DNA from: Gemmatimonadales bacterium
GTDB taxonomy: Bacteria > Gemmatimonadota > Gemmatimonadetes > Gemmatimonadales > GWC2-71-9
NCBI GenBank assembly: GCA_035763805.1
Contig: DASUAL010000077.1
Location: forward strand, 9,461-73,460
Length of the DNA stretch: 64,000 nt
Direction: 5' to 3'
Under the pieces are notes generated by a model. It saw nothing but the letters and a program-made list of their open reading frames with translations, did no database searches and was not told the DNA's origin. Below are positions 1 through 64,000 of the stretch, piece by piece. A program made the position numbers and the translations under genes. Position 1 is the first letter of the stretch. The number at the start of each line of letters is the position of its first letter.

Positions 1-362
1 ACCAGCCGCGAGATGCGACTGAGCGCCTTCACATGCGCCCCGGCCGCCGACTCGGGGCCCGCCAGCAGGAAAAACAGCCGCACCGGCTGCCCGTCGATCG
101 TCTCGTACGCCACCGGCGCGGGCGTCGTGCCCGCCACGACGACCAGCGTGGACAGGGCCGGCGTCTTGCCGTGAGGCACAGCCACCCCGTACCCGATCCC
201 GGTCGGGAATTGGCGCTCCCGCTCCAGGATCGCCCCCAGCACTTCCTCCGTCTGGCCCCCGTTCCCTACCATGTCGGCCAGCTCACGCAGCACCCCCTCC
301 TTATCACTGGCGGTAAGGGGTACCCGGATTCGGGCGGGAGTCAGAAGCTCGGACAGGCGCAC
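1..362 (-). CDS. PTS EIIA-like protein (fructose/nitrogen-regulatory IIA family), partial at window edge
   Basis: Manual translation from GTG at 362: MRLSELLTPARIRVPL...ERERQFPTGIGYGVAVPHGKT...DGQPVRLFFLL. Contains the TGIG..VAVPH phospho-His motif. Runs off the window. Confidence 0.85.
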   Translation of the reverse strand, partial: MRLSELLTPARIRVPLTASDKEGVLRELADMVGNGGQTEEVLGAILERERQFPTGIGYGVAVPHGKTPALSTLVVVAGTTPAPVAYETIDGQPVRLFFLLAGPESAAGAHVKALSRISRL

Positions 363-418
363 CGTGTTGTCCAAGTGTCCTAAACGATTGAAGATAGTTA
401 AGTTGCTACACGTTCGCC

Positions 419-1309
419 ATGCACCGCATCTTTGTGCTCCTCGCGGGGTTCGTGCCAGCGGCGCTCCCGGCCCAGGGCAGCGCCGGCACCGCGCTGTGGC
501 GGCTGGCCGCAGCCACGCTCCCGCTGCCGCCAGCGCTCGCGACGGGCGGGACGGGCGCGTTCTGGAACCCCGCGCAACCGGCGGGAACGGAGCGGGCGAG
601 CTTCGCGCTCGATGCGATTGAGACCCCGCCCGAGGTCGGTGCGGCCGGAGTGTTGGTCACGGCGCGTGCCCGAGTGAAGCCGTTCGGCCAGATCGGGCTG
701 GTCTACGGCCGCATGGGGATCGGCGACCTGGTGCGTACGTCGCTCAGCCCTGAGCCCGATCCTGGTACGATCCCCTACCACACGCAGACGGTCGGCGCCA
801 ACTGGAGCGCCGCCACGGGCGGGGCGACGTTTGGCGCGACGCTTGCCTATCAGGACACGAAGCTCGATCTCACGAGCTCAGAGCGCTGGACGTTCGACGT
901 GGGCGCGCGCTACGATGTGTCCGGTGCGCTCACGGTCGCCGCCGCGACGCACTTCTTCTCCCGACTCGCCACCGACGATCCGGCGCAAGACCTGTACGGC
1001 GGTCTCGACCTGCGGGTCTGGCGAGGTCCGCTGTGGGGCGGTCGCGGGACCGTGCGGGGGCGCTACGGCGTTTCGACGGGGCACGGGTTCAGGGCGGATC
1101 ACCTGCTCGGCGCCGGGTTCGAGCTCGGCAGGCCATTCAGCTCGGACCTCGTCGTGGCCCGTGAGGGGAGCCACGGGGCGGCCGCGTGGCGGGTTATCGC
1201 CGGAGTGCGGGTGGCGGTGGGCCGCTACCGCGTGAGCTTCGCCCGCGACGCCGGCCTGAACGACGTCGGCGCCGCCTACCGGGTGGGGCTCGAAGCCACG
1301 CTCCCATGA
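419..1309 (+). CDS. Putative outer-membrane beta-barrel protein (PorV/FadL-like N-terminal WNPA motif)
   Basis: Signal-peptide-like N-terminus, FWNPA motif and alternating beta-strand pattern. ATGA overlap with rlmN. Confidence 0.5.
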   Translation: MHRIFVLLAGFVPAALPAQGSAGTALWRLAAATLPLPPALATGGTGAFWNPAQPAGTERASFALDAIETPPEVGAAGVLVTARARVKPFGQIGLVYGRMGIGDLVRTSLSPEPDPGTIPYHTQTVGANWSAATGGATFGATLAYQDTKLDLTSSERWTFDVGARYDVSGALTVAAATHFFSRLATDDPAQDLYGGLDLRVWRGPLWGGRGTVRGRYGVSTGHGFRADHLLGAGFELGRPFSSDLVVAREGSHGAAAWRVIAGVRVAVGRYRVSFARDAGLNDVGAAYRVGLEATLP

Positions 1310-2370
1310 CGGACCTGCTGTCCCTTACGCCCGACGAGGCGCGTGGCGCGCTGGCCGACTGGGTCGCCGCCCGCGGCGAGCCCGCGTACCGCGTCAAGCA
1401 GATCGTGCCGCGGCTGTGGCAGCGGCCGGTCGGCTCGTGGGACGACGCGCGCGAGCTTTCCGCCCCACTGCGTCGCGACCTGACCGAGGCGTTTCCGCTG
1501 GTGCGCCTGCAGCTGGGCGCTCATCAGGTGTCGCGCGACTCGACCGAGAAGTTCTTGTGGCGGCTCGCCGACGGCGAGGCGATCGAGTCGGTACTGATTC
1601 CGGAGGGGAAGCGCCGCACCCTGTGCATCTCCTCGCAGGTTGGATGCGCGCTCGGATGCGTCTTTTGCGCCACTGGACGCATGGGGTTCCGCCGGAACCT
1701 TACGCCGGCTGAAATCGCAGGCCAGGTTCGCGAAGTCGTGCTGCGTGATGCCGCCGCGAAGCCGACCAACGTCGTGTTCATGGGCATGGGCGAGCCGCTT
1801 CTCAATTGGGATGCGGTGGACACGGCCCTGACCATCCTCAACCGGCCCGAAGGACTCGGGATTGGCGCACGCCACATCACGGTGTCCACGGTGGGCATCC
1901 TCCCGGGCCTCGAGCGGCTCGCGCAGCGACCGGAGCAGTTCCGGCTTGCCCTTTCATTGCACGCGCCGACGCCCCAGCTGCGACACCAGCTGATGCCGAT
2001 CGAGAAGAAATACCGGCTGCCGGACGTGCTCGCGGCGCTCGCGCACTTCCGGCGGCGCATCACGCTCGAGTATGTGCTGATCGGGGGGCAGAACGACTCG
2101 CTCGAGCAGGCGGACGAGCTGGCGGCGGTGGCGCGGCCGCTCGGCGCGCTCGTCAACCTGTTGCCGCTTCACCCCGGCGGCGCGCCGGACCTCGCGCCGA
2201 GCTCTCGCGCGCAGATGGTCGAATTCGAGCGCCGGTTGAAGCGACGCGGCGTCGACGCGGTGCTGCGCAGGAGCCGCGGCCTCGACATCAGCGCCGCGTG
2301 CGGGCAATTACGGGTGGAAGTCGACGCGCGGCGCAAAGTCCGCGCCCAGGAACACGCTCGCGTCGAGTAG
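1306..2370 (+). CDS. rlmN: 23S rRNA/tRNA adenine C2-methyltransferase RlmN
   Basis: CISSQVGCALGCVFC radical SAM motif, FMGMGEPL, C-terminal DISAACGQL. ATG at 1306. Confidence 0.95.
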   Translation: MTDLLSLTPDEARGALADWVAARGEPAYRVKQIVPRLWQRPVGSWDDARELSAPLRRDLTEAFPLVRLQLGAHQVSRDSTEKFLWRLADGEAIESVLIPEGKRRTLCISSQVGCALGCVFCATGRMGFRRNLTPAEIAGQVREVVLRDAAAKPTNVVFMGMGEPLLNWDAVDTALTILNRPEGLGIGARHITVSTVGILPGLERLAQRPEQFRLALSLHAPTPQLRHQLMPIEKKYRLPDVLAALAHFRRRITLEYVLIGGQNDSLEQADELAAVARPLGALVNLLPLHPGGAPDLAPSSRAQMVEFERRLKRRGVDAVLRRSRGLDISAACGQLRVEVDARRKVRAQEHARVE

Positions 2371-2712
2371 CCGGGTACTGTCGAGCTCGACCAGCACGCG
2401 GCCCGCGCCCAGGGCCTTCCGGATCCGCTCGCCCGCACCCGCCAGCCGACGGCGCATCACGATCCGCGTCGAGTCCAGCGCGCCGAGCGAGGGCGGCGCG
2501 TTCCCGAAGGTCACGACGTCGATCCCCGCCCGGCGTAGCACGCGGGAGCCCGCCCTGGCGAGGCCCGGCTTGCCGCTCGCGTTCAACACCTCCACGGTGA
2601 TGCGCGGGCCGTCGTCGCCCGGGACGGGGAACGCGATGACTCGTGCGCGCTCCTCCCGGCATGCGGCGACGGCCAGCAGCAGCGCGCTCAGCGCGCGACG
2701 AGCGAGTTCCAA
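2308..2712 (-). CDS. LytR C-terminal domain lipoprotein
   Basis: VEVLNASGKPGLAR...GIDVVTFGNA...VFLGADF is a LytR_C pattern. TTG at 2712 gives a signal peptide ending LAVAAC (lipobox). Start uncertain (alternative 2760). Confidence 0.72.
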   Translation of the reverse strand: MELARRALSALLLAVAACREERARVIAFPVPGDDGPRITVEVLNASGKPGLARAGSRVLRRAGIDVVTFGNAPPSLGALDSTRIVMRRRLAGAGERIRKALGAGRVLVELDSTRLLDASVFLGADFAPRVDFHP

Positions 2713-3185
2713 AAGGCGACCGTGGCCGGGGTGAGTTGCCAGCCCGAGCGGAGCACCCACTCGATACGCCGGCGGGCGACCTCCTGCAGCACGGCGTCGC
2801 GCTCGCGCGGCACTCGCGCGACAAGCGCCGCGCGGTCGGGTGGGTCGAGCGTACGGGCCGGCTCGAGAAAGTCGGCGAGGTACAACATCCGCCCGGCGTC
2901 ATCCCAATGGGCGTAGCCGACGCTGTGGTAGCGGACTGCGTCCAGCACCCCGCGGTCCCGCTCGCCGTCTTTCGCCGCGCGTGCCGCCGCGCGCACTCCA
3001 TGCGCGAGCGCATCGCTTCGGTTCTCATCCCGCAGGGCGTCGTGGAGCCACGCGGCCCGAAGCCAGCGAGCGCGCTCGGCATCCGGGACGCCCATCGCCG
3101 CCGCCCACTCGGTGAGCAGCGCCGCGACACGCTCGATGTGGGCGCGACGCTCCGGAGTCACCACTGCCCACGAGGGGAGACTCAC
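2688..3185 (-). CDS. HD-domain hydrolase, YqeK-like (Ap4A symmetrical hydrolase family)
   Basis: RRAHIERV...WLHDALR...AHG...AVRYHSVG...LYLADFLEP motifs. Confidence 0.8.
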   Translation of the reverse strand: MSLPSWAVVTPERRAHIERVAALLTEWAAAMGVPDAERARWLRAAWLHDALRDENRSDALAHGVRAAARAAKDGERDRGVLDAVRYHSVGYAHWDDAGRMLYLADFLEPARTLDPPDRAALVARVPRERDAVLQEVARRRIEWVLRSGWQLTPATVAFWNSLVAR

Positions 3186-4072
3186 GCGTCGTTATCCCGG
3201 CTCACTACACCGACGGACACATCGCCGGCCACTCCCTCCCCCAGCACAACATTGTCGATCAGCCGTGTCGCGCCGACCTTCGCCGCGACCATCACAATGG
3301 AGCGGGCCTCGGCGCGGGCCACAGGGCGCAACTGCTCGTCCGCGAGTTCCAGGTACTCCGCAGCGACACCCGGGGCCTTGAGGACGTCCATCCCGCGCCG
3401 TTGCAGCACCTTCGGATCGGCCTCACCGGCGCGCCACGCCTGCTCCACGGTGCGCAGCGCGCGGGACAGCGCGAGGGCGGCGCGGCGCTCGTCGCCGTTC
3501 AGGTAGGTGTTGCGCGAGGAAAGGGCCAGGCCGTCGAGCTCGCGCACCGTGGGCGCGACGTCGATCTCGAGCCCGAAATCGAGGTCCGCCGCCATCTGCC
3601 GCACCAGCATCGCCTGCTGGAAGTCCTTGCGCCCGAACACGGCGAGGTCGGGTTCGACGACGTGAAACAGCTTCGCCACCACGGTGAGCACGCCGGCGAA
3701 GTGCCCCGGGCGCGCCGCGCCCTCGAGCGTGTCCGCCATCGGCCCCGGGGCGACACGCACGAGCGGCTCCCGCGGGTACATCGCCTGCACCTCGGGGACG
3801 AAGAGACAGTCCACCCCCCGCTCCAGGGCGAGCGTCCGGTCCCGGGCGAGGTCGCGCGGGTAGGTCGTGAAATCGTCGTTCGGCCCGAACTGGAGGGGGT
3901 TCACGAAGACGCTCAGCACCACGCGGTCAGAGCGCTCCTTCGCGCGATCGACGAGGCGCAGGTGCCCTTCGTGCAGGTAGCCCATCGTGGGCACGAACGC
4001 GATGCGCCGGCCGCGGGCGCGCTCAGTACGGGACCAAGCGCGCATTTCCTTCGGTCGGGTGATTTCCTGCAT
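3182..4072 (-). CDS. panC: Pantoate--beta-alanine ligase
   Basis: FVPTMGYLHEGHLRL, VFVNPLQF, RPGHFAGV, GLALSSRN, RLIDN. Confidence 0.97.
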   Translation of the reverse strand: MQEITRPKEMRAWSRTERARGRRIAFVPTMGYLHEGHLRLVDRAKERSDRVVLSVFVNPLQFGPNDDFTTYPRDLARDRTLALERGVDCLFVPEVQAMYPREPLVRVAPGPMADTLEGAARPGHFAGVLTVVAKLFHVVEPDLAVFGRKDFQQAMLVRQMAADLDFGLEIDVAPTVRELDGLALSSRNTYLNGDERRAALALSRALRTVEQAWRAGEADPKVLQRRGMDVLKAPGVAAEYLELADEQLRPVARAEARSIVMVAAKVGATRLIDNVVLGEGVAGDVSVGVVSRDNDA

Positions 4073-4073
4073 G

Positions 4074-4889
4074 CTATTTCGGAAACGAATGCTCCGGTCC
4101 CGGGTACCGCCCCTCGCGCACCTCCGCCGTGAACAACCGCACCGCTTCGCGCACGTCCTCCGCCAACGCCGCGTAGCGCTTCACGAACTTCGCGGTGAAC
4201 CGGTCGTTCAGGCCCAGCATGTCGTGGAGCACGAGCACCTGGCCGTCGCACGCGGGCCCCGCTCCGATGCCGATGGTGGGGATGCTGAGCGACTTCGTGA
4301 TCTGGGATGCGAGCGGCGCCGGCACCAGCTCCAGCACGACCGCGAAGGCGCCCGCCTCTTCAAGCGCCCTCGCGTCGTCCTTCAGCCGCTCCGCCGTGCG
4401 CTCGTCCCTCCCCTGCACCCGGTAGCCCCCGAGCGCGTGGACCGATTGCGGCGTGAGGCCGAGGTGGCCCATGACCGGAATGCCCACGTCGACGAGCCGC
4501 CGCACCGTCTCCGCCAGCGGTCGGCCGCCCTCGAGCTTCACTGCCTGACAGCCGGTCTCCGCCATGACGCGCCCGCAGTTTCGGACGGCGTCTTGCGTGG
4601 AAACTTGATACGTGAGAAAGGGCATGTCGCAGACGACCATCGCGCGCTCGGTGCCGCGGCGCACGATCGTCGTGTGGTAAATCATCTGCTCGAGCGTCGC
4701 GGAGAGCGTGGTCGCCGCGCCCGCCAACACCTGATTCACGGAGTCACCCACGAGCAGGATGTCCACCCCGCTCTGATCCAGCAGCCGCGCGAACAGTGCA
4801 TCATAGCAGGTGAGCGTGACGATCCGCTCGCCCCGCTCTTTCATCTTCAGGAGCTCGAGCACCGTGACCGCATTGGGCTGGTCAGTCAC
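4074..4889 (-). CDS. panB: 3-methyl-2-oxobutanoate hydroxymethyltransferase
   Basis: LTCYDALFA, ILLVGDS, VCDMPF, VKLEGG, GHLGLTPQS, GIGAG. GTG start at 4889 overlaps the folK end. Confidence 0.96.
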   Translation of the reverse strand: MTDQPNAVTVLELLKMKERGERIVTLTCYDALFARLLDQSGVDILLVGDSVNQVLAGAATTLSATLEQMIYHTTIVRRGTERAMVVCDMPFLTYQVSTQDAVRNCGRVMAETGCQAVKLEGGRPLAETVRRLVDVGIPVMGHLGLTPQSVHALGGYRVQGRDERTAERLKDDARALEEAGAFAVVLELVPAPLASQITKSLSIPTIGIGAGPACDGQVLVLHDMLGLNDRFTAKFVKRYAALAEDVREAVRLFTAEVREGRYPGPEHSFPK

Positions 4890-5295
4890 GAGGCGCGTCG
4901 AGCTCCGCGATCTCGCGCTTCCAGAAGTCGCGGTTCGGGAGCTCCGGGTGCGGCAGCGTGAGGTCCGGCTCATGCATGGCGCGGTCGCCGTAGCGCACGA
5001 TGTCGAGGTCGAGTGTGCGTGGACCCCAGCGAACCTTCCGCTCGCGGCCGCGCTCGGCTTCTATGGCGCGGAGCTCCCCGAGAAGGTGGGCGGGTGAGAG
5101 CTCGGTTTCGAGGAGGACCATCTGATTCAGGAACGGTCCCTGGGGGACGGGACCGAGCGGCAGCGTTTCCTCCACCCGCGATGCGCGGATCAGACGCGTG
5201 CGCGGCAACGCGCCCAGCCGCGCGCGCGCGTGCGCGAGATGTGCCTCGCGGTCTCCCACGTTCGACCCCAGCGCCACGTAGACCCGCTCCCCCAT
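4882..5295 (-). CDS. folK: 2-amino-4-hydroxy-6-hydroxymethyldihydropteridine diphosphokinase
   Basis: YVALGSNVG, FLNQ, RWGPRTLDLDI, LPHP. Confidence 0.95.
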   Translation of the reverse strand: MGERVYVALGSNVGDREAHLAHARARLGALPRTRLIRASRVEETLPLGPVPQGPFLNQMVLLETELSPAHLLGELRAIEAERGRERKVRWGPRTLDLDIVRYGDRAMHEPDLTLPHPELPNRDFWKREIAELDAPRD

Positions 5296-5319
5296 GGGCA
5301 CCGGGAGAATGGTAATCGG

Positions 5320-7401
5320 CTAGGCGATGCTGGCAAAGCCGCGGGTCAGCTCCCGCAGCATGGCGGCCACGTCCTCGAGCTCGCGGGTGGCGCGCTCCAG
5401 GTCCGAGAGACCCCGGGCCGCCTCGCTCGCGCGCGTAGCCACGTCGTCGGCCTCGGCGCGGTTTTTCCCGGCGATCTCGGCCACCGCATGGATCCGCTGC
5501 CGCAAGTGTGCGAAGGCTTTGTCCTGGTCGCCTGCGGCTTCGGCGATTCGCTGGGCGTGCGCCGTCGCTTCCGCCGTCGCCGCCACGATCGCGTCCAACG
5601 CCTCGAGCGCCCCAGCCGAGAGCTCCTCTACGCCACCGACGTTCACTTGCCCACGCCGCATCTGCTCCACGACCTCGCCGACCTGGCGATGAATGTCCTG
5701 CACCAGGTCGCCGGCTTCCAGCGCGGCGTTGGCGCTCTGCTCGGCCAGCCGCCGCACCTCGTCGGCCACGACGGCGAACCCCTTGCCGTGCTTCCCGGCG
5801 CGCGCCGCCTCGATCGCGGCGTTCAGCGCCAACAGGTTGGTCATGTCCGCGAGCTCTCGGATCGACGCGATGAAGCCGGTGATGCGTCGGCTCACGCCGC
5901 CCAGCTCTTGCACCTTGGCCGAGCTCTCGCCCACGAACGTCTTGAGCGCGACCAGCCGCTCGATGGCGTCGCGGATGCGCCGGCGGTTCTTGCTCGCCAC
6001 GTCGCTGGCTGTGCTGGAAGCCTGGGCCGCCTCCGTGCCGTCCTCCGACACGCGGCGTGAGACCTGCGCCAGGCTCTCGGTCGCCTGCAGCCCGCCCGAC
6101 ACTTCCCCCTCTTCGGCGAGCACGCCTTCCCGAATCACGCCCGTCGATTGGGCGACGGCGCTCGCTGCCTTACGCAGCGCTTCAGCGGCGCGCGCCAGCG
6201 TGGCGAGCTGCTGGGTCATCTTCTCGACCGTGTCGACCAGCGGCCGCCGCAGCTCGGTGATGTGGATCGCCGTGGCCAGCTGGTTCGCGAAGGTCGTGAT
6301 CGTGAGGATGTCCTTCCCCCGGTACACCTTGCGCTTGTGGTGCTCGAGCTCGAGCGTGCCGATCACCTGGCTCCCGAACTTGAGCGGCACGAGGACGAGG
6401 CTCTGCACCGTGAGCGGCGCATCCGCGATGCGCTTATCGCGGGTGGCGTCGTCGATCACGATCGTCTCGCCGCTCTGGAAGACCTGCTCGCGCAGCACCA
6501 CCGTGTCGGCCGACGGCTCCCCCCGCTGGGGACGGCCGATGGCGCCGCGATAGGCGAGCCGCAACCGGCCGTCCTGTCGCCGATAGATCCGGAAGTCGCC
6601 CCAATCCACGAGCCGGTGCGCGAGGCGCTCGATCCGCGCGAACGAGTCGTCGAGGCTGATGTTGCTGGTGATCACCGCCTCGACGGCGTGGATCTTGTTC
6701 AGCTCCTCCGCCGAAATCGCCTCCTCGAGCATGGTCTTGAAGAGCAGCCCGAGAAACGTCAGCAACACGGCGACGATCACCCATACTTCCGGCGGCCAAT
6801 AGACCACCGTACCGACGATGGTCGCGCACACCATGATCGTCGCGCCGTAGCTGATGCACTCGTACCGGAAGATCAGCATCTGCTCGTCGCGCTCGAGCTT
6901 GGCGCGTATGATCAGCGCGAAATAGAACAGGACCCGGCTGAAACCGAAGTAGAACAACGCGTACAAGAGCAGCGGCAGCAGCAGCTCGATGTGCAGGGCC
7001 GGCGTCTCGATGCCCGCGGCGCGCACGATCCAGGCATAGATGCCGTAGGCACCGACGAGCGCCAGGATCTCACGCCCCAGGTTCACCAGGGCCGCACGGA
7101 CCATCTTGCGGTGCCACACCCAGTCCGCGACGAGCACGCTACCGGCGACGGCGAGAACCGTCGCGGGAAGGCCCACGAGCAGGCTCCCCGCGAGCCCGAC
7201 GAGCCCGGTCTGCGTCAGGTACGAGTACTTGCTCAGGGGGATCTGGAGCCCACGGAGCGCGATGCCGGCGGCGAACACGATGCCGACCTCGAGCAACTGG
7301 TCCGTCCAGCGGGGGTCGGCCACGAGCACAGCGATCAGGACCAGCGGCCCCGCGATCGCGAGCCCGCGACTGTACAGCGTGACCAGCCGGTTCGCCGTCA
7401 T
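5320..7401 (-). CDS. Methyl-accepting chemotaxis protein with multi-pass membrane sensor and GAF domain
   Basis: About 230-aa hydrophobic N-terminus, then GAF ([19 protein letters not shown]), then MCP hairpin [42 protein letters not shown] at 7401 overlaps the trpA stop. Confidence 0.9.
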
Positions 7402-8198
7402 GCGGGCGCCTCGCGCACCGCCGCCGCGAGGTCGCGCATGAGCCGTTCCGCCGCGACGAGGCCGCCCGACCCGAGCGCCTCGACGAGCGCGCTTCCCACG
7501 ACCACGCCGTCCGCGAGCTGCGCCGTCGCCCGCGCCTGTGCGGGTGTACCGATGCCGAAGCCCACGGCCAGGGGCAAGTCGCTCGCCGCCCGCGCGCGCG
7601 CCGCGTGCTCGGCCAGGTCGGGCGGCACGCGGTCGCGCGCGCCCGTCACGCCGAGCCGCGATATCAGGTACAGGAAGCCGCTCGCTCCCCGGACCGCCCG
7701 CGTCAGGCGCTCGGGGGTCGTGGTCGGTGCGATGAGCCGGATCAACGCCAGGGGGCTCTCCCGCACCACGCGCTCCACCGCAGGGTCGGCCCCGGCCGGG
7801 AAATCGGTGAGCAGCAGCCCCGATGCGCCGGCGGCATGCGCGTCCGCCACGAAGCGCTCGAGCCCGTAGGCCATCACCGGGTTGACGTACGTCATGATGA
7901 TCACGGGGATTTCGAGCGCCGCCCGGCGGATCTGCTCCAGAACGCGTGGGACCGTCATCCCCTGGTCGAGCGCCGCCTGGGTGGCGCGCTGGATCGTCGG
8001 GCCGTCGGCTAGCGGGTCCGAGAACGGGACGCCGACTTCGACGAAGTCCGCGCCCCACGTCGGGACGAGCTTCAGTGCCTCGAGGGAGCGCGTGGCGTCG
8101 GGGTAGCCTGCGGTGAGATACGGGATGAGGGCGGCGCGGCGTCCTCCTCCTGCCTCGCGGATGGCCCGCCAGCGCGCCGCGATCGGATGCTCAGACAA
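7398..8198 (-). CDS. trpA: Tryptophan synthase alpha chain
   Basis: [47 protein letters not shown] start at 8198. Confidence 0.96.
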
Positions 8199-9660
8199 AA
8201 TAGTCGCTGACGTTGATGCCGTATTTCGCGGGGTCGGTGACCTTGACGATGGTGCGGGGGAAGCTGCCCTGGGCATCACGCTGCGCCAGATCCGCGAGAA
8301 ACCCGGGTTGGTGCAGCGCTCCCTCGGGCGAGGCCACGATGCGCACCACCGGCCGGTGGACCTGACTCACGTCGGGATTCGCGCTGTGGACGATCGCTAC
8401 CTCGTAGCTGTCGAGAATGACGCACGTGCCCACGGGATAGATGCCGATCAGGTTGATGAACGCCTTGACGACGACCGGATCGTAGCCGCGCCGGGGGTTC
8501 TCCCACATCTCCTTCAACACCTGGTCGGGCTGGATCGCAATCGTCTGATAGACACGTCGGCTGGTGGCGGCGTCGAAGCCGTCCGCCACCGCGACGATTT
8601 TCGAGTAGATAGACAGGTCGCGCGACCGCAGCGACTTGGGGTAGCCAGTGAGATCCGCCTTCATGTGGTGTTCGTAGGCCACGACCATGCCCCGGTAGGG
8701 GATCTCGCCATAGCCCCGCAGCCCGAACAACGTGAGCACGCCGAGCCAGGGATGCGCCTGCATGATGCGCCACTCCTCATCGGTCAGCCCGGCCTGCTTG
8801 TTGAGCACCTCGAGGGGCACGCGCGATTTGCCCACGTCGTGAAACAGCGCCGCGATGCCGAGATCATAGAGCTGCAGCTTGGTGAGCCCGAGCTTGCGGC
8901 CCAGGGCGACCGAGAAGATGCACACGTTGACGGAGTGCGTGAACGTGTATTCGTCGTAGTCGCGCAGCGTCGTGAGACCGACGAGCGACGCCTCGTTGTT
9001 GAGCACCTGGTCCACGATCGCCTGCACGGCGCGCTTCACCTTCTTCACGTTCGCGGTGCGGCCCATGCGGATGCTGTTGATGACCTCCTTCGTCACCGCC
9101 ACCGAGCGGGCGTAGGTGCGCTTGGCGGCCTCCTTCTGCCGCTCTTCCTCTTCGACGTCCTCTTCGGTCTCGAGCGGCGGCTCGACACTGATCAACGACA
9201 CGCCCGCGTCCACGAGTTTCTGGCCGAGCTCGAAGACCTTGTTCGGGTTGGCCTCTTTGGCCGCGTACGAGAGGAGCAGCGTGACGAACAGCTGGAGCTG
9301 GCGGCGCTCCACGCCCTCGTCGATGCGCACCGCGCCGATGCCGCACTGCTGCAGCACGCCGAGGATGTGAGAGAAGGAGGCGTAGTTGTCGAGGTCGAGC
9401 CGCAGGCGGATGGAGTTCACGAAGATGAATTCGCCCTGCAGTCGCAGCTCGAGCTCTTTCTCCACGTCGAGCAGGTGCTTGGTCGTCGCGGAGAGGTCGT
9501 CGAGCGCCTTCTGGACCTGGGCGTTCTCGAGTGGGTAGAGCTTGAGCGATCGGAACGCGGTGTACAGCACGACGAGGAAGTCACGGCCCGCGTGCCGGAG
9601 GAAGCCGTCCGTGGTTTGGACGGTCTCGGCAATGGATGGGCGAGGGCCGCCCGGGGTCAC
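8191..9660 (-). CDS. HD-GYP cyclic-dinucleotide phosphodiesterase (RxxQ variant)
   Basis: DEYTFTHSVNV, LFHDVGK, HHMKADLTGYP, VADGFDAATSRRVYQ. Confidence 0.9.
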   Translation of the reverse strand: MTPGGPRPSIAETVQTTDGFLRHAGRDFLVVLYTAFRSLKLYPLENAQVQKALDDLSATTKHLLDVEKELELRLQGEFIFVNSIRLRLDLDNYASFSHILGVLQQCGIGAVRIDEGVERRQLQLFVTLLLSYAAKEANPNKVFELGQKLVDAGVSLISVEPPLETEEDVEEEERQKEAAKRTYARSVAVTKEVINSIRMGRTANVKKVKRAVQAIVDQVLNNEASLVGLTTLRDYDEYTFTHSVNVCIFSVALGRKLGLTKLQLYDLGIAALFHDVGKSRVPLEVLNKQAGLTDEEWRIMQAHPWLGVLTLFGLRGYGEIPYRGMVVAYEHHMKADLTGYPKSLRSRDLSIYSKIVAVADGFDAATSRRVYQTIAIQPDQVLKEMWENPRRGYDPVVVKAFINLIGIYPVGTCVILDSYEVAIVHSANPDVSQVHRPVVRIVASPEGALHQPGFLADLAQRDAQGSFPRTIVKVTDPAKYGINVSDYFV

Positions 9661-11339
9661 TGGCCGACCTCGCGCAGCGCCCTGCTGACGGCGTTGCGCA
9701 CGAGCGGTTCCTTGTCCTGCGCGTTCTTCTCCAGCGCCGCGCGCGCCTCCGGGTTGCGGATCTTGCCGAGCGCCATGGCCGCGCAGGCGCGGGTCTCGGG
9801 GTCCTCTTTGCGACCGAGCAGCCCTTTCGCCGAGAGCATCTTGTCGAGTGCCGCAACGCCTTTCGCTCCGACGAGCGAGCCGAACGCCTCGAAGAACGCC
9901 ATCTTCTCGGTGAGGTCGGCGCCCTTCAGTTTTGATCCTGTGACGATCGATTCGACCCGCGCCGCGGCGTTGCGGTGGCCGCGCGACGCCACGAATCGCA
10001 CCGCGGCGATCCGGACGTCGCGGTCGGAGTCATCGATCGCCCTCTCGAGGAGCCGCATCGCGGACGGGCTCGCGATCGCGGTGAGCGCCTCGACGACGGC
10101 GAGCTTCAGCGAGCGGTCCCCCGTCGCGAGCAGCGGCTCCATCCCGTCCGGCGCGCCCGTCAGCTTCAGCCGGCCCGCCAGCCTGACCATCTCGAGCTGT
10201 GCGGCGGCATCCTCGCTCCCGAGGGCCTTCAGCACCTCGCCGGCGTGCGCCTGCGCGAGCCGCGAGGCGGCTCCCTGCACTAGCTCCCGCACCCGCTCGT
10301 TGTTCAGCTTCGGAATCCACGACATCAAGGTGGGCAGCGCCTCGGCGCGGAGCTCTTGGAACAGCTCGGTGAGCTCTTCCTCGGTCGGGTGCACCGTGGC
10401 TTCGTCGAGCGACTGCAGCAGCTGGGACAGCGCGTCGCGCTGCGACAGCCGGCTGGGCAGGCTCTCCAGCGTCTGGCGGTGCTCCGGGATGAGCTCGCGG
10501 GCGCGTTGCAGGATCACCCGGCTCTCCCGCAGGATCAGCGCGACCGAGCGGAAGTCCGCCGCGCCCAGCAGGTATGGAATGAAGTTCTCCAGGATGGAGA
10601 TCAACTCCGCCCGCACGGTCCCGTAGGTCTGTAGCTCGAGCAGGTCGAACAGCATCGACAGCACGTTGCGGCGCAGGTCCTGGGAGTATTCCCGCTCGAC
10701 CTCGTCCTTGAGATAGTTGATCTCTTTCTCGTCGAGGAAGTACAGCGTGGTGTCGAAGTCGTCGATCGACACCAACCCCTCGCGCTTGGGCGGGGCTTCC
10801 TCCTCTACGTACTGCCGCACCGTCGTCGGTGGGGTGGACGGGACCGTTTCGCCCGCCTCGATCGGGACCGCGTTCTCGGTCGCGAGCTCGCGAAACGTGT
10901 AGGCGATGAGCTGGAAGTCCTGCGCCCACAGGAGCGTGAGCAGGTCGTCGGGTGCGTCCGCCTGGAGGTTCTTGGCCTGCTGCAGCACGCCCAGGAAGCG
11001 TACGATCTCGGCGTCTTCGACGCCCGGCTTGAACGCCAGTGAGCGGACCCCGTCCTTGTACAGTGTCCACGCGATGCTCTCGCTCCGCTGCTCCTGGCTG
11101 TAGACGACGGCGTCCTCCCACCGGAGGTCGGTCTCCCCGATGTCGAAGATGAGGTCGTCCGTCGCCTGCCAGATCTGGCGGAAAACGTTGCGGATATTGT
11201 CGACCGCGCGCTGGTACACGGGGTTGTTCGGCAGGTAGAGCTGGGTGGCGCGGAGCCCCTTCGACAGGACCAGCCACAGTTCCTCCACCTGGGAAGGGGG
11301 GAGGGCCAGCTCCGGTGTGGGCGCGGGCAGGTTCGTCAG
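9657..11339 (-). CDS. HEAT-repeat protein
   Basis: C-terminal HEAT repeats (VKLAVVEAL.., [32 protein letters not shown]). Best start is CTG at 11339, overlapping the trpB TGA, with GGAG 7 nt upstream. Confidence 0.8.
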
Positions 11340-12538
11340 GCCGTTGCTCCCGTCAGTTCGGCGACCATGGCGACGTCCTTGTCGCCGCGGCCGCTGAGGT
11401 TGATCAACACGATGTCGCCCGGGTGCCAGTGCGACCTGTGACCCATCACCCACGCGACGGCATGCGCGCTCTCCAGGGCCGGGAGGATGCCCTCGAGGCG
11501 GGACAGCGCGGCGAAGGCGTCCAGCGCCTCTCGATCCGTCACCGCATCATACAATACGCGCCCGCTGTCCTTGAGAAAAGCGTGTTCCGGCCCCACCCCC
11601 GGGTAGTCCAGGCCGGCCGACACGCTATGCGCCGGTTGGACCTGCCCATCCCGATCCTGAAGCAGATAACTCAGGCTCCCGTGGAACACCCCTGGCCGCC
11701 CGCACCCGAGGGATGCCGCGTGGCGTCCGGAGGCGATCCCCTCCCCGGCCGCCTCCACACCCACCAGCTCGACCGCCCGATCCTCGAGGAACCCCGCGAA
11801 GATCCCGATGGCGTTCGACCCGCCGCCCACGCACGCCACCACCGTGCCCGGCAAGCGGCTGTACCGCTCCAGGGTCTGCGCCCGCGCTTCCCGCCCGATC
11901 ACCGACTGGAAGTCGCGCACGATGCGCGGAAACGGATCGGGCCCCACCACCGAGCCGATGATGTAGTGTGTCGTGGTGACATTCGTCACCCAGTCGCGAA
12001 GCGCCTCGTTGGTCGCGTCCTTGAGCGTCTTTGTTCCAGACGTGACGGGCACGACTTTCGCGCCCATCAGGTCCATCCGATAGACGTTGAGGCGCTGGCG
12101 CCGCATGTCCTCCTCGCCCATGTACACGACGCACTCGAGGCCGAACCGCGCGCACACGGTAGCCGTGGCGACGCCGTGCTGCCCGGCGCCGGTCTCCGCG
12201 ATGATGCGCGGCTTTCCCATGCGTCGCGCGAGGAGCGCCTGACCGACGGTGTTGTTGATCTTGTGCGCACCCGTGTGGTTCAGGTCCTCGCGCTTCAGCA
12301 GCACAACGACGCCGTCGCCGACCCGCGCCGCGAGCCGCGGCGCCTCGGTGATGGGCGTCGGTCGCCCGACGTAATCCCGGAGCAGCGTGTCGAGCTCTGC
12401 CCAGAACGCGGCGTCGCCCCTCGCCTGGTCGTAGACGCGCTCCAGCTCCTCGAGCGCCGCCATCAGCGTCTCAGGCACGTAACGGCCGCCGTAGGGTCCA
12501 AAACGACCCGTCGTGCGCGCGTCGGGCTCAGGTTTCAA
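11336..12538 (-). CDS. trpB: Tryptophan synthase beta chain
   Basis: [64 protein letters not shown] at 12538 with a GGAGG RBS. Confidence 0.97.
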
Positions 12539-12566
12539 GCGACCCTCCGGTGCGCAGGCCACTGCC

Positions 12567-12684
12567 AATGCGGAGTGCGGAATGTGGAATGCGGAATTGA
12601 CCGCGCGGTCGTCCTGCCTGTTGGCGGGCTCTCGGCATCGACCCCGCCCTGCAATTCCGCACTCCGCATTCCGCACTCCGCATT
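12567..12684. repeat. Inverted heptamer-array hairpin (AATGCGG)n...(CCGCATT)n
   Basis: 33-bp arms at 12567-12599 and 12652-12684, 31/33 complementary, 52-nt loop. Confidence 0.9.
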
Positions 12685-12688
12685 TGTA

Positions 12689-13486
12689 TTACCGGTTCCT
12701 CCCCTGCCTCCGCACGCCCGTCAGCGCCCGCACCGCCTCCGCAGGATCGCTCGTTCGCGCCACCGACGTCCCCACGAGCACGAGGTCCGCGCCTGCCCGG
12801 GCCATGCGTTCGACGTCGGCGCGCGCGGCGATCCCGCTCTCGGCCACCGCCGGGACTGCGTGGGGGACAAGGCTCAGGAGCTGCTCCGCCAGCGCCAGGT
12901 CTACCGCGAACGTCGCGAGGTCGCGGCTATTCACGCCCACGGCCGTGGCCCCGACAGCGAGCGCCTCGTCGAGCTCGCCCGCCGAGTGAACCTCGACGAG
13001 CACGCCCAGTCCCTGGTCCCGCGCGCTGCGCGCCAAGGCCTCAAGCCGCGGGCGCGCGAGGGCTCGCACGATGAGCAACACGGCGCTGGCCCCCGCCGCA
13101 CGAGCTTCGAGGAGCTGGAGCTCGTCGAGGATGAAATCCTTGCGCAGCACGGGTACTGCCACCCTCCGGGCCACCTGCGTCAAGTCCTCGAGCGAGCCGC
13201 CGAAATGCGCCTCATCGGTCAGCACGGAGATCGCGACCGCCCCTCCCCGCTCGTAGCCCAGCGCGTGCGCGACCGGATCGAGATCCTCCCGGATCGCTCC
13301 GGCGGATGGGGAGCGCCGCTTCACTTCCGCGACCACGCCGACCGTGGTGCCGCCCAGCGCCGCGGCAAGTTCACGCGGCGCGGGCGCGGCGGCCGCCGCG
13401 CGCTCGAGCTCTCGGGCCCTCGGCCGGAGCAGCGCCACTCGGTCACGCGTGGCACTCAAGATGGCGTCGATACGACTCGGGGTCAT
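12689..13486 (-). CDS. trpC: Indole-3-glycerol phosphate synthase
   Basis: VVAEVKRRSPSAG, AISVLTD, VLRKDFI, VEVH, GVNSRDL, AESGI, VLVG. Confidence 0.96.
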   Translation of the reverse strand: MTPSRIDAILSATRDRVALLRPRARELERAAAAAPAPRELAAALGGTTVGVVAEVKRRSPSAGAIREDLDPVAHALGYERGGAVAISVLTDEAHFGGSLEDLTQVARRVAVPVLRKDFILDELQLLEARAAGASAVLLIVRALARPRLEALARSARDQGLGVLVEVHSAGELDEALAVGATAVGVNSRDLATFAVDLALAEQLLSLVPHAVPAVAESGIAARADVERMARAGADLVLVGTSVARTSDPAEAVRALTGVRRQGRNR

Positions 13487-13488
13487 CC

Positions 13489-13536
13489 TTGCATTCGGTC
13501 GATTTTCGGGTAGATTATCTTCGGGTTATTTTCGGG
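13489..13536. promoter_or_regulatory. lexA/trpC divergent promoter with two 17-bp direct-repeat sites (candidate SOS boxes)
   Basis: TTCGGTCGATTTTCGGG (13494-13510) and TTCGGGTTATTTTCGGG (13520-13536). TTGCAT(13489)-N16-TAGATT(13511) on the + strand. Confidence 0.55.
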
Positions 13537-13543
13537 AGACCGT

Positions 13544-14152
13544 GTGTCGCTCACTCGCCGCCAGCGCCAAATCCTCGACTTCATCTCCAGCCACATTGCA
13601 GCGAACGGGTACGCCCCGAGCTTCGAGGAGATGGCCCGCCAATTCGGGTTTCGGTCCCTGGCCACTGTCCACGAGCACCTCACCAATCTCGAGCGCAAGG
13701 GCTACATCCGGCGCACCCACAACGAGAGCCGCGCCATCGAAATCGTGCCGCCCAAAGGTCAGACCGGCGCGAGCGAGCTGCCACTCCTCGGTCTCGTCGC
13801 CGCCGGCGAGCCGATCGAGGCGATCAGCGGTGCCGACACCCTTGCCGTGCCCGACGAGCTGATTCCGCGCCGCGGACGGAGCTACGTGCTCAAGGTGCGC
13901 GGGCAGTCGATGATCGACGACCACATCAAGGACGGCGACTTCATCGTAGTGCACGAGCGCAACCAGGCCGACAACGGCCAGACCGTCGTGGCCCTCGTGC
14001 ACGGCGCCAACGCGACCGTGAAGAAGTTCTACCGCGAGCCGGGCGGCTGGATCAGGCTCGAGCCCGCCAACCCTGCCATGAGCCCGTTGCGGGTGAACGA
14101 GCGGGACATCGTCGTACAAGGCGTCGTGGTCGGCGTCATCCGCAAGTACTAG
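13544..14152 (+). CDS. lexA: SOS transcriptional repressor LexA
   Basis: wHTH LTRRQRQILDFI...PSFEEMARQFGFRSLATVHEHL, VAAG cleavage site, catalytic VRGQSM and TVKKF. Confidence 0.96.
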   Translation: MSLTRRQRQILDFISSHIAANGYAPSFEEMARQFGFRSLATVHEHLTNLERKGYIRRTHNESRAIEIVPPKGQTGASELPLLGLVAAGEPIEAISGADTLAVPDELIPRRGRSYVLKVRGQSMIDDHIKDGDFIVVHERNQADNGQTVVALVHGANATVKKFYREPGGWIRLEPANPAMSPLRVNERDIVVQGVVVGVIRKY

Positions 14153-15215
14153 CGCTCGCCGTAGCCCGGCGCAGCCGTTCCAGGGCCTCGTGGGCCGCCC
14201 CGGATTCGAGCACGTCGCGCGCTTGCCGCACGCCGGCATCGTACGAGCGTGCGAGCCCCGCTGCATAGATCGCGGCCCCACCGTTGAGCACGACGGCTGC
14301 CACGCCGAGTGCGTCGCTCTGCCCTCCCGCGAGCAGCCGCTCGATGCGTCCCGCATTGGCGGCCGGCTCCCCGCCAGCGAGCGCGCGCGCGTCCTCCAAC
14401 TCCAGGTCGTAGCGCGCCGGGTCGAGCTCCCAGGTCGTCACACGTCCGGTGCGCACTTCCCACACGTCGGTGATTCCGTGTGGAGAGATCTCATCCATCC
14501 CGATGCGGCCGTGAACGACCAGCGCGTGTTCCGTGCCGAGCCGGGCGAGTGCCTCGGCGACCAGCGGTGCTCGGTCCCCGTCCGCGACGCCTACCACCTG
14601 GCGGCGGACGCCTGCCGGGTTCGCGAGCGGTCCCAGCAGGTTCATGATCGACGGCACAGCGAGCTCTCGCCGGATCGGGCCTGCGTGCTTCATCGCGGGA
14701 TGGAAGGAGGGGGCGAACAGAAACGTGACGGACGCTTCGCTGAGCACGCGCGCCGCCTGGGCGGCGTCGAGGGTGATACGCACTCCGAGCGCCTCGAGGA
14801 CATCCGCCGAACCGCACTTCGAGGTGAAGGAACGGTTGCCGTGCTTCGCGACATGGGCGCCAGCCCCCGCGGCCACGAACGCTGCCGCGGTCGAGATGTT
14901 GAACGTGGAAACCGACCCGCCGCCGGTGCCGCAGGTGTCCACGAGATGGTCGCCCGCGGCCTCCACCCGAACCATGACCGCGCGCAGTGCGCGGGCGGCA
15001 CCCGCCACCTCCTCGGGCGTTTCTCCCTTCACGCGCAGTCCCATCAGCAGGGCGGCGATCTGCGCAGCTGTGGCCTCGCCACGCATCACGGCTCCAAACA
15101 CGTCGGTCGCGTGAGTCTCGCTGAGGGAACGGCGGTTTGCGAGGGCGGCGATCGCCTCGAGCAGCGGCGAAGGTGTGGCGGGCCGGGGGGGTTGGGGGTC
15201 TGGGGCGTCGGGCAT
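14136..15215 (-). CDS. trpD: Anthranilate phosphoribosyltransferase
   Basis: DTCGTGG, FNIST, AKHGNRSFTSKCGSADVLEALG, FHPAMKH, NLLGPLANP, GMDEIS. ATG at 15215 is favoured by the promoter position. Confidence 0.96.
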   Translation of the reverse strand: MPDAPDPQPPRPATPSPLLEAIAALANRRSLSETHATDVFGAVMRGEATAAQIAALLMGLRVKGETPEEVAGAARALRAVMVRVEAAGDHLVDTCGTGGGSVSTFNISTAAAFVAAGAGAHVAKHGNRSFTSKCGSADVLEALGVRITLDAAQAARVLSEASVTFLFAPSFHPAMKHAGPIRRELAVPSIMNLLGPLANPAGVRRQVVGVADGDRAPLVAEALARLGTEHALVVHGRIGMDEISPHGITDVWEVRTGRVTTWELDPARYDLELEDARALAGGEPAANAGRIERLLAGGQSDALGVAAVVLNGGAAIYAAGLARSYDAGVRQARDVLESGAAHEALERLRRATASASTCG

Positions 15216-15236
15216 CGCGGATCTGGGGCTCGCCAA

Positions 15237-15266
15237 AGCTTACCGTGAAAAATCGCCTTTTGTCAA
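15237..15266 (-). promoter_or_regulatory. Sigma70-type promoter of trpD
   Basis: TTGACA-N18-TAAGCT on the minus strand. Confidence 0.6.
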
Positions 15267-15288
15267 ATACGACAACGGGTTGCGTGGC

Positions 15289-15317
15289 TTGATCGGTCCT
15301 CCGTTTCGCCCTATCTT
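15289..15317 (+). promoter_or_regulatory. Sigma70-type leaderless promoter of the truA operon
   Basis: TTGATC-N17-TATCTT, then 6 nt to GTG at 15324. No SD. Confidence 0.55.
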
Positions 15318-15323
15318 TCGCCC

Positions 15324-16103
15324 GTGACGAGCCGGCCCTTCCTCGCCGTAGCGCATTACGACGGGGCCCAGTTCGTAGGGTGGCAGCGGCAGCGGGAGGG
15401 GCGCACGGTGCAGGCGGAGTTCGAGGCCGTGCTCGAGCGCTTGATGGGTCGCCGCACGACGGCCACGGGCGCGGGACGCACCGATACGGGAGTGCACGCG
15501 CTTGGTCAGGGCGTGGGTTTTCTCGCGGACGGGCGTTGGGCGGGCGACGCTGCCGGGCTGCGGCGGGCGCTGAACGCATTGCTGCCCCGGGACGTGTGGG
15601 TGGAGCGCGTGCACCCGATGCAGTCGGGGTTTCATGCTCGGAAGAGCGCCGTGGCGCGCCGCTACCGCTACCTCATCGGCACGGACGACGCTGCCCACTC
15701 TCCCTTCCGGCGTTGTTATGAGTGGGCGCTCGGTCGCCCCCTCGACGTGGCGCTGCTCGCGCGCGCCGCGCAGGCCCTGCCGGGAGAGCACGACTTCCGC
15801 GGCTTGGCGGCGGCCGGGCAGCCGAAGCCCCACTACCGCAGCCGCGTCGCGCTCGCCGAATGGGCGCCGCGGACTGACGGCGCGGGGGTGAGCTTCACGA
15901 TCGAGGCCGACCGGTTTCTGCATCGCATGGTGCGCTTTCTCGTGGGCGCGATGGTGGACGTCGCCCTGGGTCGGCGCCCGCTGTCGGACCTTCCCCGCTT
16001 GCTCACGGCGACAGACAACCAGGCGGCGAGTCCGCCCGCGCCGCCCCAAGGGCTCTACCTGGTGGCGGTACGCTATCCCGCTGACCTCTACGCCGAGGCC
16101 TGA
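15324..16103 (+). CDS. truA: tRNA pseudouridine(38-40) synthase
   Basis: YDGAQFVGWQRQ, GAGRTDTGVHA, FHAR, FLHRMVR, APPQGLYL. Confidence 0.95.
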   Translation: MTSRPFLAVAHYDGAQFVGWQRQREGRTVQAEFEAVLERLMGRRTTATGAGRTDTGVHALGQGVGFLADGRWAGDAAGLRRALNALLPRDVWVERVHPMQSGFHARKSAVARRYRYLIGTDDAAHSPFRRCYEWALGRPLDVALLARAAQALPGEHDFRGLAAAGQPKPHYRSRVALAEWAPRTDGAGVSFTIEADRFLHRMVRFLVGAMVDVALGRRPLSDLPRLLTATDNQAASPPAPPQGLYLVAVRYPADLYAEA

Positions 16104-16106
16104 GCC

Positions 16107-16775
16107 ATGAAGTTCTTCCTCGATACCGCCAGTCTCAAGGACATCAGCTGGGCGGCGCAGGCCGGTCTGATCGATGGCGTGACCACCAACCCGTCGCTCC
16201 TCTCGAAGCAGGCAGGAGATCTCGATCCCAAGGACGTGCTCAAGGAGATCTGCTCGCTCGTCGAGGGGCCCGTATCGGCCGAGGTCGTGGCCGTGGACAC
16301 CGAGGGGATGCTGAAGGAGGCGCAGGAGCTGGCGAAGATCGCCGACAACGTCGTGATCAAGATCCCGATGATCGAGGCGGGGATGGTGGCGGTGCGGCGG
16401 CTCGCGGCCGACGCGATCAAGACCAACGTCACGCTATGCTTCTCGAGCGTGCAGTGCCTGATCGCGGCGAAGGCGGGCGCCACCTACGTGAGCCCGTTCA
16501 TCGGGCGCATCGACGACGTGGGCCAGGAAGGCATGGAGGTCATCCGAGAGGCGCGCGTGATCTTCGACAACTACCAAATCGGCACGGAGATCCTCGCGGC
16601 CTCGCTGCGGCACCCACGTCACGTCGTCGAGGCGGCGATGATCGGCGCCGACGTGGCGACCCTCCCCCCCGACGTCCTGAGGAAGCTGCTGCTGCACCCG
16701 CTCACTGACCGCGGGCTCGATCAGTTTCTCGCCGACTGGAGCAAGCTGGTCGCGCGCGCGAAGGCAGAGGTTTGA
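16107..16775 (+). CDS. Transaldolase / fructose-6-phosphate aldolase (TalC/FSA family)
   Basis: [45 protein letters not shown]. Confidence 0.92.
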
Positions 16776-18211
16776 CCTACACATCGCCGCTCGGCCAGCG
16801 CTATGCCTCTCCGGCGATGCAGGCGCTCTGGGGAGAGCGCCGGCGGATCGGCTTGTGGCGGCGGCTGTGGCTCGCCCTGATGGAGACCGAGCGGGAGCTC
16901 GGCCTCGACATCCCCGAGCGGGCGGTCGACGAGCTGCGCGCCCACCTGGACGACGCGGACCTCGAGCGCGCCGCCGAACACGAGAAGCGGCTGCGGCACG
17001 AGGTGATGGCTCACATCCATCACCTCGGCGACCAGGCCCCAGCGGCCCGGGCGTACCTCCACCTCGGCGCGACCAGCGCCTACGTCACGGACAACGCCGA
17101 CCTGATCCTGATGCGCGAGGCCCTGGTGCTGTTGCTCGGCCGGGTCGCGGCGGTCCTCGTCGCACTTTCGAAGCTCGCGCACCGGTACCGCGACGTGCCC
17201 TGCCTCGCGTACACGCACTTCCAGCCGGCCCAGCTCACGACCGTGGGCAAGCGCGTCACCCTCTGGATGCAGGACTTCGCGCTCGACGCCGAAGAGCTGC
17301 TCCACCGGCGCGACGCGCTGCAGTTCCGCGGCGCCAAGGGGACGACCGGCACCCAGGCGAGCTTCCTCGAGCTGTTCGAGGGAAACGACGAGAAGGTGCG
17401 GGAGCTCGATAGGCGCGTCGGCCGGCGGATGGGGTTCTCGAAGGTGCTCCCCGTCACCGGCCAGACCTACACCCGCAAGCTCGACGCCCAGGTGCTCGCC
17501 GCCCTGGCCGGGATCGCCGCGTCGGCGGCCAAGTTCGCAACCGACGTGCGGCTGTTACAGCACGAGGGCGAGATGCTCGAGCCGTTCGAGAGCGAGCAAG
17601 TCGGCTCGTCGGCGATGGCCTACAAGCGGAATCCGATGCGCGCGGAGCGGATCACGGGCCTCGCCCGGTTTGTGATCGAGCTCGCGGGCAACGGCTGGCA
17701 CACGGCGGCCGAGCAATGGCTGGAGCGCACGCTCGACGACAGCGCGAACCGGCGGCTGGTGATCCCGGAGGCGTTCCTCGCGACCGACGCGATCCTGGTG
17801 CTCGCCACCAACGTGGCGGCAGGGCTCGAGGTGCGGGAGTCCGTCATCGCCCGACACGTCGCGGCGCAGCTGCCGTTCCTCGCTACGGAGCAGCTGCTGA
17901 TGCGCGGCGTCAAGGCGGGTGGAGACCGCCAGCGGCTCCATGAAATCATCCGCACCCACAGCCTCGCGGTCGCGCAGGCCGTCGCCGAGCGGGGCGCGGC
18001 CAACGACCTGCTCGAGCGCCTCGCGCGGGACCCCGCGTTTAAGGCGCTCGGGGTCGCCGTCCGGTCGGCGGAGCTCGATCCCGCGGCGTTCGTGGGGCGC
18101 GCGCCCCGGCAGGTAGAGGAATTTCTCGAACAGGTCCTTCCGACGGTGCTCGAGCGCATAGACGCTGTCGCCCCTCCCGCCATTACTGCGACGGCGGAGG
18201 TCAGAGTATGA
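16772..18211 (+). CDS. purB: Adenylosuccinate lyase
   Basis: [27 protein letters not shown] start. Confidence 0.96.
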
Positions 18212-19128
18212 CGGCGCCCCTGGTCGCGAGCGAGCTACCACTTCCCCTCGTCCGCCGCGGGAAGGTCCGCGAGGTGTACGCGGTCGATCGGGACACCTTG
18301 CTCCTGGTTGCAAGCGACCGGGTGAGCGCGTTCGACGTCGTGATGAAGGAGCCGGTAGCGCGCAAGGGCACGGTGCTCACCCAGCTCAGTGCCTTCTGGT
18401 TCCGGCGGCTCGCCCACGTGCTGCCGAGCCATTTCCTCTCGGCGGACGCTGACGACATCGTGGCGCGGATTCCGTCACTGGAAGTGTACCGCCCGGCCCT
18501 CGCGGGCCGGGCTATGCTCGTTCGTCGCACGGCGCCCGTGCCGTTCGAGTGTGTGGTGCGCGGGTACATCGCCGGGTCGGCGTGGGTGGAATATCAGCGG
18601 TCCGGGACGCTGGCGGGGGAGCCGCTGCCCGGCGGGCTTGTGGAAAGCGCACGGCTCGATCCCCCGATCTTCTCGCCCGCCACGAAGGCCGACGCCGGGC
18701 ATGACGAGAACGTGACGCTCGCACATGTCGCGAAGGCGCTGGGCCGGCGGCTCGCCGAGCGGCTCCGGGCGGCAAGCCTCGCCCTGTACGAGGCGGGCCG
18801 CGGCTACGCCCAGCCGCGCGGCATCATCATCGCCGACACCAAGTTCGAGTTCGGCACGGCGCCGGATGGGCGACTGCTCGTGATCGATGAGATTCTGACT
18901 CCCGACTCGTCGCGTTTCTGGCCGGCCGACCGCTACGAGCCTGGGCGAAGCCAGCCGAGCTTCGACAAGCAACCATTGCGGGACTACCTCGCGGGCCTGA
19001 AGAAGCAGGGAAAGTGGGATGGCAACCCGCCCCCGCCACGCCTCCCGCCGGAGGTGGTGCAGGCGACGAGCGAGCGGTATCTGGAGGCGTACCGGCTCAT
19101 CACGGGCGACTCCCTTGCGGCCGATTGA
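18208..19128 (+). CDS. purC: SAICAR synthetase
   Basis: RGKVREVY, SDRVSAFD, ECVVRGY, IIADTKFEFG, DEILTPDSSRFW, DKQPLRD. Confidence 0.96.
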   Translation: MTAPLVASELPLPLVRRGKVREVYAVDRDTLLLVASDRVSAFDVVMKEPVARKGTVLTQLSAFWFRRLAHVLPSHFLSADADDIVARIPSLEVYRPALAGRAMLVRRTAPVPFECVVRGYIAGSAWVEYQRSGTLAGEPLPGGLVESARLDPPIFSPATKADAGHDENVTLAHVAKALGRRLAERLRAASLALYEAGRGYAQPRGIIIADTKFEFGTAPDGRLLVIDEILTPDSSRFWPADRYEPGRSQPSFDKQPLRDYLAGLKKQGKWDGNPPPPRLPPEVVQATSERYLEAYRLITGDSLAAD

Positions 19129-19778
19129 TGCGGATCGCCCCCGAAGGCTGGCTCTTCATCCTCCCCGGATGGGCGCTGGTGGTGCTCGGCGCCTGGGCCG
19201 CGCGGACCTTCTCTTGGCTCTGGGTCCCGGAAGTCGTGCTCGTCCTGCTCGCGGTGTGGCTCGTCGTCTTCTTTCGCGATCCTGTGCGCGTCGGCCCGCG
19301 GGGCGACCAGTACGTGATCGCGCCGGCCGACGGGAAGGTCGTGGACGTCGCCGTGGTGGATGAGCCGATGTACCTCAAGACCGAAGCGACACGCGTCTCG
19401 ATCTTCATGAGCGTGTTCGACGTGCACGTGAACCGCTATCCCGCCACCGGCACCATTGAGCTGGTGCGTCACAACAAGGGAACGTTTCTGCACGCGGCCG
19501 CGGAGAAGGCGAGCCTCGACAACGAGCAGACGTCGGTGGGGCTCGCCACGGGCCGCGGCCCCGTGCTGGTGCGACAGATCGCGGGGCTGATCGCTCGGCG
19601 GATCGTGACCGACGGGAAGGAGGGCGAGCGGGCCATCCAGGGCGACCGCATGGGCATGATCCGGTTCGGGTCGCGGGTGGACGTGTTCCTCCCGCTTGCC
19701 GCGCGCGCGAGCGTGCGCGCCCGCGTGGGCGAACGAGTGCAGGCGGGCGTTACGGTGCTCGCGGAGTACGGGCCATGA
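19128..19778 (+). CDS. psd: Phosphatidylserine decarboxylase (archaeal/short type)
   Basis: FFRDP, APADGKV, SIFMSVFDVHVNR, QIAG, IRFGSRVD (GS cleavage site). Confidence 0.93.
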   Translation: MRIAPEGWLFILPGWALVVLGAWAARTFSWLWVPEVVLVLLAVWLVVFFRDPVRVGPRGDQYVIAPADGKVVDVAVVDEPMYLKTEATRVSIFMSVFDVHVNRYPATGTIELVRHNKGTFLHAAAEKASLDNEQTSVGLATGRGPVLVRQIAGLIARRIVTDGKEGERAIQGDRMGMIRFGSRVDVFLPLAARASVRARVGERVQAGVTVLAEYGP

Positions 19779-20629
19779 GGCGCTTCCCCCGGCCCAACAT
19801 GCGACGGGCCGTCATCGTGGTGCCCAGCCTGTTCACGCTGTTCAACCTGTTCTTCGGCATCTGGTCGATGGTGCTGGCGGCACGCGGCGAGTTTTACCGC
19901 GCCGGCTGGTACATCTTCTTTGCCGGGATCCTGGACGCGTTGGACGGCCGCGTGGCGCGGCTCTCCAAGACCGGCACGCGGTTTGGCGCCGAGCTCGACA
20001 GCCTGGTGGACGTCGTGAGCTTCGGGGTGGCCCCCGCATTTCTCATCTACCAGCTCGAGTTCGCCAACGCGGGCGCGGCGGAGTGGATCTTCTGCTACTT
20101 CTACGTGATGGCGGCGGCGATCCGGCTCGCCCGCTTCAACCTCACGCAGGCGGGCCGGGCGAAGCAGTACTTCATCGGCCTGCCGTCGCCCGCCGCGGGG
20201 ATGACGCTCGCCACGTTCTACCCCTTCACCACGACCGATCTGTGGCAGCAGGTCGCCCGCGTCATGCCGCGGCACCACACGATGCAGCTCCTGATGATCC
20301 TGCTCACGATCCTGATGGTGAGCAACGTGCACTACGCAACCCTGCCCCGGGCGGGCCTCCGGACCGTGCGCGGCCTCTTGGGGCTCGCCACCATTCTGTT
20401 CGTCCTCATCTTCGGGCTGCTCGAGCATGACGCGTTTTTCTTCCCGCTGGGAGTCACCTACATGGCGTACGGCGTGGTGCGCGCGGCCCTGCTGAGCTTC
20501 TTCTCCGAGGCGGCGGACGACGAGGAAGGGGAGATCGCCGGGCCGATCGTGCTTAGCAACGGCGAGCCGGGGGAGGAAACGTTCGACGAGCGGCCTCGCG
20601 GCATCGCGCCGGGGGGAGGCGCTCCGTGA
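19775..20629 (+). CDS. pssA: CDP-diacylglycerol--serine O-phosphatidyltransferase
   Basis: DALDGRVARL..T.FGAELDSLVD CDP-alcohol motif, RLARFN, FIGLP. Confidence 0.93.
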   Translation: MRRFPRPNMRRAVIVVPSLFTLFNLFFGIWSMVLAARGEFYRAGWYIFFAGILDALDGRVARLSKTGTRFGAELDSLVDVVSFGVAPAFLIYQLEFANAGAAEWIFCYFYVMAAAIRLARFNLTQAGRAKQYFIGLPSPAAGMTLATFYPFTTTDLWQQVARVMPRHHTMQLLMILLTILMVSNVHYATLPRAGLRTVRGLLGLATILFVLIFGLLEHDAFFFPLGVTYMAYGVVRAALLSFFSEAADDEEGEIAGPIVLSNGEPGEETFDERPRGIAPGGGAP

Positions 20630-20883
20630 GCGCGTTTCGGGTCGAGGTGCGCGTGATGCCACGGGCTTCGCTGCTCGACCCGCAGGGGCAAGCGGTGGAG
20701 CACGCCCTGCATGCCCTCGGCTTCGGGGAGGTCGACCGGGTTCGGGTGGGCAAGCATCTCGTCCTCGAGGTCGAAGCCGGAAGTCGGGACGAGGCACTAA
20801 CCCGCGCCCGGGCGATGTGCGACCGGCTGCTCGCGAATCCCGTGACCGAAGACTACGAGCTGGCCGTGGAGGTAGCGGCCTGA
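20626..20883 (+). CDS. purS: FGAM synthase subunit PurS
   Basis: LDPQGQAV, VRVGK, LLANPVTEDY. Confidence 0.93.
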   Translation: MSAFRVEVRVMPRASLLDPQGQAVEHALHALGFGEVDRVRVGKHLVLEVEAGSRDEALTRARAMCDRLLANPVTEDYELAVEVAA

Positions 20884-21599
20884 TGAAACGCGTCGCGGTC
20901 ATCGTGTTCCCCGGATCTAACTGCGACGCCGACACGGTCGCCGCAGCGCGCGGCGCGGGGTCGGACGCCTACTACGTGTGGCACCGCGAGCGGGATTTGC
21001 AGCACGCCGACGTGGTCGTCCTTCCGGGCGGCTTCAGCTACGGCGACTACCTCCGCTCCGGAGCGATCGCCCGGTTCTCGCCGATCATGGCCGCCGTCGC
21101 CGAGCACGCGCGCGCCGGCGGGCCGGTGTTGGGCATCTGCAACGGGTTTCAGATTCTGTGCGAGGCAGGGCTCCTGCCCGGCGGATTGATGCGCAACGTC
21201 CGGCTGCGTTTCCTGTCGCGGCCGGCGTGGGTGCGTGTGGAGGCAACGGACACACCGTTCACCGGCCTGTACGAGCACGGGGAGATCCTGGAGATCCCCA
21301 TCGCCCACGGCGACGGGCGGTATGTGGCGGACGAGCGCACCGCGGCCGAGCTCGAGGCGAACGGCCAGGTGGTGTGGCGTTACGTGCGCGAGAACCCGAA
21401 CGGCTCGACGAACGCCATCGCCGGCTTGTGCAACGCCGCGCGAAACGTCGTGGGGATCATGCCGCACCCGGAGCGCCGCAACGCCCCGGTTTTGGGCGGC
21501 CAGGACGGAGCCGGCGTCTTTCACTCGATGGAGGCTCGACATGCGACGCAGCACGCTGTGGATGTGCGCGCTGTTGGCGATCGCCACCTTAGGGTGTGA
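20883..21599 (+). CDS. purQ: FGAM synthase glutaminase subunit PurQ
   Basis: VFPGSNCD, PGGFSYGDYLRSG, GICNGFQ, IAHGDG, MPHPER. Confidence 0.96.
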   Translation: MKRVAVIVFPGSNCDADTVAAARGAGSDAYYVWHRERDLQHADVVVLPGGFSYGDYLRSGAIARFSPIMAAVAEHARAGGPVLGICNGFQILCEAGLLPGGLMRNVRLRFLSRPAWVRVEATDTPFTGLYEHGEILEIPIAHGDGRYVADERTAAELEANGQVVWRYVRENPNGSTNAIAGLCNAARNVVGIMPHPERRNAPVLGGQDGAGVFHSMEARHATQHAVDVRAVGDRHLRV

Positions 21600-22104
21600 G
21601 CAGATCAACGACCAGGTCGGCAAGATCAAGCGGAAGATCGACGATTGGCGCGGAGTGGCTCCCGCGACGCCGCGGCCGGCTGCGCCGCAACCCCAGACTC
21701 CCCAGCCCGCGCCCGGCACCGAACCCGCCGAGCCGCGCGAGCGGCAGGCGACGCCACAGCGGGAGTTCCCGGAGCGTCCGCAGGCCCTGCGCGACGTGCC
21801 GTACGACTCGCCCGATACGGGCACGATCGCCCCGGGGATGACCGAGCGGGACGTCTACTCCCTCTGGGGTCCGCCCGTCGCCGTGCGCCGCCACGGTGAG
21901 TTCACCTACCTCTTCTTCCGGAACGGGTGCGAGTACTCGTGCGGGACGGAGGACGTGGTCACGCTGCAAAACGGCCAAGTGGTGGACGCTGTGCTCCGCT
22001 GGCACGGCCACGGCTACAGCGGGCAATCCTCTTCGCCGCCCGGCACGATACCGGTGCCCAACCTCGGCGGCGACACGCTGATCATGTCACCCTCAATACC
22101 GTGA
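21541..22104 (+). CDS. Lipoprotein with SmpA/BamE-like domain
   Basis: GGAGG RBS; signal MRRSTLWMCALLAIATLG-C; Pro-rich linker; IAPGMTERDVYSLWGPP...YLFF pattern. Confidence 0.65.
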   Translation: MRRSTLWMCALLAIATLGCEQINDQVGKIKRKIDDWRGVAPATPRPAAPQPQTPQPAPGTEPAEPRERQATPQREFPERPQALRDVPYDSPDTGTIAPGMTERDVYSLWGPPVAVRRHGEFTYLFFRNGCEYSCGTEDVVTLQNGQVVDAVLRWHGHGYSGQSSSPPGTIPVPNLGGDTLIMSPSIP

Positions 22105-22108
22105 TCCG

Positions 22109-22431
22109 ATGACCGAGAAACCGAGCAGAAACGAGGACGAATACTTCGCGAAGCGCGACGCGGAGCTGTTGCGCCAGCAGCGCGAGGCCATGCGGAAGAC
22201 CGCCGTGGAGGCGGAGCGCCGGTCGCACCACATGAAGTGCCCCAAATGCGGCTACGACCTGATCACCGGCGAGTGGCACGGCGTGCAAATCGACCAGTGC
22301 ACGAACTGCCACGGTATCTGGTTCGACGCGGGCGAGGCCGAGAGCGTGCTGACGCACGCCGAGCCGAACGCTCTCGCCCGGGTGTTCAAAGCGGTGATGC
22401 GAGGCGTGTCGGGGGCGAAGGCGTCCGACGC

Positions 22432-22435
<4 letters not shown>
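22109..22435 (+). CDS. zf-TFIIB-type zinc-ribbon protein
   Basis: EDEYF...MKCPKCG...[16 protein letters not shown]. Confidence 0.85.
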
Positions 22436-24696
<2,261 letters not shown>

Positions 24697-24703
24697 CCCC
24701 AGC

Positions 24704-26107
24704 ATGTGCGGTGTCATCGGCGTCACCGGCGTTCCCGACGCGGCCCACGTCGCGTATCTCGGGTTGTACAGCCTGCAGCACCGCGGGCAGGAGTCGGCGG
24801 GGATCGTCGCCGTGGACGGCGACGGCGTGGCGCGCCCGCACCGCGGCATGGGCCTCGTCTCCGACGTCTTCGGCGAGCGCGTGCTGAATGAGCTCCCCGG
24901 CGACGTCGCGGTCGGGCATACGCGCTACTCCACCGCCGGCACGTCCGTCCTCGCGAATGCCCAGCCGATGCTCGCAGGCTACCGCGATGGCCCCCTCGCC
25001 CTCGCGCACAACGGGAACCTCACGAACGCCGTGCAGCTGCGCACCGATCTCGTCGCCAAGGGCTCGATTTTCCAGAGCTCCTCGGACAGTGAGGTCCTGG
25101 TCCACCTCATCGCCCGCTCCGAGGCACGCGAGCCGGAGGACCAGCTGCTCGACGCGCTGGAGCGCGTGGAGGGCGCGTTCTCCCTCGTGATCACCATCGG
25201 GCGGACGCTCTACGCGGTCGTGGACCCGCGCGGCTTCCGGCCGCTCGTCCTGGGGCGCCTGGGACGCGGCTGGGTGGTCGCGTCGGAGACGTGCGCGCTG
25301 GACATCACCGGCGCGAAGCTCGTGCGCGAGCTCGCGCCGGGCGAGTTCTTGCGCATCCACGACGCAGACGTCGACGTGCTGCCCCCCTTGCCGGCCCAGT
25401 CGCACCGGCGCTGTGTGTTCGAGCTGGTGTACTTCTCCCGGCCGGACAGCACCGTGTTCCACCGCTCCGTGGATCGCGTGCGCCGGGCGCTCGGCCGCGA
25501 GCTCGCCCGGGAACACCCGGCGGCAGGCTCGGACTGCGTCTTCTCGGTCCCCGACTCGTCCAACGCGATGGCCCTGGGCTTCTCGGAGGAGTCCGGGATC
25601 AAGCTCGAGCACGCGCTGATCCGGAATCATTACGTCGGTCGCACCTTCATCCACCCCGCGCAGGCGGGCCGGACGGCCAAGGTGCAGATCAAGTTCAATC
25701 CGGTCCGTGAGGTGCTCGAGGGCAAGCGAGTGGTCGTCGTGGACGACTCCATCGTTCGCGGTACGACGAGCCGAGCGCTCGTTCAGCTGATCCGCCAGGC
25801 GGGCGCGAAGGAGGTCCATTTCCGCGTGGCCTCCCCGCCCATCACCGGGCCCTGCTACTACGGCATCGACACGCCCACGAAGGGCGAGCTCATCGGCTCG
25901 AGTCACACGGTCGAGGAGATCCGGGAGCATCTCGGCGTGGATACGCTCGGGTACCTGTCGCTCGAAGGCATGCTGCGCGCCGCGGGGGGAAATGACCCTG
26001 CCGAGTTCTGCCACGCCTGCTTCTCGGGTGACTATCCGACACCGATCCCGGACGATCTGGTACGGGCGCGCCACGCGGCGCCGCCGCAAGTCGCGATCGC
26101 CGTCTAG
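24704..26107 (+). CDS. purF: Amidophosphoribosyltransferase
   Basis: MCG N-terminus, LQHRGQESAG, GHTRYST, HNGNL, VDDSIVRGTT. Confidence 0.97.
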   Translation: MCGVIGVTGVPDAAHVAYLGLYSLQHRGQESAGIVAVDGDGVARPHRGMGLVSDVFGERVLNELPGDVAVGHTRYSTAGTSVLANAQPMLAGYRDGPLALAHNGNLTNAVQLRTDLVAKGSIFQSSSDSEVLVHLIARSEAREPEDQLLDALERVEGAFSLVITIGRTLYAVVDPRGFRPLVLGRLGRGWVVASETCALDITGAKLVRELAPGEFLRIHDADVDVLPPLPAQSHRRCVFELVYFSRPDSTVFHRSVDRVRRALGRELAREHPAAGSDCVFSVPDSSNAMALGFSEESGIKLEHALIRNHYVGRTFIHPAQAGRTAKVQIKFNPVREVLEGKRVVVVDDSIVRGTTSRALVQLIRQAGAKEVHFRVASPPITGPCYYGIDTPTKGELIGSSHTVEEIREHLGVDTLGYLSLEGMLRAAGGNDPAEFCHACFSGDYPTPIPDDLVRARHAAPPQVAIAV

Positions 26108-26113
26108 TGCGCC

Positions 26114-28777
26114 GTGCCGTCCCTCGAGCGCTGGGTGTACTTCTTCGGGCCGGGCCGGGCCGACGGCTCGGCCGCGATGCGCGACATCCTGGGCGGCAAG
26201 GGCGCGGGGCTGGCCGAGATGGCGAACCTCGGCCTGCCCGTTCCGCCCGGTTTCACGATCTCCGCCAAGCTGTGCCTCACCTACCTCGAGCAAGGCACCT
26301 TCCCCGACCAGCTGCGTGAAGAAGTCACCCGCCACCTGAAGCAGCTCGAACAAGCGACCAAGAAGAGGTTCGGCGATCGGGAGAACCCGCTGCTCGTCTC
26401 GGTGCGCTCGGGTGCCGCGGTTTCCATGCCGGGGATGATGGAGACGATTCTGAACCTCGGCCTGAACGACGACACCGTGCAGGGGATGATCGCGGGCTCG
26501 CACAATCCCCGCTTCGCCTACGATTCCTACCGGCGCTTCGTCCAGATGTACGGCGACGTGGTCTTCGATCTCGGCAAGCGGCCGTTCGAAGAAGTGCTGG
26601 AGGAGGCGAAGCGACGGCGCAAGGTACAGCGCGACATCGACCTGCCAGTGGAGGACCTGAAGGGCCTGGTGAGCGAGTTCAAGTCCATCATCCAGGCAAA
26701 GCGCGGTCTCCCCTTCCCCGACGATCCTACGGCGCAGCTGTGGGGCGCGATCGAGGCGGTGTTCAAGAGCTGGAACACGCGCCGCGCCGTGGACTACCGG
26801 CGCGTCCACGGTATCCCGGACGACCTGGGCACGGCCGTGAGCGTGGTCGCCATGGTGTACGGCAACCTGGGCGACGACTCCGGGACCGGCGTCGCCTTCA
26901 CCCGGGACTGCCGCACCGGGGAAAAGGTACTGCAGGGCGACTTTCTCACGAACGCACAAGGGGAAGACGTCGTGTCGGGCGCGCGCACCCCCGAGCCGCT
27001 CGCCAAGATGAAGCGCGGCAAGCTCGCGAAGGTGTACCGCGATCTCGAGCGCATGGCGGCGAAGCTCGAGCGACACTTCAGGGACGTGCAGGACATCGAG
27101 TTCACATTCGAGCACGGGAGCCTGTACCTGCTCCAGACCCGCCGGGCTCAGCGCACGGGTCTCGCCGCCGTGCGCGTCGCGGTCGAGCTGGTCGAGGAGG
27201 GGCTCATCACGGAGGACGAGGCCGTGCAACGCGTTCCGCCGGAGGACCTGAACCAGATCTTCCACCCGATGGTGGACCCCAAGGCCGCGGTCACGGTCGT
27301 CGCGAAGGGCCTCCCTGCCTCACCCGGTGCCGCGACCGGCGAGGCCGTGTTCGACGCGGACGAGGCGGAGGCGCTCGCGAAGCAGGGACGTCAGGTCATC
27401 CTGGTGCGCCCCGAGACGAGCCCCGAGGACTTTCACGGGATCGTCGCCGCGCGGGCAGTGCTCACCGCGCGCGGCGGGATGACGAGCCACGCGGCCATCG
27501 TGGCGCGCGGCATGGGGAAAACGTGCGTCGTGGGCGCCAAAGAAATCGAGGTGGACGCGAGTGCCGGCCGGTTCCACGCCAACGGCCGCCTCGTGAAGCG
27601 CGGCCAGGTGATCACCGTGGATGGGACCACCGGGCGGGTGCTGCTCGGCGCCGCGAAGCTCGTCGAGCCGAAGATCGGCGTGCACTACGCCAAGCTCATG
27701 AGCTGGGCCGACGCGCGCCGCCGGTTGCGGGTCCGCGCCAACGCCGACACGCCGCCGGACGCGAAACGCGCCCGCGAGCTCGGCGCCGAAGGGATTGGGC
27801 TGTGCCGCACGGAGCACATGTTCTTCGAAGGCGACCGGATCACGGCCATGCGAGAGATGATCGTCGCGCCCGACGAGGCCGGCCGCCGCCGCGCGCTCGC
27901 CAAGCTGCTGCCGATGCAGCGCGCCGACTTCGAGGGAATCTTCGAGGCGATGGCCGGCCATCCGGTGACCATCCGGCTGCTCGACCCGCCGCTGCACGAG
28001 TTCCTGCCGCATACGCGGCAGGAGGTCGCGGCCCTCGCGAAGGTCATGAAGGTGCCGCTGCTCACGCTGCAGCGGATCGTGGACTCGCTGGTCGAGGCGA
28101 ATCCGATGCTCGGCCACCGCGGCTGCCGGCTCGGCATCACCTATCCCGAGATCACCGAGATGCAGGCGCGCGCCATCTTCGAGGCCGCGTGCCGGGTCGT
28201 CGGCGGGGGGAAGACCGTGGTCGTCGAGGTGATGATCCCGCTGGTGGCCCACGTGGAGGAGCTGCGGCACCAGGCGGGGATCGTGCGCCGGGTGGCCCAG
28301 GAGGTGTTTCTCGCGGAAGCCCGCGCCGTGCCGTACCTCGTCGGCACGATGATCGAGCTGCCGCGGGCGGCCCTCACCAGCGACGAGATCGCCAAAGAAG
28401 CCGAATTCTTCTCGTTCGGCACCAACGACCTCACCCAGACGACGTTCGGGCTATCCCGGGACGACGCCGGCCGGTTTCTGCCGTTCTACGTGGAACGCGG
28501 CATTCTGAAGGACGATCCCTTCCGGGTCCTCGACCAGGAAGGGGTCGGCAAGCTCGTCGAGATCGCCGTGCGGCTGGGCCGTGGCACCCGGAACGAGATC
28601 AAGATCGGCATCTGCGGCGAGCACGGCGGCGAGCCCGACTCCGTGAAGTTCTGCCACCACGTCGGGATGAACTACGTGTCGTGCTCGCCGTTCCGTGTCC
28701 CCATCGCCCGGCTCGCCGCGGCGCAGGCGGCGCTCGAGGAGCAAGGCGTCATCAACCGGACGAAGGCTACCGTCTGA
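26114..28777 (+). CDS. ppdK: Pyruvate, phosphate dikinase
   Basis: GGKGAGLAEM, LLVSVRSGA..SMPGMM, GGMTSHAA, GIGLCRTEHMF, FSFGTNDLTQ, GICGEHGG. Confidence 0.97.
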   Translation: MPSLERWVYFFGPGRADGSAAMRDILGGKGAGLAEMANLGLPVPPGFTISAKLCLTYLEQGTFPDQLREEVTRHLKQLEQATKKRFGDRENPLLVSVRSGAAVSMPGMMETILNLGLNDDTVQGMIAGSHNPRFAYDSYRRFVQMYGDVVFDLGKRPFEEVLEEAKRRRKVQRDIDLPVEDLKGLVSEFKSIIQAKRGLPFPDDPTAQLWGAIEAVFKSWNTRRAVDYRRVHGIPDDLGTAVSVVAMVYGNLGDDSGTGVAFTRDCRTGEKVLQGDFLTNAQGEDVVSGARTPEPLAKMKRGKLAKVYRDLERMAAKLERHFRDVQDIEFTFEHGSLYLLQTRRAQRTGLAAVRVAVELVEEGLITEDEAVQRVPPEDLNQIFHPMVDPKAAVTVVAKGLPASPGAATGEAVFDADEAEALAKQGRQVILVRPETSPEDFHGIVAARAVLTARGGMTSHAAIVARGMGKTCVVGAKEIEVDASAGRFHANGRLVKRGQVITVDGTTGRVLLGAAKLVEPKIGVHYAKLMSWADARRRLRVRANADTPPDAKRARELGAEGIGLCRTEHMFFEGDRITAMREMIVAPDEAGRRRALAKLLPMQRADFEGIFEAMAGHPVTIRLLDPPLHEFLPHTRQEVAALAKVMKVPLLTLQRIVDSLVEANPMLGHRGCRLGITYPEITEMQARAIFEAACRVVGGGKTVVVEVMIPLVAHVEELRHQAGIVRRVAQEVFLAEARAVPYLVGTMIELPRAALTSDEIAKEAEFFSFGTNDLTQTTFGLSRDDAGRFLPFYVERGILKDDPFRVLDQEGVGKLVEIAVRLGRGTRNEIKIGICGEHGGEPDSVKFCHHVGMNYVSCSPFRVPIARLAAAQAALEEQGVINRTKATV

Positions 28778-29831
28778 GCGCCATGCCGAGGGACAGGCGC
28801 GGCGTTACGCGAACACCACGAGGAGCGCCGAGATCGCGAAGGGGGCCGTCAGCGCCGAGCACATAGTACGGCCGCTCCGGCAGATACCGCACCACTTTCC
28901 GCGCCAGGCAGGCGCGCGTCACATCGAAGAATCCCGCGATCTCCCTCCGCATGCGCTCGACTTCTTCGGCCGGTAGGCCGTGAGGCATGAAGCTGTCATC
29001 GTCTTCAACGCCGCGGCGTTCCGCTTCCGCGTGGTGCAGGAGATCCGCTCCTGCAAGCGCTCGAGACCCACGGAGCAGCGGCTCCGCGCCCGCGTCGCCG
29101 TGCAGGTTGAGTGTGAGCTCGATCCTCTCCCAGCTCAGTTCCGGCGGCAGTGGCTCTGTCGCGGCGCGCGCCTCGATCGCCTGCAGACGGGCGCGCGCCT
29201 GCCTCGCCGCCGCATACTGCTGGCGCCACGCGGAGAACACCTGCTCGCGCCACGCCGCATCGAGCCGGGGCAACACAGCCTGAGCGGTGCCTCTAGCAAC
29301 TCGGCGGCCGCGGAAGGCCCCTCCGTTCCGTGGATCGGGGCGACCCTGCTCGACGCGACCGCGAGGGCAGCCAGTCGCTCCGAAAGCGACGGGTGCGTGT
29401 CCTCCGTGCCGGTCTTGTCACGCAGGGCCTCCTCGAGCCACCTGCCGACATCCGCCGCCGGCGGCCCGGCGCGCACGGCGCCGACCATACGCGAGACGAC
29501 GCCCTCGGGCGGCGCCTCTTGCTCTCGCGCCAAGCGACTGACCGACGGCCAGTACCGCCGCCCCAAGAGCGTCTCGCCCAGCGCGAGCTTCACCAACGCC
29601 CGGCCGATGGTGTCACGCCCTGCCAGGTCGGCCGCCACTCGGTCCGCCTCGTATTCGCGGGTCCGTGCGAGCACGAACGAGTACGCGTTGAAGCACGGTG
29701 CGAACCGCTCGAGAAATGCTTCGAAGATTCCCCGCCAGCCGTGCTGGGTTTGGTGCAGGGCTCTCGAGGAGCCGACCCCAGGTGGAGCGGATCCGATAGA
29801 TCCACGAGCCGAACCGGCCGTGGTTGCGCAT
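28767..29831 (-). pseudogene. Degraded M48 (HtpX/Ste24-like) metalloprotease
   Basis: Fragments NHGRFGSWIYRIR / EYEADRVAA / DTHPSLSERL lie in different frames (shifts near 29760 and 29280). The HExxH-containing 5' half is absent. Confidence 0.75.
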
Positions 29832-29941
29832 CGTAGCGGTCCCTGGTCATCCCCGTGTCCGCGTGGCGCCCAACGATGGCCTGGACTGGATGACGTGAAA
29901 AGGGGCTGCGTCCACTCGTGGCGCAACCCCTCGAAATGCCA

Positions 29942-30298
29942 TGGAGGCGCGGGGAATTGAACCCCGGTCCGAGAATGACTCCGATGCCGCTCCTACGTGC
30001 GTAGGCGAGGCTTTGAAGGTCTCACCACCGCGGCACCTCGCCGGCCTCGGCAGCGACTAGCCCTTGAAAGCTCTTACGCGACCCGTTCGGGCCCCAGGTC
30101 ACGCCAGCCCGATTTTGCGATACGTGAGCGCCGCCTCAGGCGGGCTGCTACTCACGCAGGTGCGTGAAGCCGAAGCTTACGCAGCCAGTGCCAATTCAGA
30201 GTTGGCAGTTATGATGTTTGCCAGTGGTTTTACCAGGTGACTGACGACCTGGGCACGCAGCGACAACCTCGCCGAACCCGTCGAAGCCTGTCGCCCCC
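29942..30298 (-). ncRNA. ssrA: tmRNA (transfer-messenger RNA), tag ANSELALAA
   Basis: 5' GGGGGCGACAGGCTTCGACGGG and 3' GGGGTTCAATTCCCCGCGCCTCCA. Tag frame 30206-30177 follows ATAACT. CCA end not fully encoded. Confidence 0.97.
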
Positions 30299-30306
30299 TG
30301 ACGCCT

Positions 30307-30335
30307 AACCTAGCCGGCAGCAGGTGCTTTTTCAA
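30307..30335 (-). promoter_or_regulatory. ssrA promoter embedded in the diguanylate cyclase 3' end
   Basis: TTGAAA-N17-TAGGTT. The TAG of the -10 box is the cyclase stop codon. Confidence 0.6.
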
Positions 30336-31836
30336 CCCGATTGCGGCCAGCCTGCTTGGCGCGGTACAGCGCGGCGTCCGCCGTGCTCCGCAGGTTGGCC
30401 ACCTCCCGCACGCTATCCGGGTAGGCCGCGACCCCGCAGGACAACGTGAGCGGATATGTGTCACCGTTCCAGTGCCACGTCGTGCGCTCGACGGTGTGAC
30501 GGATGCGCTCGGCCACCTCGAGACCGGACTCGATCGGGGTGTGCGGCATCCAGATCGCGAACTCCTCTCCCCCGATCCGCGCCACCAGATCCTTATCGCG
30601 CACCGCGCCCTCGAGGATTCGGGCTATGTGCCGCAGGGCGGAGTCGCCCGCCCCATGGCCGAACGTGTCGTTCAGTCGCTTGAAGTGGTCGAGATCCGCG
30701 TAGATGAGCGTGGCGATGGCGGGTGGCTGGCCGGCGGAGTGCTTGGCGAGCGCGCGGTCGAACTCCCGCCGGTTGCGCAGCCCCGTGAGCGGGTCGCTCA
30801 CCGCCCGCTGCTCCGCCTCGTACACGGCGCGCGCGGCTGCGAGGCGAGACCCCAACTCCGTGACGAGCCGCTGGATCTGCTCGGCGACGGGGCTGGCGGG
30901 CGGGATGGGCGGCCCCATGAGTACCAGCGCGCCGACCACGAAGTGACCGTCGAACACCGGGTACGCCGCGCCGGCGCGGTCCTGGCGCCGCCGGTCCGGC
31001 AGGGCGCTCCCGAGGATGTCCTCCGCGCCCTCGGTGACGACCGGCACGCCGGACTGCACGGCGCGCAGCGCCGGCGCGTCTGCCGGCAGCGTGAGCCCCG
31101 CGACCCGGCCGTCGGCGGCGGTCGAGACCGCCACGACCCGGGCACCGCCGGCGGCGGAGCCCATGCCGTGGAGCACGATCGCCGCGCCCCGCTGGGACAG
31201 CTGCTGGGCGAGCTCGACCCCGGCCTTGGCGATGCCTTCGAGCGTCTTGGCACCGGCGGCGATCGCCGCGAGCTGCTTGGCGACGAGCTGGCCCGCCTGC
31301 TCGCCCGGCTCCTCCAGCTGCGCCAGCCGCATGCTGGCGACCAGCCGCCGCAGCTCGTCGACGACGGCCTCGGCCAGCTCCGGTGACGCGTCTGGCTGTC
31401 CCAGCAGCAGCCCCGCGCCGAACGGAAAGTCGCCGACCGCGACGTAGGTGCCCTGCGGCTCGCGCGCCACGTGAGCGCGACCGTCCACGGAGGCGAGCTG
31501 CACGATCGCCGCGCCGCGGCGCCGCATATCGCTGCTCACGTCGTCCCTGCCCACCACCTCGACGTCCTCCTCGCGCAGCCCGACGACCCAACCGGCCTTC
31601 GCGCCGTGTGCGCGACGCAGCAGGTCGATCGTGTGCTCGAAGTCGGAGGGCCGGGTAACGGGCCTGTCCGAGAGCCAGATGCGGACCAGCGGCGCGAGCG
31701 CGAGCCCACCGGCGGCGAGGAAGCCGCCCGCGGCCGCGAGCAGCGCCCACAGGCTCGCGTGGAGCACCGCGTACACTACCCCGGCGAGGCCGAGCGCGGC
31801 GAGCCCGCGCCCGACCCATACCCCCTGCCGTTTCAT
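30310..31836 (-). CDS. Membrane-anchored GAF-GGDEF diguanylate cyclase
   Basis: DPLTGLRNRR, DLDHFKRLNDTFGHGAGD, RDKD I-site, RIGGEEF. N-terminal TM helices. ATG at 31836. Confidence 0.9.
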   Translation of the reverse strand: MKRQGVWVGRGLAALGLAGVVYAVLHASLWALLAAAGGFLAAGGLALAPLVRIWLSDRPVTRPSDFEHTIDLLRRAHGAKAGWVVGLREEDVEVVGRDDVSSDMRRRGAAIVQLASVDGRAHVAREPQGTYVAVGDFPFGAGLLLGQPDASPELAEAVVDELRRLVASMRLAQLEEPGEQAGQLVAKQLAAIAAGAKTLEGIAKAGVELAQQLSQRGAAIVLHGMGSAAGGARVVAVSTAADGRVAGLTLPADAPALRAVQSGVPVVTEGAEDILGSALPDRRRQDRAGAAYPVFDGHFVVGALVLMGPPIPPASPVAEQIQRLVTELGSRLAAARAVYEAEQRAVSDPLTGLRNRREFDRALAKHSAGQPPAIATLIYADLDHFKRLNDTFGHGAGDSALRHIARILEGAVRDKDLVARIGGEEFAIWMPHTPIESGLEVAERIRHTVERTTWHWNGDTYPLTLSCGVAAYPDSVREVANLRSTADAALYRAKQAGRNRVEKAPAAG

Positions 31837-32519
31837 GAGTGGTTGATACGGCTCGCGGCGGCGGCGGCGCCGAACCCGTTGTCGATATTGACCACGGTGA
31901 CGCCCGAGGCGCAGGAGTTGAGCATGCCGAGCAGGGCCGCGACGCCGCCGAACGAGGCCCCATAACCCACGCTCGTCGGCACGGCGATCACGGGTACGGG
32001 CACCAAGCCCCCGACGACGCTCGGGAGCGCGCCTTCCATCCCCGCCACGACGATAATGACAGCCGCGCGCCGCAGCGCGTCCGTCTGCGTCAGAATCCGG
32101 TGGATCCCCGCGACGCCTACGTCGGTAAGGCGGTCGACGCGGTTGCGGAGCGCGCGGGCGGTGACGGCCGCCTCTTCGGCCACCGGCAGGTCGCTGGTGC
32201 CGGCGGTGACCACGAGAATGGTGCCCCGCCCCGTCGGCTCGGGCTCGGGATCGGGCGGCAGGTACACGGTGCGACCCAGCTCGTTCACTTCGGCGCGCGA
32301 AAATCGTCCGCTGAGCGCCTCGCGGTGTGCCGCGTCCGCCCGGGTCACGAGGAAGCTGCCGCTCGCCGCCGCGAGGCGGTCGGCGATCCCGGCGACCTGA
32401 GCGGGCGTCTTCCCCTGACACAGGATCACCTCCTGGTACCCCTGCGTAACGGGCCGGAGATGATCGATCGTGGCGAAGGGGAGACGCTCGAGCAGCCGTC
32501 CGAGATCGTCGAGCATCAC
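31833..32519 (-). CDS. larB: Nickel pincer cofactor biosynthesis protein LarB (AIR-carboxylase-like)
   Basis: EVILCQGKT, VVTAGTSDLPVAEEA, DVGVAGIHR, AGMEGALPSVVGGL, AVPTSVGYG, NIDNGFGAA. Confidence 0.9.
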   Translation of the reverse strand: MMLDDLGRLLERLPFATIDHLRPVTQGYQEVILCQGKTPAQVAGIADRLAAASGSFLVTRADAAHREALSGRFSRAEVNELGRTVYLPPDPEPEPTGRGTILVVTAGTSDLPVAEEAAVTARALRNRVDRLTDVGVAGIHRILTQTDALRRAAVIIVVAGMEGALPSVVGGLVPVPVIAVPTSVGYGASFGGVAALLGMLNSCASGVTVVNIDNGFGAAAAASRINHS

Positions 32520-33505
32520 GCGGCCCGCGCCGTCGCGGGCTCCGCCAGGTATGCCGAGAAGATCGCCTCGGCCTGGCGCATCGATTCGACCTGAAGCAGC
32601 TGCTCGCGGAGCTGGGCAGCGCCGGGGACACCCTTCGTGTACCAGCCGAGGTGCTTGCGGAACTCGAGCACGGTTTTGCGCGTGTCGCCCTGAAGCCGGA
32701 GCGCCAAGCGGGCGTGCTCAAGGGCGGTCGCGAAGCGCTCGCTGGGCGTCGGATCGCAGCGCTTCGCCCCTCCGTCGAGAAGGTTCCTAGCCTGTGCGAA
32801 GATCCACGGGTTGCCGAACGAGCCGCGCGCGACCATGACGCCGGCACACCCGGTGTGGCGCCGCATCGCGACGACGTCCTCGGGCGTCGTGATGTCGCCA
32901 TTGCCGATCACGGGGATGTCGAGCGCCGCGACCACCCGAGCGATCTCGTCCCAGTCGGCGCTCCCCGAGAACATCTGGGTGCGGGTGCGGGCGTGCAGCG
33001 TGAGCGCCTGGGCCCCCGCTTCCCGGCAACGCAGCGCTATGGTCACTGGGTCGCGCTGGGTCTCGTCCCAGCCGCTTCGGATCTTCACGGTGACCGGGAG
33101 ATGGGTCGCCCCGCGCACCGCGCGGATGATGCTCTGGACCAGCCCGAGGTCCCTCAGGCACCCCGACCCGCCGTTGTTCTTCACGACCTTCTTGACGGGG
33201 CATCCGAAATTGAGGTCGATAAAGTCGGGCTTGCAGACCGCCGTCACCATTTCGGCAGCGCGCGCCATGACGGTGGCGTCCGCGCCGTAGAGCTGGATCC
33301 CGATCGGACGCTCCTGCGCCTCGAAGCGCATGTCCTCGAACAGGTGCTCGATGCCGCGGGCGACGCCCACGGCCGAGATGAACTCGGACACGACGACATC
33401 TGCCCCGAACTGGCGGCACAGCAGCCGGAACGGGGACTCCGACACCCCGGACATCGGCGCCAGGAAGAGCGGAAACTCGTGTGTGACCGGGTAGGGAAAC
33501 CGCAT
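32516..33505 (-). CDS. dusB: tRNA-dihydrouridine synthase DusB
   Basis: LAPMSGV, IDLNFGCPVKKV, TVKIRSGWD, LHART, GNGDI, ARGSFGNPW. ATG at 33505. Confidence 0.93.
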   Translation of the reverse strand: MRFPYPVTHEFPLFLAPMSGVSESPFRLLCRQFGADVVVSEFISAVGVARGIEHLFEDMRFEAQERPIGIQLYGADATVMARAAEMVTAVCKPDFIDLNFGCPVKKVVKNNGGSGCLRDLGLVQSIIRAVRGATHLPVTVKIRSGWDETQRDPVTIALRCREAGAQALTLHARTRTQMFSGSADWDEIARVVAALDIPVIGNGDITTPEDVVAMRRHTGCAGVMVARGSFGNPWIFAQARNLLDGGAKRCDPTPSERFATALEHARLALRLQGDTRKTVLEFRKHLGWYTKGVPGAAQLREQLLQVESMRQAEAIFSAYLAEPATARAA

Positions 33506-33512
33506 GCGGGAC

Positions 33513-33555
33513 AACGTAATGATGCGTTGCATAAGGGGCAACCAGTCATTACGTT
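33513..33555. promoter_or_regulatory. Palindromic bidirectional sigma70 promoter (dusB / PTS IIA)
   Basis: + strand: TTGCAT-N17-TACGTT. - strand: TTGCCC-N17-TACGTT. AACGTAATGA/TCATTACGTT form a perfect 10-bp IR. Confidence 0.65.
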
Positions 33556-33585
33556 ACGCGGCCGTCCTGACCTTGAGCGAACGCC

Positions 33586-34038
33586 TTGCGCCTGCGCGAG
33601 TTCTTTTCCGAAGACGGCATCAACCTCCAGCTGCAGAGCACCGCCAAGGACGAGGTGCTGAAGGAGCTGGTCGGGCTGCTCAAGCTCGACGACAAGGCCG
33701 AGCAGACTCTCGTGAAGATGCTCAAGCGGCGCGAGACACTCGGTTCGACCGGTATCGGCCAGCACATCGCGATCCCGCACTGTCGGGCGCTCGCCGTGAA
33801 CCGCCTCCGGGTCGCCTTCGGCCGCAAGCTCCAGGGCATCGACTTCAACGCCATCGACGGCAAGCCCGTCCATTATTTCTTCCTCATCGTGGCGCCTCCA
33901 CTCGAGGTTTCCAACCAGTATCTCCCCGTCCTGGGCAAGATCGCGCAGTTCGCCAAAGAGGCGGACGTGCCCGATCGGCTCGCCAGGTTGAATACCGCGC
34001 AGGAGTTGTTGCAGCTGCTGGAAGAGAAGAACATCTGA
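33586..34038 (+). CDS. PTS EIIA (PtsN-like) protein
   Basis: RRETLGSTGIGQHIAIPHCR, FNAIDGKPVHYFFLIVAP. TTG start. Confidence 0.9.
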   Translation: MRLREFFSEDGINLQLQSTAKDEVLKELVGLLKLDDKAEQTLVKMLKRRETLGSTGIGQHIAIPHCRALAVNRLRVAFGRKLQGIDFNAIDGKPVHYFFLIVAPPLEVSNQYLPVLGKIAQFAKEADVPDRLARLNTAQELLQLLEEKNI

Positions 34039-34076
34039 AGGCGTTGCCGGTTGCCGGAGAGGCGTTGCCGATTGCC
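34039..34076. repeat. Left heptamer arm of the four-helix-bundle cassette
   Basis: AGG-CGTTGCC-GGTTGCC-GGAGAGG-CGTTGCC-GATTGCC, beginning immediately after the PTS IIA stop. Confidence 0.8.
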
Positions 34077-34147
34077 TTGCCGACAAGTGATACAGGCGCG
34101 CGTCCGAATGATGATGCTCTGCCGAGATTTCTTTCTAGCTTTGCCAC

Positions 34148-34543
34148 GTGGGCGATTTCCGAAAGCTCGTCGCCTGGCAGGAGGCAAAGCGACTGGCCGT
34201 CCTGTCTCGTGATGCCGTCCAGTCGCTGCCGCGGGCAGAGGTTTTCGCGCTTGGCGCGCAATGGCGCCGTGCGGCTTACAGCATTGCCCTGAACATCGCT
34301 GAGGGAGCGACTCAGGCCAGCCCACGCCAGTTCAGGCGTTACTTGGAAATCGCGAAGGGCTCCCTGGACGAGCTCCAGGCGGTGCTGGAGCTCGCTGAGG
34401 CCCTGGGCTACCTCTCCGGCGCCAGACTCAGCGAACTCCGTCTGGCCCGCACCCACTGCGCCCGACTGGTTACGGCCCTAGCCGGGAGCATTTCACCTGG
34501 CAGAGACGCCTCTCCCGGCAACGCCCCTTCCGACAACCGGTAA
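34148..34543 (+). CDS. Four helix bundle protein (23S rRNA IVP / Avd-like family)
   Basis: FRKLVAWQEA, LPRAEVFAL..Q.RRAAYSIALNIAEG, FRRYLEIAKGSLDEL, LGYL. Confidence 0.92.
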   Translation: MGDFRKLVAWQEAKRLAVLSRDAVQSLPRAEVFALGAQWRRAAYSIALNIAEGATQASPRQFRRYLEIAKGSLDELQAVLELAEALGYLSGARLSELRLARTHCARLVTALAGSISPGRDASPGNAPSDNR

Positions 34544-34548
34544 CGCCT
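34499..34548. repeat. Right heptamer arm (inverted) of the four-helix-bundle cassette
   Basis: ACG-CCTCTCC-C-GGCAACG-CCCCTTCC-GACAACC-GGTAACG-CCT. The terminal 17 nt match the reverse complement of the left arm at 15/17. Ends at the guaA stop. Confidence 0.8.
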
Positions 34549-36107
34549 CACTCCCACTCGATGGTCGCCGGCGGCTTGGAACTGACGTCGTACACCACGC
34601 GATTCACCCCGCGGACCTCATTGATGATCCGGCTGCTGATCCGCCCCAGCATCTCCGGCGGGAACGGAAACCAATCCGCCGTCATGCCGTCGCGGCTGGT
34701 CACGGCACGCAGGGCAACCACGTGATCATAGGTCCGCCCATCTCCCATCACGCCGACCGACTTGATGGGGAGGAGCACCGCGAACGCCTGCCAGATCTGG
34801 TCGTACAACCCCGCGGAGCGGATCTCCTCGATGTAGATGGCATCCACCCGGCGCAGCAGGTGGAGCCGCTCCTCCGTGACCGGGCCCAGCACCCGGATCG
34901 CCAGGCCTGGACCGGGGAACGGATGACGCCCGACGATCTCTTCGGGGAGGCCCAGCTCGCGCCCCACCTGGCGCACCTCGTCTTTGAACAGTTCGCGCAG
35001 CGGCTCGATCAGCGTCCACGGCAGATCGGGTCGCAGCCCTCCGACATTGTGGTGCGTCTTGATGGTGACCGACGGGCCGCCGAATGGCGACGCGGATTCG
35101 ATGACGTCCGGATAGAGCGTCCCCTGCACCAGAAACCCGACGTCGCCCGCGACCTGCCGGGCCGCGTCCTCGAACACGTCGATGAACGTGTGCCCGATGC
35201 GGCGCCGTTTCTCCTCGGGATCCTCGACACCCGACAGCTCGGCGAGGAACCGCTCGCCCGCATCCACCACCCGGAGGTCGATGCCGAGGTGTGCCCGGAA
35301 CGTCCGCTCAACCTGGTCGCGCTCGTTGAGGCGCAGCAGTCCGTGGTCCACAAACAGGCACGTGAGCCGGCTGCCGATGGCGCGGTGCACCAGCGCCGCG
35401 GCGACGCCCGAGTCCACACCGCCCGACAGGCCGCAGATCGCGTGCTTGGCCGGACCCACCAGGGCCCGGATACGCTCCACCTCCTGCGCGATGAAGTGAC
35501 CCGGGGTCCAATCGGGCGTACAGCCGCAGATCGCGAACAGGAAGTTGTGAAGGATCTCGCCGCCCCGCGGGGTGTGGGCGACCTCGGGGTGAAACAGGAC
35601 GCCGAATAGCGGCTTCGACTCGTGCTGCATCGCCGCCACCGGAGCGTTGGCGCTCGAGGCCAGCACGCGGAACCCGGGCGGCGGCGTGTCGATCCTGTCG
35701 CCGTGACTCGCCCACACCTGGATGCAGGTCTGCGGCTCGAATCCCGCGAACAGCCCTCCCGCCGTCGCTTCGCGGATCGCGACGTCGGCGCGGCCGTACT
35801 CGCGCTCGGGCGACGGCGTCACCCTGCCACCCGCCAGGTGCGCCACGAGCTGCATGCCGTAGCAGATGCCGAACACGGGAATCCCCAGGTCGAGGATCTC
35901 CGGGTCCGCGGTGGGCGCGCCGCGGTCGAAGACGGAGTTCGGCCCGCCCGAGAGAATGATGCCGCGCGGCGCGAACTGCCTGATGAACGCGAGCTCGGTC
36001 CCCCGCGCGGCAGGATGAATCTCGCAGTACACGTGCGCCTCGCGCACTCGGCGTGCGATCAGCTGGGTGTACTGCGACCCATAGTCGAGAATGAGGATGC
36101 GGTTCAC
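34548..36107 (-). CDS. guaA: GMP synthase (glutamine-hydrolysing)
   Basis: [66 protein letters not shown] at 36107. Confidence 0.97.
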
Positions 36108-37366
36108 GCCCGGTACCACGTGGTGGGCTCGAGGATCTCCCCCCGTAGCAGGTCGTCGAGCGTCTCGCGTTGCCGCGCTACGTAATAGCGGTCGCCCTCC
36201 ACGAGCACCTCGGGCGGCCGCGGTCGCTGGTTGTAGGTCGAGCTCATCACGAATCCGTAGGCGCCGGTGCCGAGCACCGCCAAGTACTCCCCCGGTTCCA
36301 CGGGCGGCAGCCTGCGATCGAGCGCCAGGAAGTCGCCGGATTCGCAGATCGGGCCCACGACATTCACCATCTCCTCGGGTCCCTCCACCCCCTTGCCGTC
36401 CTTGAGCGGCACGATCTCGTGATGCGCGTTGTAGTGGCTCGGGCGCACGAAATCGGTCATCCCGGCATCCACCACTACGAAGTCCTTGCCTCCCGCGTGC
36501 TTGCGGTACAGCACCCGGGTGAGCAGCACGCCCGCATTGGCGACGAGGTAGCGCCCCGGCTCGCACAGCAGCGAGAGCCCTGCCTGGCTCAGCGGCGGCG
36601 CTACCGCGTCGGCGAACGCCTTGGGACTCGGCGCCCGCTCGTTGTGGTAGCGAACTCCCAGCCCGCCCCCGACGTCGATTGCTTCGATCGTGGCGATGCC
36701 GGAGGCGCGCAGGGCCGTCACCAGCTCCAACAGCTTGATGGTCCCCCGGCGGTAGGGCTCCACGTCCGTGATCTGCGAGCCGATGTGCATCGCGAGCCCC
36801 CGCAACACGAGCACCGGCTCGGCCGCGATGCGCTGCGCGACCGCGACCACTTCGTCGTAGGGGACGCCGAACTTCGCGGTCTTCTCTCCGGTCTTGGTGT
36901 AGGGGTGTGTCTCGGTGGCGACGTCGGGGTTCACGCGGATGCCGAGACTCGCCCGTTTCTTGAGCTGGCGGGCGACGGCGACGACGACGTCCAGCTCGGC
37001 GGGCGACTCGATGTTGAGAAACCCCACCCCGGTGCGCAACGCTTCCTCGAGCTCGGGCATGGTCTTGCCCACGCCGGAGAACACGATCGACCCTGCATCG
37101 AAGCCGGCGGCGAGCGCGCGTCGTAGCTCGCCCACCGACACGATATCGGCGCCCGCGCCCAGCTGCTTGAGCACCTTGAGGACGCCGATGTTGCCGTTCG
37201 CCTTGACCGAGTAGCAGATGCGGTGAGGCACGGCCTGCAACGCGTCGGACAGGGCGTGATACTGGGCCCGGATGAGATTCGCGCTGTAGACGTATACCGG
37301 CGTGCCCACGCGCTCCGCGATGCCGCGGAGCAGCGCGGGGTCGAAGCCTAGTACGCCTGCCCCCAC
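36104..37366 (-). CDS. lysA: Diaminopimelate decarboxylase
   Basis: [56 protein letters not shown] at 37366 with GGAGG. Confidence 0.95.
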
Positions 37367-38847
37367 ACCGCCTCCGCGACGCTGGGCCTGCCGCACCACA
37401 GGCACGTCTTGGGCGCCTCGGGCGAGCGAAATTCGGGATCGGGGAGCACACGCACCGTGGCGGCCGTTTCCCGCTTGATCTGGGCCTCGCATTCGACCGA
37501 GCCGCAGAAGCCGCCGTAGGCGAACCCGCCGGCGTCCTTCATGAACTCGATGAACGTCTGCTTCGTGGGGCCGCGGATCGAGTGCGCCTCGCGCCGCTCC
37601 CGCGCCGCGTTGAACAGGCCCGCCTGGATCTCGCCCAGGGCCGCGCGCACCGCCCCCCCCCGGCCGATCGCGTCGAGCCGCATCGGGGCCTTGCCCCCGG
37701 TGCGACGGGCGGCCACCGCCTGACCCGCCGCGACGTCCCGGGGCCCGACCTCCAGGCGCAGCGGCACCCCCTTCGCCTCCCACTCGAAGTACTTCGCCCC
37801 GGGCTTCAGGTTCTCACGCAGGTCGAGCTCCACCCGCAGCCCCGCCTGGGCGAGCTCGTCTCTCAGCTGGCCCCCGATACCTGACACCTGCGACCTTTCC
37901 TCGTCAGATTTCCAGATCGGGACGATCGCCACCTGCACCGGCGCCAGCTTGGGCGGGCAGATCACGCCGTGGTCGTCCCCGTGAGTCATGACCAGCCCGC
38001 CGATCATCCGCGTCGAGACGCCCCACGAGGTGTTCCAGACGTACTCCAGGCCGCCCGCCGCAGTCTGGTACTGCACGTTGAACGCCTTGGCGAAGTTCTG
38101 ACCGAGGTTGTGCGAGGTGCCGGCCTGCAGCGCCTTGTTGTCCTGCATCAGTGCTTCGAGTGCATAGGTGCGCAACGCACCGGCGAACTTCTCGCTGTCG
38201 GTCTTGCGGCCGGTGATGACCGGCATCGCCATCCACTCTTCCTGGAACCGGCGGTAGACGCCGAGCATTTGCCTCGCCTCGGCCTCCGCCTCGGCTTCCG
38301 TGGCGTGCGCGGTGTGCCCTTCCTGCCAGAGAAACTCCGTCGTCCGCAAGAACAGCCGCGTGCGGAACTCCCAGCGCACGATGTTCGCCCACTGGTTCAT
38401 GAGCAGAGGCAGGTCGCGGTAGCTCTGGATCCACTTCGCGAACATCGCGTAGATGATCGTCTCGGACGTCGGCCGCACGACGAGCGGCTCCTCGAGCTTC
38501 GATTCGGGGTCCACCGCGATCGCCTCGGCGCCGGTTTTTCCCGTCGCCTTGAGGCGCGTGTGGGTCACGAGCGCCACTTCCTTCGCGAAGCCCTCCACGT
38601 GCTCGGCCTCCTTCGCGAGGAAGCTCATGGGGATGAACAGCGGGAAGTACGCATTCCGGTGGCCCGTCGCCTTGAACATGTCGTCCAGGGCGCCCTGCAT
38701 CAGCTCCCAGATGCGGTAGCCGTGCGGCCGGATCACCATGCACCCGCGCACCGGCGAATAGTCCGCGAGCTCGGCCTGCATGATGACGTCGTTGTACCAC
38801 TCGCTGAAGTCTTTAGCGCGCGGGGTGATCTTCTGGGCTTGTGCCAT
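37348..38847 (-). CDS. proS: Proline--tRNA ligase (archaeal/eukaryotic-type, no editing insertion)
   Basis: [56 protein letters not shown]. Confidence 0.96.
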
Positions 38848-40130
38848 CAGCGGAAGAATCCGTTGAGCAGCGTGGCGACCGGTACCTTCTCCTCCGTGCC
38901 CGCCTGGAGGTCCCGTACGACCACCACGCCGGCGGATCGCTCTTCGGGCCCGACGATCACCGCCCGTGGCGCGCCGCGCGCCGCCGCGAGCTCGAGCTGC
39001 TTGCGGATCGGGGCGTGCCGGAGCCCGTACTCCACCGCGATGCCGCGGTCGCGCAGCTCGTGGGCGAGCTTGAGCACGTGGGGCAGATCCTCACTCCCCA
39101 CTGCTGCCAAGAAGGCGTCGACCGACGCCGACGCCTTGAGCGGCAGGCCGCGCTCCTTCAACAATTCGCCGAGGACGACATCTCCCATACCAAAGCCAAG
39201 TGCGGGCAGATCGACGCCTCCGAGCGCCTTGAGCAGCCCGTCGTAGCGCCCGCCGCCGCAGATCGCCCGTGACGACTTCCCCGTGTCGAACAGCTCGAAC
39301 ACAATGCCTGTGTAGTAGGCCAGCCCCCGAACGATGGTCAGATCGACTTCGACGAAATCGCACAGGCCCATCGCCTCGAGCGCGCGGAGAGCCTCGGCGA
39401 GCGGCTCCCCCGCGGCGGCCGTCTGGACGCCAGCCAAGGCGCGCTCCACCGCCTGCAGGCCCTTGAGCTGCGCCACGTCGAACACGGCTTCCACTGCCTT
39501 GCCGGTGACACCTTCCCGCTTCAGCCGCTGCGCTAGCGCGTCCCGCGGCTCCCGCTCGCTCTTGTCGATCGCCGCGTATGCCGCAGGCAGGTCTCTTTCG
39601 CTCAGGCCGTGGCCGAGCAGCAGCGCCCGGAGCACGCGCCGGTCGGACACCCGCAACCTCACGTCCGCCGTCCCGAACCCGAATGCCCGCATGATGTCGA
39701 TCGCCGCCGCCATCAGCTCGGCGTCAGCGAGCGCCCCTGCCTCGCCGATCAGGTCCATGTTGAGCTGGAAGTGCTCCCGCAAGCGGCCCCGCTGCTGTCG
39801 TTCGTAGCGGAACAACTGGGGGATCGAGAACCAGCGGATCGGCTTCTTGAGCGCTTGGGCCCGCGCCCCGACCATCCGGGCCAGGGTTGGCGTCATTTCG
39901 GGGCGAAGCGCCACCTCCCGGTCGCCCTTGTCCCGGAAGGCGTACAGCTGCTGCACGATCTCGTCCCCGCTCTTCCGCGTGTAGAGCTCCAGAGGCTCGA
40001 GCGGGGGGCCATCGTACTCCTGGAAGCCATACCGCCTCGCCACGTCGCGCCAGGTGGCGAAGATGTGGTTGCGGAGAGCGGTTTCTTCAGGGTATGAGTC
40101 GCGAAAGCCTGGTAGGGCTTGTCCTTGCAT
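38847..40130 (-). CDS. hisS: Histidine--tRNA ligase
   Basis: PGFRD, LRPEMT, FRYERQQRGRLREH, VRGLAYYTG, GGGRYD, GFGMG. Confidence 0.96.
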   Translation of the reverse strand: MQGQALPGFRDSYPEETALRNHIFATWRDVARRYGFQEYDGPPLEPLELYTRKSGDEIVQQLYAFRDKGDREVALRPEMTPTLARMVGARAQALKKPIRWFSIPQLFRYERQQRGRLREHFQLNMDLIGEAGALADAELMAAAIDIMRAFGFGTADVRLRVSDRRVLRALLLGHGLSERDLPAAYAAIDKSEREPRDALAQRLKREGVTGKAVEAVFDVAQLKGLQAVERALAGVQTAAAGEPLAEALRALEAMGLCDFVEVDLTIVRGLAYYTGIVFELFDTGKSSRAICGGGRYDGLLKALGGVDLPALGFGMGDVVLGELLKERGLPLKASASVDAFLAAVGSEDLPHVLKLAHELRDRGIAVEYGLRHAPIRKQLELAAARGAPRAVIVGPEERSAGVVVVRDLQAGTEEKVPVATLLNGFFR

Positions 40131-40136
40131 CACAGC

Positions 40137-40166
40137 AATTTACCCGACCGGCGCGAAGCCCGGCAA
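40137..40166 (-). promoter_or_regulatory. Leaderless-type internal promoter of hisS
   Basis: TTGCCG-N18-TAAATT, then 6 nt to ATG at 40130. The TAA is the folC stop. Confidence 0.45.
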
Positions 40167-41369
40167 GCGGGCGAGCGCGTCGCCGACGGTGTGGAACGAG
40201 CCCGTGACGACCACCGTCTCGGCTCGATCCTGCACGACGTCGAGCGCGCGGTCGAAGTCGGGCTCGAGCGCGCAGGCGTGCGGCAGCGCCGCGAGCTGTG
40301 CGAGCTCGCGCTGCAGGCGGTGCAGGTCCCAGCGCCGCTTCGCGGGCGCCGTGTCGGGCATCGTGAATACGAATCCATCCACCTCCGGCGCGAGCCGCTC
40401 GATCATCCCGAGGTAGTCCTTGTCGCCGAGCACGCCCACGAGCGCGCGCCGGGGGCGCGGCGGATTGCAGTCACGCAGCGTGTCGGCGAGTACCCGCGCG
40501 CCGTCGGGGTTGTGCGCGACGTCGAAGATCCACTTCCCCCGCACGTCGAACCGCCCGGGGACATACGCCTGGGCGAAGCTGTCCGGCCACGCGTCGCCCA
40601 CGGGCCCGAACGGCGGCGGCAGTGTGTTGAGCGCTGCGAGGGCGACCCAGGCATTGGCGTACTGGTGTCGGCCCCGCAAGGCCAGGGCGCGCGGGGGCCG
40701 ACGCTCGGTGTCCACGAGGATCACCGGGTCCGCGCCCCGTCGCTCCGCCTCGTCCACCAGCGCCCGGCGCACGTCGGGATCGCGCTCGCCCGTTACGAAC
40801 GGTACCTCGGGCTTCGCGACGCCGGCCTTCTCACGCGCGATGGCGTGCAGGTCCGAGCCCAGGTAGTCGGTGTGCTCGAGGGCGATCTTGGTGACGACGC
40901 TGACGAGCGGCGTGATCACGTTGGTGGAGTCGAGCCGCCCCCCGAGCCCTACCTCGATCACCCCGACGTCCACGCGCCGGGCCGCGAGGTCGGCGAACGC
41001 AATCGCCGTGGTGGCCTCGAAGAAGCTGGCGTCGAGACGCTCGATGTGCGCCTTCAGGAAGCGCGTCCACTCGACGAACGCCTCCTCGCTGATAGGCACG
41101 CCGTCCACCACGACCCGCTCCCGTACCGTGACGAGGTGGGGCGACGTGTACACGCCGACGCGCAGCCCGCGTGCCTGGAGTTCTGCCGCCATGAAGGCGC
41201 ACGTCGAGCCCTTGCCGTTGGTGCCGGCGACGTGAACGCAGGGGAAGTGCCGCTCGGGGTGGCCGAGCACGTCGAGGAGCCCTTCGGTCGGCCCGAGGCT
41301 CCACTTGATACGGCTCCCTTGTCGCGCGAAGAGAAAGCGGCAGGTGTCCTCGAAGGACAGCCGGCTCAG
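40140..41369 (-). CDS. folC: Folylpolyglutamate synthase/dihydrofolate synthase
   Basis: HVAGTNGKGST, YTSPHL, EVGLGGRLDSTN, EKAG, DVAHNPDG. The conserved N-terminus requires a CTG start at 41369 (GGAGG 7 nt upstream). Confidence 0.92.
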   Translation of the reverse strand: MSRLSFEDTCRFLFARQGSRIKWSLGPTEGLLDVLGHPERHFPCVHVAGTNGKGSTCAFMAAELQARGLRVGVYTSPHLVTVRERVVVDGVPISEEAFVEWTRFLKAHIERLDASFFEATTAIAFADLAARRVDVGVIEVGLGGRLDSTNVITPLVSVVTKIALEHTDYLGSDLHAIAREKAGVAKPEVPFVTGERDPDVRRALVDEAERRGADPVILVDTERRPPRALALRGRHQYANAWVALAALNTLPPPFGPVGDAWPDSFAQAYVPGRFDVRGKWIFDVAHNPDGARVLADTLRDCNPPRPRRALVGVLGDKDYLGMIERLAPEVDGFVFTMPDTAPAKRRWDLHRLQRELAQLAALPHACALEPDFDRALDVVQDRAETVVVTGSFHTVGDALARLPGFAPVG

Positions 41370-42232
41370 TCGGCCGCCTCCGCCGGTCGCCGGCCGGCCA
41401 TGTGCCGGAGCAGCTGCGCGGTGGTATCCCGCAGCTCGCTGCGCGGAACCACGGCGTCCACCATGCCGTGCTCGAGCAGGAATTCGGCGGTCTGGAAACC
41501 CGGCGGCAGGTCCTGGCCGATAGTCTGCTTGATCACGCGGGGGCCCGCAAATCCGATCACGGCCCCCGGCTCGGCGAGGATCACGTCCCCCTGCATGGCG
41601 AAAGAGGCGGAAACGCCGCCCGTGGTCGGATTCGTGAGGATGGAGATGAACGGGACGGCGGCCGCGCGCAGGCGCGCGACTTCAACGGACGTCTTGGCCA
41701 TCTGCATGAGGGAGAGCACGCCTTCCTGCATCCGCGCGCCCCCCGACGCCGAAACGACGATGAGCGGGATCCCCTTCTCCGCCGAGCGCCGCGTCAGCCG
41801 GGCGACCTTCTCGCCCACCACCGACCCCATCGATCCGCCCATGAAGTTGAAGTCCATCACTGCGAGGTCGATGGGCATGCCGTCGAGCCGCGCGTACCCG
41901 CTCCGGACCGCCTCGAGCGGGCCCGCCTTCTGCACCGCGACGCCCAGGCGTTCGCGGTACTTCTCGAAGTCTAGGGGGTCGGTGGACTTGAGCTTGGCGT
42001 CCAGCTCGCGCCACGAACCTTCGTCGATCAACAGATCAATGTATTCCTGGGCGCTGATCCGGCGATGATGCCCGCAATTGGGGCAGACGTTCAATGCCCG
42101 GACGAACCGGTCCTTGATGTCGATGTGGCCGCACTCATCGCACTTCTCCCAGGCATCGGGCGGGATCTCCAGCTTGACCCGCTCCGACGTGCGCGGCTTC
42201 CGCTCCTTTTTGAACCAGGCCATTCGCGCCAT
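41366..42232 (-). CDS. accD: Acetyl-CoA carboxylase carboxyltransferase beta subunit
   Basis: WEKCDECG...CPNCG zinc finger, FMGGSMGSVVGEK, SGGARMQEG, PTTGGVSAS, FAGPRVI. Start may be 42223. Confidence 0.96.
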   Translation of the reverse strand: MARMAWFKKERKPRTSERVKLEIPPDAWEKCDECGHIDIKDRFVRALNVCPNCGHHRRISAQEYIDLLIDEGSWRELDAKLKSTDPLDFEKYRERLGVAVQKAGPLEAVRSGYARLDGMPIDLAVMDFNFMGGSMGSVVGEKVARLTRRSAEKGIPLIVVSASGGARMQEGVLSLMQMAKTSVEVARLRAAAVPFISILTNPTTGGVSASFAMQGDVILAEPGAVIGFAGPRVIKQTIGQDLPPGFQTAEFLLEHGMVDAVVPRSELRDTTAQLLRHMAGRRPAEAAD

Positions 42233-42304
42233 AGGAGGGTGAATGAAGGCGACAATTTGGGAGGGGGCCAGGACCGGCGCCAGTCCCGATCCCGTAACTC
42301 GTTG

Positions 42305-43552
42305 TCACAATTCGGCGTAGCCGGACTGGCGCGACTCCCAGGCGACCCGCAGCGCGATCCCGATCGCCACCGAGCAGGCGAGCAGGAACGAGCCACCGTA
42401 GGAGAAAAACGGCAGCGGGATGCCGGTGATGGGCAGCAGGTTCACCGTCATCCCGACGTTCTCGACGATATGAACGAACAGCATCCCCGCCACCCCGAAC
42501 ACGCAGAGGCTGGTATAGGGGTCTGTGGCGCGCCGCGCGACGCGCAGGAGGATGAGGATCAGCGCCGCGAATAGTGCCAGCGCCGTAACCACGCCGAGGA
42601 ACCCGAGCTCCTCTCCCACCACCGGGAAGATGAAGTCGGTGTGCTGAGCCGGGAGGTACGCGAGCCGCTTCTGGGGCCCGTGGGTGAACCCCTTGCCGAA
42701 CAAGCCCCCCGAGCCGATCGCGATCTTCGACTGGATGACGTGCCAGCCGGTGGCACGCGGGTCGACCTCCGGGTTCAGGAAGGCGAGCAGCCGGTTCTGC
42801 TGGTAGGGAGCGAGGTGACGCCACAACGGGAGGGCATAGGCTCCCGCCAGGAAGCTGAGCATCATCACCGCCAAGCCCTCCCACATGTAGGGGCGCCACC
42901 ACAACAGCAGGGCGAAGAGCAACACGATCCAGGAGCCCCAGGCGACCGTGGAGAACGCGAGCAGCAGGCTGATCACCGGTGAGGCGAGCAACAGCAGCAG
43001 AGAGGGCTTGGTTCCGGCCCAGAAGAGCATCGCGAAGAAGATCGCTACGAACACGATGGCGCTTCCGAGATCCGGCTGTGCCGCCACGAGCCCGAGCGGC
43101 ACCAACACGATAGCGATGGGGGGGAGGAGCTCCCGCAACGTGGCCGGCGGCTCGCGCCGCCCGGCGAGCCAGCGCGCGAGCATGAGGATCACGGCGAGCT
43201 TCGCGAGCTCGGCCGGTTGCCCGAGGCGCACTCCCCCGATCGTGATCCAGGACCTGCTCCCGGCCGCCGTCCCCGCACCGCTGCCCACCACGAGCGTGAA
43301 CAGGAGGATGACCACGCTGATGGCGTAGGCGTACGGCGTCGCCCACTCGAGCAGTCGCGGGGACACGCGGAACATCAGCACCGCTGCGACGACGCCGATC
43401 CCGAGCCAGAGCAGCTGCTTGTGCCAGATCCCGGCTACGAACGTGGGCACGTCGGTCTGTCCCGCGGAGTACAGCGTCGCCAGGCCGTAGCCGGCGAGCA
43501 CGAGAGCGACGCTGGCGAGCGGCCTATCGATCTCGCGGAGGCGGAGTCGCAT
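42305..43552 (-). CDS. rodA: Rod shape-determining protein RodA
   Basis: SEDS motifs GSRSWI, QPAEL, QPDLG, YQQNR, QSKIAIGSGG, HTDFIF, PFFSYGGS. ATG at 43552. Confidence 0.95.
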   Translation of the reverse strand: MRLRLREIDRPLASVALVLAGYGLATLYSAGQTDVPTFVAGIWHKQLLWLGIGVVAAVLMFRVSPRLLEWATPYAYAISVVILLFTLVVGSGAGTAAGSRSWITIGGVRLGQPAELAKLAVILMLARWLAGRREPPATLRELLPPIAIVLVPLGLVAAQPDLGSAIVFVAIFFAMLFWAGTKPSLLLLLASPVISLLLAFSTVAWGSWIVLLFALLLWWRPYMWEGLAVMMLSFLAGAYALPLWRHLAPYQQNRLLAFLNPEVDPRATGWHVIQSKIAIGSGGLFGKGFTHGPQKRLAYLPAQHTDFIFPVVGEELGFLGVVTALALFAALILILLRVARRATDPYTSLCVFGVAGMLFVHIVENVGMTVNLLPITGIPLPFFSYGGSFLLACSVAIGIALRVAWESRQSGYAEL

Positions 43553-45416
43553 CGGTCGTGTCGGCGGGCGTAGTGTCGCGGGCGGTCGTGTCTTCCTCCG
43601 GTATGCCGGGGAGAATCGACGTCGGTTGCGGGGCGGTGTCCGCAGGGAGGGCCTCCCTGATACGCACGGCCACGGTCGTATCGGCGCCGAGGTATCGCGC
43701 CACCACGCGCGCAACGAGGGGCGCCACCGCTGAGCCGTGCCGCCAGAACTCCACGATAGCTCCGACGACGATCTCCGGCTTATCCGCGGGCGCGAACCCG
43801 ATGAACCAGCCGTGATCCGGGCCGTGCGGGTTCTGGGAGGTCGCCGTCTTGCCGGCGATCGTGACCGCTTTGAGCCGGGCGCCGCGCGCCGTGCCGCGCT
43901 CGACCACGTTGATCATCGCCTGCCGCAGCCCGGCGAGCTGGTCGGGCGAGAGGCCCAGGCTCGCGCTCGTGCTGGCCGCCGGCCGGACGATGTAGGGGGA
44001 GCGGGCGTGCCCGTCGCTCGCCAGCATCTGGTAGAACCGCACCATGTTGACGAGTGTCTGCGCGTTCTCCCCTTGGCCGATCGCGAGGTTCAGCGTCACG
44101 GCCGAGGTCCAGCGGCGCGGGCCGTAGAAGCGGTCGTAGTAGTCGGTCCCCGCTGGGAACTCGGACGTGATCTCGCCGGGCAGGTCGATCCCGGTGCGCG
44201 TGCGGAACCCCAGGGCGGTGGCGTCCTCGAGCAGCGACGTCAGGCCGATCTTGAGCCCGAGTTGGTAGAAGTACACGTCGCAGCTCTGCGCGATCGCGTC
44301 GCTGAGCGGCAGGTCGCCGTGCCCAGCGGCGTCCCAGCATCGGAAAAAGCGATTGCCGTACTGCAGCCCGCCCCGGCACGGGATCGGCATCCGGCTCCGG
44401 AAGTTGACGATCCCGCGCTTGAGAGCGATCGCCGCCATGGCCAGCTTCCACGCGGAGCCGGGGGGATAGCGCGCCTGGATCGTTCGGTCGAACAGCGGGT
44501 GGCTCTCGCTCTCGCTGAGGCGCCGCCAGTAGTCGGGATCGACCCCGCCGACGAATGCGTTGGGATCGAAGCCCGGCGAGCTGTAGAGGGCGAGGACCTC
44601 CCCGGTGTTGGGGTTGAGCGCCAGCAGCGCGCCGCGCTGCCCCGCCGGGAAGATGTCGGCGACGTAGCGCTGCAGGTCGAGGTCGATGGTCGTGTGCAAC
44701 GGCTTCCCGGCCACCGGGGCGAGCCGCGACGCGGGGTCGGCCTCCCGCACCACGTGGCCGAGGGCGCTCACCTCCACGAACCGGACGCCGTCGGCGCCGC
44801 GGAGCGAGTCGTCATACTGGCGCTCCAGCCCGTGCTTCCCCACGAGGCCGCCGAGCCGCACCGCTGCGAATCGGCGCTGGGAGCGCTCCGTCTCCGTCAC
44901 CTCACCCACGTAGCCCACGAGGTGGGCCACCAGCCCCGAGTCCGGATAGAAGCGCTTGGGCTCGGGCTGGATGAGCAACCCGGGAAAGATCAGCCGCCGC
45001 TCCTCCAGCGCCGACACCACGTCGAACGTGGCGCGGGGCAGCACCATCACCGGCAGATACGGGGCCCGTTGGTAGCGGCTCAGGATGTGCTCGATCCCGA
45101 GGCTGTCCAGCTTGACGATCGGTGCGATGCGCGTGAGCGTGGCGCGCAACGAGTCCTGGTTGCCCGGGAGCAGCGACACCGTATAACCCGGGACGTTCTC
45201 GGCGAGGACTCTGCCGTTGCGGTCGGTGATGATGCCGCGCGGCGCGGGCAGCGGGATGGGCCGCAAGCGGTTCGTTTCGGACTGGAGCTCGTACTTGCCG
45301 TGCTCGAGGATCTGGGTGCGGAAGAACACGAGCACCACCACGCCCGTCACCGTCCACACGACGGCCCGCACCACGCGCAGGCGGCGATCGAGCAGGTGCG
45401 GGTGGAAGACGTTCAT
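43524..45416 (-). CDS. mrdA: Penicillin-binding protein 2
   Basis: PAPRGIITDRNG, YPPGSAWK (SxxK), SCDVYFY, AGKTATSQ. ATG at 45416. Confidence 0.95.
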   Translation of the reverse strand: MNVFHPHLLDRRLRVVRAVVWTVTGVVVLVFFRTQILEHGKYELQSETNRLRPIPLPAPRGIITDRNGRVLAENVPGYTVSLLPGNQDSLRATLTRIAPIVKLDSLGIEHILSRYQRAPYLPVMVLPRATFDVVSALEERRLIFPGLLIQPEPKRFYPDSGLVAHLVGYVGEVTETERSQRRFAAVRLGGLVGKHGLERQYDDSLRGADGVRFVEVSALGHVVREADPASRLAPVAGKPLHTTIDLDLQRYVADIFPAGQRGALLALNPNTGEVLALYSSPGFDPNAFVGGVDPDYWRRLSESESHPLFDRTIQARYPPGSAWKLAMAAIALKRGIVNFRSRMPIPCRGGLQYGNRFFRCWDAAGHGDLPLSDAIAQSCDVYFYQLGLKIGLTSLLEDATALGFRTRTGIDLPGEITSEFPAGTDYYDRFYGPRRWTSAVTLNLAIGQGENAQTLVNMVRFYQMLASDGHARSPYIVRPAASTSASLGLSPDQLAGLRQAMINVVERGTARGARLKAVTIAGKTATSQNPHGPDHGWFIGFAPADKPEIVVGAIVEFWRHGSAVAPLVARVVARYLGADTTVAVRIREALPADTAPQPTSILPGIPEEDTTARDTTPADTTDATPPPRDR

Positions 45417-45910
45417 GCGTCGCTCAGACGGATCGCGAGGTGGCGCCCGAACAGCCACAGCACCAACATGCCCGCGACCGCCGTCGTGAGGCTCTGCAGC
45501 GGCGACCACACGAGCAGCTCCCAGCCCAGTACGCCGGCCGTCAGCTTTCCCGAGAAGAGCGCCACCACGAGATTCCGGAACCAGGTCCCCGCGAAGAACA
45601 GCCACCCGTTCACGAACAGATTCTCCGCGAAGAAGACCGCCTTGCTCCAGGACGAGAGATAGCCGATCACCGTGTGCGCCAGCGCCCCGACGCCGAACGA
45701 TGCAGGCGTCAGCGCGTCGCGCAACAGTCCGACCAGGAATCCCACGCCCGCGCTCGGGCCGGGCTGGGCCCGGATCGTGTAGATCAGCAGCGCCAGCAGC
45801 AGGAAATCCGGTGCGATCCGCTCGTCGCCCAGCCGGCCACGCACCGAGAACTGCAGCACGACGAGGCCCGCGAGGATCACGAAGAAGCGGTACTTGTCGC
45901 TGCGCCTCAC
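45413..45910 (-). CDS. mreD: Rod shape-determining protein MreD
   Basis: Hydrophobic, PDFLL, GFLVGLLRD. Lies between mreC and mrdA. Confidence 0.9.
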   Translation of the reverse strand: MRRSDKYRFFVILAGLVVLQFSVRGRLGDERIAPDFLLLALLIYTIRAQPGPSAGVGFLVGLLRDALTPASFGVGALAHTVIGYLSSWSKAVFFAENLFVNGWLFFAGTWFRNLVVALFSGKLTAGVLGWELLVWSPLQSLTTAVAGMLVLWLFGRHLAIRLSDA

Positions 45911-46758
45911 GGCGTCTTCCCCTCCGACTGGAACGCCGCTCGCAGGTCACCACGGATCGATTGCCCGGTGAGAATCATCACGTGGGTAACCGCTGCAGGG
46001 TGCACTGCCGGCCGGACGAGGTAGGTGCGCTCCCAGCCTTCCGCTTCCCCAGCCACCCGCACTACGGCACCGATCCGGATGCCGCGGGGCAGGACGCCGC
46101 CCAGGCCCGAGGTGATGATCGGCGTCCCATCCGGTACGAGCTGCCGGTACGGCACGCCCTGGAGCTCGAGCAGCCAGCTCCAAGGTCCGTCACTGCCGTA
46201 CGGCGCGACGATGCCGTACACGCTGCCATCCTCCGCCATGGCACTGGCGCGGAATTCCGGGTGCGCCCACGTGACCACCACGCTCGTCTGGGCATCCACG
46301 GATCCGACCATCCCGACGAGTCCCTCCGGGCTGACCACGGCTGCCAGCGGCTTGACGCCTCTGGCCCGCCCGGCGGAGACCACGAACGTGAGCGCGTTGG
46401 TGGGCTCTGCCTGGTGCAGCACTTCCGCCGGCACGTAGCCCGATGCAAGGCGCGCCCCGAGGCCGAGCAGGCTCCGCAGTCGCTCGTTCTCGCTGCGCAG
46501 CTCCGGAAGGAATGTGGCGGCGAGCGCGGCCGAATCGCGCTGGGCGACCACCGCGTCGTAGCGCTCCAGCGAGGCGGACAGCAGCTCGGTCTGCTGCTGC
46601 AGCGCCAGGAACGGCGCGAGCACCGTCTGGCGCAGCGCGCGCGCAAACGGATCGCGGAGGCGATCCGGCAGGCTCATCGCGGCGAGGGACAGGAGGACGC
46701 ACCCGATGAAGACGAGGGTGTCGGCGCGTGACGCGTAGCGGTCCGCTGCGAGCGCCAT
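45907..46758 (-). CDS. mreC: Rod shape-determining protein MreC
   Basis: Coiled coil LRSENERLRSLL, GLVG, ITSGLGGVLPRGI. Confidence 0.93.
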   Translation of the reverse strand: MALAADRYASRADTLVFIGCVLLSLAAMSLPDRLRDPFARALRQTVLAPFLALQQQTELLSASLERYDAVVAQRDSAALAATFLPELRSENERLRSLLGLGARLASGYVPAEVLHQAEPTNALTFVVSAGRARGVKPLAAVVSPEGLVGMVGSVDAQTSVVVTWAHPEFRASAMAEDGSVYGIVAPYGSDGPWSWLLELQGVPYRQLVPDGTPIITSGLGGVLPRGIRIGAVVRVAGEAEGWERTYLVRPAVHPAAVTHVMILTGQSIRGDLRAAFQSEGKTP

Positions 46759-46762
46759 CCCG

Positions 46763-47806
46763 CTAGGTCGTCAGGACGTTGCGGTACTTCTCCGGATCGT
46801 CGAGGATGCGACCCGTGCCGCGCACGACGCAGGTCATGGGGTCCTCGTCGAGGTGAATCGGCAGGCCGGTCTCCTGCTGGAGCAGCACGTCGAGCCCCCG
46901 GATCAGGGCGCCACCGCCGGTCATGACGATGCCCCGGTCCACGATGTCGCTCGCGAGCTCAGGCGGAGTGATCTCCAGCGCGCGGCGTACGGCATCGACG
47001 ATCTGCTGGATCGGCTCCTGCACGGCCTCGCGGATCTCGCTCGAGTGCACGCGCACGATCTTCGGGATCCCGGAGACGAGGTCGCGCCCCTTGACTTCCA
47101 TCTCGCGCTCCTCGCCCACAGGGGCGGCGGACCCGATCTGGATCTTGATCTGCTCGGCCGTAGGCTCGCCGATCAGCAGGTTATAGTTCTTGCGCATGAA
47201 CTGGACGATCGCCTGATCCAGCTCGTCCCCACCCGTCCGGATCGAGGTGTCGGACACGATCCCCGAGAGCGCGATCACCGCGATCTCGGTCGTGCCGCCG
47301 CCGATGTCGATGACCATGTTGCCCGTAGGGGTCTCGACCGGCAGGCCCACCCCGATCGCGGCCGCCATCGGCTCGGCGACCATGTAGACCTCCTTGGCCC
47401 CGGCTGACTGGGCGGAATCGCGCACGGCGCGCTTCTCCACCTCCGTGATCCCGCTCGGCACGCACACGATCACCTTGGGCTTCACGCGGAACAGATGGCG
47501 GTCGATGATGGTCTTCAGGAAGAAGCGGAGCATCTTCTCGGTGACGTCGAAGTCGGCAATCACGCCGTCCTTGAGCGGTCGCACCGCGAGGATGCCGTCG
47601 GGAGTCCGGCCCAGCATCCGCTTCGCTTCGAGCCCGATCCCCTTGATCTTCCCCGTGGACTTCTCGATCGCCACGACGGACGGCTCGTTCAGGACGATGC
47701 CCTCGCCCTTCACGTAGATCAGGGTGTTGGCGGTGCCCAAGTCCACGGCAATCTCATTTGCCGGACTCCAGGCACCGAGCTTCAAATTCGGCCAGCGTAG
47801 CGGCAC
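46763..47806 (-). CDS. mreB: Rod shape-determining protein MreB
   Basis: [49 protein letters not shown]. Confidence 0.97.
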
Positions 47807-47901
47807 GAGGGCACGAGGTCGTCGGGTGAAAGTTGGTAAGGCGGGCGCGGCCTTGGGCGCATCAAGCTAATGAAAAGCGTAACTCCAAGCAAGGCTGATG
47901 C

Positions 47902-47930
47902 TTGACGCCCCTCACGACCACCGCTAGCGT
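47902..47930 (+). promoter_or_regulatory. Leaderless-type sigma70 promoter of the ferredoxin-GGR-fabI unit
   Basis: TTGACG-N17-TAGCGT, then 6 nt to ATG at 47937. Confidence 0.6.
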
Positions 47931-47936
47931 ACGGCC

Positions 47937-48137
47937 ATGCGACCCGCGCTGGCGGCCGAAGTGGCGGTAGTGGACCTGGAGCTGTGCGACCGCTGCGGCC
48001 TGTGCCTGCCACTCTGTCCCCCCGAAGCGATCCACCTGGAGTTCAACGATCTGGTGGTGGATCGGACCACCTGCACCGGCTGCCGGAAATGCGTCGCGCC
48101 CTGCCCCGTGGGCGCGCTGGCGATGGTCCATGCCTGA
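47937..48137 (+). CDS. 2[4Fe-4S] ferredoxin
   Basis: CDRCGLCLPLCP and CTGCRKCVAPCP. Confidence 0.9.
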   Translation: MRPALAAEVAVVDLELCDRCGLCLPLCPPEAIHLEFNDLVVDRTTCTGCRKCVAPCPVGALAMVHA

Positions 48138-49305
48138 CGTCGATGTCCTCGTCGTGGGCGCCGGTCCAGCCGGCTGCGTCGCCGCGCGGGAAAGCAAGCA
48201 GGCGGCGCCCGAGCTCGACGTGGTGTTGCTCGAGCGCGACAGGGCGGTGGGCGCGCCGGTGCGTTGCGCCGAAGGCGTGGGCGACGCTGGCCTGCGCGAA
48301 TTCGTCAGCCCGGACGGGGCGCCGTGGGTGGCCCGCAAGATCACCCGCGTGATCTTCATCGCGCCCGACGATACGGAAGTGAAGGTGGCGGAGCGCGACG
48401 TTGGCTGGATCCTCGACCGCACGCGATTCGACGCGTTCCTCGCGGGAGCGGCATGCGCGGAGGGGGCGGAACTGCTCGTGGGCACCGAGGCCGCGGGGAT
48501 GGAGCGCGCCCCCGATGGGCGCTGGGACGTCCGGGTGCGCGGCCCCTACGGCGAGGCCACCTATCGGGCCAAGCTCGTGGTAGGCGCCGACGGAGTCGAG
48601 GCGATGGTCGGCCGCTGGGCCGGGCTCGATACCCGCGTGCCCGCGCGCGACATGGAGTCGTGTGCCCAGTACGTCATTCAGGGAATCGAGTTCGACCCGG
48701 ACGCCATCTACCTCCAGTTCGGGCGCCGCATCGCGCCGGGCGGGTACGCCTGGATCTTCCCCAAGGGCGTCGGGATCGCGAACGTCGGGCTCGGCATGGT
48801 CGCCCTGAAGAGCGACGGGCGGAACGCCCGTGAGTACCTCGACGCCTGGATCGCCCGGCGCTACCCCCGGGGCGCGCGCACCGCCTACACCGTAGGCGGC
48901 GTCATCGTCCACACCACGGTCAGGCAGACGTACACCGACGGGGTGCTGGTCGCGGGCGACGCGGCCCACATGATCAACCCGCTGTCCGGCGGCGGGATCG
49001 TGAATGCCATGAAGGCCGGCCGGCTCGCCGGCCGCACCGCCGCCGCCGCGGTCCGCACGGGAGACACGAGCGCGCGTGCCCTCGCGGCCTTCCATGCGAG
49101 CTGGATGGACCTGCTGGGCGAGGACCACCTCAAGTACTACCGCATCAAGCGGGGGCTCGAGGAGCTGGACGACGAGTTCTTCAACTCACTGGCGCGCACG
49201 GTGAACCGGATCCCGCCGCACGAGCGCACGCTCGGCCGGATCTTCACGCACGCGCTGGTGCGGCATCCGCAGCTGATCCCGGTGGCGGCGAGGTTCTTCG
49301 TGTGA
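48130..49305 (+). CDS. Geranylgeranyl reductase family flavoprotein (DGGGPL-reductase-like)
   Basis: VVGAGPAG, APVRCAEG, DRTRFD, PGGYAWIFPKG, ANVGLG, GDAAHMINPLSGGGI. Confidence 0.88.
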   Translation: MPDVDVLVVGAGPAGCVAARESKQAAPELDVVLLERDRAVGAPVRCAEGVGDAGLREFVSPDGAPWVARKITRVIFIAPDDTEVKVAERDVGWILDRTRFDAFLAGAACAEGAELLVGTEAAGMERAPDGRWDVRVRGPYGEATYRAKLVVGADGVEAMVGRWAGLDTRVPARDMESCAQYVIQGIEFDPDAIYLQFGRRIAPGGYAWIFPKGVGIANVGLGMVALKSDGRNAREYLDAWIARRYPRGARTAYTVGGVIVHTTVRQTYTDGVLVAGDAAHMINPLSGGGIVNAMKAGRLAGRTAAAAVRTGDTSARALAAFHASWMDLLGEDHLKYYRIKRGLEELDDEFFNSLARTVNRIPPHERTLGRIFTHALVRHPQLIPVAARFFV

Positions 49306-49409
49306 CAATGCGGAACGCGGAGTGCCAAATGCAGAACGGCAATGAAGGGTCGTTCGCGGCATGACGCGAGTCCGTCCATTCCGCATTCCGCATTCCACAT
49401 TCCGCATTG
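49306..49409. repeat. Inverted heptamer-array hairpin (AATGCGG)n...(CCGCATT)n
   Basis: Four degenerate AATGCGG units start 1 nt after the stop. Four CCRCATT units at 49381-49408. Same unit as at 12567. Confidence 0.85.
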
Positions 49410-49421
49410 GGGGCGGGGGCG

Positions 49422-50324
49422 ATGCTCGCGATTGATCTCCGGGGGAAGCGGGCTCTGGTTGCGGGGGTGGCGGATGATGGCGGCTACGGATTCGCCATCG
49501 CCAAGGCTCTCGCCGAAGCGGGCGCGACGGTCTGCACGGGGACCTGGCCCCCGGCGTTGAACATTTTCCTCAACCTGCTCGAACGACGCAAGATCGACGA
49601 GGCCCGGCGGATGTCGGACGGCTCGTTGCTCACGTTCGAGAAGATCTACCCGCTCGACGCAGCCTACGACACGCTCGCCGACGCCCCCGAGGACGTGCGC
49701 ACCAACAAGCGCTATAAGGATGTGGGCGACTTTTCCGTGTCCGGGCTGGCGCAACGTTTCACGCAAGACTTCGGCGACACGCCGCTCGACATCGTGGTTC
49801 ATTCGCTCGCCAACGGCCCCGAGGTGAAAAAGCCGCTGCTCGAGACGAGTCGCGGGGGCTACCTCACCGCGGTGAGCGTGAGCGCCTATTCGCTCGTGTC
49901 CATGGTCGCGCGCCTGGGGCCGCTGATGCGGCCCGGCGGGTCGTTCCTGTCGCTCACCTACATGGCCGGCGAGCGAGTGGTCCCGGGCTACGGCGGCGGG
50001 ATGTCGTCGGCCAAGGCTGCGCTCGAGAGCGACACCCGCACGCTCGCGTTCGAGGCGGGGCGGAAGTACGGGCTGCGCGTGAACACGATCTCGGCGGGCC
50101 CGCTCGCCTCCCGCGCCGCGAGCGCGATCGGCAAGATCGAGAAGATGGTGGCGTACTACGCGGCGAACGCCCCGCTAACGGAGCCGCTCACGGCCGGAGA
50201 GGTCGGCACCACCGCGGCGTTTCTCGCAAGCCCGCTCGCGAGCGGCATCACTGGGGCGACGATCTACGTGGACAAGGGGTACCATGCGATGGGTGTTGCG
50301 GTGACGGGGGGAAACCTGCTGTAA
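49422..50324 (+). CDS. fabI: Enoyl-ACP reductase (chlamydial/plastid-type FabI)
   Basis: [59 protein letters not shown]. Confidence 0.92.
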
Positions 50325-50328
50325 CGGC

Positions 50329-50396
50329 GGGTCAGGTGTCAGGTGCTGGGTGTCAGGCATCCCCGCCCCTGGCACCTGGCACCCGACGCCTGACAC
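50329..50396. repeat. Inverted heptamer-array hairpin (GTGTCAG)n...(CTGACAC)n
   Basis: Four units in each arm, about a 29-bp stem with a 10-nt loop, between convergent fabI and deacetylase. Confidence 0.85.
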
Positions 50397-51192
50397 GCGT
50401 CATAAGGGACGTCCCCACCGCGCACCGGTTCGCCGCATATGCGACCAATCTTCCCACCGCGCCGACCGTATCCCGTTGCAGGCCGAAGGGCACGCTCCCA
50501 ACGTCCCACATGTACACCGGGACCCGCGGCAGGCGCATGGCGGTGCCGGTGTCCCGCACGCCGCCGAAGCCCAGCTCGTAGCCGGCGGCGCGCGCCAGTC
50601 GCTCCACGCGCTCGTTCGCCGCGCCGAACGGATAAGCGACTGCTCCTCCCGCGCCCTCCCCCAGCCGGGCCACGAGCGTGGCGCGCGAGCGGGCCAGCTC
50701 GTCCGCCGCCCGGGCGTCGTCGAGCCATGTCAGCCGCGCGTGCGTCGCCGTGTGCGAGCCGAAGTCGAAGCCGCCCCCCCGGTCCCCGCCCCGCCTCCGC
50801 CACCGCTCCACCGCATCCCAGTCGAGGTGGTCGAGCCGCCGCCACGTGTAGCGTGCGTCCCACGTGTTCGTCCCACCGACGTGATCGGTGACGAGGAACG
50901 TGGTGGCCGTGAAGCCCAGGCCGGCGAGCACGGGGTACGCGCTCTGGGCGAGGCTCGCGTAGCCGTCGTCGAAGGTGAGGAGGAACTCGTTGGCGGACGG
51001 TACGACGCCGCGTTGGACGCGGCCAGCGAACTCGGACAGCGTGAGTGTGCGCCACCCAGCCTTGGCCAGCGCCGTCATTTGGCGCTCGAACACCGAGCGG
51101 GAAACGCGCGTGACCCCGAGCTCGAGCGGGCCGCCGATGCGGTGGTAGCAGAGGACGGGAGGAAGCACGCCGGGCGACGGCGAGGCGGTCAC
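50353..51192 (-). CDS. Polysaccharide deacetylase family protein
   Basis: VLCYHRI, LLTFDDGY, ATTFLV, FGSHTATH, AYPFG. Confidence 0.9.
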   Translation of the reverse strand: MTASPSPGVLPPVLCYHRIGGPLELGVTRVSRSVFERQMTALAKAGWRTLTLSEFAGRVQRGVVPSANEFLLTFDDGYASLAQSAYPVLAGLGFTATTFLVTDHVGGTNTWDARYTWRRLDHLDWDAVERWRRRGGDRGGGFDFGSHTATHARLTWLDDARAADELARSRATLVARLGEGAGGAVAYPFGAANERVERLARAAGYELGFGGVRDTGTAMRLPRVPVYMWDVGSVPFGLQRDTVGAVGRLVAYAANRCAVGTSLMTRVRRRVPGARGGDA

Positions 51193-51500
51193 TGGCGGCC
51201 TTGGAGCCCGAGGATTCTCCTGGGGGTAATCCCGAGGGCTTTCATCTTTTCATTGTAGGTGAAGGCGTACCCCACGACGCAGATCGCGCCGAAGAGAGTC
51301 AGGCCGAGAGCCGCGAAGAGCCTCGGCAAGGCGAGGGGGCCGGCAACACCCAGGAACAGAAGGAAGCTTGCCACCCACGAGAGATATCCCGTGCCGGCGA
51401 TCGCCAGCGGAGGATAGTGGAAGCGCCGAATACCGAGGAAGCAGGCGAGGCCAGCCCAGGTGAACACGGGGATGGTCAAGAGCATGAGGAGTCGGATCAT
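51189..51500 (-). CDS. Small membrane protein
   Basis: Three hydrophobic segments. ATG at 51500 preferred. GTGA coupling to the deacetylase. Confidence 0.6.
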   Translation of the reverse strand: MIRLLMLLTIPVFTWAGLACFLGIRRFHYPPLAIAGTGYLSWVASFLLFLGVAGPLALPRLFAALGLTLFGAICVVGYAFTYNEKMKALGITPRRILGLQGRQ

Positions 51501-51517
51501 GGGGGGAGGGACCGGTG

Positions 51518-51898
51518 CTACATGCGCTCGACCCAGGGCGCGCGCCACTCTGGGGCCGGGAACGGCTTCGACCAGTAGGCAATCTCTTTGGCGATCAGGG
51601 CGTCCCGCATCACGAAGACGAAAACGCACTGATACGGCTCTCCATCGCCGTAGTCGAGGTTGGCCTCCAGCACCCAGACGTCACCGCTGCCGGTCATCCG
51701 CCGCGGCGTGACTCGAGGAAGGGAGGGAAAGCGGCTGTAGATGGCCCGCCGGTTTTGCCCACCCCTGATCCGCTCGCCGGACTGCGGCCACTCCATGACG
51801 ACGTCCTCGGTGAACAGCCTGTCGAGTGCCGCCAGGTCTCTCCCGTTGATCGCCGCCGCGAGCGCTTCGATGGTTGCGCGGTTCCTCGCCTCACTCAT
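51518..51898 (-). CDS. SnoaL/NTF2-like protein
   Basis: LFTEDVVMEWPQSGERIRG, KIAKEIAYW-type ending. GGAGG RBS. Confidence 0.85.
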   Translation of the reverse strand: MSEARNRATIEALAAAINGRDLAALDRLFTEDVVMEWPQSGERIRGGQNRRAIYSRFPSLPRVTPRRMTGSGDVWVLEANLDYGDGEPYQCVFVFVMRDALIAKEIAYWSKPFPAPEWRAPWVERM

Positions 51899-51974
51899 CC
51901 GAGCCTCCTCAGGCTACGCTGCGATGCTGCGAAGGTGCGGGCCAGACGCTGCGGGCGCAACAGCGTTGGACCCA

Positions 51975-52546
51975 TCACGCCGGCCTCGTCACGGCAGACG
52001 CCGCCATGTCCCTGCAGTAGCGGTGAATGAAGTGCACGGCCATCGCTCCCTCACCGGCGGCCGATGTCAGCCGCTTGACCGAGCCCTTGCGGACATCTCC
52101 GGCGACGAACACGCCCGGCGTGGTCGTCTCGAGCAGGTAGGGTTGTCGGTCCAGCGGCCACTCGGGACCTGCTCGACGACCACGGTTCGCAGTCCTTCCG
52201 AAGCAGCGTAGATGGATGCCGACAGCCCCGCGGGCCCTCCTCCGACGATGATCAGGTCGTAAACGCGCGCCTCCGGCTCGGTCTCGAGCCCGAGGCGTTC
52301 CGCGACGGCGCGCACGTCCGGATCCGCAAGGGCGGACCCGTCCGGGAACAGGACGATGGGAAATCGCTCGGGGCCGGGGACCGCGGCCTTCGCCACGGCC
52401 CGTGCCTCGGCGTCACGCTCGACGTCGAGCCACCGGTAAGGGACGCGGCTCCTCGCGAGAAACTGCTTGAGCTCGTGCACACGGGGCGACCAGCGCTGCC
52501 CGATGACGCGCACCTCCCCTTCGACGAAGGTGGGATGAGAGATCAC
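51975..52546 (-). pseudogene. Thioredoxin-reductase-like gene with a large internal deletion
   Basis: The N-part (RVIGQRWS...YDLIIVGGGPAGLSASIYAASEGLRTVVVEQ) is joined out of frame near 52168 to the C-part (PEWPLDRQPYLLETTTPGVFVAGDVRKGSVKRLTSAAGEGAMAV). Confidence 0.85.
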
Positions 52547-52929
52547 GGCGATCGCCCTTCCCTTTCCCCGAGGAGCGTGGCGACGAGCGTCGCCAAGGTG
52601 TCCGCCTCGAACGGCTTGCTGAGAAAGTGATTGGCCCCCAGCGCCAGCGCGTGCCCGCCGACATCAAGCGATCCCGTACCCGTTACCCCGGACATCGCGA
52701 TGATCTTCACCCCGGGCCACTCGCGGCGCAGCCGGTCGATCGTTTGCAGCCCACCCTGCCCGGGCATGAAGATGTCCACGATCACCACGTCAGCCGCGTG
52801 GCGCTCGTGCGCCCGGATCCCGGCATCCCCCTGCGCGGCCTGGCGGACGTCGTGACCGGCCAGCTCCAGATATTTCGTCACGGCTTGTCGGACCGCGACG
52901 TCGTCGTCGATGATCAGGACTCGGGCCAT
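52543..52929 (-). CDS. Single-domain response regulator (CheY-like)
   Basis: RVLIIDDD, VIVDIFMP (phospho-Asp), IIAMSG, FLSKPF. ATG at 52929. Confidence 0.9.
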   Translation of the reverse strand: MARVLIIDDDVAVRQAVTKYLELAGHDVRQAAQGDAGIRAHERHAADVVIVDIFMPGQGGLQTIDRLRREWPGVKIIAMSGVTGTGSLDVGGHALALGANHFLSKPFEADTLATLVATLLGEREGRSP

Positions 52930-53053
52930 GTCGTGCGAGAAGGAGTCGCGTGGAGGTGCGGCCGGACGCACAGGGCATAAGCTGTGCGCGAGCCGGCAGC
53001 ACCACAAGCAGGCACTGTTACAGCGTCGGGCGGATTGACCGGTGCCGGTACGC

Positions 53054-53599
53054 TCACCGCTGCAGCTGCGCCTTGAGCGTGCTGACGAGATGCGATTCGA
53101 GCGTCCCGGTGGATGAGCACCGAACATACTCGCCGGACAAGGTGACCGGCTTTCCACTCGCTTCAATGGTCGTGGCCACCGTCGTGCTCCCCGACGCGCC
53201 CGGCTCCACGCGCGTGAGGATCGAGAGGTGTATCTCGTACGTCTCCGCGCTCGGAGCACCCTGCGAGTCCCCGCAGTCGAGGTAACGGGTGAGCGGGACG
53301 TTCCCGAGCCGCCGGCGCAGCTTGATGCCCGCGTTGCCGATGACGTGGTTCGCGGTATCGAGGCTGGTGACCGGGATCGCCAGTGAGTCGTACACCGCCG
53401 GCAGGACGCGCCACACCTGGTAGAGTGGATACCAGACGGTCTCAACTCTGGCGGCCACGGTCGGCGATGTCGTCAGCTCGATGGTTCGACCGGGACCGAC
53501 GATCCGGACAGTCTCGTCCGGAGTCGGGCGTCCGGGCACGGGGTTCGCTGACGCGCAGCTCGAGAGCGCGACGATGGACAGCATTGCGGTAGCGCGCAT
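53054..53599 (-). CDS. Hypothetical lipoprotein
   Basis: GGAGG RBS; signal MRATAMLSIVALSS-C. Confidence 0.7.
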   Translation of the reverse strand: MRATAMLSIVALSSCASANPVPGRPTPDETVRIVGPGRTIELTTSPTVAARVETVWYPLYQVWRVLPAVYDSLAIPVTSLDTANHVIGNAGIKLRRRLGNVPLTRYLDCGDSQGAPSAETYEIHLSILTRVEPGASGSTTVATTIEASGKPVTLSGEYVRCSSTGTLESHLVSTLKAQLQR

Positions 53600-53675
53600 A
53601 GGTCCTCCAAGGCAGAGTGGTGCAACAACTCCGGCGACGTCTTCGACGGCCTTCCTGACGGCCTCCCATCCAATG

Positions 53676-54010
53676 TCACAACATGCCACCGAGGTGCAGT
53701 AGCAGGACGACCAATGCCATGACTGCCACGCCGCTACGCACGGCGTGCAAGCGGCCCCATCTGGTCAAGAGTGCCGCGGTCCTCGCAGAGCCTGGCTTGA
53801 GGCTCGGGTCCAGCAGCTGCGTGTTCGTAGGAAAGACGACGACCAGCGTGAAGGGGATGACGGGGCCGAGCAGCAGACCGGCGACCACAACAGCAGTTCC
53901 GCGGCCTTGAACCCAGGCGCCGAGGCCGCGAGGAGTCCGACAGCCGCCAGGGTGGCCTGCATGACGGTCGCGCGGCGATAGCTCGGGCGCCACTGGCTGA
54001 CGAGCTTCGG
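53676..54010 (-). pseudogene. DUF1772/anthrone-oxygenase-like membrane protein, 5'-truncated and frameshifted
   Basis: QWRPSYRRATVMQATLAAVG is in one frame and GLGAW...PFTLVVVFPTNTQLL...RWGRLHAVRS in another (shift near 53920). No start codon; abuts the mscL stop. Confidence 0.7.
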
Positions 54011-54310
54011 CTATTTCTTGGTGACGGTTTGTTCCCTCAGCACCTTCTTGGAGAACCAAAACACCAGCCAGGCCACGATGAGAAAGTCCATCCCCGCTCC
54101 GAGAACCGGACCGAGCAGGAAATGTACCGGGCCGACATGGAGGGTTGCGGTTCGCCATGCGCCGCCAGGGATGAAGAACGTCACGATGGGCATGAGGACG
54201 CCATCCACCAGCGCTGAGACCAGGGTGTTGGCCTTACCGCCGATAATGACCGCGATCGCCAGGCCAATTACTCCGTACTGTTTCAGGAACGCGACGAAGT
54301 CGCCGAGCAT
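54011..54310 (-). CDS. mscL: MscL-family mechanosensitive channel (short)
   Basis: FVAFLKQYGVIGLAIAVIIGG, LVDGVLMP, FLIVAWLVF. Confidence 0.8.
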   Translation of the reverse strand: MLGDFVAFLKQYGVIGLAIAVIIGGKANTLVSALVDGVLMPIVTFFIPGGAWRTATLHVGPVHFLLGPVLGAGMDFLIVAWLVFWFSKKVLREQTVTKK

Positions 54311-54376
54311 GAGTGGCTCCTCTCGGTTGGAGAACGGGCGACAACGCGCTTGAGAAGGAGAGGCGTGCGCCCACGC

Positions 54377-54551
54377 CTAACGGTCCGCGGTTGTGAGGCG
54401 AGCCGCAAGGGTCCCGAGGATCAGCATCGCCATCAGTTCGAGCGGCAGCTGCATTAGCGGACGCGAGAATGAAGCCGTGAATCACGATGCCGAGCAGCTG
54501 CGCCGCGAGGAACACTCCCGGGGTGCCGAGGATGAGCGGTTTGCGGGTCAC
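54377..54551 (-). pseudogene. Membrane protein remnant with an internal deletion
   Basis: A GTG-started hydrophobic N-terminus (VFLAAQLLGIVIHGFILAS) is joined out of frame to a hydrophobic C-terminus (ELMAMLILGTLAARL*). Confidence 0.45.
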
Positions 54552-54591
54552 GGTACACTCCGATGGAGAAGGGTCGATGCGACGCCCGGGC

Positions 54592-55134
54592 CTAGGACCG
54601 CGGTGCGGGATGATCCGTGAGGACGGGGAGGAATGGCACAAACGAGCCCACCGCCTCGCGATACTGCTTCGCCATGACTCGGGAGACCTGGGCGACGTGC
54701 CCGAGATCGTGCACCACCCAGGCGGCCAGCAACTGGCGGAGCGTTACCCGTCCGAGACTCGGGTGGGCCCCGGGCAGGTCCAAGTGGGCAGGCGTCAGCC
54801 GCCACGAGCGCAGCAGCCCCAGGTTGGCGGCACGCAATTGGGCGAACTCACTCAGCAAGGCACTCATGGAGCGGCCGACATTTCGGCCTCGATGCCGGAA
54901 CCGGTCGTACGGCTCGAAGCGCAGGTCCGGCCCTCGGCCGAGGATGATCCGCGCCCGCGGAATCCAGTCGGTCTCTTCACCATCGATCAAGTGGCCCACC
55001 ACGTCGAACGGGCTGAAGGTGTCGGGGCCTTCCACCGCTCGGACCCACGGCTCGGCGAGGCCTTCGAGCAGGGCCTGCAGCGTGGCCGGCGTCCGGGCGA
55101 GCACGTCCGTCGATAGATCGAGATCGAAGTGCAT
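54592..55134 (-). CDS. DinB family protein
   Basis: LARTPATL, DVVGHLIDGE, WIPR, AWVVHDLGH. Confidence 0.9.
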   Translation of the reverse strand: MHFDLDLSTDVLARTPATLQALLEGLAEPWVRAVEGPDTFSPFDVVGHLIDGEETDWIPRARIILGRGPDLRFEPYDRFRHRGRNVGRSMSALLSEFAQLRAANLGLLRSWRLTPAHLDLPGAHPSLGRVTLRQLLAAWVVHDLGHVAQVSRVMAKQYREAVGSFVPFLPVLTDHPAPRS

Positions 55135-55155
55135 GAGCCCTCCGTGCGAGCCCGG

Positions 55156-55437
55156 TTACGAGCGGTAGTACGCACCCTTAGGCGGACCGACGAGAAGCTT
55201 CTTCACTTCCTCCAGCGCCCTGGGCGGGATGTTCTTCAGAGACGCCTGATGCGCTTCGGCACTGTCCCACACCTCGATGACCACGATCTGCGTCGGGTCC
55301 TCTTGGTTCTGGAGCAGCTCGCAGGAGTGACAACCGTCCGAGTATTTGATCGTGGGCACGAACGACCGGATGAGGTCTCGAAGAGCGTCGCCCTGGCCCT
55401 CTCTCGCCTGGAACTCGCTGATCCTGGTGATGGTCAC
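55156..55437 (-). CDS. Antibiotic biosynthesis monooxygenase (ABM) family protein
   Basis: GCHSCELLQ, IVVIEVWDSAEAH. Confidence 0.85.
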   Translation of the reverse strand: MTITRISEFQAREGQGDALRDLIRSFVPTIKYSDGCHSCELLQNQEDPTQIVVIEVWDSAEAHQASLKNIPPRALEEVKKLLVGPPKGAYYRS

Positions 55438-55488
55438 TGAGCGGTCCGGTTGTCTCGCTGATCGAGCCGCGGAGTAGTCAGCCGTATG

Positions 55489-55526
55489 TTGAGACTACCA
55501 CCGAGCTGCCCGGCGCACAAACGCAA
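55489..55526 (-). promoter_or_regulatory. 38-bp promoter-like element, copy 1
   Basis: Minus strand TTGCGT-TTGTGC-N17-TAGTCT-CAA. 31/38 identical to 57505-57542. Confidence 0.55.
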
Positions 55527-55734
55527 TTTCTCCCGCCTACGCTTCGCCCGCGACTAGCACCGATCGCGCGCACGACGGCGCAGAGCCCCGCCTTGTCCAA
55601 GATCGAGCGAATCACCTTCCCACCACCCGTTAACCAGGGCACGGTCTCCTTCTGGGGCCCTGTGCTCCATCGGAGCCCTCTCCCGGCAACATCAATCCAC
55701 GAGGGTCGCGACGCCGCGCAGTGAGGAGGGAGCC

Positions 55735-55911
55735 ATGGTGACGCCCAGGGAGCCTTGGGGCTTGAGCTTAGGCGCCCTCGCCGGGGGCACCGGTCACACC
55801 TGCGGGCTCACCAGCGCAGGAGAGACCTGCTGCTGGGGTGACGGCCACTACGGCCGGCTCGGCCGCGGCTCGTTCGGCCACTCTCCGGTTCCGGTGGCGG
55901 TTGCGCCTTAA
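55735..55911 (+). CDS. 58-aa ORF encoding a single RCC1 repeat
   Basis: GAGGAGG RBS. MVTPREPWGLSLGALAGGTGHTCGLTSAGETCCWGDGHYGRLGRGSFGHSPVPVAVAP. Below the ORF-track length cutoff. Confidence 0.6.
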   Translation: MVTPREPWGLSLGALAGGTGHTCGLTSAGETCCWGDGHYGRLGRGSFGHSPVPVAVAP

Positions 55912-57434
55912 CCCGCCCGCGCCACCTCGTACAGGTACTCCACGTACGACCGCACCGCCCCATCGATGCCCTGCACCTTTGAATTCGTCGACTCGATGAG
56001 GTAGTACTCGTCAGGGGCATGCGCGCCGCTGCCGTGGCCGAGTCCGAAATGGCCCGCGGCGAGCCGCAGCGGATCGCCGGTGAACACATAACCCGGCCAA
56101 GACCCGGCGCTGCGCGGCAGGAGGATCGGGTCGATCCGGGAGCGTCGGTACACGCCCTCCTGCGCCCGGATCAGCGTCGCGTCGGCGGGTGTGCTGGTGG
56201 GATCGTAGCCGCCCGTCATGTTCACCTCGATGTCCCCGAACCCTCGCTTCGCCAGGTGCGCCTTGAGCGCCGCCAGCGACTCCGCAGCGGTCATGTCCGG
56301 CACCAGCCGCAGGTCGAGCTTGGCCACCGCCTTGTGTGGAAGGATGGTCTTCCCACCCGGCCCGGTGTATCCGCCGACCAGGCCCTCGATATTGACCGTG
56401 GGGCGCGACATCAGCAGCTCCAGTGCCTCGGGCCAGCTCACGTCACGCACCCAGCGCTCGACACCGAGCAATTTCTTCGCGGCGTTCTCGTCCAAGCGAC
56501 GGGCCGCCGCGGCGATCATCGTCTTCTCGGTTGGGGAGAGCGGACGCGCTTTGTCGGCGAATCCGTCGATCGCAGGATCATTCGCGTCGGGCGAGACCAG
56601 GGTCGCGAGTGCCTGCACCAGGTGCCACGCCGGGCTATCCACGCGAGCCTTGTTGCTCGAATGAATGTCTCGCCGTGGCCCGCGACCCCAGCGCTCGCCG
56701 CTCGACACCAGCTCGCACTCGATCACGCCCTTGGCACCGAGCGTGATGGTCACCTGTCCATCGAGCCCCTGCGCGGCACTGGGCATGACGATTCCGACCG
56801 AGCGCCTGAGCGCGGACAGCACTTCGGGCCGGCGCACGATTTGGGGAAAATGGGGCGAGCCGATCTCCTCCTCGCCCTCGGCGACGAGCACGACATTCAC
56901 CGGGGGCTTCCGGCCGGCCCCGCGGATGGCGTGGAGGGCGGCGAGAAACGCCGCCTCCGGGCCCTTCTGATTCACCGCGCCACGGCCCACCAGCACCTTC
57001 CCCAGACCAGCCTTGTCGACGAGCAGGGCGTCCCAGGGCGCTGAGGTCCACTCCGCCGGGTCCGCCTGCTTCACGTCGTACATGAAGTAGAGTGCCAGCG
57101 TGCGAGGAGCGCCGGCATCGAGCGTGGCGAAGATGCCGGGCTGGCCGTCGGTGGGCACCTTGGTGACCTGGCCGAATCCCGCATCGCGCAGCATCCGCAT
57201 GGTGAGTTCGCAGCCGTCGTTCACGCCCCGGTTCTCGGCCGCGATCGATGGCTGCCGGATCCATTCCTGCAGGCGCTGCACCGTCTCGTCGTGACGCTTT
57301 TCGATCTGCTCGAAAATCGGGGCGAGGTCGGGCTGATTGGTCTGGGCGCGACCCGGCAGGGCGATGGCCACGGCCGTGGCCGTCGCGTCCTGGAGGAAGG
57401 CACGTCGATCGATCAGAGGTGGCTGCAAGCCCAT
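55908..57434 (-). CDS. M20/M25/M40 metallopeptidase with a Tat signal
   Basis: DRRAFL twin-Arg signal, YDVKQAD, GRGAVNQKGP, EGEEEIGS, AHAPDEY. ATG at 57434. Confidence 0.9.
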   Translation of the reverse strand: MGLQPPLIDRRAFLQDATATAVAIALPGRAQTNQPDLAPIFEQIEKRHDETVQRLQEWIRQPSIAAENRGVNDGCELTMRMLRDAGFGQVTKVPTDGQPGIFATLDAGAPRTLALYFMYDVKQADPAEWTSAPWDALLVDKAGLGKVLVGRGAVNQKGPEAAFLAALHAIRGAGRKPPVNVVLVAEGEEEIGSPHFPQIVRRPEVLSALRRSVGIVMPSAAQGLDGQVTITLGAKGVIECELVSSGERWGRGPRRDIHSSNKARVDSPAWHLVQALATLVSPDANDPAIDGFADKARPLSPTEKTMIAAAARRLDENAAKKLLGVERWVRDVSWPEALELLMSRPTVNIEGLVGGYTGPGGKTILPHKAVAKLDLRLVPDMTAAESLAALKAHLAKRGFGDIEVNMTGGYDPTSTPADATLIRAQEGVYRRSRIDPILLPRSAGSWPGYVFTGDPLRLAAGHFGLGHGSGAHAPDEYYLIESTNSKVQGIDGAVRSYVEYLYEVARAG

Positions 57435-57504
57435 AAGCGCCCTCCCGGTCCTGGTGTGGCAGCGTTTCAAGCTGCGGCGCGGCGGGGCACAGCTGCCGCG
57501 AGAA

Positions 57505-57542
57505 TTGAGACTAGCACCCGGCACGCCGGCACACAAACGCAA
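57505..57542 (-). promoter_or_regulatory. 38-bp promoter-like element, copy 2
   Basis: Minus strand TTGCGT-TTGTGT-N17-TAGTCT-CAA. Confidence 0.55.
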
Positions 57543-57613
57543 CGCTCGTCGACAGCGCTCTCGGGGAAGCGTGGCGTTAGACCATCTCCCACAGGCCCGG
57601 ATACCGGCGGACG

Positions 57614-57990
57614 CGGAAGCACCTCGAGAGTGCCGGTCGCCAGGTTGAGCCAGGCGACCGGCACGTCCGCGGCTTGACCTTCAGCCAAGGCCAACCGGCG
57701 GAGTTGTTGCAGGTTCGTCGCTGGAGTGAAGCCGAGATCGAGATCGACGTAGCTCTCCAGTCCCGGCACAACCGCACCGTTGAGAGTCCACACTCTTCCG
57801 GCCGTCCGGACGACAGTGACGTCGACAGCCAGCCGCGGATCTGTCCGTGTCGAGTGCGCCACGCCTGATCGCACGCCACATGATTGCTGAGCCGCGCGGG
57901 GGAGCCGTTGTGGCGGAAGACGGCCGTGCCGTCAAGCTCCCATCCGGCATCGCTTTCCTCGAGGCGACACGCATCGTGCCCGGGGTCAAC
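57614..57990 (-). pseudogene. Putative glycolipid-binding-domain protein, frameshifted and truncated
   Basis: PGHDACRLEESDAGWELDGTAVF...CDQAWRTR is in one frame and WTLNGAVVPGL..VDLDLGFTPATNL..LRRL in another. Truncated after LEVLP. Confidence 0.7.
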
Positions 57991-58128
57991 CCACCAGGAT
58001 CCCGGCCGCGATCAACGACGCGCAGGCTCGCGGCGTCACCGCGCAAACGAGAGGCGGACGCCGACCAGGTGGCGATTCAAGGGAACATCAAGGCGGTGAT
58101 GATTGCGAGGCCCACGGCGGCCGCAACC

Positions 58129-58514
58129 CTACGCCCGAGTGGCGACTCCCTTGGATGACAGGGTCAGCAGGGTAAGGAATCCCTGGCAGATCATCGCCAG
58201 GCCCGCGACGACCATGTACCACTCCATGTCGCCGGTCCGCATGGCGAGGCGTGCTGTACCGACGATGGTCAGCCCACCGAATGGGATTAGGCTCGCGGCG
58301 AACGCGAGAATGCGGCGGTCGCTCAGCGGTTTTGCGGGCCGCGACGACCAGAGCCGCCGAACCGTGGCCGCGCCAACAGCCAGAATGAATGTCCCGGCCT
58401 CCAGCTTGGTGAACATCCACGGTGCTCCGCCCTCGCGATCGAGAAGCGACACGATGATCAAGACCCCCAGCGCGATGAAGCTCGTGAATGCGGCGCGCTG
58501 CGGAGCCCCTTCAC
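58129..58514 (-). pseudogene. Membrane protein, probably frameshifted near its 5' end
   Basis: Four-TM-like ORF. The only SD-supported start (GTG at 58514) is out of frame. Confidence 0.4.
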
Positions 58515-58643
58515 ACCCCCGTACTCCCAAACCCTCCCCCGCGTCACCGAAACCGGCTCGGTGCCGCAGTCTGCTTCGCGGGTAAGGCAGCCCTTCATGA
58601 TGCGGCGGCCGGCGCACCTGCACCACCGGGGGAGGCCGCACCG

Positions 58644-59756
58644 TCACAGGAGCGTCTTCGGATCCGTGTACGCGAGACCGAACGCCTCGGCCACGGCGGG
58701 ATAGACGACCTTCCCCTCGATCACGTTGAGCCCGAGAAACAGCGCGGGATCGTCCCTGCAGGCGTTCTTCCAGCCGTTCCGGGCGAGCTTCTTGGCGTAC
58801 GGGAACGTAGCGTTGGTCAGGCCGAGGGTCGAGGTGCGCGGCACGCCGCCCGGCATGTTCGCCACGGCGTAATGGATGATGCCGTCCACGACATACGTCG
58901 GGTTCTCGTGCGTCGTGGGTCTGATGGTCTCGATGCACCCGCCCTGGTCCACGGCGACGTCCACGACCACCGAGCCCGGCTTCATGAGCTTCAGGTCGTC
59001 GCGCTTCACGAGCTTCGGCGCCTTGGCGCCGGGCAGTAGCACCGCCCCGATGACGACATCGGCCTTGCGCAGCTGCTCGAGCAGATTGTGGCGGTTGGAG
59101 TAGAGGAGATCGACATTCGGCGGGAGTACATCGGCGAGGTAGCGCAGGCGGTCGAGCGAGAGGTCGAGCAGCGTGACGCGCGCCCCCAGACCAGCCGCCA
59201 TCTTGGCGGCGTTGGCGCCGACGACCCCGCCACCCAGGATGAGCACCTCGGCGGGGAGCACGCCGGGCACGCCGCCCAACAGGATGCCGCTCCCTCCGTA
59301 CACCTTCTCCAGGTATTTGGCACCCTCTTGCACCGCCATGCGCCCGGCCACCTCGCTCATCGGCGTGAGCAGCGGCAGCTCGCCCGACGGCAACTGCACC
59401 GTCTCGTAGGCGATCGCGATGATCCGGGACTCGATGACGGCCTGCGTGAGCGCTTCGGACGCGGCGAAGTGGAAGTAGGTGAATACGACCTGCCCTTTGC
59501 GCATGCACGGCCACTCGGGCTCGATCGGCTCCTTCACCTTGACGATCATCTCGGCCCTGGCCCAGACGTCCGCCGCCTTGGGAACGAGCGTCGCGCCGAC
59601 CGCCTGGTAGGCGTCGTCGGGAAAGCCCGATCCCACCCCCGCGCCCTGCTCGACCAGCACGATGTGCCCGTCGCCGCGTAGCGACTCCGCCCCCGCCGGC
59701 ACCAGCGCCACGCGATGCTCGGCGGTCTTGATCTCTTTCGGCACCCCGACGATCAT
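58644..59756 (-). CDS. ald: Alanine dehydrogenase
   Basis: [52 protein letters not shown]. Confidence 0.97.
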
Positions 59757-59763
59757 GAGCACC

Positions 59764-59849
59764 CCGTTGTACGTCGTACGTTGTACGTCACACGAGGCGC
59801 GTCATCCGACGTCGCATCGTACAACGGAGCGTCGTAGCGTCGCATAACG
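59764..59849. repeat. Degenerate inverted heptamer-array hairpin (CGTTGTA)n...(TACAACG)
   Basis: CGTTGTA-CGTCGTA-CGTTGTA-CGTCACA. Perfect 10-bp IR CCGTTGTACG/CGTACAACGG (59764-73 / 59818-27). Confidence 0.65.
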
Positions 59850-59853
59850 CCTC

Positions 59854-61124
59854 TTAACCTCTGCTGTCCGGGCCAAGCCACACGACCGTTTGTCGACCCG
59901 GATCGAAGAACTCCGCCGCCGCGCCCGCGATCTGGTCTTGCGTGAGCCCGCCGACGGTGGCGAGCACCTGGTCGAGACTCTGATACGCCTCCCCGTGGAT
60001 CGGAAAGGCCGCCAGACGATACATCCGCGCGGAGGGACTCTCCAGGGAGAGCATCAGCTGTCCCTGGGTCTGCTGCTTCGCCTCGGCGAGGGCGTCGGGT
60101 GAAAGCCCCTCCCGCGCGAGCTTGGCGTACTCTTCGCGAATCGCCTCCACGGCCTGCGCCGCCGTCTTGGCCTGTGTGCCGACGTACACCCCCGCCACGC
60201 CGATCTGACGGTAGAAGCTCGTGAACGCGTAGATCGCGTACGCGAGCCCCAACTCTTCGCGGATCCGCTGGAACAGGCGGCTCGACATCCCGCCGCCGAA
60301 CACGTTACCGAGCACGAGGAGCTCGTACTTGCGCCGGTCGGCGTAGGGAACGGTGTCGGTCGCGAACACGATATGCGTCTGGGCCGTGTCCTTGGCGTGC
60401 CGAGCCTCGGCGCCGCGGACGGCGGGGAGCACGGGGGCTGGCGCGGGCGGCTCCTGCCTCCCGTTTCCCGTCTCCCGATCGAACCACCCTTGCTTGCCGA
60501 GCTCGTCCAGCAGTCGCTCGTGCTCCAGGTTCCCCGCCGCCGCGATCACGCAGTTCCCGGGGAAGTAGGCGCGCCGGTGCAAGTGCTTTAGATCGTCGGC
60601 GGAGAGTGCGCTCACCGTGTGGCGCGTGCCGAGGATCGTGTAGCCGTAGGGATGCTCGGGCCAGAGCGTCTGATAGGACAGGTCGAACACCTGGTCGTCG
60701 GGCGTGTCGTCGACGGTGTTGATCTCCTCGAGCACGACGTTGCGCTCGAGCTCGAGGTCGCTGGACCGCAGGACGGGGTTTGTGACGAGGTCGGTGAGGA
60801 TGTCGAGGGCGCGCGGCAGGTCGGCGTCGAGCACGCGCGCGTGAAACGCGGTGGTGTCGCGCGAGGTGTAGGCGTCGAGCGAGCCGCCGCGGGACTCGAG
60901 CGCCAGCGCGATCTGCTGCGCCGTGCGCCGCTCGGTCCCCTTGAACACCATGTGCTCGAGCAGGTGCGACACGCCCATTTTGGGGCGCGGCTCGTGCGCG
61001 CTGGCGCTGCGCACCCAGATGCCGACCGCCGCCGAGCGGACGCTCGGCACGTGTTCGGACAGGACCGTGACGCCGTTCGCTGCGGTGGTCTGGAAGATCT
61101 CCCGGTCGAGTCGGACCGTCTCCA

Positions 61125-61128
<4 letters not shown>
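59854..61128 (-). CDS. M16 (pitrilysin) family zinc peptidase
   Basis: GVSHLLEHMVFKGT (HxxEH), NAYTS-like DAYTS, GGMSSRLF..IRE..GLAY. Confidence 0.93.
60451..60478 (-). repeat. In-frame heptamer array inside the M16 peptidase
   Basis: Minus strand TCGGGAG-ACGGGAA-ACGGGAG-GCAGGAG, encoding RETGNGRQE. Confidence 0.6.
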
Positions 61129-63227
<2,099 letters not shown>

Positions 63228-63262
63228 TCTGTCGCCTGTCTAGAGCACATAGAAATACGCCA

Positions 63263-63290
63263 GGCGTCCCGGTGCTCTGGCCGGGACGCC
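63263..63290 (-). terminator. GC-rich hairpin between rpsO and pnp (terminator or processing stem)
   Basis: Perfect 10-bp stem GGCGTCCCGG/CCGGGACGCC with an 8-nt loop. Only a weak U-tract. Confidence 0.5.
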
Positions 63291-63309
63291 CAGCGCGACG
63301 CCTCGTGCA

Positions 63310-63567
63310 TTAGTGGCGGAGACCCAGCTCGTCGATGAGCTGCCGATAGCGCTCCAGGTCCGTACGCTTCAGGTACTCCAGCAGCCGGCGACGCTTGCTG
63401 ACCATCTTCAGCAAGCCGCGCTGGCCGTGAAAGTCCTTCCCGTGGACCCGGAAGTGATCGGTGAGGCTGTTGATCCGCTCGGTGAGCAGCGCGACCTGGA
63501 CCGGGGCCGACCCCGTGTCTCCCTCGTGCCGCCCGTACTTCCTGACCGGCGTCGTCTTGTCGTACAT
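63310..63567 (-). CDS. rpsO: 30S ribosomal protein S15
   Basis: [38 protein letters not shown]. Confidence 0.97.
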
Positions 63568-63600
63568 CTGTTCCAGTTCCCTAATTATTGAGAGCGCACT

Positions 63601-63629
63601 AACTTAGACGGCCAGCGCGCGTTTGTAAA
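63601..63629 (-). promoter_or_regulatory. Sigma70-type promoter of rpsO
   Basis: TTTACA-N17-TAAGTT on the minus strand. Confidence 0.5.
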
Positions 63630-63636
63630 GCCCCGC

Positions 63637-64000
63637 ATGGAACACACGCCTACCGACCTCGTGGGCCGTACCGTCGGCCCCTACCAGCTGGAGCGTTTGC
63701 TGGGACAGGGCGGATTCGCCTGGGTGTTCGTCGGCCGTGAGGCCGACGGCACGCCGGTGGCCGTCAAGGTCCTGAAGCCCCGCTACGCCGGCGAGCCCCA
63801 ATTCGAAAGCCGGTTCCTGAACGAGGCCGAAACGGCGGCCAAGCTGCAACACCCGAACATCATCCGCATCCGGGCCGTGGCCCGCGCCGGAGTGCACGTG
63901 TACTTCGCCATGGACCTGTGCGCCGACAGTCTCGCGGCCCGCATCGTGCGCGAGGGCCCGCTCCCAGAGGCCGACATCATCCGCATCGCACTCGACGTCA
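63637..64000 (+). CDS. Hanks-type Ser/Thr protein kinase, partial
   Basis: Manual translation: YQLERLLGQGGFAWVF...VAVKVLK...RFLNEAETAAKLQHPNII. Runs off the window. Confidence 0.9.
   Translation, partial: MEHTPTDLVGRTVGPYQLERLLGQGGFAWVFVGREADGTPVAVKVLKPRYAGEPQFESRFLNEAETAAKLQHPNIIRIRAVARAGVHVYFAMDLCADSLAARIVREGPLPEADIIRIALDV

Follow-up and report, generated by a model that had tools for sequence, protein, structure and literature searches.

A candidate direct-repeat LexA operator, TTCGG-N6-TTCGG, at the lexA promoter of Gemmatimonadota

Background

Direct repeats of the form GTTC-N7-GTTC are known as LexA targets from Caulobacter and Rhodobacter, and have been reported for Acidobacterium capsulatum as well. 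This motif is the SOS box of the Alphaproteobacteria (PMC8565304, PMC9578287); 17 LexA motifs have been reported so far (PMC8565304). Another direct repeat, TTACACATATTTTWTACATA, serves as the LexA box of the Balneolaeota (PMC7739468), and the same paper cites a study of Patescibacteria (Sanchez-Osuna, Barbe and Erill, Environ Microbiol 2017) for direct-repeat recognition by the LexA of that group. The Cheo box of Gram-positive bacteria has the sequence CGAAC-N4-GTTCG (PMC9578287, Table 1). Among the genes that LexA controls, a COG1533 radical-SAM gene has been placed under SOS control in several phyla (PMC8565304).

The locus described here belongs to a Gemmatimonadales MAG, a soil bacterium (3.31-Mb assembly, 69% G+C, 135 contigs), and the window is the whole stretch of DNA that was analysed, 64,000 nucleotides of contig C77. 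The gap between lexA and the divergent trpC gene contains two TTCGG-N6-TTCGG repeats, which we judge, with a probability of roughly 90%, to be autoregulatory SOS operators of Gemmatimonadota LexA.

Like the alphaproteobacterial box, the candidate box is a non-palindromic direct repeat with an 11-bp period and a TTC core, and it occupies the core promoters of lexA, recA and imuA/imuB-dnaE2. However, its unit is TTCGG, shifted by one base, so that the G before TTC is variable and the GG after it is invariant, and it carries a conserved T two bases ahead of the second unit. Helix 3 of the LexA encoded here (SLATVHEHL) also differs from the alphaproteobacterial helix. The alphaproteobacterial box itself was considered and rejected, as the 47 exact GTTC-N7-GTTC matches of the genome fail to mark SOS genes and none of them is at the recA, lexA or imuB sites. 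The Gemmatimonadota box is the alphaproteobacterial architecture with a different unit and, although predicted to work in the same way, is a motif of its own.

The Balneolaeota, a phylum related to Gemmatimonadota, offer a second point of comparison. There too a direct-repeat LexA motif emerged from comparative genomics, and the regulon likewise comprises lexA, recA, translesion polymerases, a helicase and a radical-SAM protein. The two boxes are nevertheless wholly different in sequence, and the Balneolaeota motif has been validated by EMSA whereas the Gemmatimonadota box is predicted from sequence. The Cheo box resembles ours in that its half-site GTTCG includes TTCG, and Bacillus LexA has a helix 3, STVHGHL, similar to the ATVHEHL of the protein encoded here; but the Cheo box has its half-sites inverted around a 4-bp spacer, whereas the Gemmatimonadota units point in the same direction. 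A palindromic or Cheo-like reading was rejected: no inverted arrangement is conserved at lexA, and none comes ahead of the direct repeats in the recA upstream regions described below.

A preliminary description of this DNA suggested that the box might be undescribed. In keeping with this, no published description and no LexA-motif link for Gemmatimonadota was found in the literature searched. Should the consensus of the 2017 Patescibacteria study prove identical, the Gemmatimonadota box would be a known motif in a second phylum.

Results and discussion

Two repeats in the lexA-trpC gap

The features of the locus are as follows (window coordinates).

12689-13486, minus strand: trpC (indole-3-glycerol phosphate synthase), open reading frame matching NF001377 (1e-76), divergent from lexA
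13489-13494, plus strand: predicted -35 of lexA, TTGCAT; cTTGc is kept 5' of site 1 in 97 non-redundant relatives
13494-13509, plus strand: candidate operator site 1, TTCGGTCGATTTTCGG, occupying the whole -35/-10 spacer
13511-13516, plus strand: predicted -10 of lexA, TAGATT; TAnnnT is kept 3' of site 1
13520-13535, plus strand: candidate operator site 2, TTCGGGTTATTTTCGG, over the predicted transcription start
13534-13538, plus strand: likely ribosome-binding site of lexA, GGGAG, read from the sequence, 5 nt before the GTG
13544-14152, plus strand: lexA, 202 aa, matching TIGR00498 (9e-64)
14136-15236, minus strand: trpD, matching TIGR01245 (2e-115), convergent with lexA, its stop codon 17 nt inside lexA

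The identities of lexA, trpC, trpB and trpD are backed by NCBIfam. The trpC start codon (13484-13486, minus strand) and the lexA GTG (13544) are separated by 57 bp (13487-13543). With both start codons included, the sequence reads CAT CC TTGCA TTCGGTCGATTTTCGGG TAGATT ATC TTCGGGTTATTTTCGGG AGACCGT GTG. The first 17-mer, TTCGGTCGATTTTCGGG, spans 13494-13510 and the second, TTCGGGTTATTTTCGGG, 13520-13536; they are identical at 14 of 17 positions, and each consists of two TTCGG units 11 bp apart. Site 1 lies 7 nt from the trpC ATG. Site 2 begins 3 nt past the -10, and its 3' half extends into the GGGAG ribosome-binding site in this genome. Such a placement of the two sites is classic for a repressor. 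When the coordinates were re-read, all of them agreed with the preliminary description, which had reported two such 17-bp sites in a 57-bp gap to trpC. Its placement of site 1 in the -35/-10 spacer and of site 2 over the lexA start region is likewise supported, by promoter elements that are conserved among relatives. Its wording of the repeat, ATTTTCGGG, needed narrowing, as it fits within this genus only; beyond the genus the general motif is TTCGG-N4-T-N-TTCGG. In close relatives TTCGGGAG is retained ahead of the lexA start codon.

Within the 64-kb window the exact pattern TTCGG-N6-TTCGG has two matches, where shuffles predict 0.16; two matches were reached in 1 of 100 shuffles. Across the whole 3.31-Mb genome there are 15 exact matches, and other spacings of the same units give 6-25. 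Genome-wide over-representation in this genome was therefore rejected, since 15 falls inside that range. With a raw count this unremarkable, the significance of the pattern must come from the positions of the sites and their conservation, not from their abundance.

The lexA promoter is conserved around the repeats

We compared 110 lexA loci of relatives, whose LexA proteins are 59-100% identical. An exact TTCGG-N6-TTCGG precedes lexA at least once in every one of the 110, and exactly twice in 100; among 97 non-redundant relatives, 87 have the starts of the two sites 25-27 bp apart. Between the units the bases drift freely and are G+C-rich in many relatives, while the TTCGG units themselves are unchanged. 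Outside the units, conservation at lexA is confined to cTTGc immediately 5' of site 1, the T two bases ahead of the second unit, and a near-invariant TAnnnT immediately 3' of site 1 (T in 95/97, A in 97/97 and T in 95/97). No further conserved motif was found in the lexA promoters of relatives. The promoter spacer measures 16-17 bp and is filled by site 1, and site 2 starts 3-5 bp beyond the -10. In other orders of the class, lexA also has two TTCGG-N6-TTCGG sites in an unchanged layout.

A scan for consensus sigma-70 promoters and terminators on both strands of 13380-13650 gave no match. The lexA promoter went uncalled because TTGCAT matches TTGACA at 3 of 6 positions; as the scan is blind to this promoter, its assignment rests on conservation.

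The box at other genes

In this genome, exact sites with A+T-rich spacers in promoter-like positions precede recA (TTCGGTGTATATTCGG, contig C116), imuB, a radical-SAM operon and an RND efflux pump gene. The imuB site is at the end of contig C38, ahead of a gene for an ImuB-type Y-family polymerase (PF00817 match), and the radical-SAM operon with its site, also on C38, consists of a 48-aa zinc-ribbon ORF and a COG1533 radical-SAM gene. These promoters combine a TTGC -35 with a TATAT-like -10 about 17 bp downstream, and the spacer of the site is formed by this -10.

The recA upstream regions were also analysed by an unbiased count of all 4-mer pairs, 0-12 bp apart, in 31 such regions. TTCG-N7-TTCG ranked first, being present in 31/31 regions against 0.2 in shuffles. 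When recA sites were selected on TTCG alone, the second unit was TTCGG in 33/33 and a T stood two bases before it in 30/33; in one family the first unit is TTCGT. The recA site either holds the -10 inside its spacer or is placed between the -35 and the -10.

For the radical-SAM gene, an exact site lies within 300 nt in 29/29 orthologues that have upstream DNA, and many of these have a second site 25 nt off in the opposite orientation. The imuB orthologues carry the box as well, and in some relatives imuB comes after the radical-SAM gene. Further carriers in five near-complete genomes include an imuA gene, a UvrD-like helicase gene, a glyoxalase-family gene and the same RND pump gene as in this genome. 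The box always sits on the core promoter, whether in the spacer or across the -10 or the start. The preliminary description had proposed a lineage-specific direct-repeat SOS box (CCGAA-N6-CCGAA when read on the other strand). That proposal has held up: the box is present at recA and imuB, and it is kept at lexA, recA and the radical-SAM/imuB genes order-wide, so that the motif is anything but absent from recA and other SOS promoters.

The search for the motif at SOS genes, also proposed there, found the box at recA and the imuB cassette of this genome. In the 400 bp ahead of uvrA (two copies), uvrB, recN, ssb, ruvA and two dinB-like genes there was no site with at most one mismatch. The predicted regulon is therefore small.

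Could the repeats instead belong to the promoter, for example as recognition elements for an alternative sigma factor, or have arisen by chance in intergenic DNA rich in T? The N6 spacer does double as a -10 (TATATT) in some promoters, and the genome-wide count is, as noted, unremarkable. However, the box occurs in both orientations, and it is not fixed in place with respect to the -35 and -10; the presence of both orientations at the radical-SAM gene favours a repressor operator over a promoter element. Many relatives also have G+C-rich spacers next to invariant TTCGG units, and five near-complete related genomes contain 65 matches to the pattern against 8 for a reversed-pattern control. We regard promoter parts or chance as scarcely credible, and an operator as the far better account of the repeats.

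Some candidates were set aside. The helicase gene lhr has a one-mismatch site 12 nt before its ATG, but lhr was rejected as a conserved target, the site being present only here and in one relative. An exact match within a coding region (C41) is not an operator, and encodes a conserved RFGEFSA peptide. The UvrD-like helicase gene, which has its site in one relative, is without a close orthologue in this genome.

Several features of the neighbourhoods of these genes deserve mention in their own right. The 48-aa zinc-ribbon ORF (CPDCG...CVQCG; C38:53090-53236) lies between the box and the COG1533 radical-SAM gene, which accounts for the box-to-gene distance of about 200 nt, in relatives too. On the same contig, imuB is cut at the contig end by runs of GCGGATT/GTGGATT heptamers (C38:58700-58834), and contig C52 carries its likely dnaE2 partner, about 5 kb away from lhr. 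A stretch of about 15 kb includes the radical-SAM gene, imuB-dnaE2 and lhr in relatives, an arrangement that resembles a small SOS island.

The RND efflux paralogue has the box TTCGGGATATCTTCGG on its promoter (C50:13407-13422; L263; L264) in 3/3 genomes that possess the paralogue, and it is possible that this pump is damage-inducible. In one relative (G159), three paralogous loci (L243, L244, L246) each place an exact box immediately ahead of a small gene (about 95 aa) whose function is not obvious; such genes possibly encode damage-induced small proteins or are part of a mobile element. Near recA, eight relatives (L114, L120, L121, L124, L130, L132, L133, L139) share a second conserved 19-mer, GTGAnnCAAAAtnannCAC, 20-30 nt ahead of the recA start (about 100 nt in L121 and L133). 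It is absent from this genome, and may be the site of another regulator or an RNA element.

LexA and its covariation with the repeat

The genome has a single clear copy of LexA, a canonical protein that can be aligned from end to end with solved LexA structures, best with that of Thermotoga (3k2z). Helix 3 reads SLATVHEHL, and relatives show no variation at the cleavage site A87-G88 or at the catalytic residues S122 and K160.

Helix 3 and the repeat vary together. Throughout the class, LexA proteins with ATVHEHL accompany TTCGG units, whereas in 10 genomes from three families of other classes of the phylum, proteins with ATVHKHL accompany TTCGC units. The TTCGC-type lexA promoters have the same layout: TTGACT, a site, TATAAT and a second site. 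Glutamate tends toward contact with cytosine and lysine toward contact with guanine, and these preferences would fit the swapped G:C pair at position 5 of the unit. The changed residue is LexA position 44 (Glu vs Lys), which a gap-free alignment places at E. coli Glu45, one of the helix III residues that contact DNA (PMC3091678). The covariation of Glu/Lys with G/C probably represents a single evolutionary event, and is to be read as a hint rather than a statistic. In the TTCGC-type lineages examined at recA (L284-L288), there is no TTCGC-type site within 300 nt of that gene, and recA may be outside LexA control there.

These data also bear on whether the repeats are bound by LexA at all. An OmpR/PhoB-type response regulator, or some other DNA-damage regulator, might bind them, and the target of LexA would then be different. 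OmpR/PhoB-type regulators too bind direct repeats with an 11-bp period, an arrangement typical of winged-helix response regulators. Nevertheless, two copies of the repeat stand on the lexA core promoter in nearly all relatives, conservation otherwise extends to recA and the imuB/radical-SAM genes, a DNA-contacting residue of LexA covaries with the fifth base of the repeat, and the lexA promoters have no other conserved motif. We therefore consider a regulator other than LexA very unlikely, and retain LexA as the protein that would recognize the repeats.

A model for LexA autoregulation

The binding of LexA to the repeats, its stoichiometry of one dimer per site and the damage response of the genes are predictions from sequence, and together they suggest the following scheme. 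In the undamaged cell, one LexA dimer would sit on each 16-bp site. With LexA at site 1, in the -35/-10 spacer, and at site 2, over the start and the ribosome-binding site, RNA polymerase would be excluded and lexA would repress itself. The lexA gene of E. coli likewise has two operators. Upon DNA damage, RecA filaments would promote self-cleavage of LexA, whose Ala-Gly site and Ser and Lys residues are all in place, and the sites would be vacated. The vacated sites would then allow lexA, recA, the imuB-dnaE2 mutagenesis genes and the zinc-ribbon/radical-SAM operon to be switched on.

Do the candidate operators also affect trpC?

The position of lexA among tryptophan genes raises the question of whether the sites, besides being LexA operators, also act as a gate on the trp genes, an addition to the reading given above and not a replacement for it. 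Either bound LexA or head-on transcription of induced lexA could modulate trpC-trpB expression. With lexA antisense between its two trp neighbours, trpD and trpC, and 7 nt separating site 1 from the trpC ATG, any transcript reaching trpC has to pass both operators. Conserved divergent gene pairs that include a regulator often mark the targets of that regulator, and here trpC is divergent from lexA in 81/110 related loci and trpD convergent in 79/110. TrpC-like N-termini abut the lexA promoter in 8/13 genomes sampled from other orders of the class, and no terminator-like site was found in 13380-13650. However, the gap has no conserved minus-strand -35/-10 in relatives, and neither strand gave a match in the promoter scan. 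Moreover, relatives in which trpC is not adjacent retain the two-site layout, and the double operator is therefore independent of trpC. On balance a role in trp expression seems unlikely to us, and the more specific proposal, that the operators form a class-wide, damage-sensitive gate (by roadblock or head-on interference) on transcription from trpD to trpC, is more doubtful still. If true, such a gate would couple the SOS response to tryptophan synthesis.

The gene order is of interest by itself. An antisense lexA between trpD and trpC (window 12689-15236; L001-L110, L141-L153) is seen in about 80/110 Gemmatimonadales loci and in several other orders, and this trpD-lexA-trpC synteny is unusually deep for a repressor gene within a biosynthetic operon.

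Conclusions

The two repeats at the Gemmatimonadota lexA promoter would add one more case of direct-repeat recognition by LexA, and the switch from Glu to Lys in helix 3, which goes together with one from G to C in the repeat, is a simple candidate for the determinant of specificity. The binding motif of LexA has changed many times, which is unusual for bacterial regulators, and each new motif enables a phylum-wide prediction of the SOS regulon. Gemmatimonadota are abundant in soil and have few cultured members; the box lets their damage regulon be read from genomes, where it is predicted to comprise lexA, recA, imuB-dnaE2, a radical-SAM repair operon and lineage-specific extras such as the RND efflux pump.

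Follow-up and report, generated by a model that had tools for sequence, protein, structure and literature searches.

An apparently mobile four-helix-bundle gene cassette bounded by inverted heptamer arrays at gene junctions of Gemmatimonadales

Results

A four-helix-bundle gene module fills the gap between two convergent genes

The window analyzed here (the whole 64,000-nt stretch of DNA, to which all coordinates refer) belongs to a 3.31-Mb soil metagenome-assembled genome (MAG) of the order Gemmatimonadales, with 69% GC and 98% completeness. A PTS-IIA gene and guaA converge within it, and the gap between their stop codons corresponds exactly to a 510-bp module (34039-34548) consisting of a left arm, a leader, a gene for a 131-residue four-helix-bundle (4HB) protein, and a right arm (Table 1). 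The TGA stop codon of the PTS-IIA gene (34036-38) adjoins the left arm, and the guaA stop codon, which reads TCA on the plus strand (34548-50), adjoins the right arm. The right arm covers the last ~12 codons of the 4HB ORF together with one base of the guaA stop codon. An initial annotation of the DNA had described just such an arrangement, with inverted heptamer arms filling the PTS IIA/guaA gap exactly and a 4HB ORF running into the right one, and our analysis confirms it.

The left arm is built on a 21-nt repeat composed of three CGTTGCC-like heptamers, which gives it a 7-nt sub-period. Positions 34039-34070 pair with 34516-34548 at 29 of 32 positions, and additional pairings exist in shifted registers (34056-65 with 34506-15 and 34059-74 with 34534-49). 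The resulting arm score of 44.5 is equalled at 0.2% of 1500 random genomic places. When folded as RNA (516 nt), the module is predicted to close on a terminal stem of ~32 bp with z = -4.45, on which the MFE and centroid structures agree. An Rfam search of 33900-34700 found no RNA family, a consensus scan of 33950-34650 found no intrinsic terminator, and the PADLOC defence models gave no match.

Table 1 Features of the module, its neighbors, and the gene-less hairpins of the window.
Feature	Position	Strand	Evidence or remarks
PTS EIIA-2 gene	33586..34038	+	PF00359, E 9e-30; ORF listing
Left arm	34039..34086	+	Tandem CGTTGCC-type units, G-rich on the gene strand
Leader	34087..34147 (61 nt)	+	Promoter-like signals; no Shine-Dalgarno
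Leader signal GAATGATGAT	34106-34115	+	Position profile of 77 modules, control genes, sequence
Cargo absent from same-genus G002	34116..34504	+	Comparison of the host genome with G002
-10-like TAGCTT	34136-34141	+	6 nt ahead of the GTG start
4HB gene, 131 aa (S23p / 23S_rRNA_IVP family)	34148..34543	+	PF05635, TIGR02436
Right arm	34506..34548	+	Matches the left arm in inverse complement; gene strand C-rich
guaA (GMP synthase)	34548..36110	-	ORF listing; tblastn of the C-terminus in relatives
Gene-less hairpin, AATGCGG family	12567-12608/12644-12684		37/41 pairs; 4 nt from a stop codon
Gene-less hairpin, AATGCGG family, degenerate left arm	49306-49339/49376-49409		27/34 pairs; 0 nt after a stop
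Gene-less hairpin, GGTGTCA family	50327-50357/50368-50398		25/31 pairs; 2 nt after a stop
Tandem CGTYGTA heptamers, doubtful hairpin	59764..59850		16/18 core pairs; score 21, under the random median

The encoded protein matches PF05635 with an E value of 4.5e-26 (91.6 bits against a cut-off of 33.8) over profile positions 1-104 of 106, and TIGR02436, "four helix bundle protein", with an E value of 3e-25 (88.6 bits against a cut-off of 24). It also matches XCC0516 (PDB 2GSC), a Xanthomonas protein whose solved structure is pentameric, with an E value of 1.2e-13. Its match to the PHROG Avd family is weak and distant (E 1.7e-5), and the NCBIfam Avd model scores below its cut-off (E 0.0016; 18.7 bits against 80). 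The dN/dS values of 0.05-0.17, obtained with nearly saturated synonymous sites, indicate strong purifying selection on the protein. The C-terminal tail that the right arm encodes is unconserved.

Inverted tandem arrays accompany 4HB genes throughout the order

Nine PF05635 genes are present in the host genome, and every one of them is flanked by inverted tandem arrays, each with a different arm unit. Against a null of random places, seven of the nine score above the 99th percentile and all nine above the 94th. We extended the analysis to 78 4HB genes from 21 genomes of the order, the nine included, where 62 (79%) score above the 99th percentile of the null distribution and 68 (87%) above the 95th; the link between 4HB genes and heptamer arms that had been proposed from one locus is thereby borne out in the genome and in the order. 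Several of the sub-threshold genes in this sample look armed on inspection. The layout is regular, with typically 60-90 nt between the left arm and the start codon and a right arm that starts at or just inside the stop codon. The proposed rule of a 7-nt period holds in part: 7 or 14 nt is usual in the order sample, and periods of 8, 9, 10, 13, and 15 nt occur too.

The host genome contains 301 period-7 arrays and about 60 hairpins that enclose no gene, mostly with arms of 30-35 nt, so that gene-less hairpins outnumber loaded ones by about 7 to 1. Their units fall into the families AATGCGG, ATTGCGG, GGGATGC, GGGAGCR, GGGAGGC, and GGTGTCA. The AATGCGG family is the largest, with about 30 hairpins, and its members have the variant units AGTGCGG and AATGTGG in common, which recur at certain positions. 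Of 62 inverted pairs, 28 are located between -12 and +20 nt of a stop codon according to a crude local frame call. Some hairpins are found within operons. The initial annotation had listed four empty hairpins in the window, of which those at 12567, 49306, and 50329 are solid; the fourth, at 59764, is weak and precedes a start codon by about 10 nt instead of lying directly 3′ of a stop. No T-run was found at any of the four (12567, 49306, 50327, and 59764). Since the hairpins lack a U-tract, their identity as intrinsic terminators was ruled out.

4HB copy number ranges from 0 to 13 per genome within one family-level group. All 13 genomes with at least 10 arrays carry a 4HB gene, and the seven genomes that have none contain at most six arrays each. 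This genome-level association is suggestive, with p about 0.05.

One junction occurs in loaded, empty, inverted, and bare states

We compared the PTS-IIA locus in 30 genomes of the order, including that of the host, and in two additional MAGs (L031 and L032). A homologous 4HB gene occupies the junction in six or seven of the 30 (the host, G001, G015, G020, G031, and G040), the gene in G020 being degraded, and the PTS|guaA junction is loaded in both L031 and L032 as well. Five genomes have gene-less hairpins here with the units ATTGCGG, CAGTCRT, GGGGAGC, GGGGTTA, and CACAGAG, and in eight the junction is bare, with 1-32 nt separating the stop codons. No target-site duplication is visible at the bare-versus-filled junctions. 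The repeated occupation of one junction by different unit families could reflect turnover in place and not repeated insertion. At sites that are loaded in relatives, the host genome is itself loaded, bare, or empty, often with another unit.

The same-genus genome G002, whose flanks at the junction are 92-94% identical to those of the host, retains arms of the host type and the first 44 nt of the leader. It lacks 34116-34504, a segment that includes the -10-like box and nearly the whole ORF and whose ends form a 7-bp inverted repeat, CTCTGCC (34117-23) and GGCAGAG (34499-505). Its left arm is also shorter by three heptamers (21 nt). Because homologous loaded cassettes hold the junction in other genera, the G002 allele is a deletion of the cargo and not an unfilled target. 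By this comparison, it is a direct example of a loaded cassette turned into an "empty" hairpin, so this same-genus pair supplies both the loaded and empty alleles at an orthologous site and the cargo loss leaving an empty hairpin that the initial annotation had predicted.

Orientation varies too. L031 and L032 have the same arm unit, GGCGTTGCC, and a protein 73-75% identical to that of the host, with the gene flipped relative to PTS and guaA; the junction copies of G001 and G040 are likewise flipped. Recombination between the two inverted arms would be expected to produce such in-place flips. Contigs from soil metagenomes contain the intact module in three runs; they yielded no clean empty or inverted allele and break at the repeats.

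Gene and arms behave as one evolutionary unit

The lineage of the junction cassette recurs at a different site in the genomes L033 and L034, where the protein is 67-79% identical and the arms, with the same unit GGCGTTGYCGG, are up to ~140 nt long. The host genome has only a short unrelated array at that site. G031 carries six paralogous 4HB copies at six sites, two pairs of which have common long arms. Across 2278 module pairs, arm similarity in gene orientation climbs with protein identity: common arms are found in four of six different-site pairs and six of seven same-site pairs at protein identities of at least 70%, in 4-30% of pairs between 50 and 70%, and in none of 2157 pairs below 50%. 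The reverse-complement control never reached the threshold. Because arm similarity tracks protein identity, we conclude that the arms travel with the gene and then drift.

The comparison of the host with G002 locates the boundaries of this unit. Flanking genes are 92-100% identical between the two genomes, and identity across the four cassettes that they have in common drops to 27-77% for arms and leader and to 60-90% for the ORF, the break coming at the outer edge of the arms. The arms are thus shown, by comparison of genomes, to be the edges of an evolutionary unit in which gene and arms are inherited together. The spread of identities among the four cassettes is not clock-like, suggesting that cassettes were exchanged for diverged alleles or re-seeded repeatedly; alternatively, the divergence inside the modules could stem from a mutation rate that is elevated locally.

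These comparative data show a cassette that has apparently been gained at new junctions, multiplied in some genomes, inverted in place, and emptied. The proposal that the gene-arm unit is mobile on evolutionary time is thereby supported, with evidence from new sites, arm-sharing paralogues, in-place flips, and the bare, empty, and loaded states of the junction. Were the loci instead old and purely vertical, with arrays turned over by slippage and intramolecular gene conversion and patchiness produced by loss only, one could account for the observations that same-site copies are each other's closest relatives, that the arm unit drifts with divergence, and that unit number shifts by whole heptamers, as in the 21-nt difference between the host and G002. 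Immobility is nonetheless most improbable, as it conflicts with the presence of one lineage with the same arms at two unrelated junctions, the six paralogues at six sites in G031, the range from 0 to 13 copies within one family-level group, and the non-clock-like divergence of four modules, from 60% to 90% protein identity, in a single genome pair.

Cassettes have an internal promoter-like signal and a fixed strand polarity

Alignment of 77 modules on their start codons reveals an A/T-rich block at positions -11 to -6 that resembles TAnnnT (TAGCTT here) and a second block at -46 to -36 that is A/T-rich and then reads GGT[AT]. No purine-rich Shine-Dalgarno sequence was found in this alignment. 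The A/T block is absent from 281 control genes of the host genome, and an SD-like core occurs in 10% of modules versus 27% of controls. A sigma-70 consensus scan at the module gave no match. The internal promoter-like signal and the lack of a Shine-Dalgarno sequence together suggest a leaderless mRNA, in line with the leaderless gene of the initial annotation, for which the support is a sequence signal. As the promoter-like signal lies past the left arm, the cassette's own transcript would therefore lack that arm.

The arms also have a consistent polarity. Whichever strand is read, a G-rich arm lies 5′ and a C-rich arm 3′ in 57 of the 59 empty hairpins with a skew (p = 6e-15), and the same order holds for 46 of the 50 skewed cassettes (p = 4e-10). 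The promoter-like signal and the strand polarity are new regularities of these cassettes.

That loaded and empty hairpins have an identical polarity would fit hairpins that are host elements in their own right, acting as factor-dependent terminators, 3′-end stabilizers, or insulators, with the 4HB gene a separate mobile gene that lands in their loops as it would in those of rRNA helices. The position of 28 of 62 hairpins near a stop codon (-12 to +20 nt), the roughly sevenfold excess of gene-less over loaded hairpins, and the finding that the difference between G002 and the host falls wholly within the loop, where the cargo has its own 7-bp inverted ends, point the same way. We nevertheless judge this division of labor unlikely. 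The arms follow the protein lineage even across sites, which is unexpected if genes hop into unrelated hairpins, and the loaded state is ancestral at the junction (host, G001, G015, G020, L031, and L032), so that G002 represents a deletion. The missing U-tract and the location of some hairpins inside operons also argue against it.

RNase III is undetected in the host and 12 relatives

The RNase III domain PF14622 has no match in the 98%-complete host genome, PF00636 has none in 13 genomes (the host and 12 relatives, with completeness reaching 100% in some), and the signature PS00517 is absent from the six-frame translation. Rho is present in the host. Mismatches in the arms of stop-adjacent hairpins show no strand bias of G·U (26 versus 27).

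These results bear on the classical mechanism of 23S rRNA intervening sequences (IVSs), which, if operating outside rRNA, would have the arms pair in a read-through transcript and RNase III cut the stem to release a gene-bearing loop RNA, with selection for RNA pairing maintaining the symmetry of the arms. The layout of the module is that of the Coxiella and Leptospira 23S IVSs (PMC4990558), and a ~32-bp stem closes the RNA structure predicted for it (z = -4.45). This mechanism is still very unlikely here, given that no RNase III domain was detected in the 13 genomes and no PROSITE signature in the six-frame translation, that the promoter-like signal follows the left arm, and that mismatch G·U is not biased to the transcribed strand. 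The arms are probably not an RNase III-cut RNA stem because the enzyme is undetected and the cassette's own transcript would lack a complete left arm, and the looping-out of the gene as RNA, put forward in the initial annotation, is correspondingly weakened. The module is best described as an IVS-like cassette outside rRNA that is apparently RNase III-independent.

Discussion

A self-contained cassette with arms acting mainly on DNA

We favor, at somewhat better than even confidence for the explanation as a whole, a self-contained cassette whose arms work mainly at the DNA level and whose 4HB protein reads its own repeats. Such a cassette would comprise a G-rich arm, a promoter-bearing leader of ~75 nt, a 4HB gene whose mRNA is probably leaderless, and, at the stop codon, an inverted arm rich in C. 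The arms would act mainly as DNA, either as hairpins or as inverted-repeat ends, which would explain inversion, the concerted evolution of the arms, deletion of the cargo, and the sharp edges of the cassette. The polarity from 5′ G-rich to 3′ C-rich means that transcripts starting inside the cassette would carry at their 3′ end a C-rich array left unpaired, where Rho could plausibly enter. In transcripts that read through from outside, the G-rich arm would come first and the C-rich arm would be folded against it, which may insulate the neighboring genes. Finally, the 4HB pentamer most likely binds the repeats of its own arms, for autoregulation, propagation, or both. This last is the least supported step, and the notion of a pentamer reading the units of its own arms, though appealing, falls short of proof.

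We also considered a fixed pentamer "ruler". Arms cluster at 30-35 nt, but periods of 7-15 nt fit poorly with a fixed footprint per subunit, and with arrays longer than 100 nt (L033 and G013) this led us to reject the idea.

If the protein does recognize its own unit, it could further drive the copying of both cassettes and gene-less hairpins, in an autonomous/non-autonomous system like that of REPs and RAYTs. The AATGCGG family has the unit of a cassette (C129) that retains this unit in three genera at only 60-69% protein identity, and the single 4HB gene of G029 has a right arm of five TTCCCGC units that corresponds to the abundant GGGAAGC family of that genome. The restriction of large array sets to 4HB-bearing genomes (13 of 13 with at least 10 arrays, against at most six arrays in the seven 4HB-free genomes) and the common variant units (AGTGCGG and AATGTGG) at recurring positions within a family are also as such copying would predict. 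We consider this a serious candidate that is nonetheless doubtful, since the genome-level association reaches a p of only about 0.05, the abundant families of G013 (GGTGAGC) and G003 (GGGYAGC) match no resident 4HB arm, the ATTGCGG, GGGATGC, and GGGAGCG families have no loaded copy in the host genome, and neither a catalytic motif in the 4HB protein nor a target-site duplication is seen. The strict version, in which each array family derives from a resident "master copy", was rejected, as array families match resident arms in two of four genomes (the host and G029, and not G013 or G003).

A broader form of the preferred reading, in which the 4HB protein reads its own repeats, can be proposed tentatively, and its two parts jointly strike us as possible while falling well short of probable. 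PF05635 pentamers would be sequence-specific readers of tandem repeats that, with the arms, constitute a transposase-less mobile system acting on DNA and seeding gene-less heptamer hairpins, and the excess of heptamers in many bacterial genomes would stem from such seeding. If so, the 23S IVSs would merely be the copies that landed in rRNA and were made tolerable there by RNase III. The persistence of cassettes in RNase III-free Gemmatimonadales would then imply that RNA excision is not the core mechanism.

S23p/4HB proteins are among the most abundant uncharacterized small-protein families in bacteria, and their function has been sought since the first 23S intervening sequences. The present locus bears on that function and on the origin of bacterial heptamer repeats. 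It offers a compact system: the cassette is sharp-edged, a single junction provides natural alleles that are loaded, empty, flipped, or bare, the strand polarity is conserved, and the host clade seems to lack the textbook RNase III route. Should the 4HB protein read its own repeats, it would represent a new kind of partnership between a protein and a repeat and possibly a new mechanism of mobility; should it not, the cassettes would still be a clear instance of fixed junctions that host hypervariable guest genes.

Comparison with known systems

A full-text search of the literature did not link 4HB genes outside rRNA to inverted repeat arms; mentions of the family are otherwise made in passing.

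MITEs that are processed as RNA hairpins, such as the Correia elements of Neisseria, resemble the module in being small, in having inverted ends at gene junctions, and in their capacity to carry promoters and to form long RNA stems. They differ in having conserved terminal inverted repeats, target-site duplications, and a parental transposase family, none of which is seen for the module. An origin as a MITE or IS was rejected on these grounds, as the nine copies in the host genome have nine different arms and no duplication; the G031 paralogues with common arms are an exception.

The Avd proteins of diversity-generating retroelements (DGRs) have a distantly related fold, a pentameric four-helix bundle that works beside nucleic-acid repeats or hairpins. 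Here, RVT_1 has no match in the whole genome, which thus contains no reverse transcriptase, and there is no TR/VR pair. Membership in the DGRs was ruled out because RVT_1 is missing and the Avd model scores below its cut-off, and retro-mobility is unlikely given the absence of a reverse transcriptase.

REP/REPIN-RAYT systems share with the hairpins described here a large number of short extragenic palindromes at gene ends, lineage-specific expansion of families, and a single candidate partner gene with its own repeats on either side. In contrast to RAYTs, the 4HB protein lacks any known catalytic fold, HUH included, and its arms are tandem arrays whose unit varies by cassette. The host genome does contain three RAYT-like (Y1_Tnp) genes, flanked by classical REPs (CCCCGGGG- and GTAG-type) and not by heptamer arrays. 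Since the RAYT flanks carry other palindromes, REP propagation by these RAYTs was ruled out for the heptamer hairpins, which agrees with the earlier view that the system has no recognizable transposase.

The closest relatives by protein family are the 23S rRNA IVSs of Coxiella burnetii (helix 45), Leptospira, Brucella, and Xanthomonas, which have S23p/PF05635 proteins in common with the module. In Coxiella and Leptospira, the IVS contains an S23p ORF, a 28-bp stem, variable heptameric repeats, and a mapped RNase III cut, and it has been proposed to be a present or former mobile element (Warrier et al. 2016, PMC4990558). The likeness extends to an ORF placed inside terminal inverted repeats, a stem of about 30 bp, and variable-number heptamers in the stem region, and a long stem encloses the module as well. 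Unlike an IVS inserted in helix 25 or 45 of 23S rRNA, the module lies between protein-coding genes and has its own promoter-like signal. Purifying selection on its protein is strong; the ORF of Coxiella, by contrast, is in decay and probably not translated. Excision by RNase III, which defines the IVSs, finds no counterpart in a host order whose RNase III is undetectable.

The arrays themselves have parallels in Xanthomonas and Nostoc, where inverted heptamer arrays of GGGAATC and GGGGAYT have been read as G-quadruplex formers, with 70-75 "convergent" pairs per Xanthomonas genome and no protein partner named (Rehm et al. 2015, PMC4692102). A G-quadruplex would require at least four consecutive units with a G-run of at least three. 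The units of the module (CGTTGCC and GGTTGCC) contain GG at most and not GGG, which makes its formation here unlikely; the GGGATGC and GGGAGCG families would qualify. The Xanthomonas and Nostoc arrays are like those of Gemmatimonadales in their tandem 7-nt units, their number of units (4-5), and their mostly intergenic position near gene ends, and the "convergent" pairs of Xanthomonas have the same G-rich-first polarity. The difference is that the arrays described here are tied to a gene family.

Gene-less repeats in the window and among relatives

The gene-less hairpins and arrays of this order fall into unit families, each sharing one short tandem unit such as AATGCGG. Within the window, the AATGCGG hairpin at 12567-12684 lies 4 nt past a minus-strand gene's stop codon, with no accompanying T-run. 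At the weak hairpin at 59764, the repeat lies approximately 10 nt upstream of the start codon (59755-59757) of a minus-strand gene whose N-terminus we take to be alanine-dehydrogenase-like. The dominant unit family differs among relatives, being GGTGAGC in G013, where arrays reach approximately 15 units, GGGAAGC in G029, and GGGYAGC in G003. Within this one order, per-genome counts run from 0 to over 100, which indicates that the unit families expanded in lineage-specific bursts.

The window's own genome may also contain repeat families of other periods. Across the whole genome, GCGG recurs at period 10 (GCGG-N6 x4) in 50 occurrences and at period 8 in 25, compared with 7-8 occurrences at periods 6 and 9.

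A second repeat system with RAYT genes

RAYT/REP constitutes an independent, second repeat system in the same genome, with three genes resembling REP-associated Y1 transposases (RAYTs). The REPs (short extragenic palindromes) that flank them are of the types ACCCCGGGG...CCCCGGGGT, or CACTGCGCTTCAAGCGCAGTGCTAC, and REPs of this kind are clustered in tandem at C129:8700-9150.

RAYT-like genes on contigs C86, C81, and C129 of the window's own genome (GCA_035763805.1)
Feature	Coordinates	Location	Flanks
RAYT-like Y1 transposase gene	C86:1537-1878	outside window	classical REP palindromes
RAYT-like Y1 transposase gene	C81:8613-8948	outside window	classical REP palindromes
RAYT-like Y1 transposase gene	C129:8409-8675	outside window	classical REP palindromes

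RNase III in Gemmatimonadales

Profile searches yielded zero RNase III matches, both with PF14622 in the window's own genome and with PF00636 in 13 Gemmatimonadales genomes (this one and 12 relatives, several of the set being 99-100% complete), and the PS00517 motif was not found in six-frame translation. Classical RNase III may be missing from the order, an absence also reported for Deinococcus.

Cassettes of G031

In the relative G031, the cassettes carrying four-helix-bundle genes (loci L077, L079, L080, L081, and L011) have long inverted arms of 50-90 nt that are mostly non-periodic and partly common to paralogues. These arms resemble conventional terminal inverted repeats, and the G031 loci may represent another evolutionary state of the same cassette.
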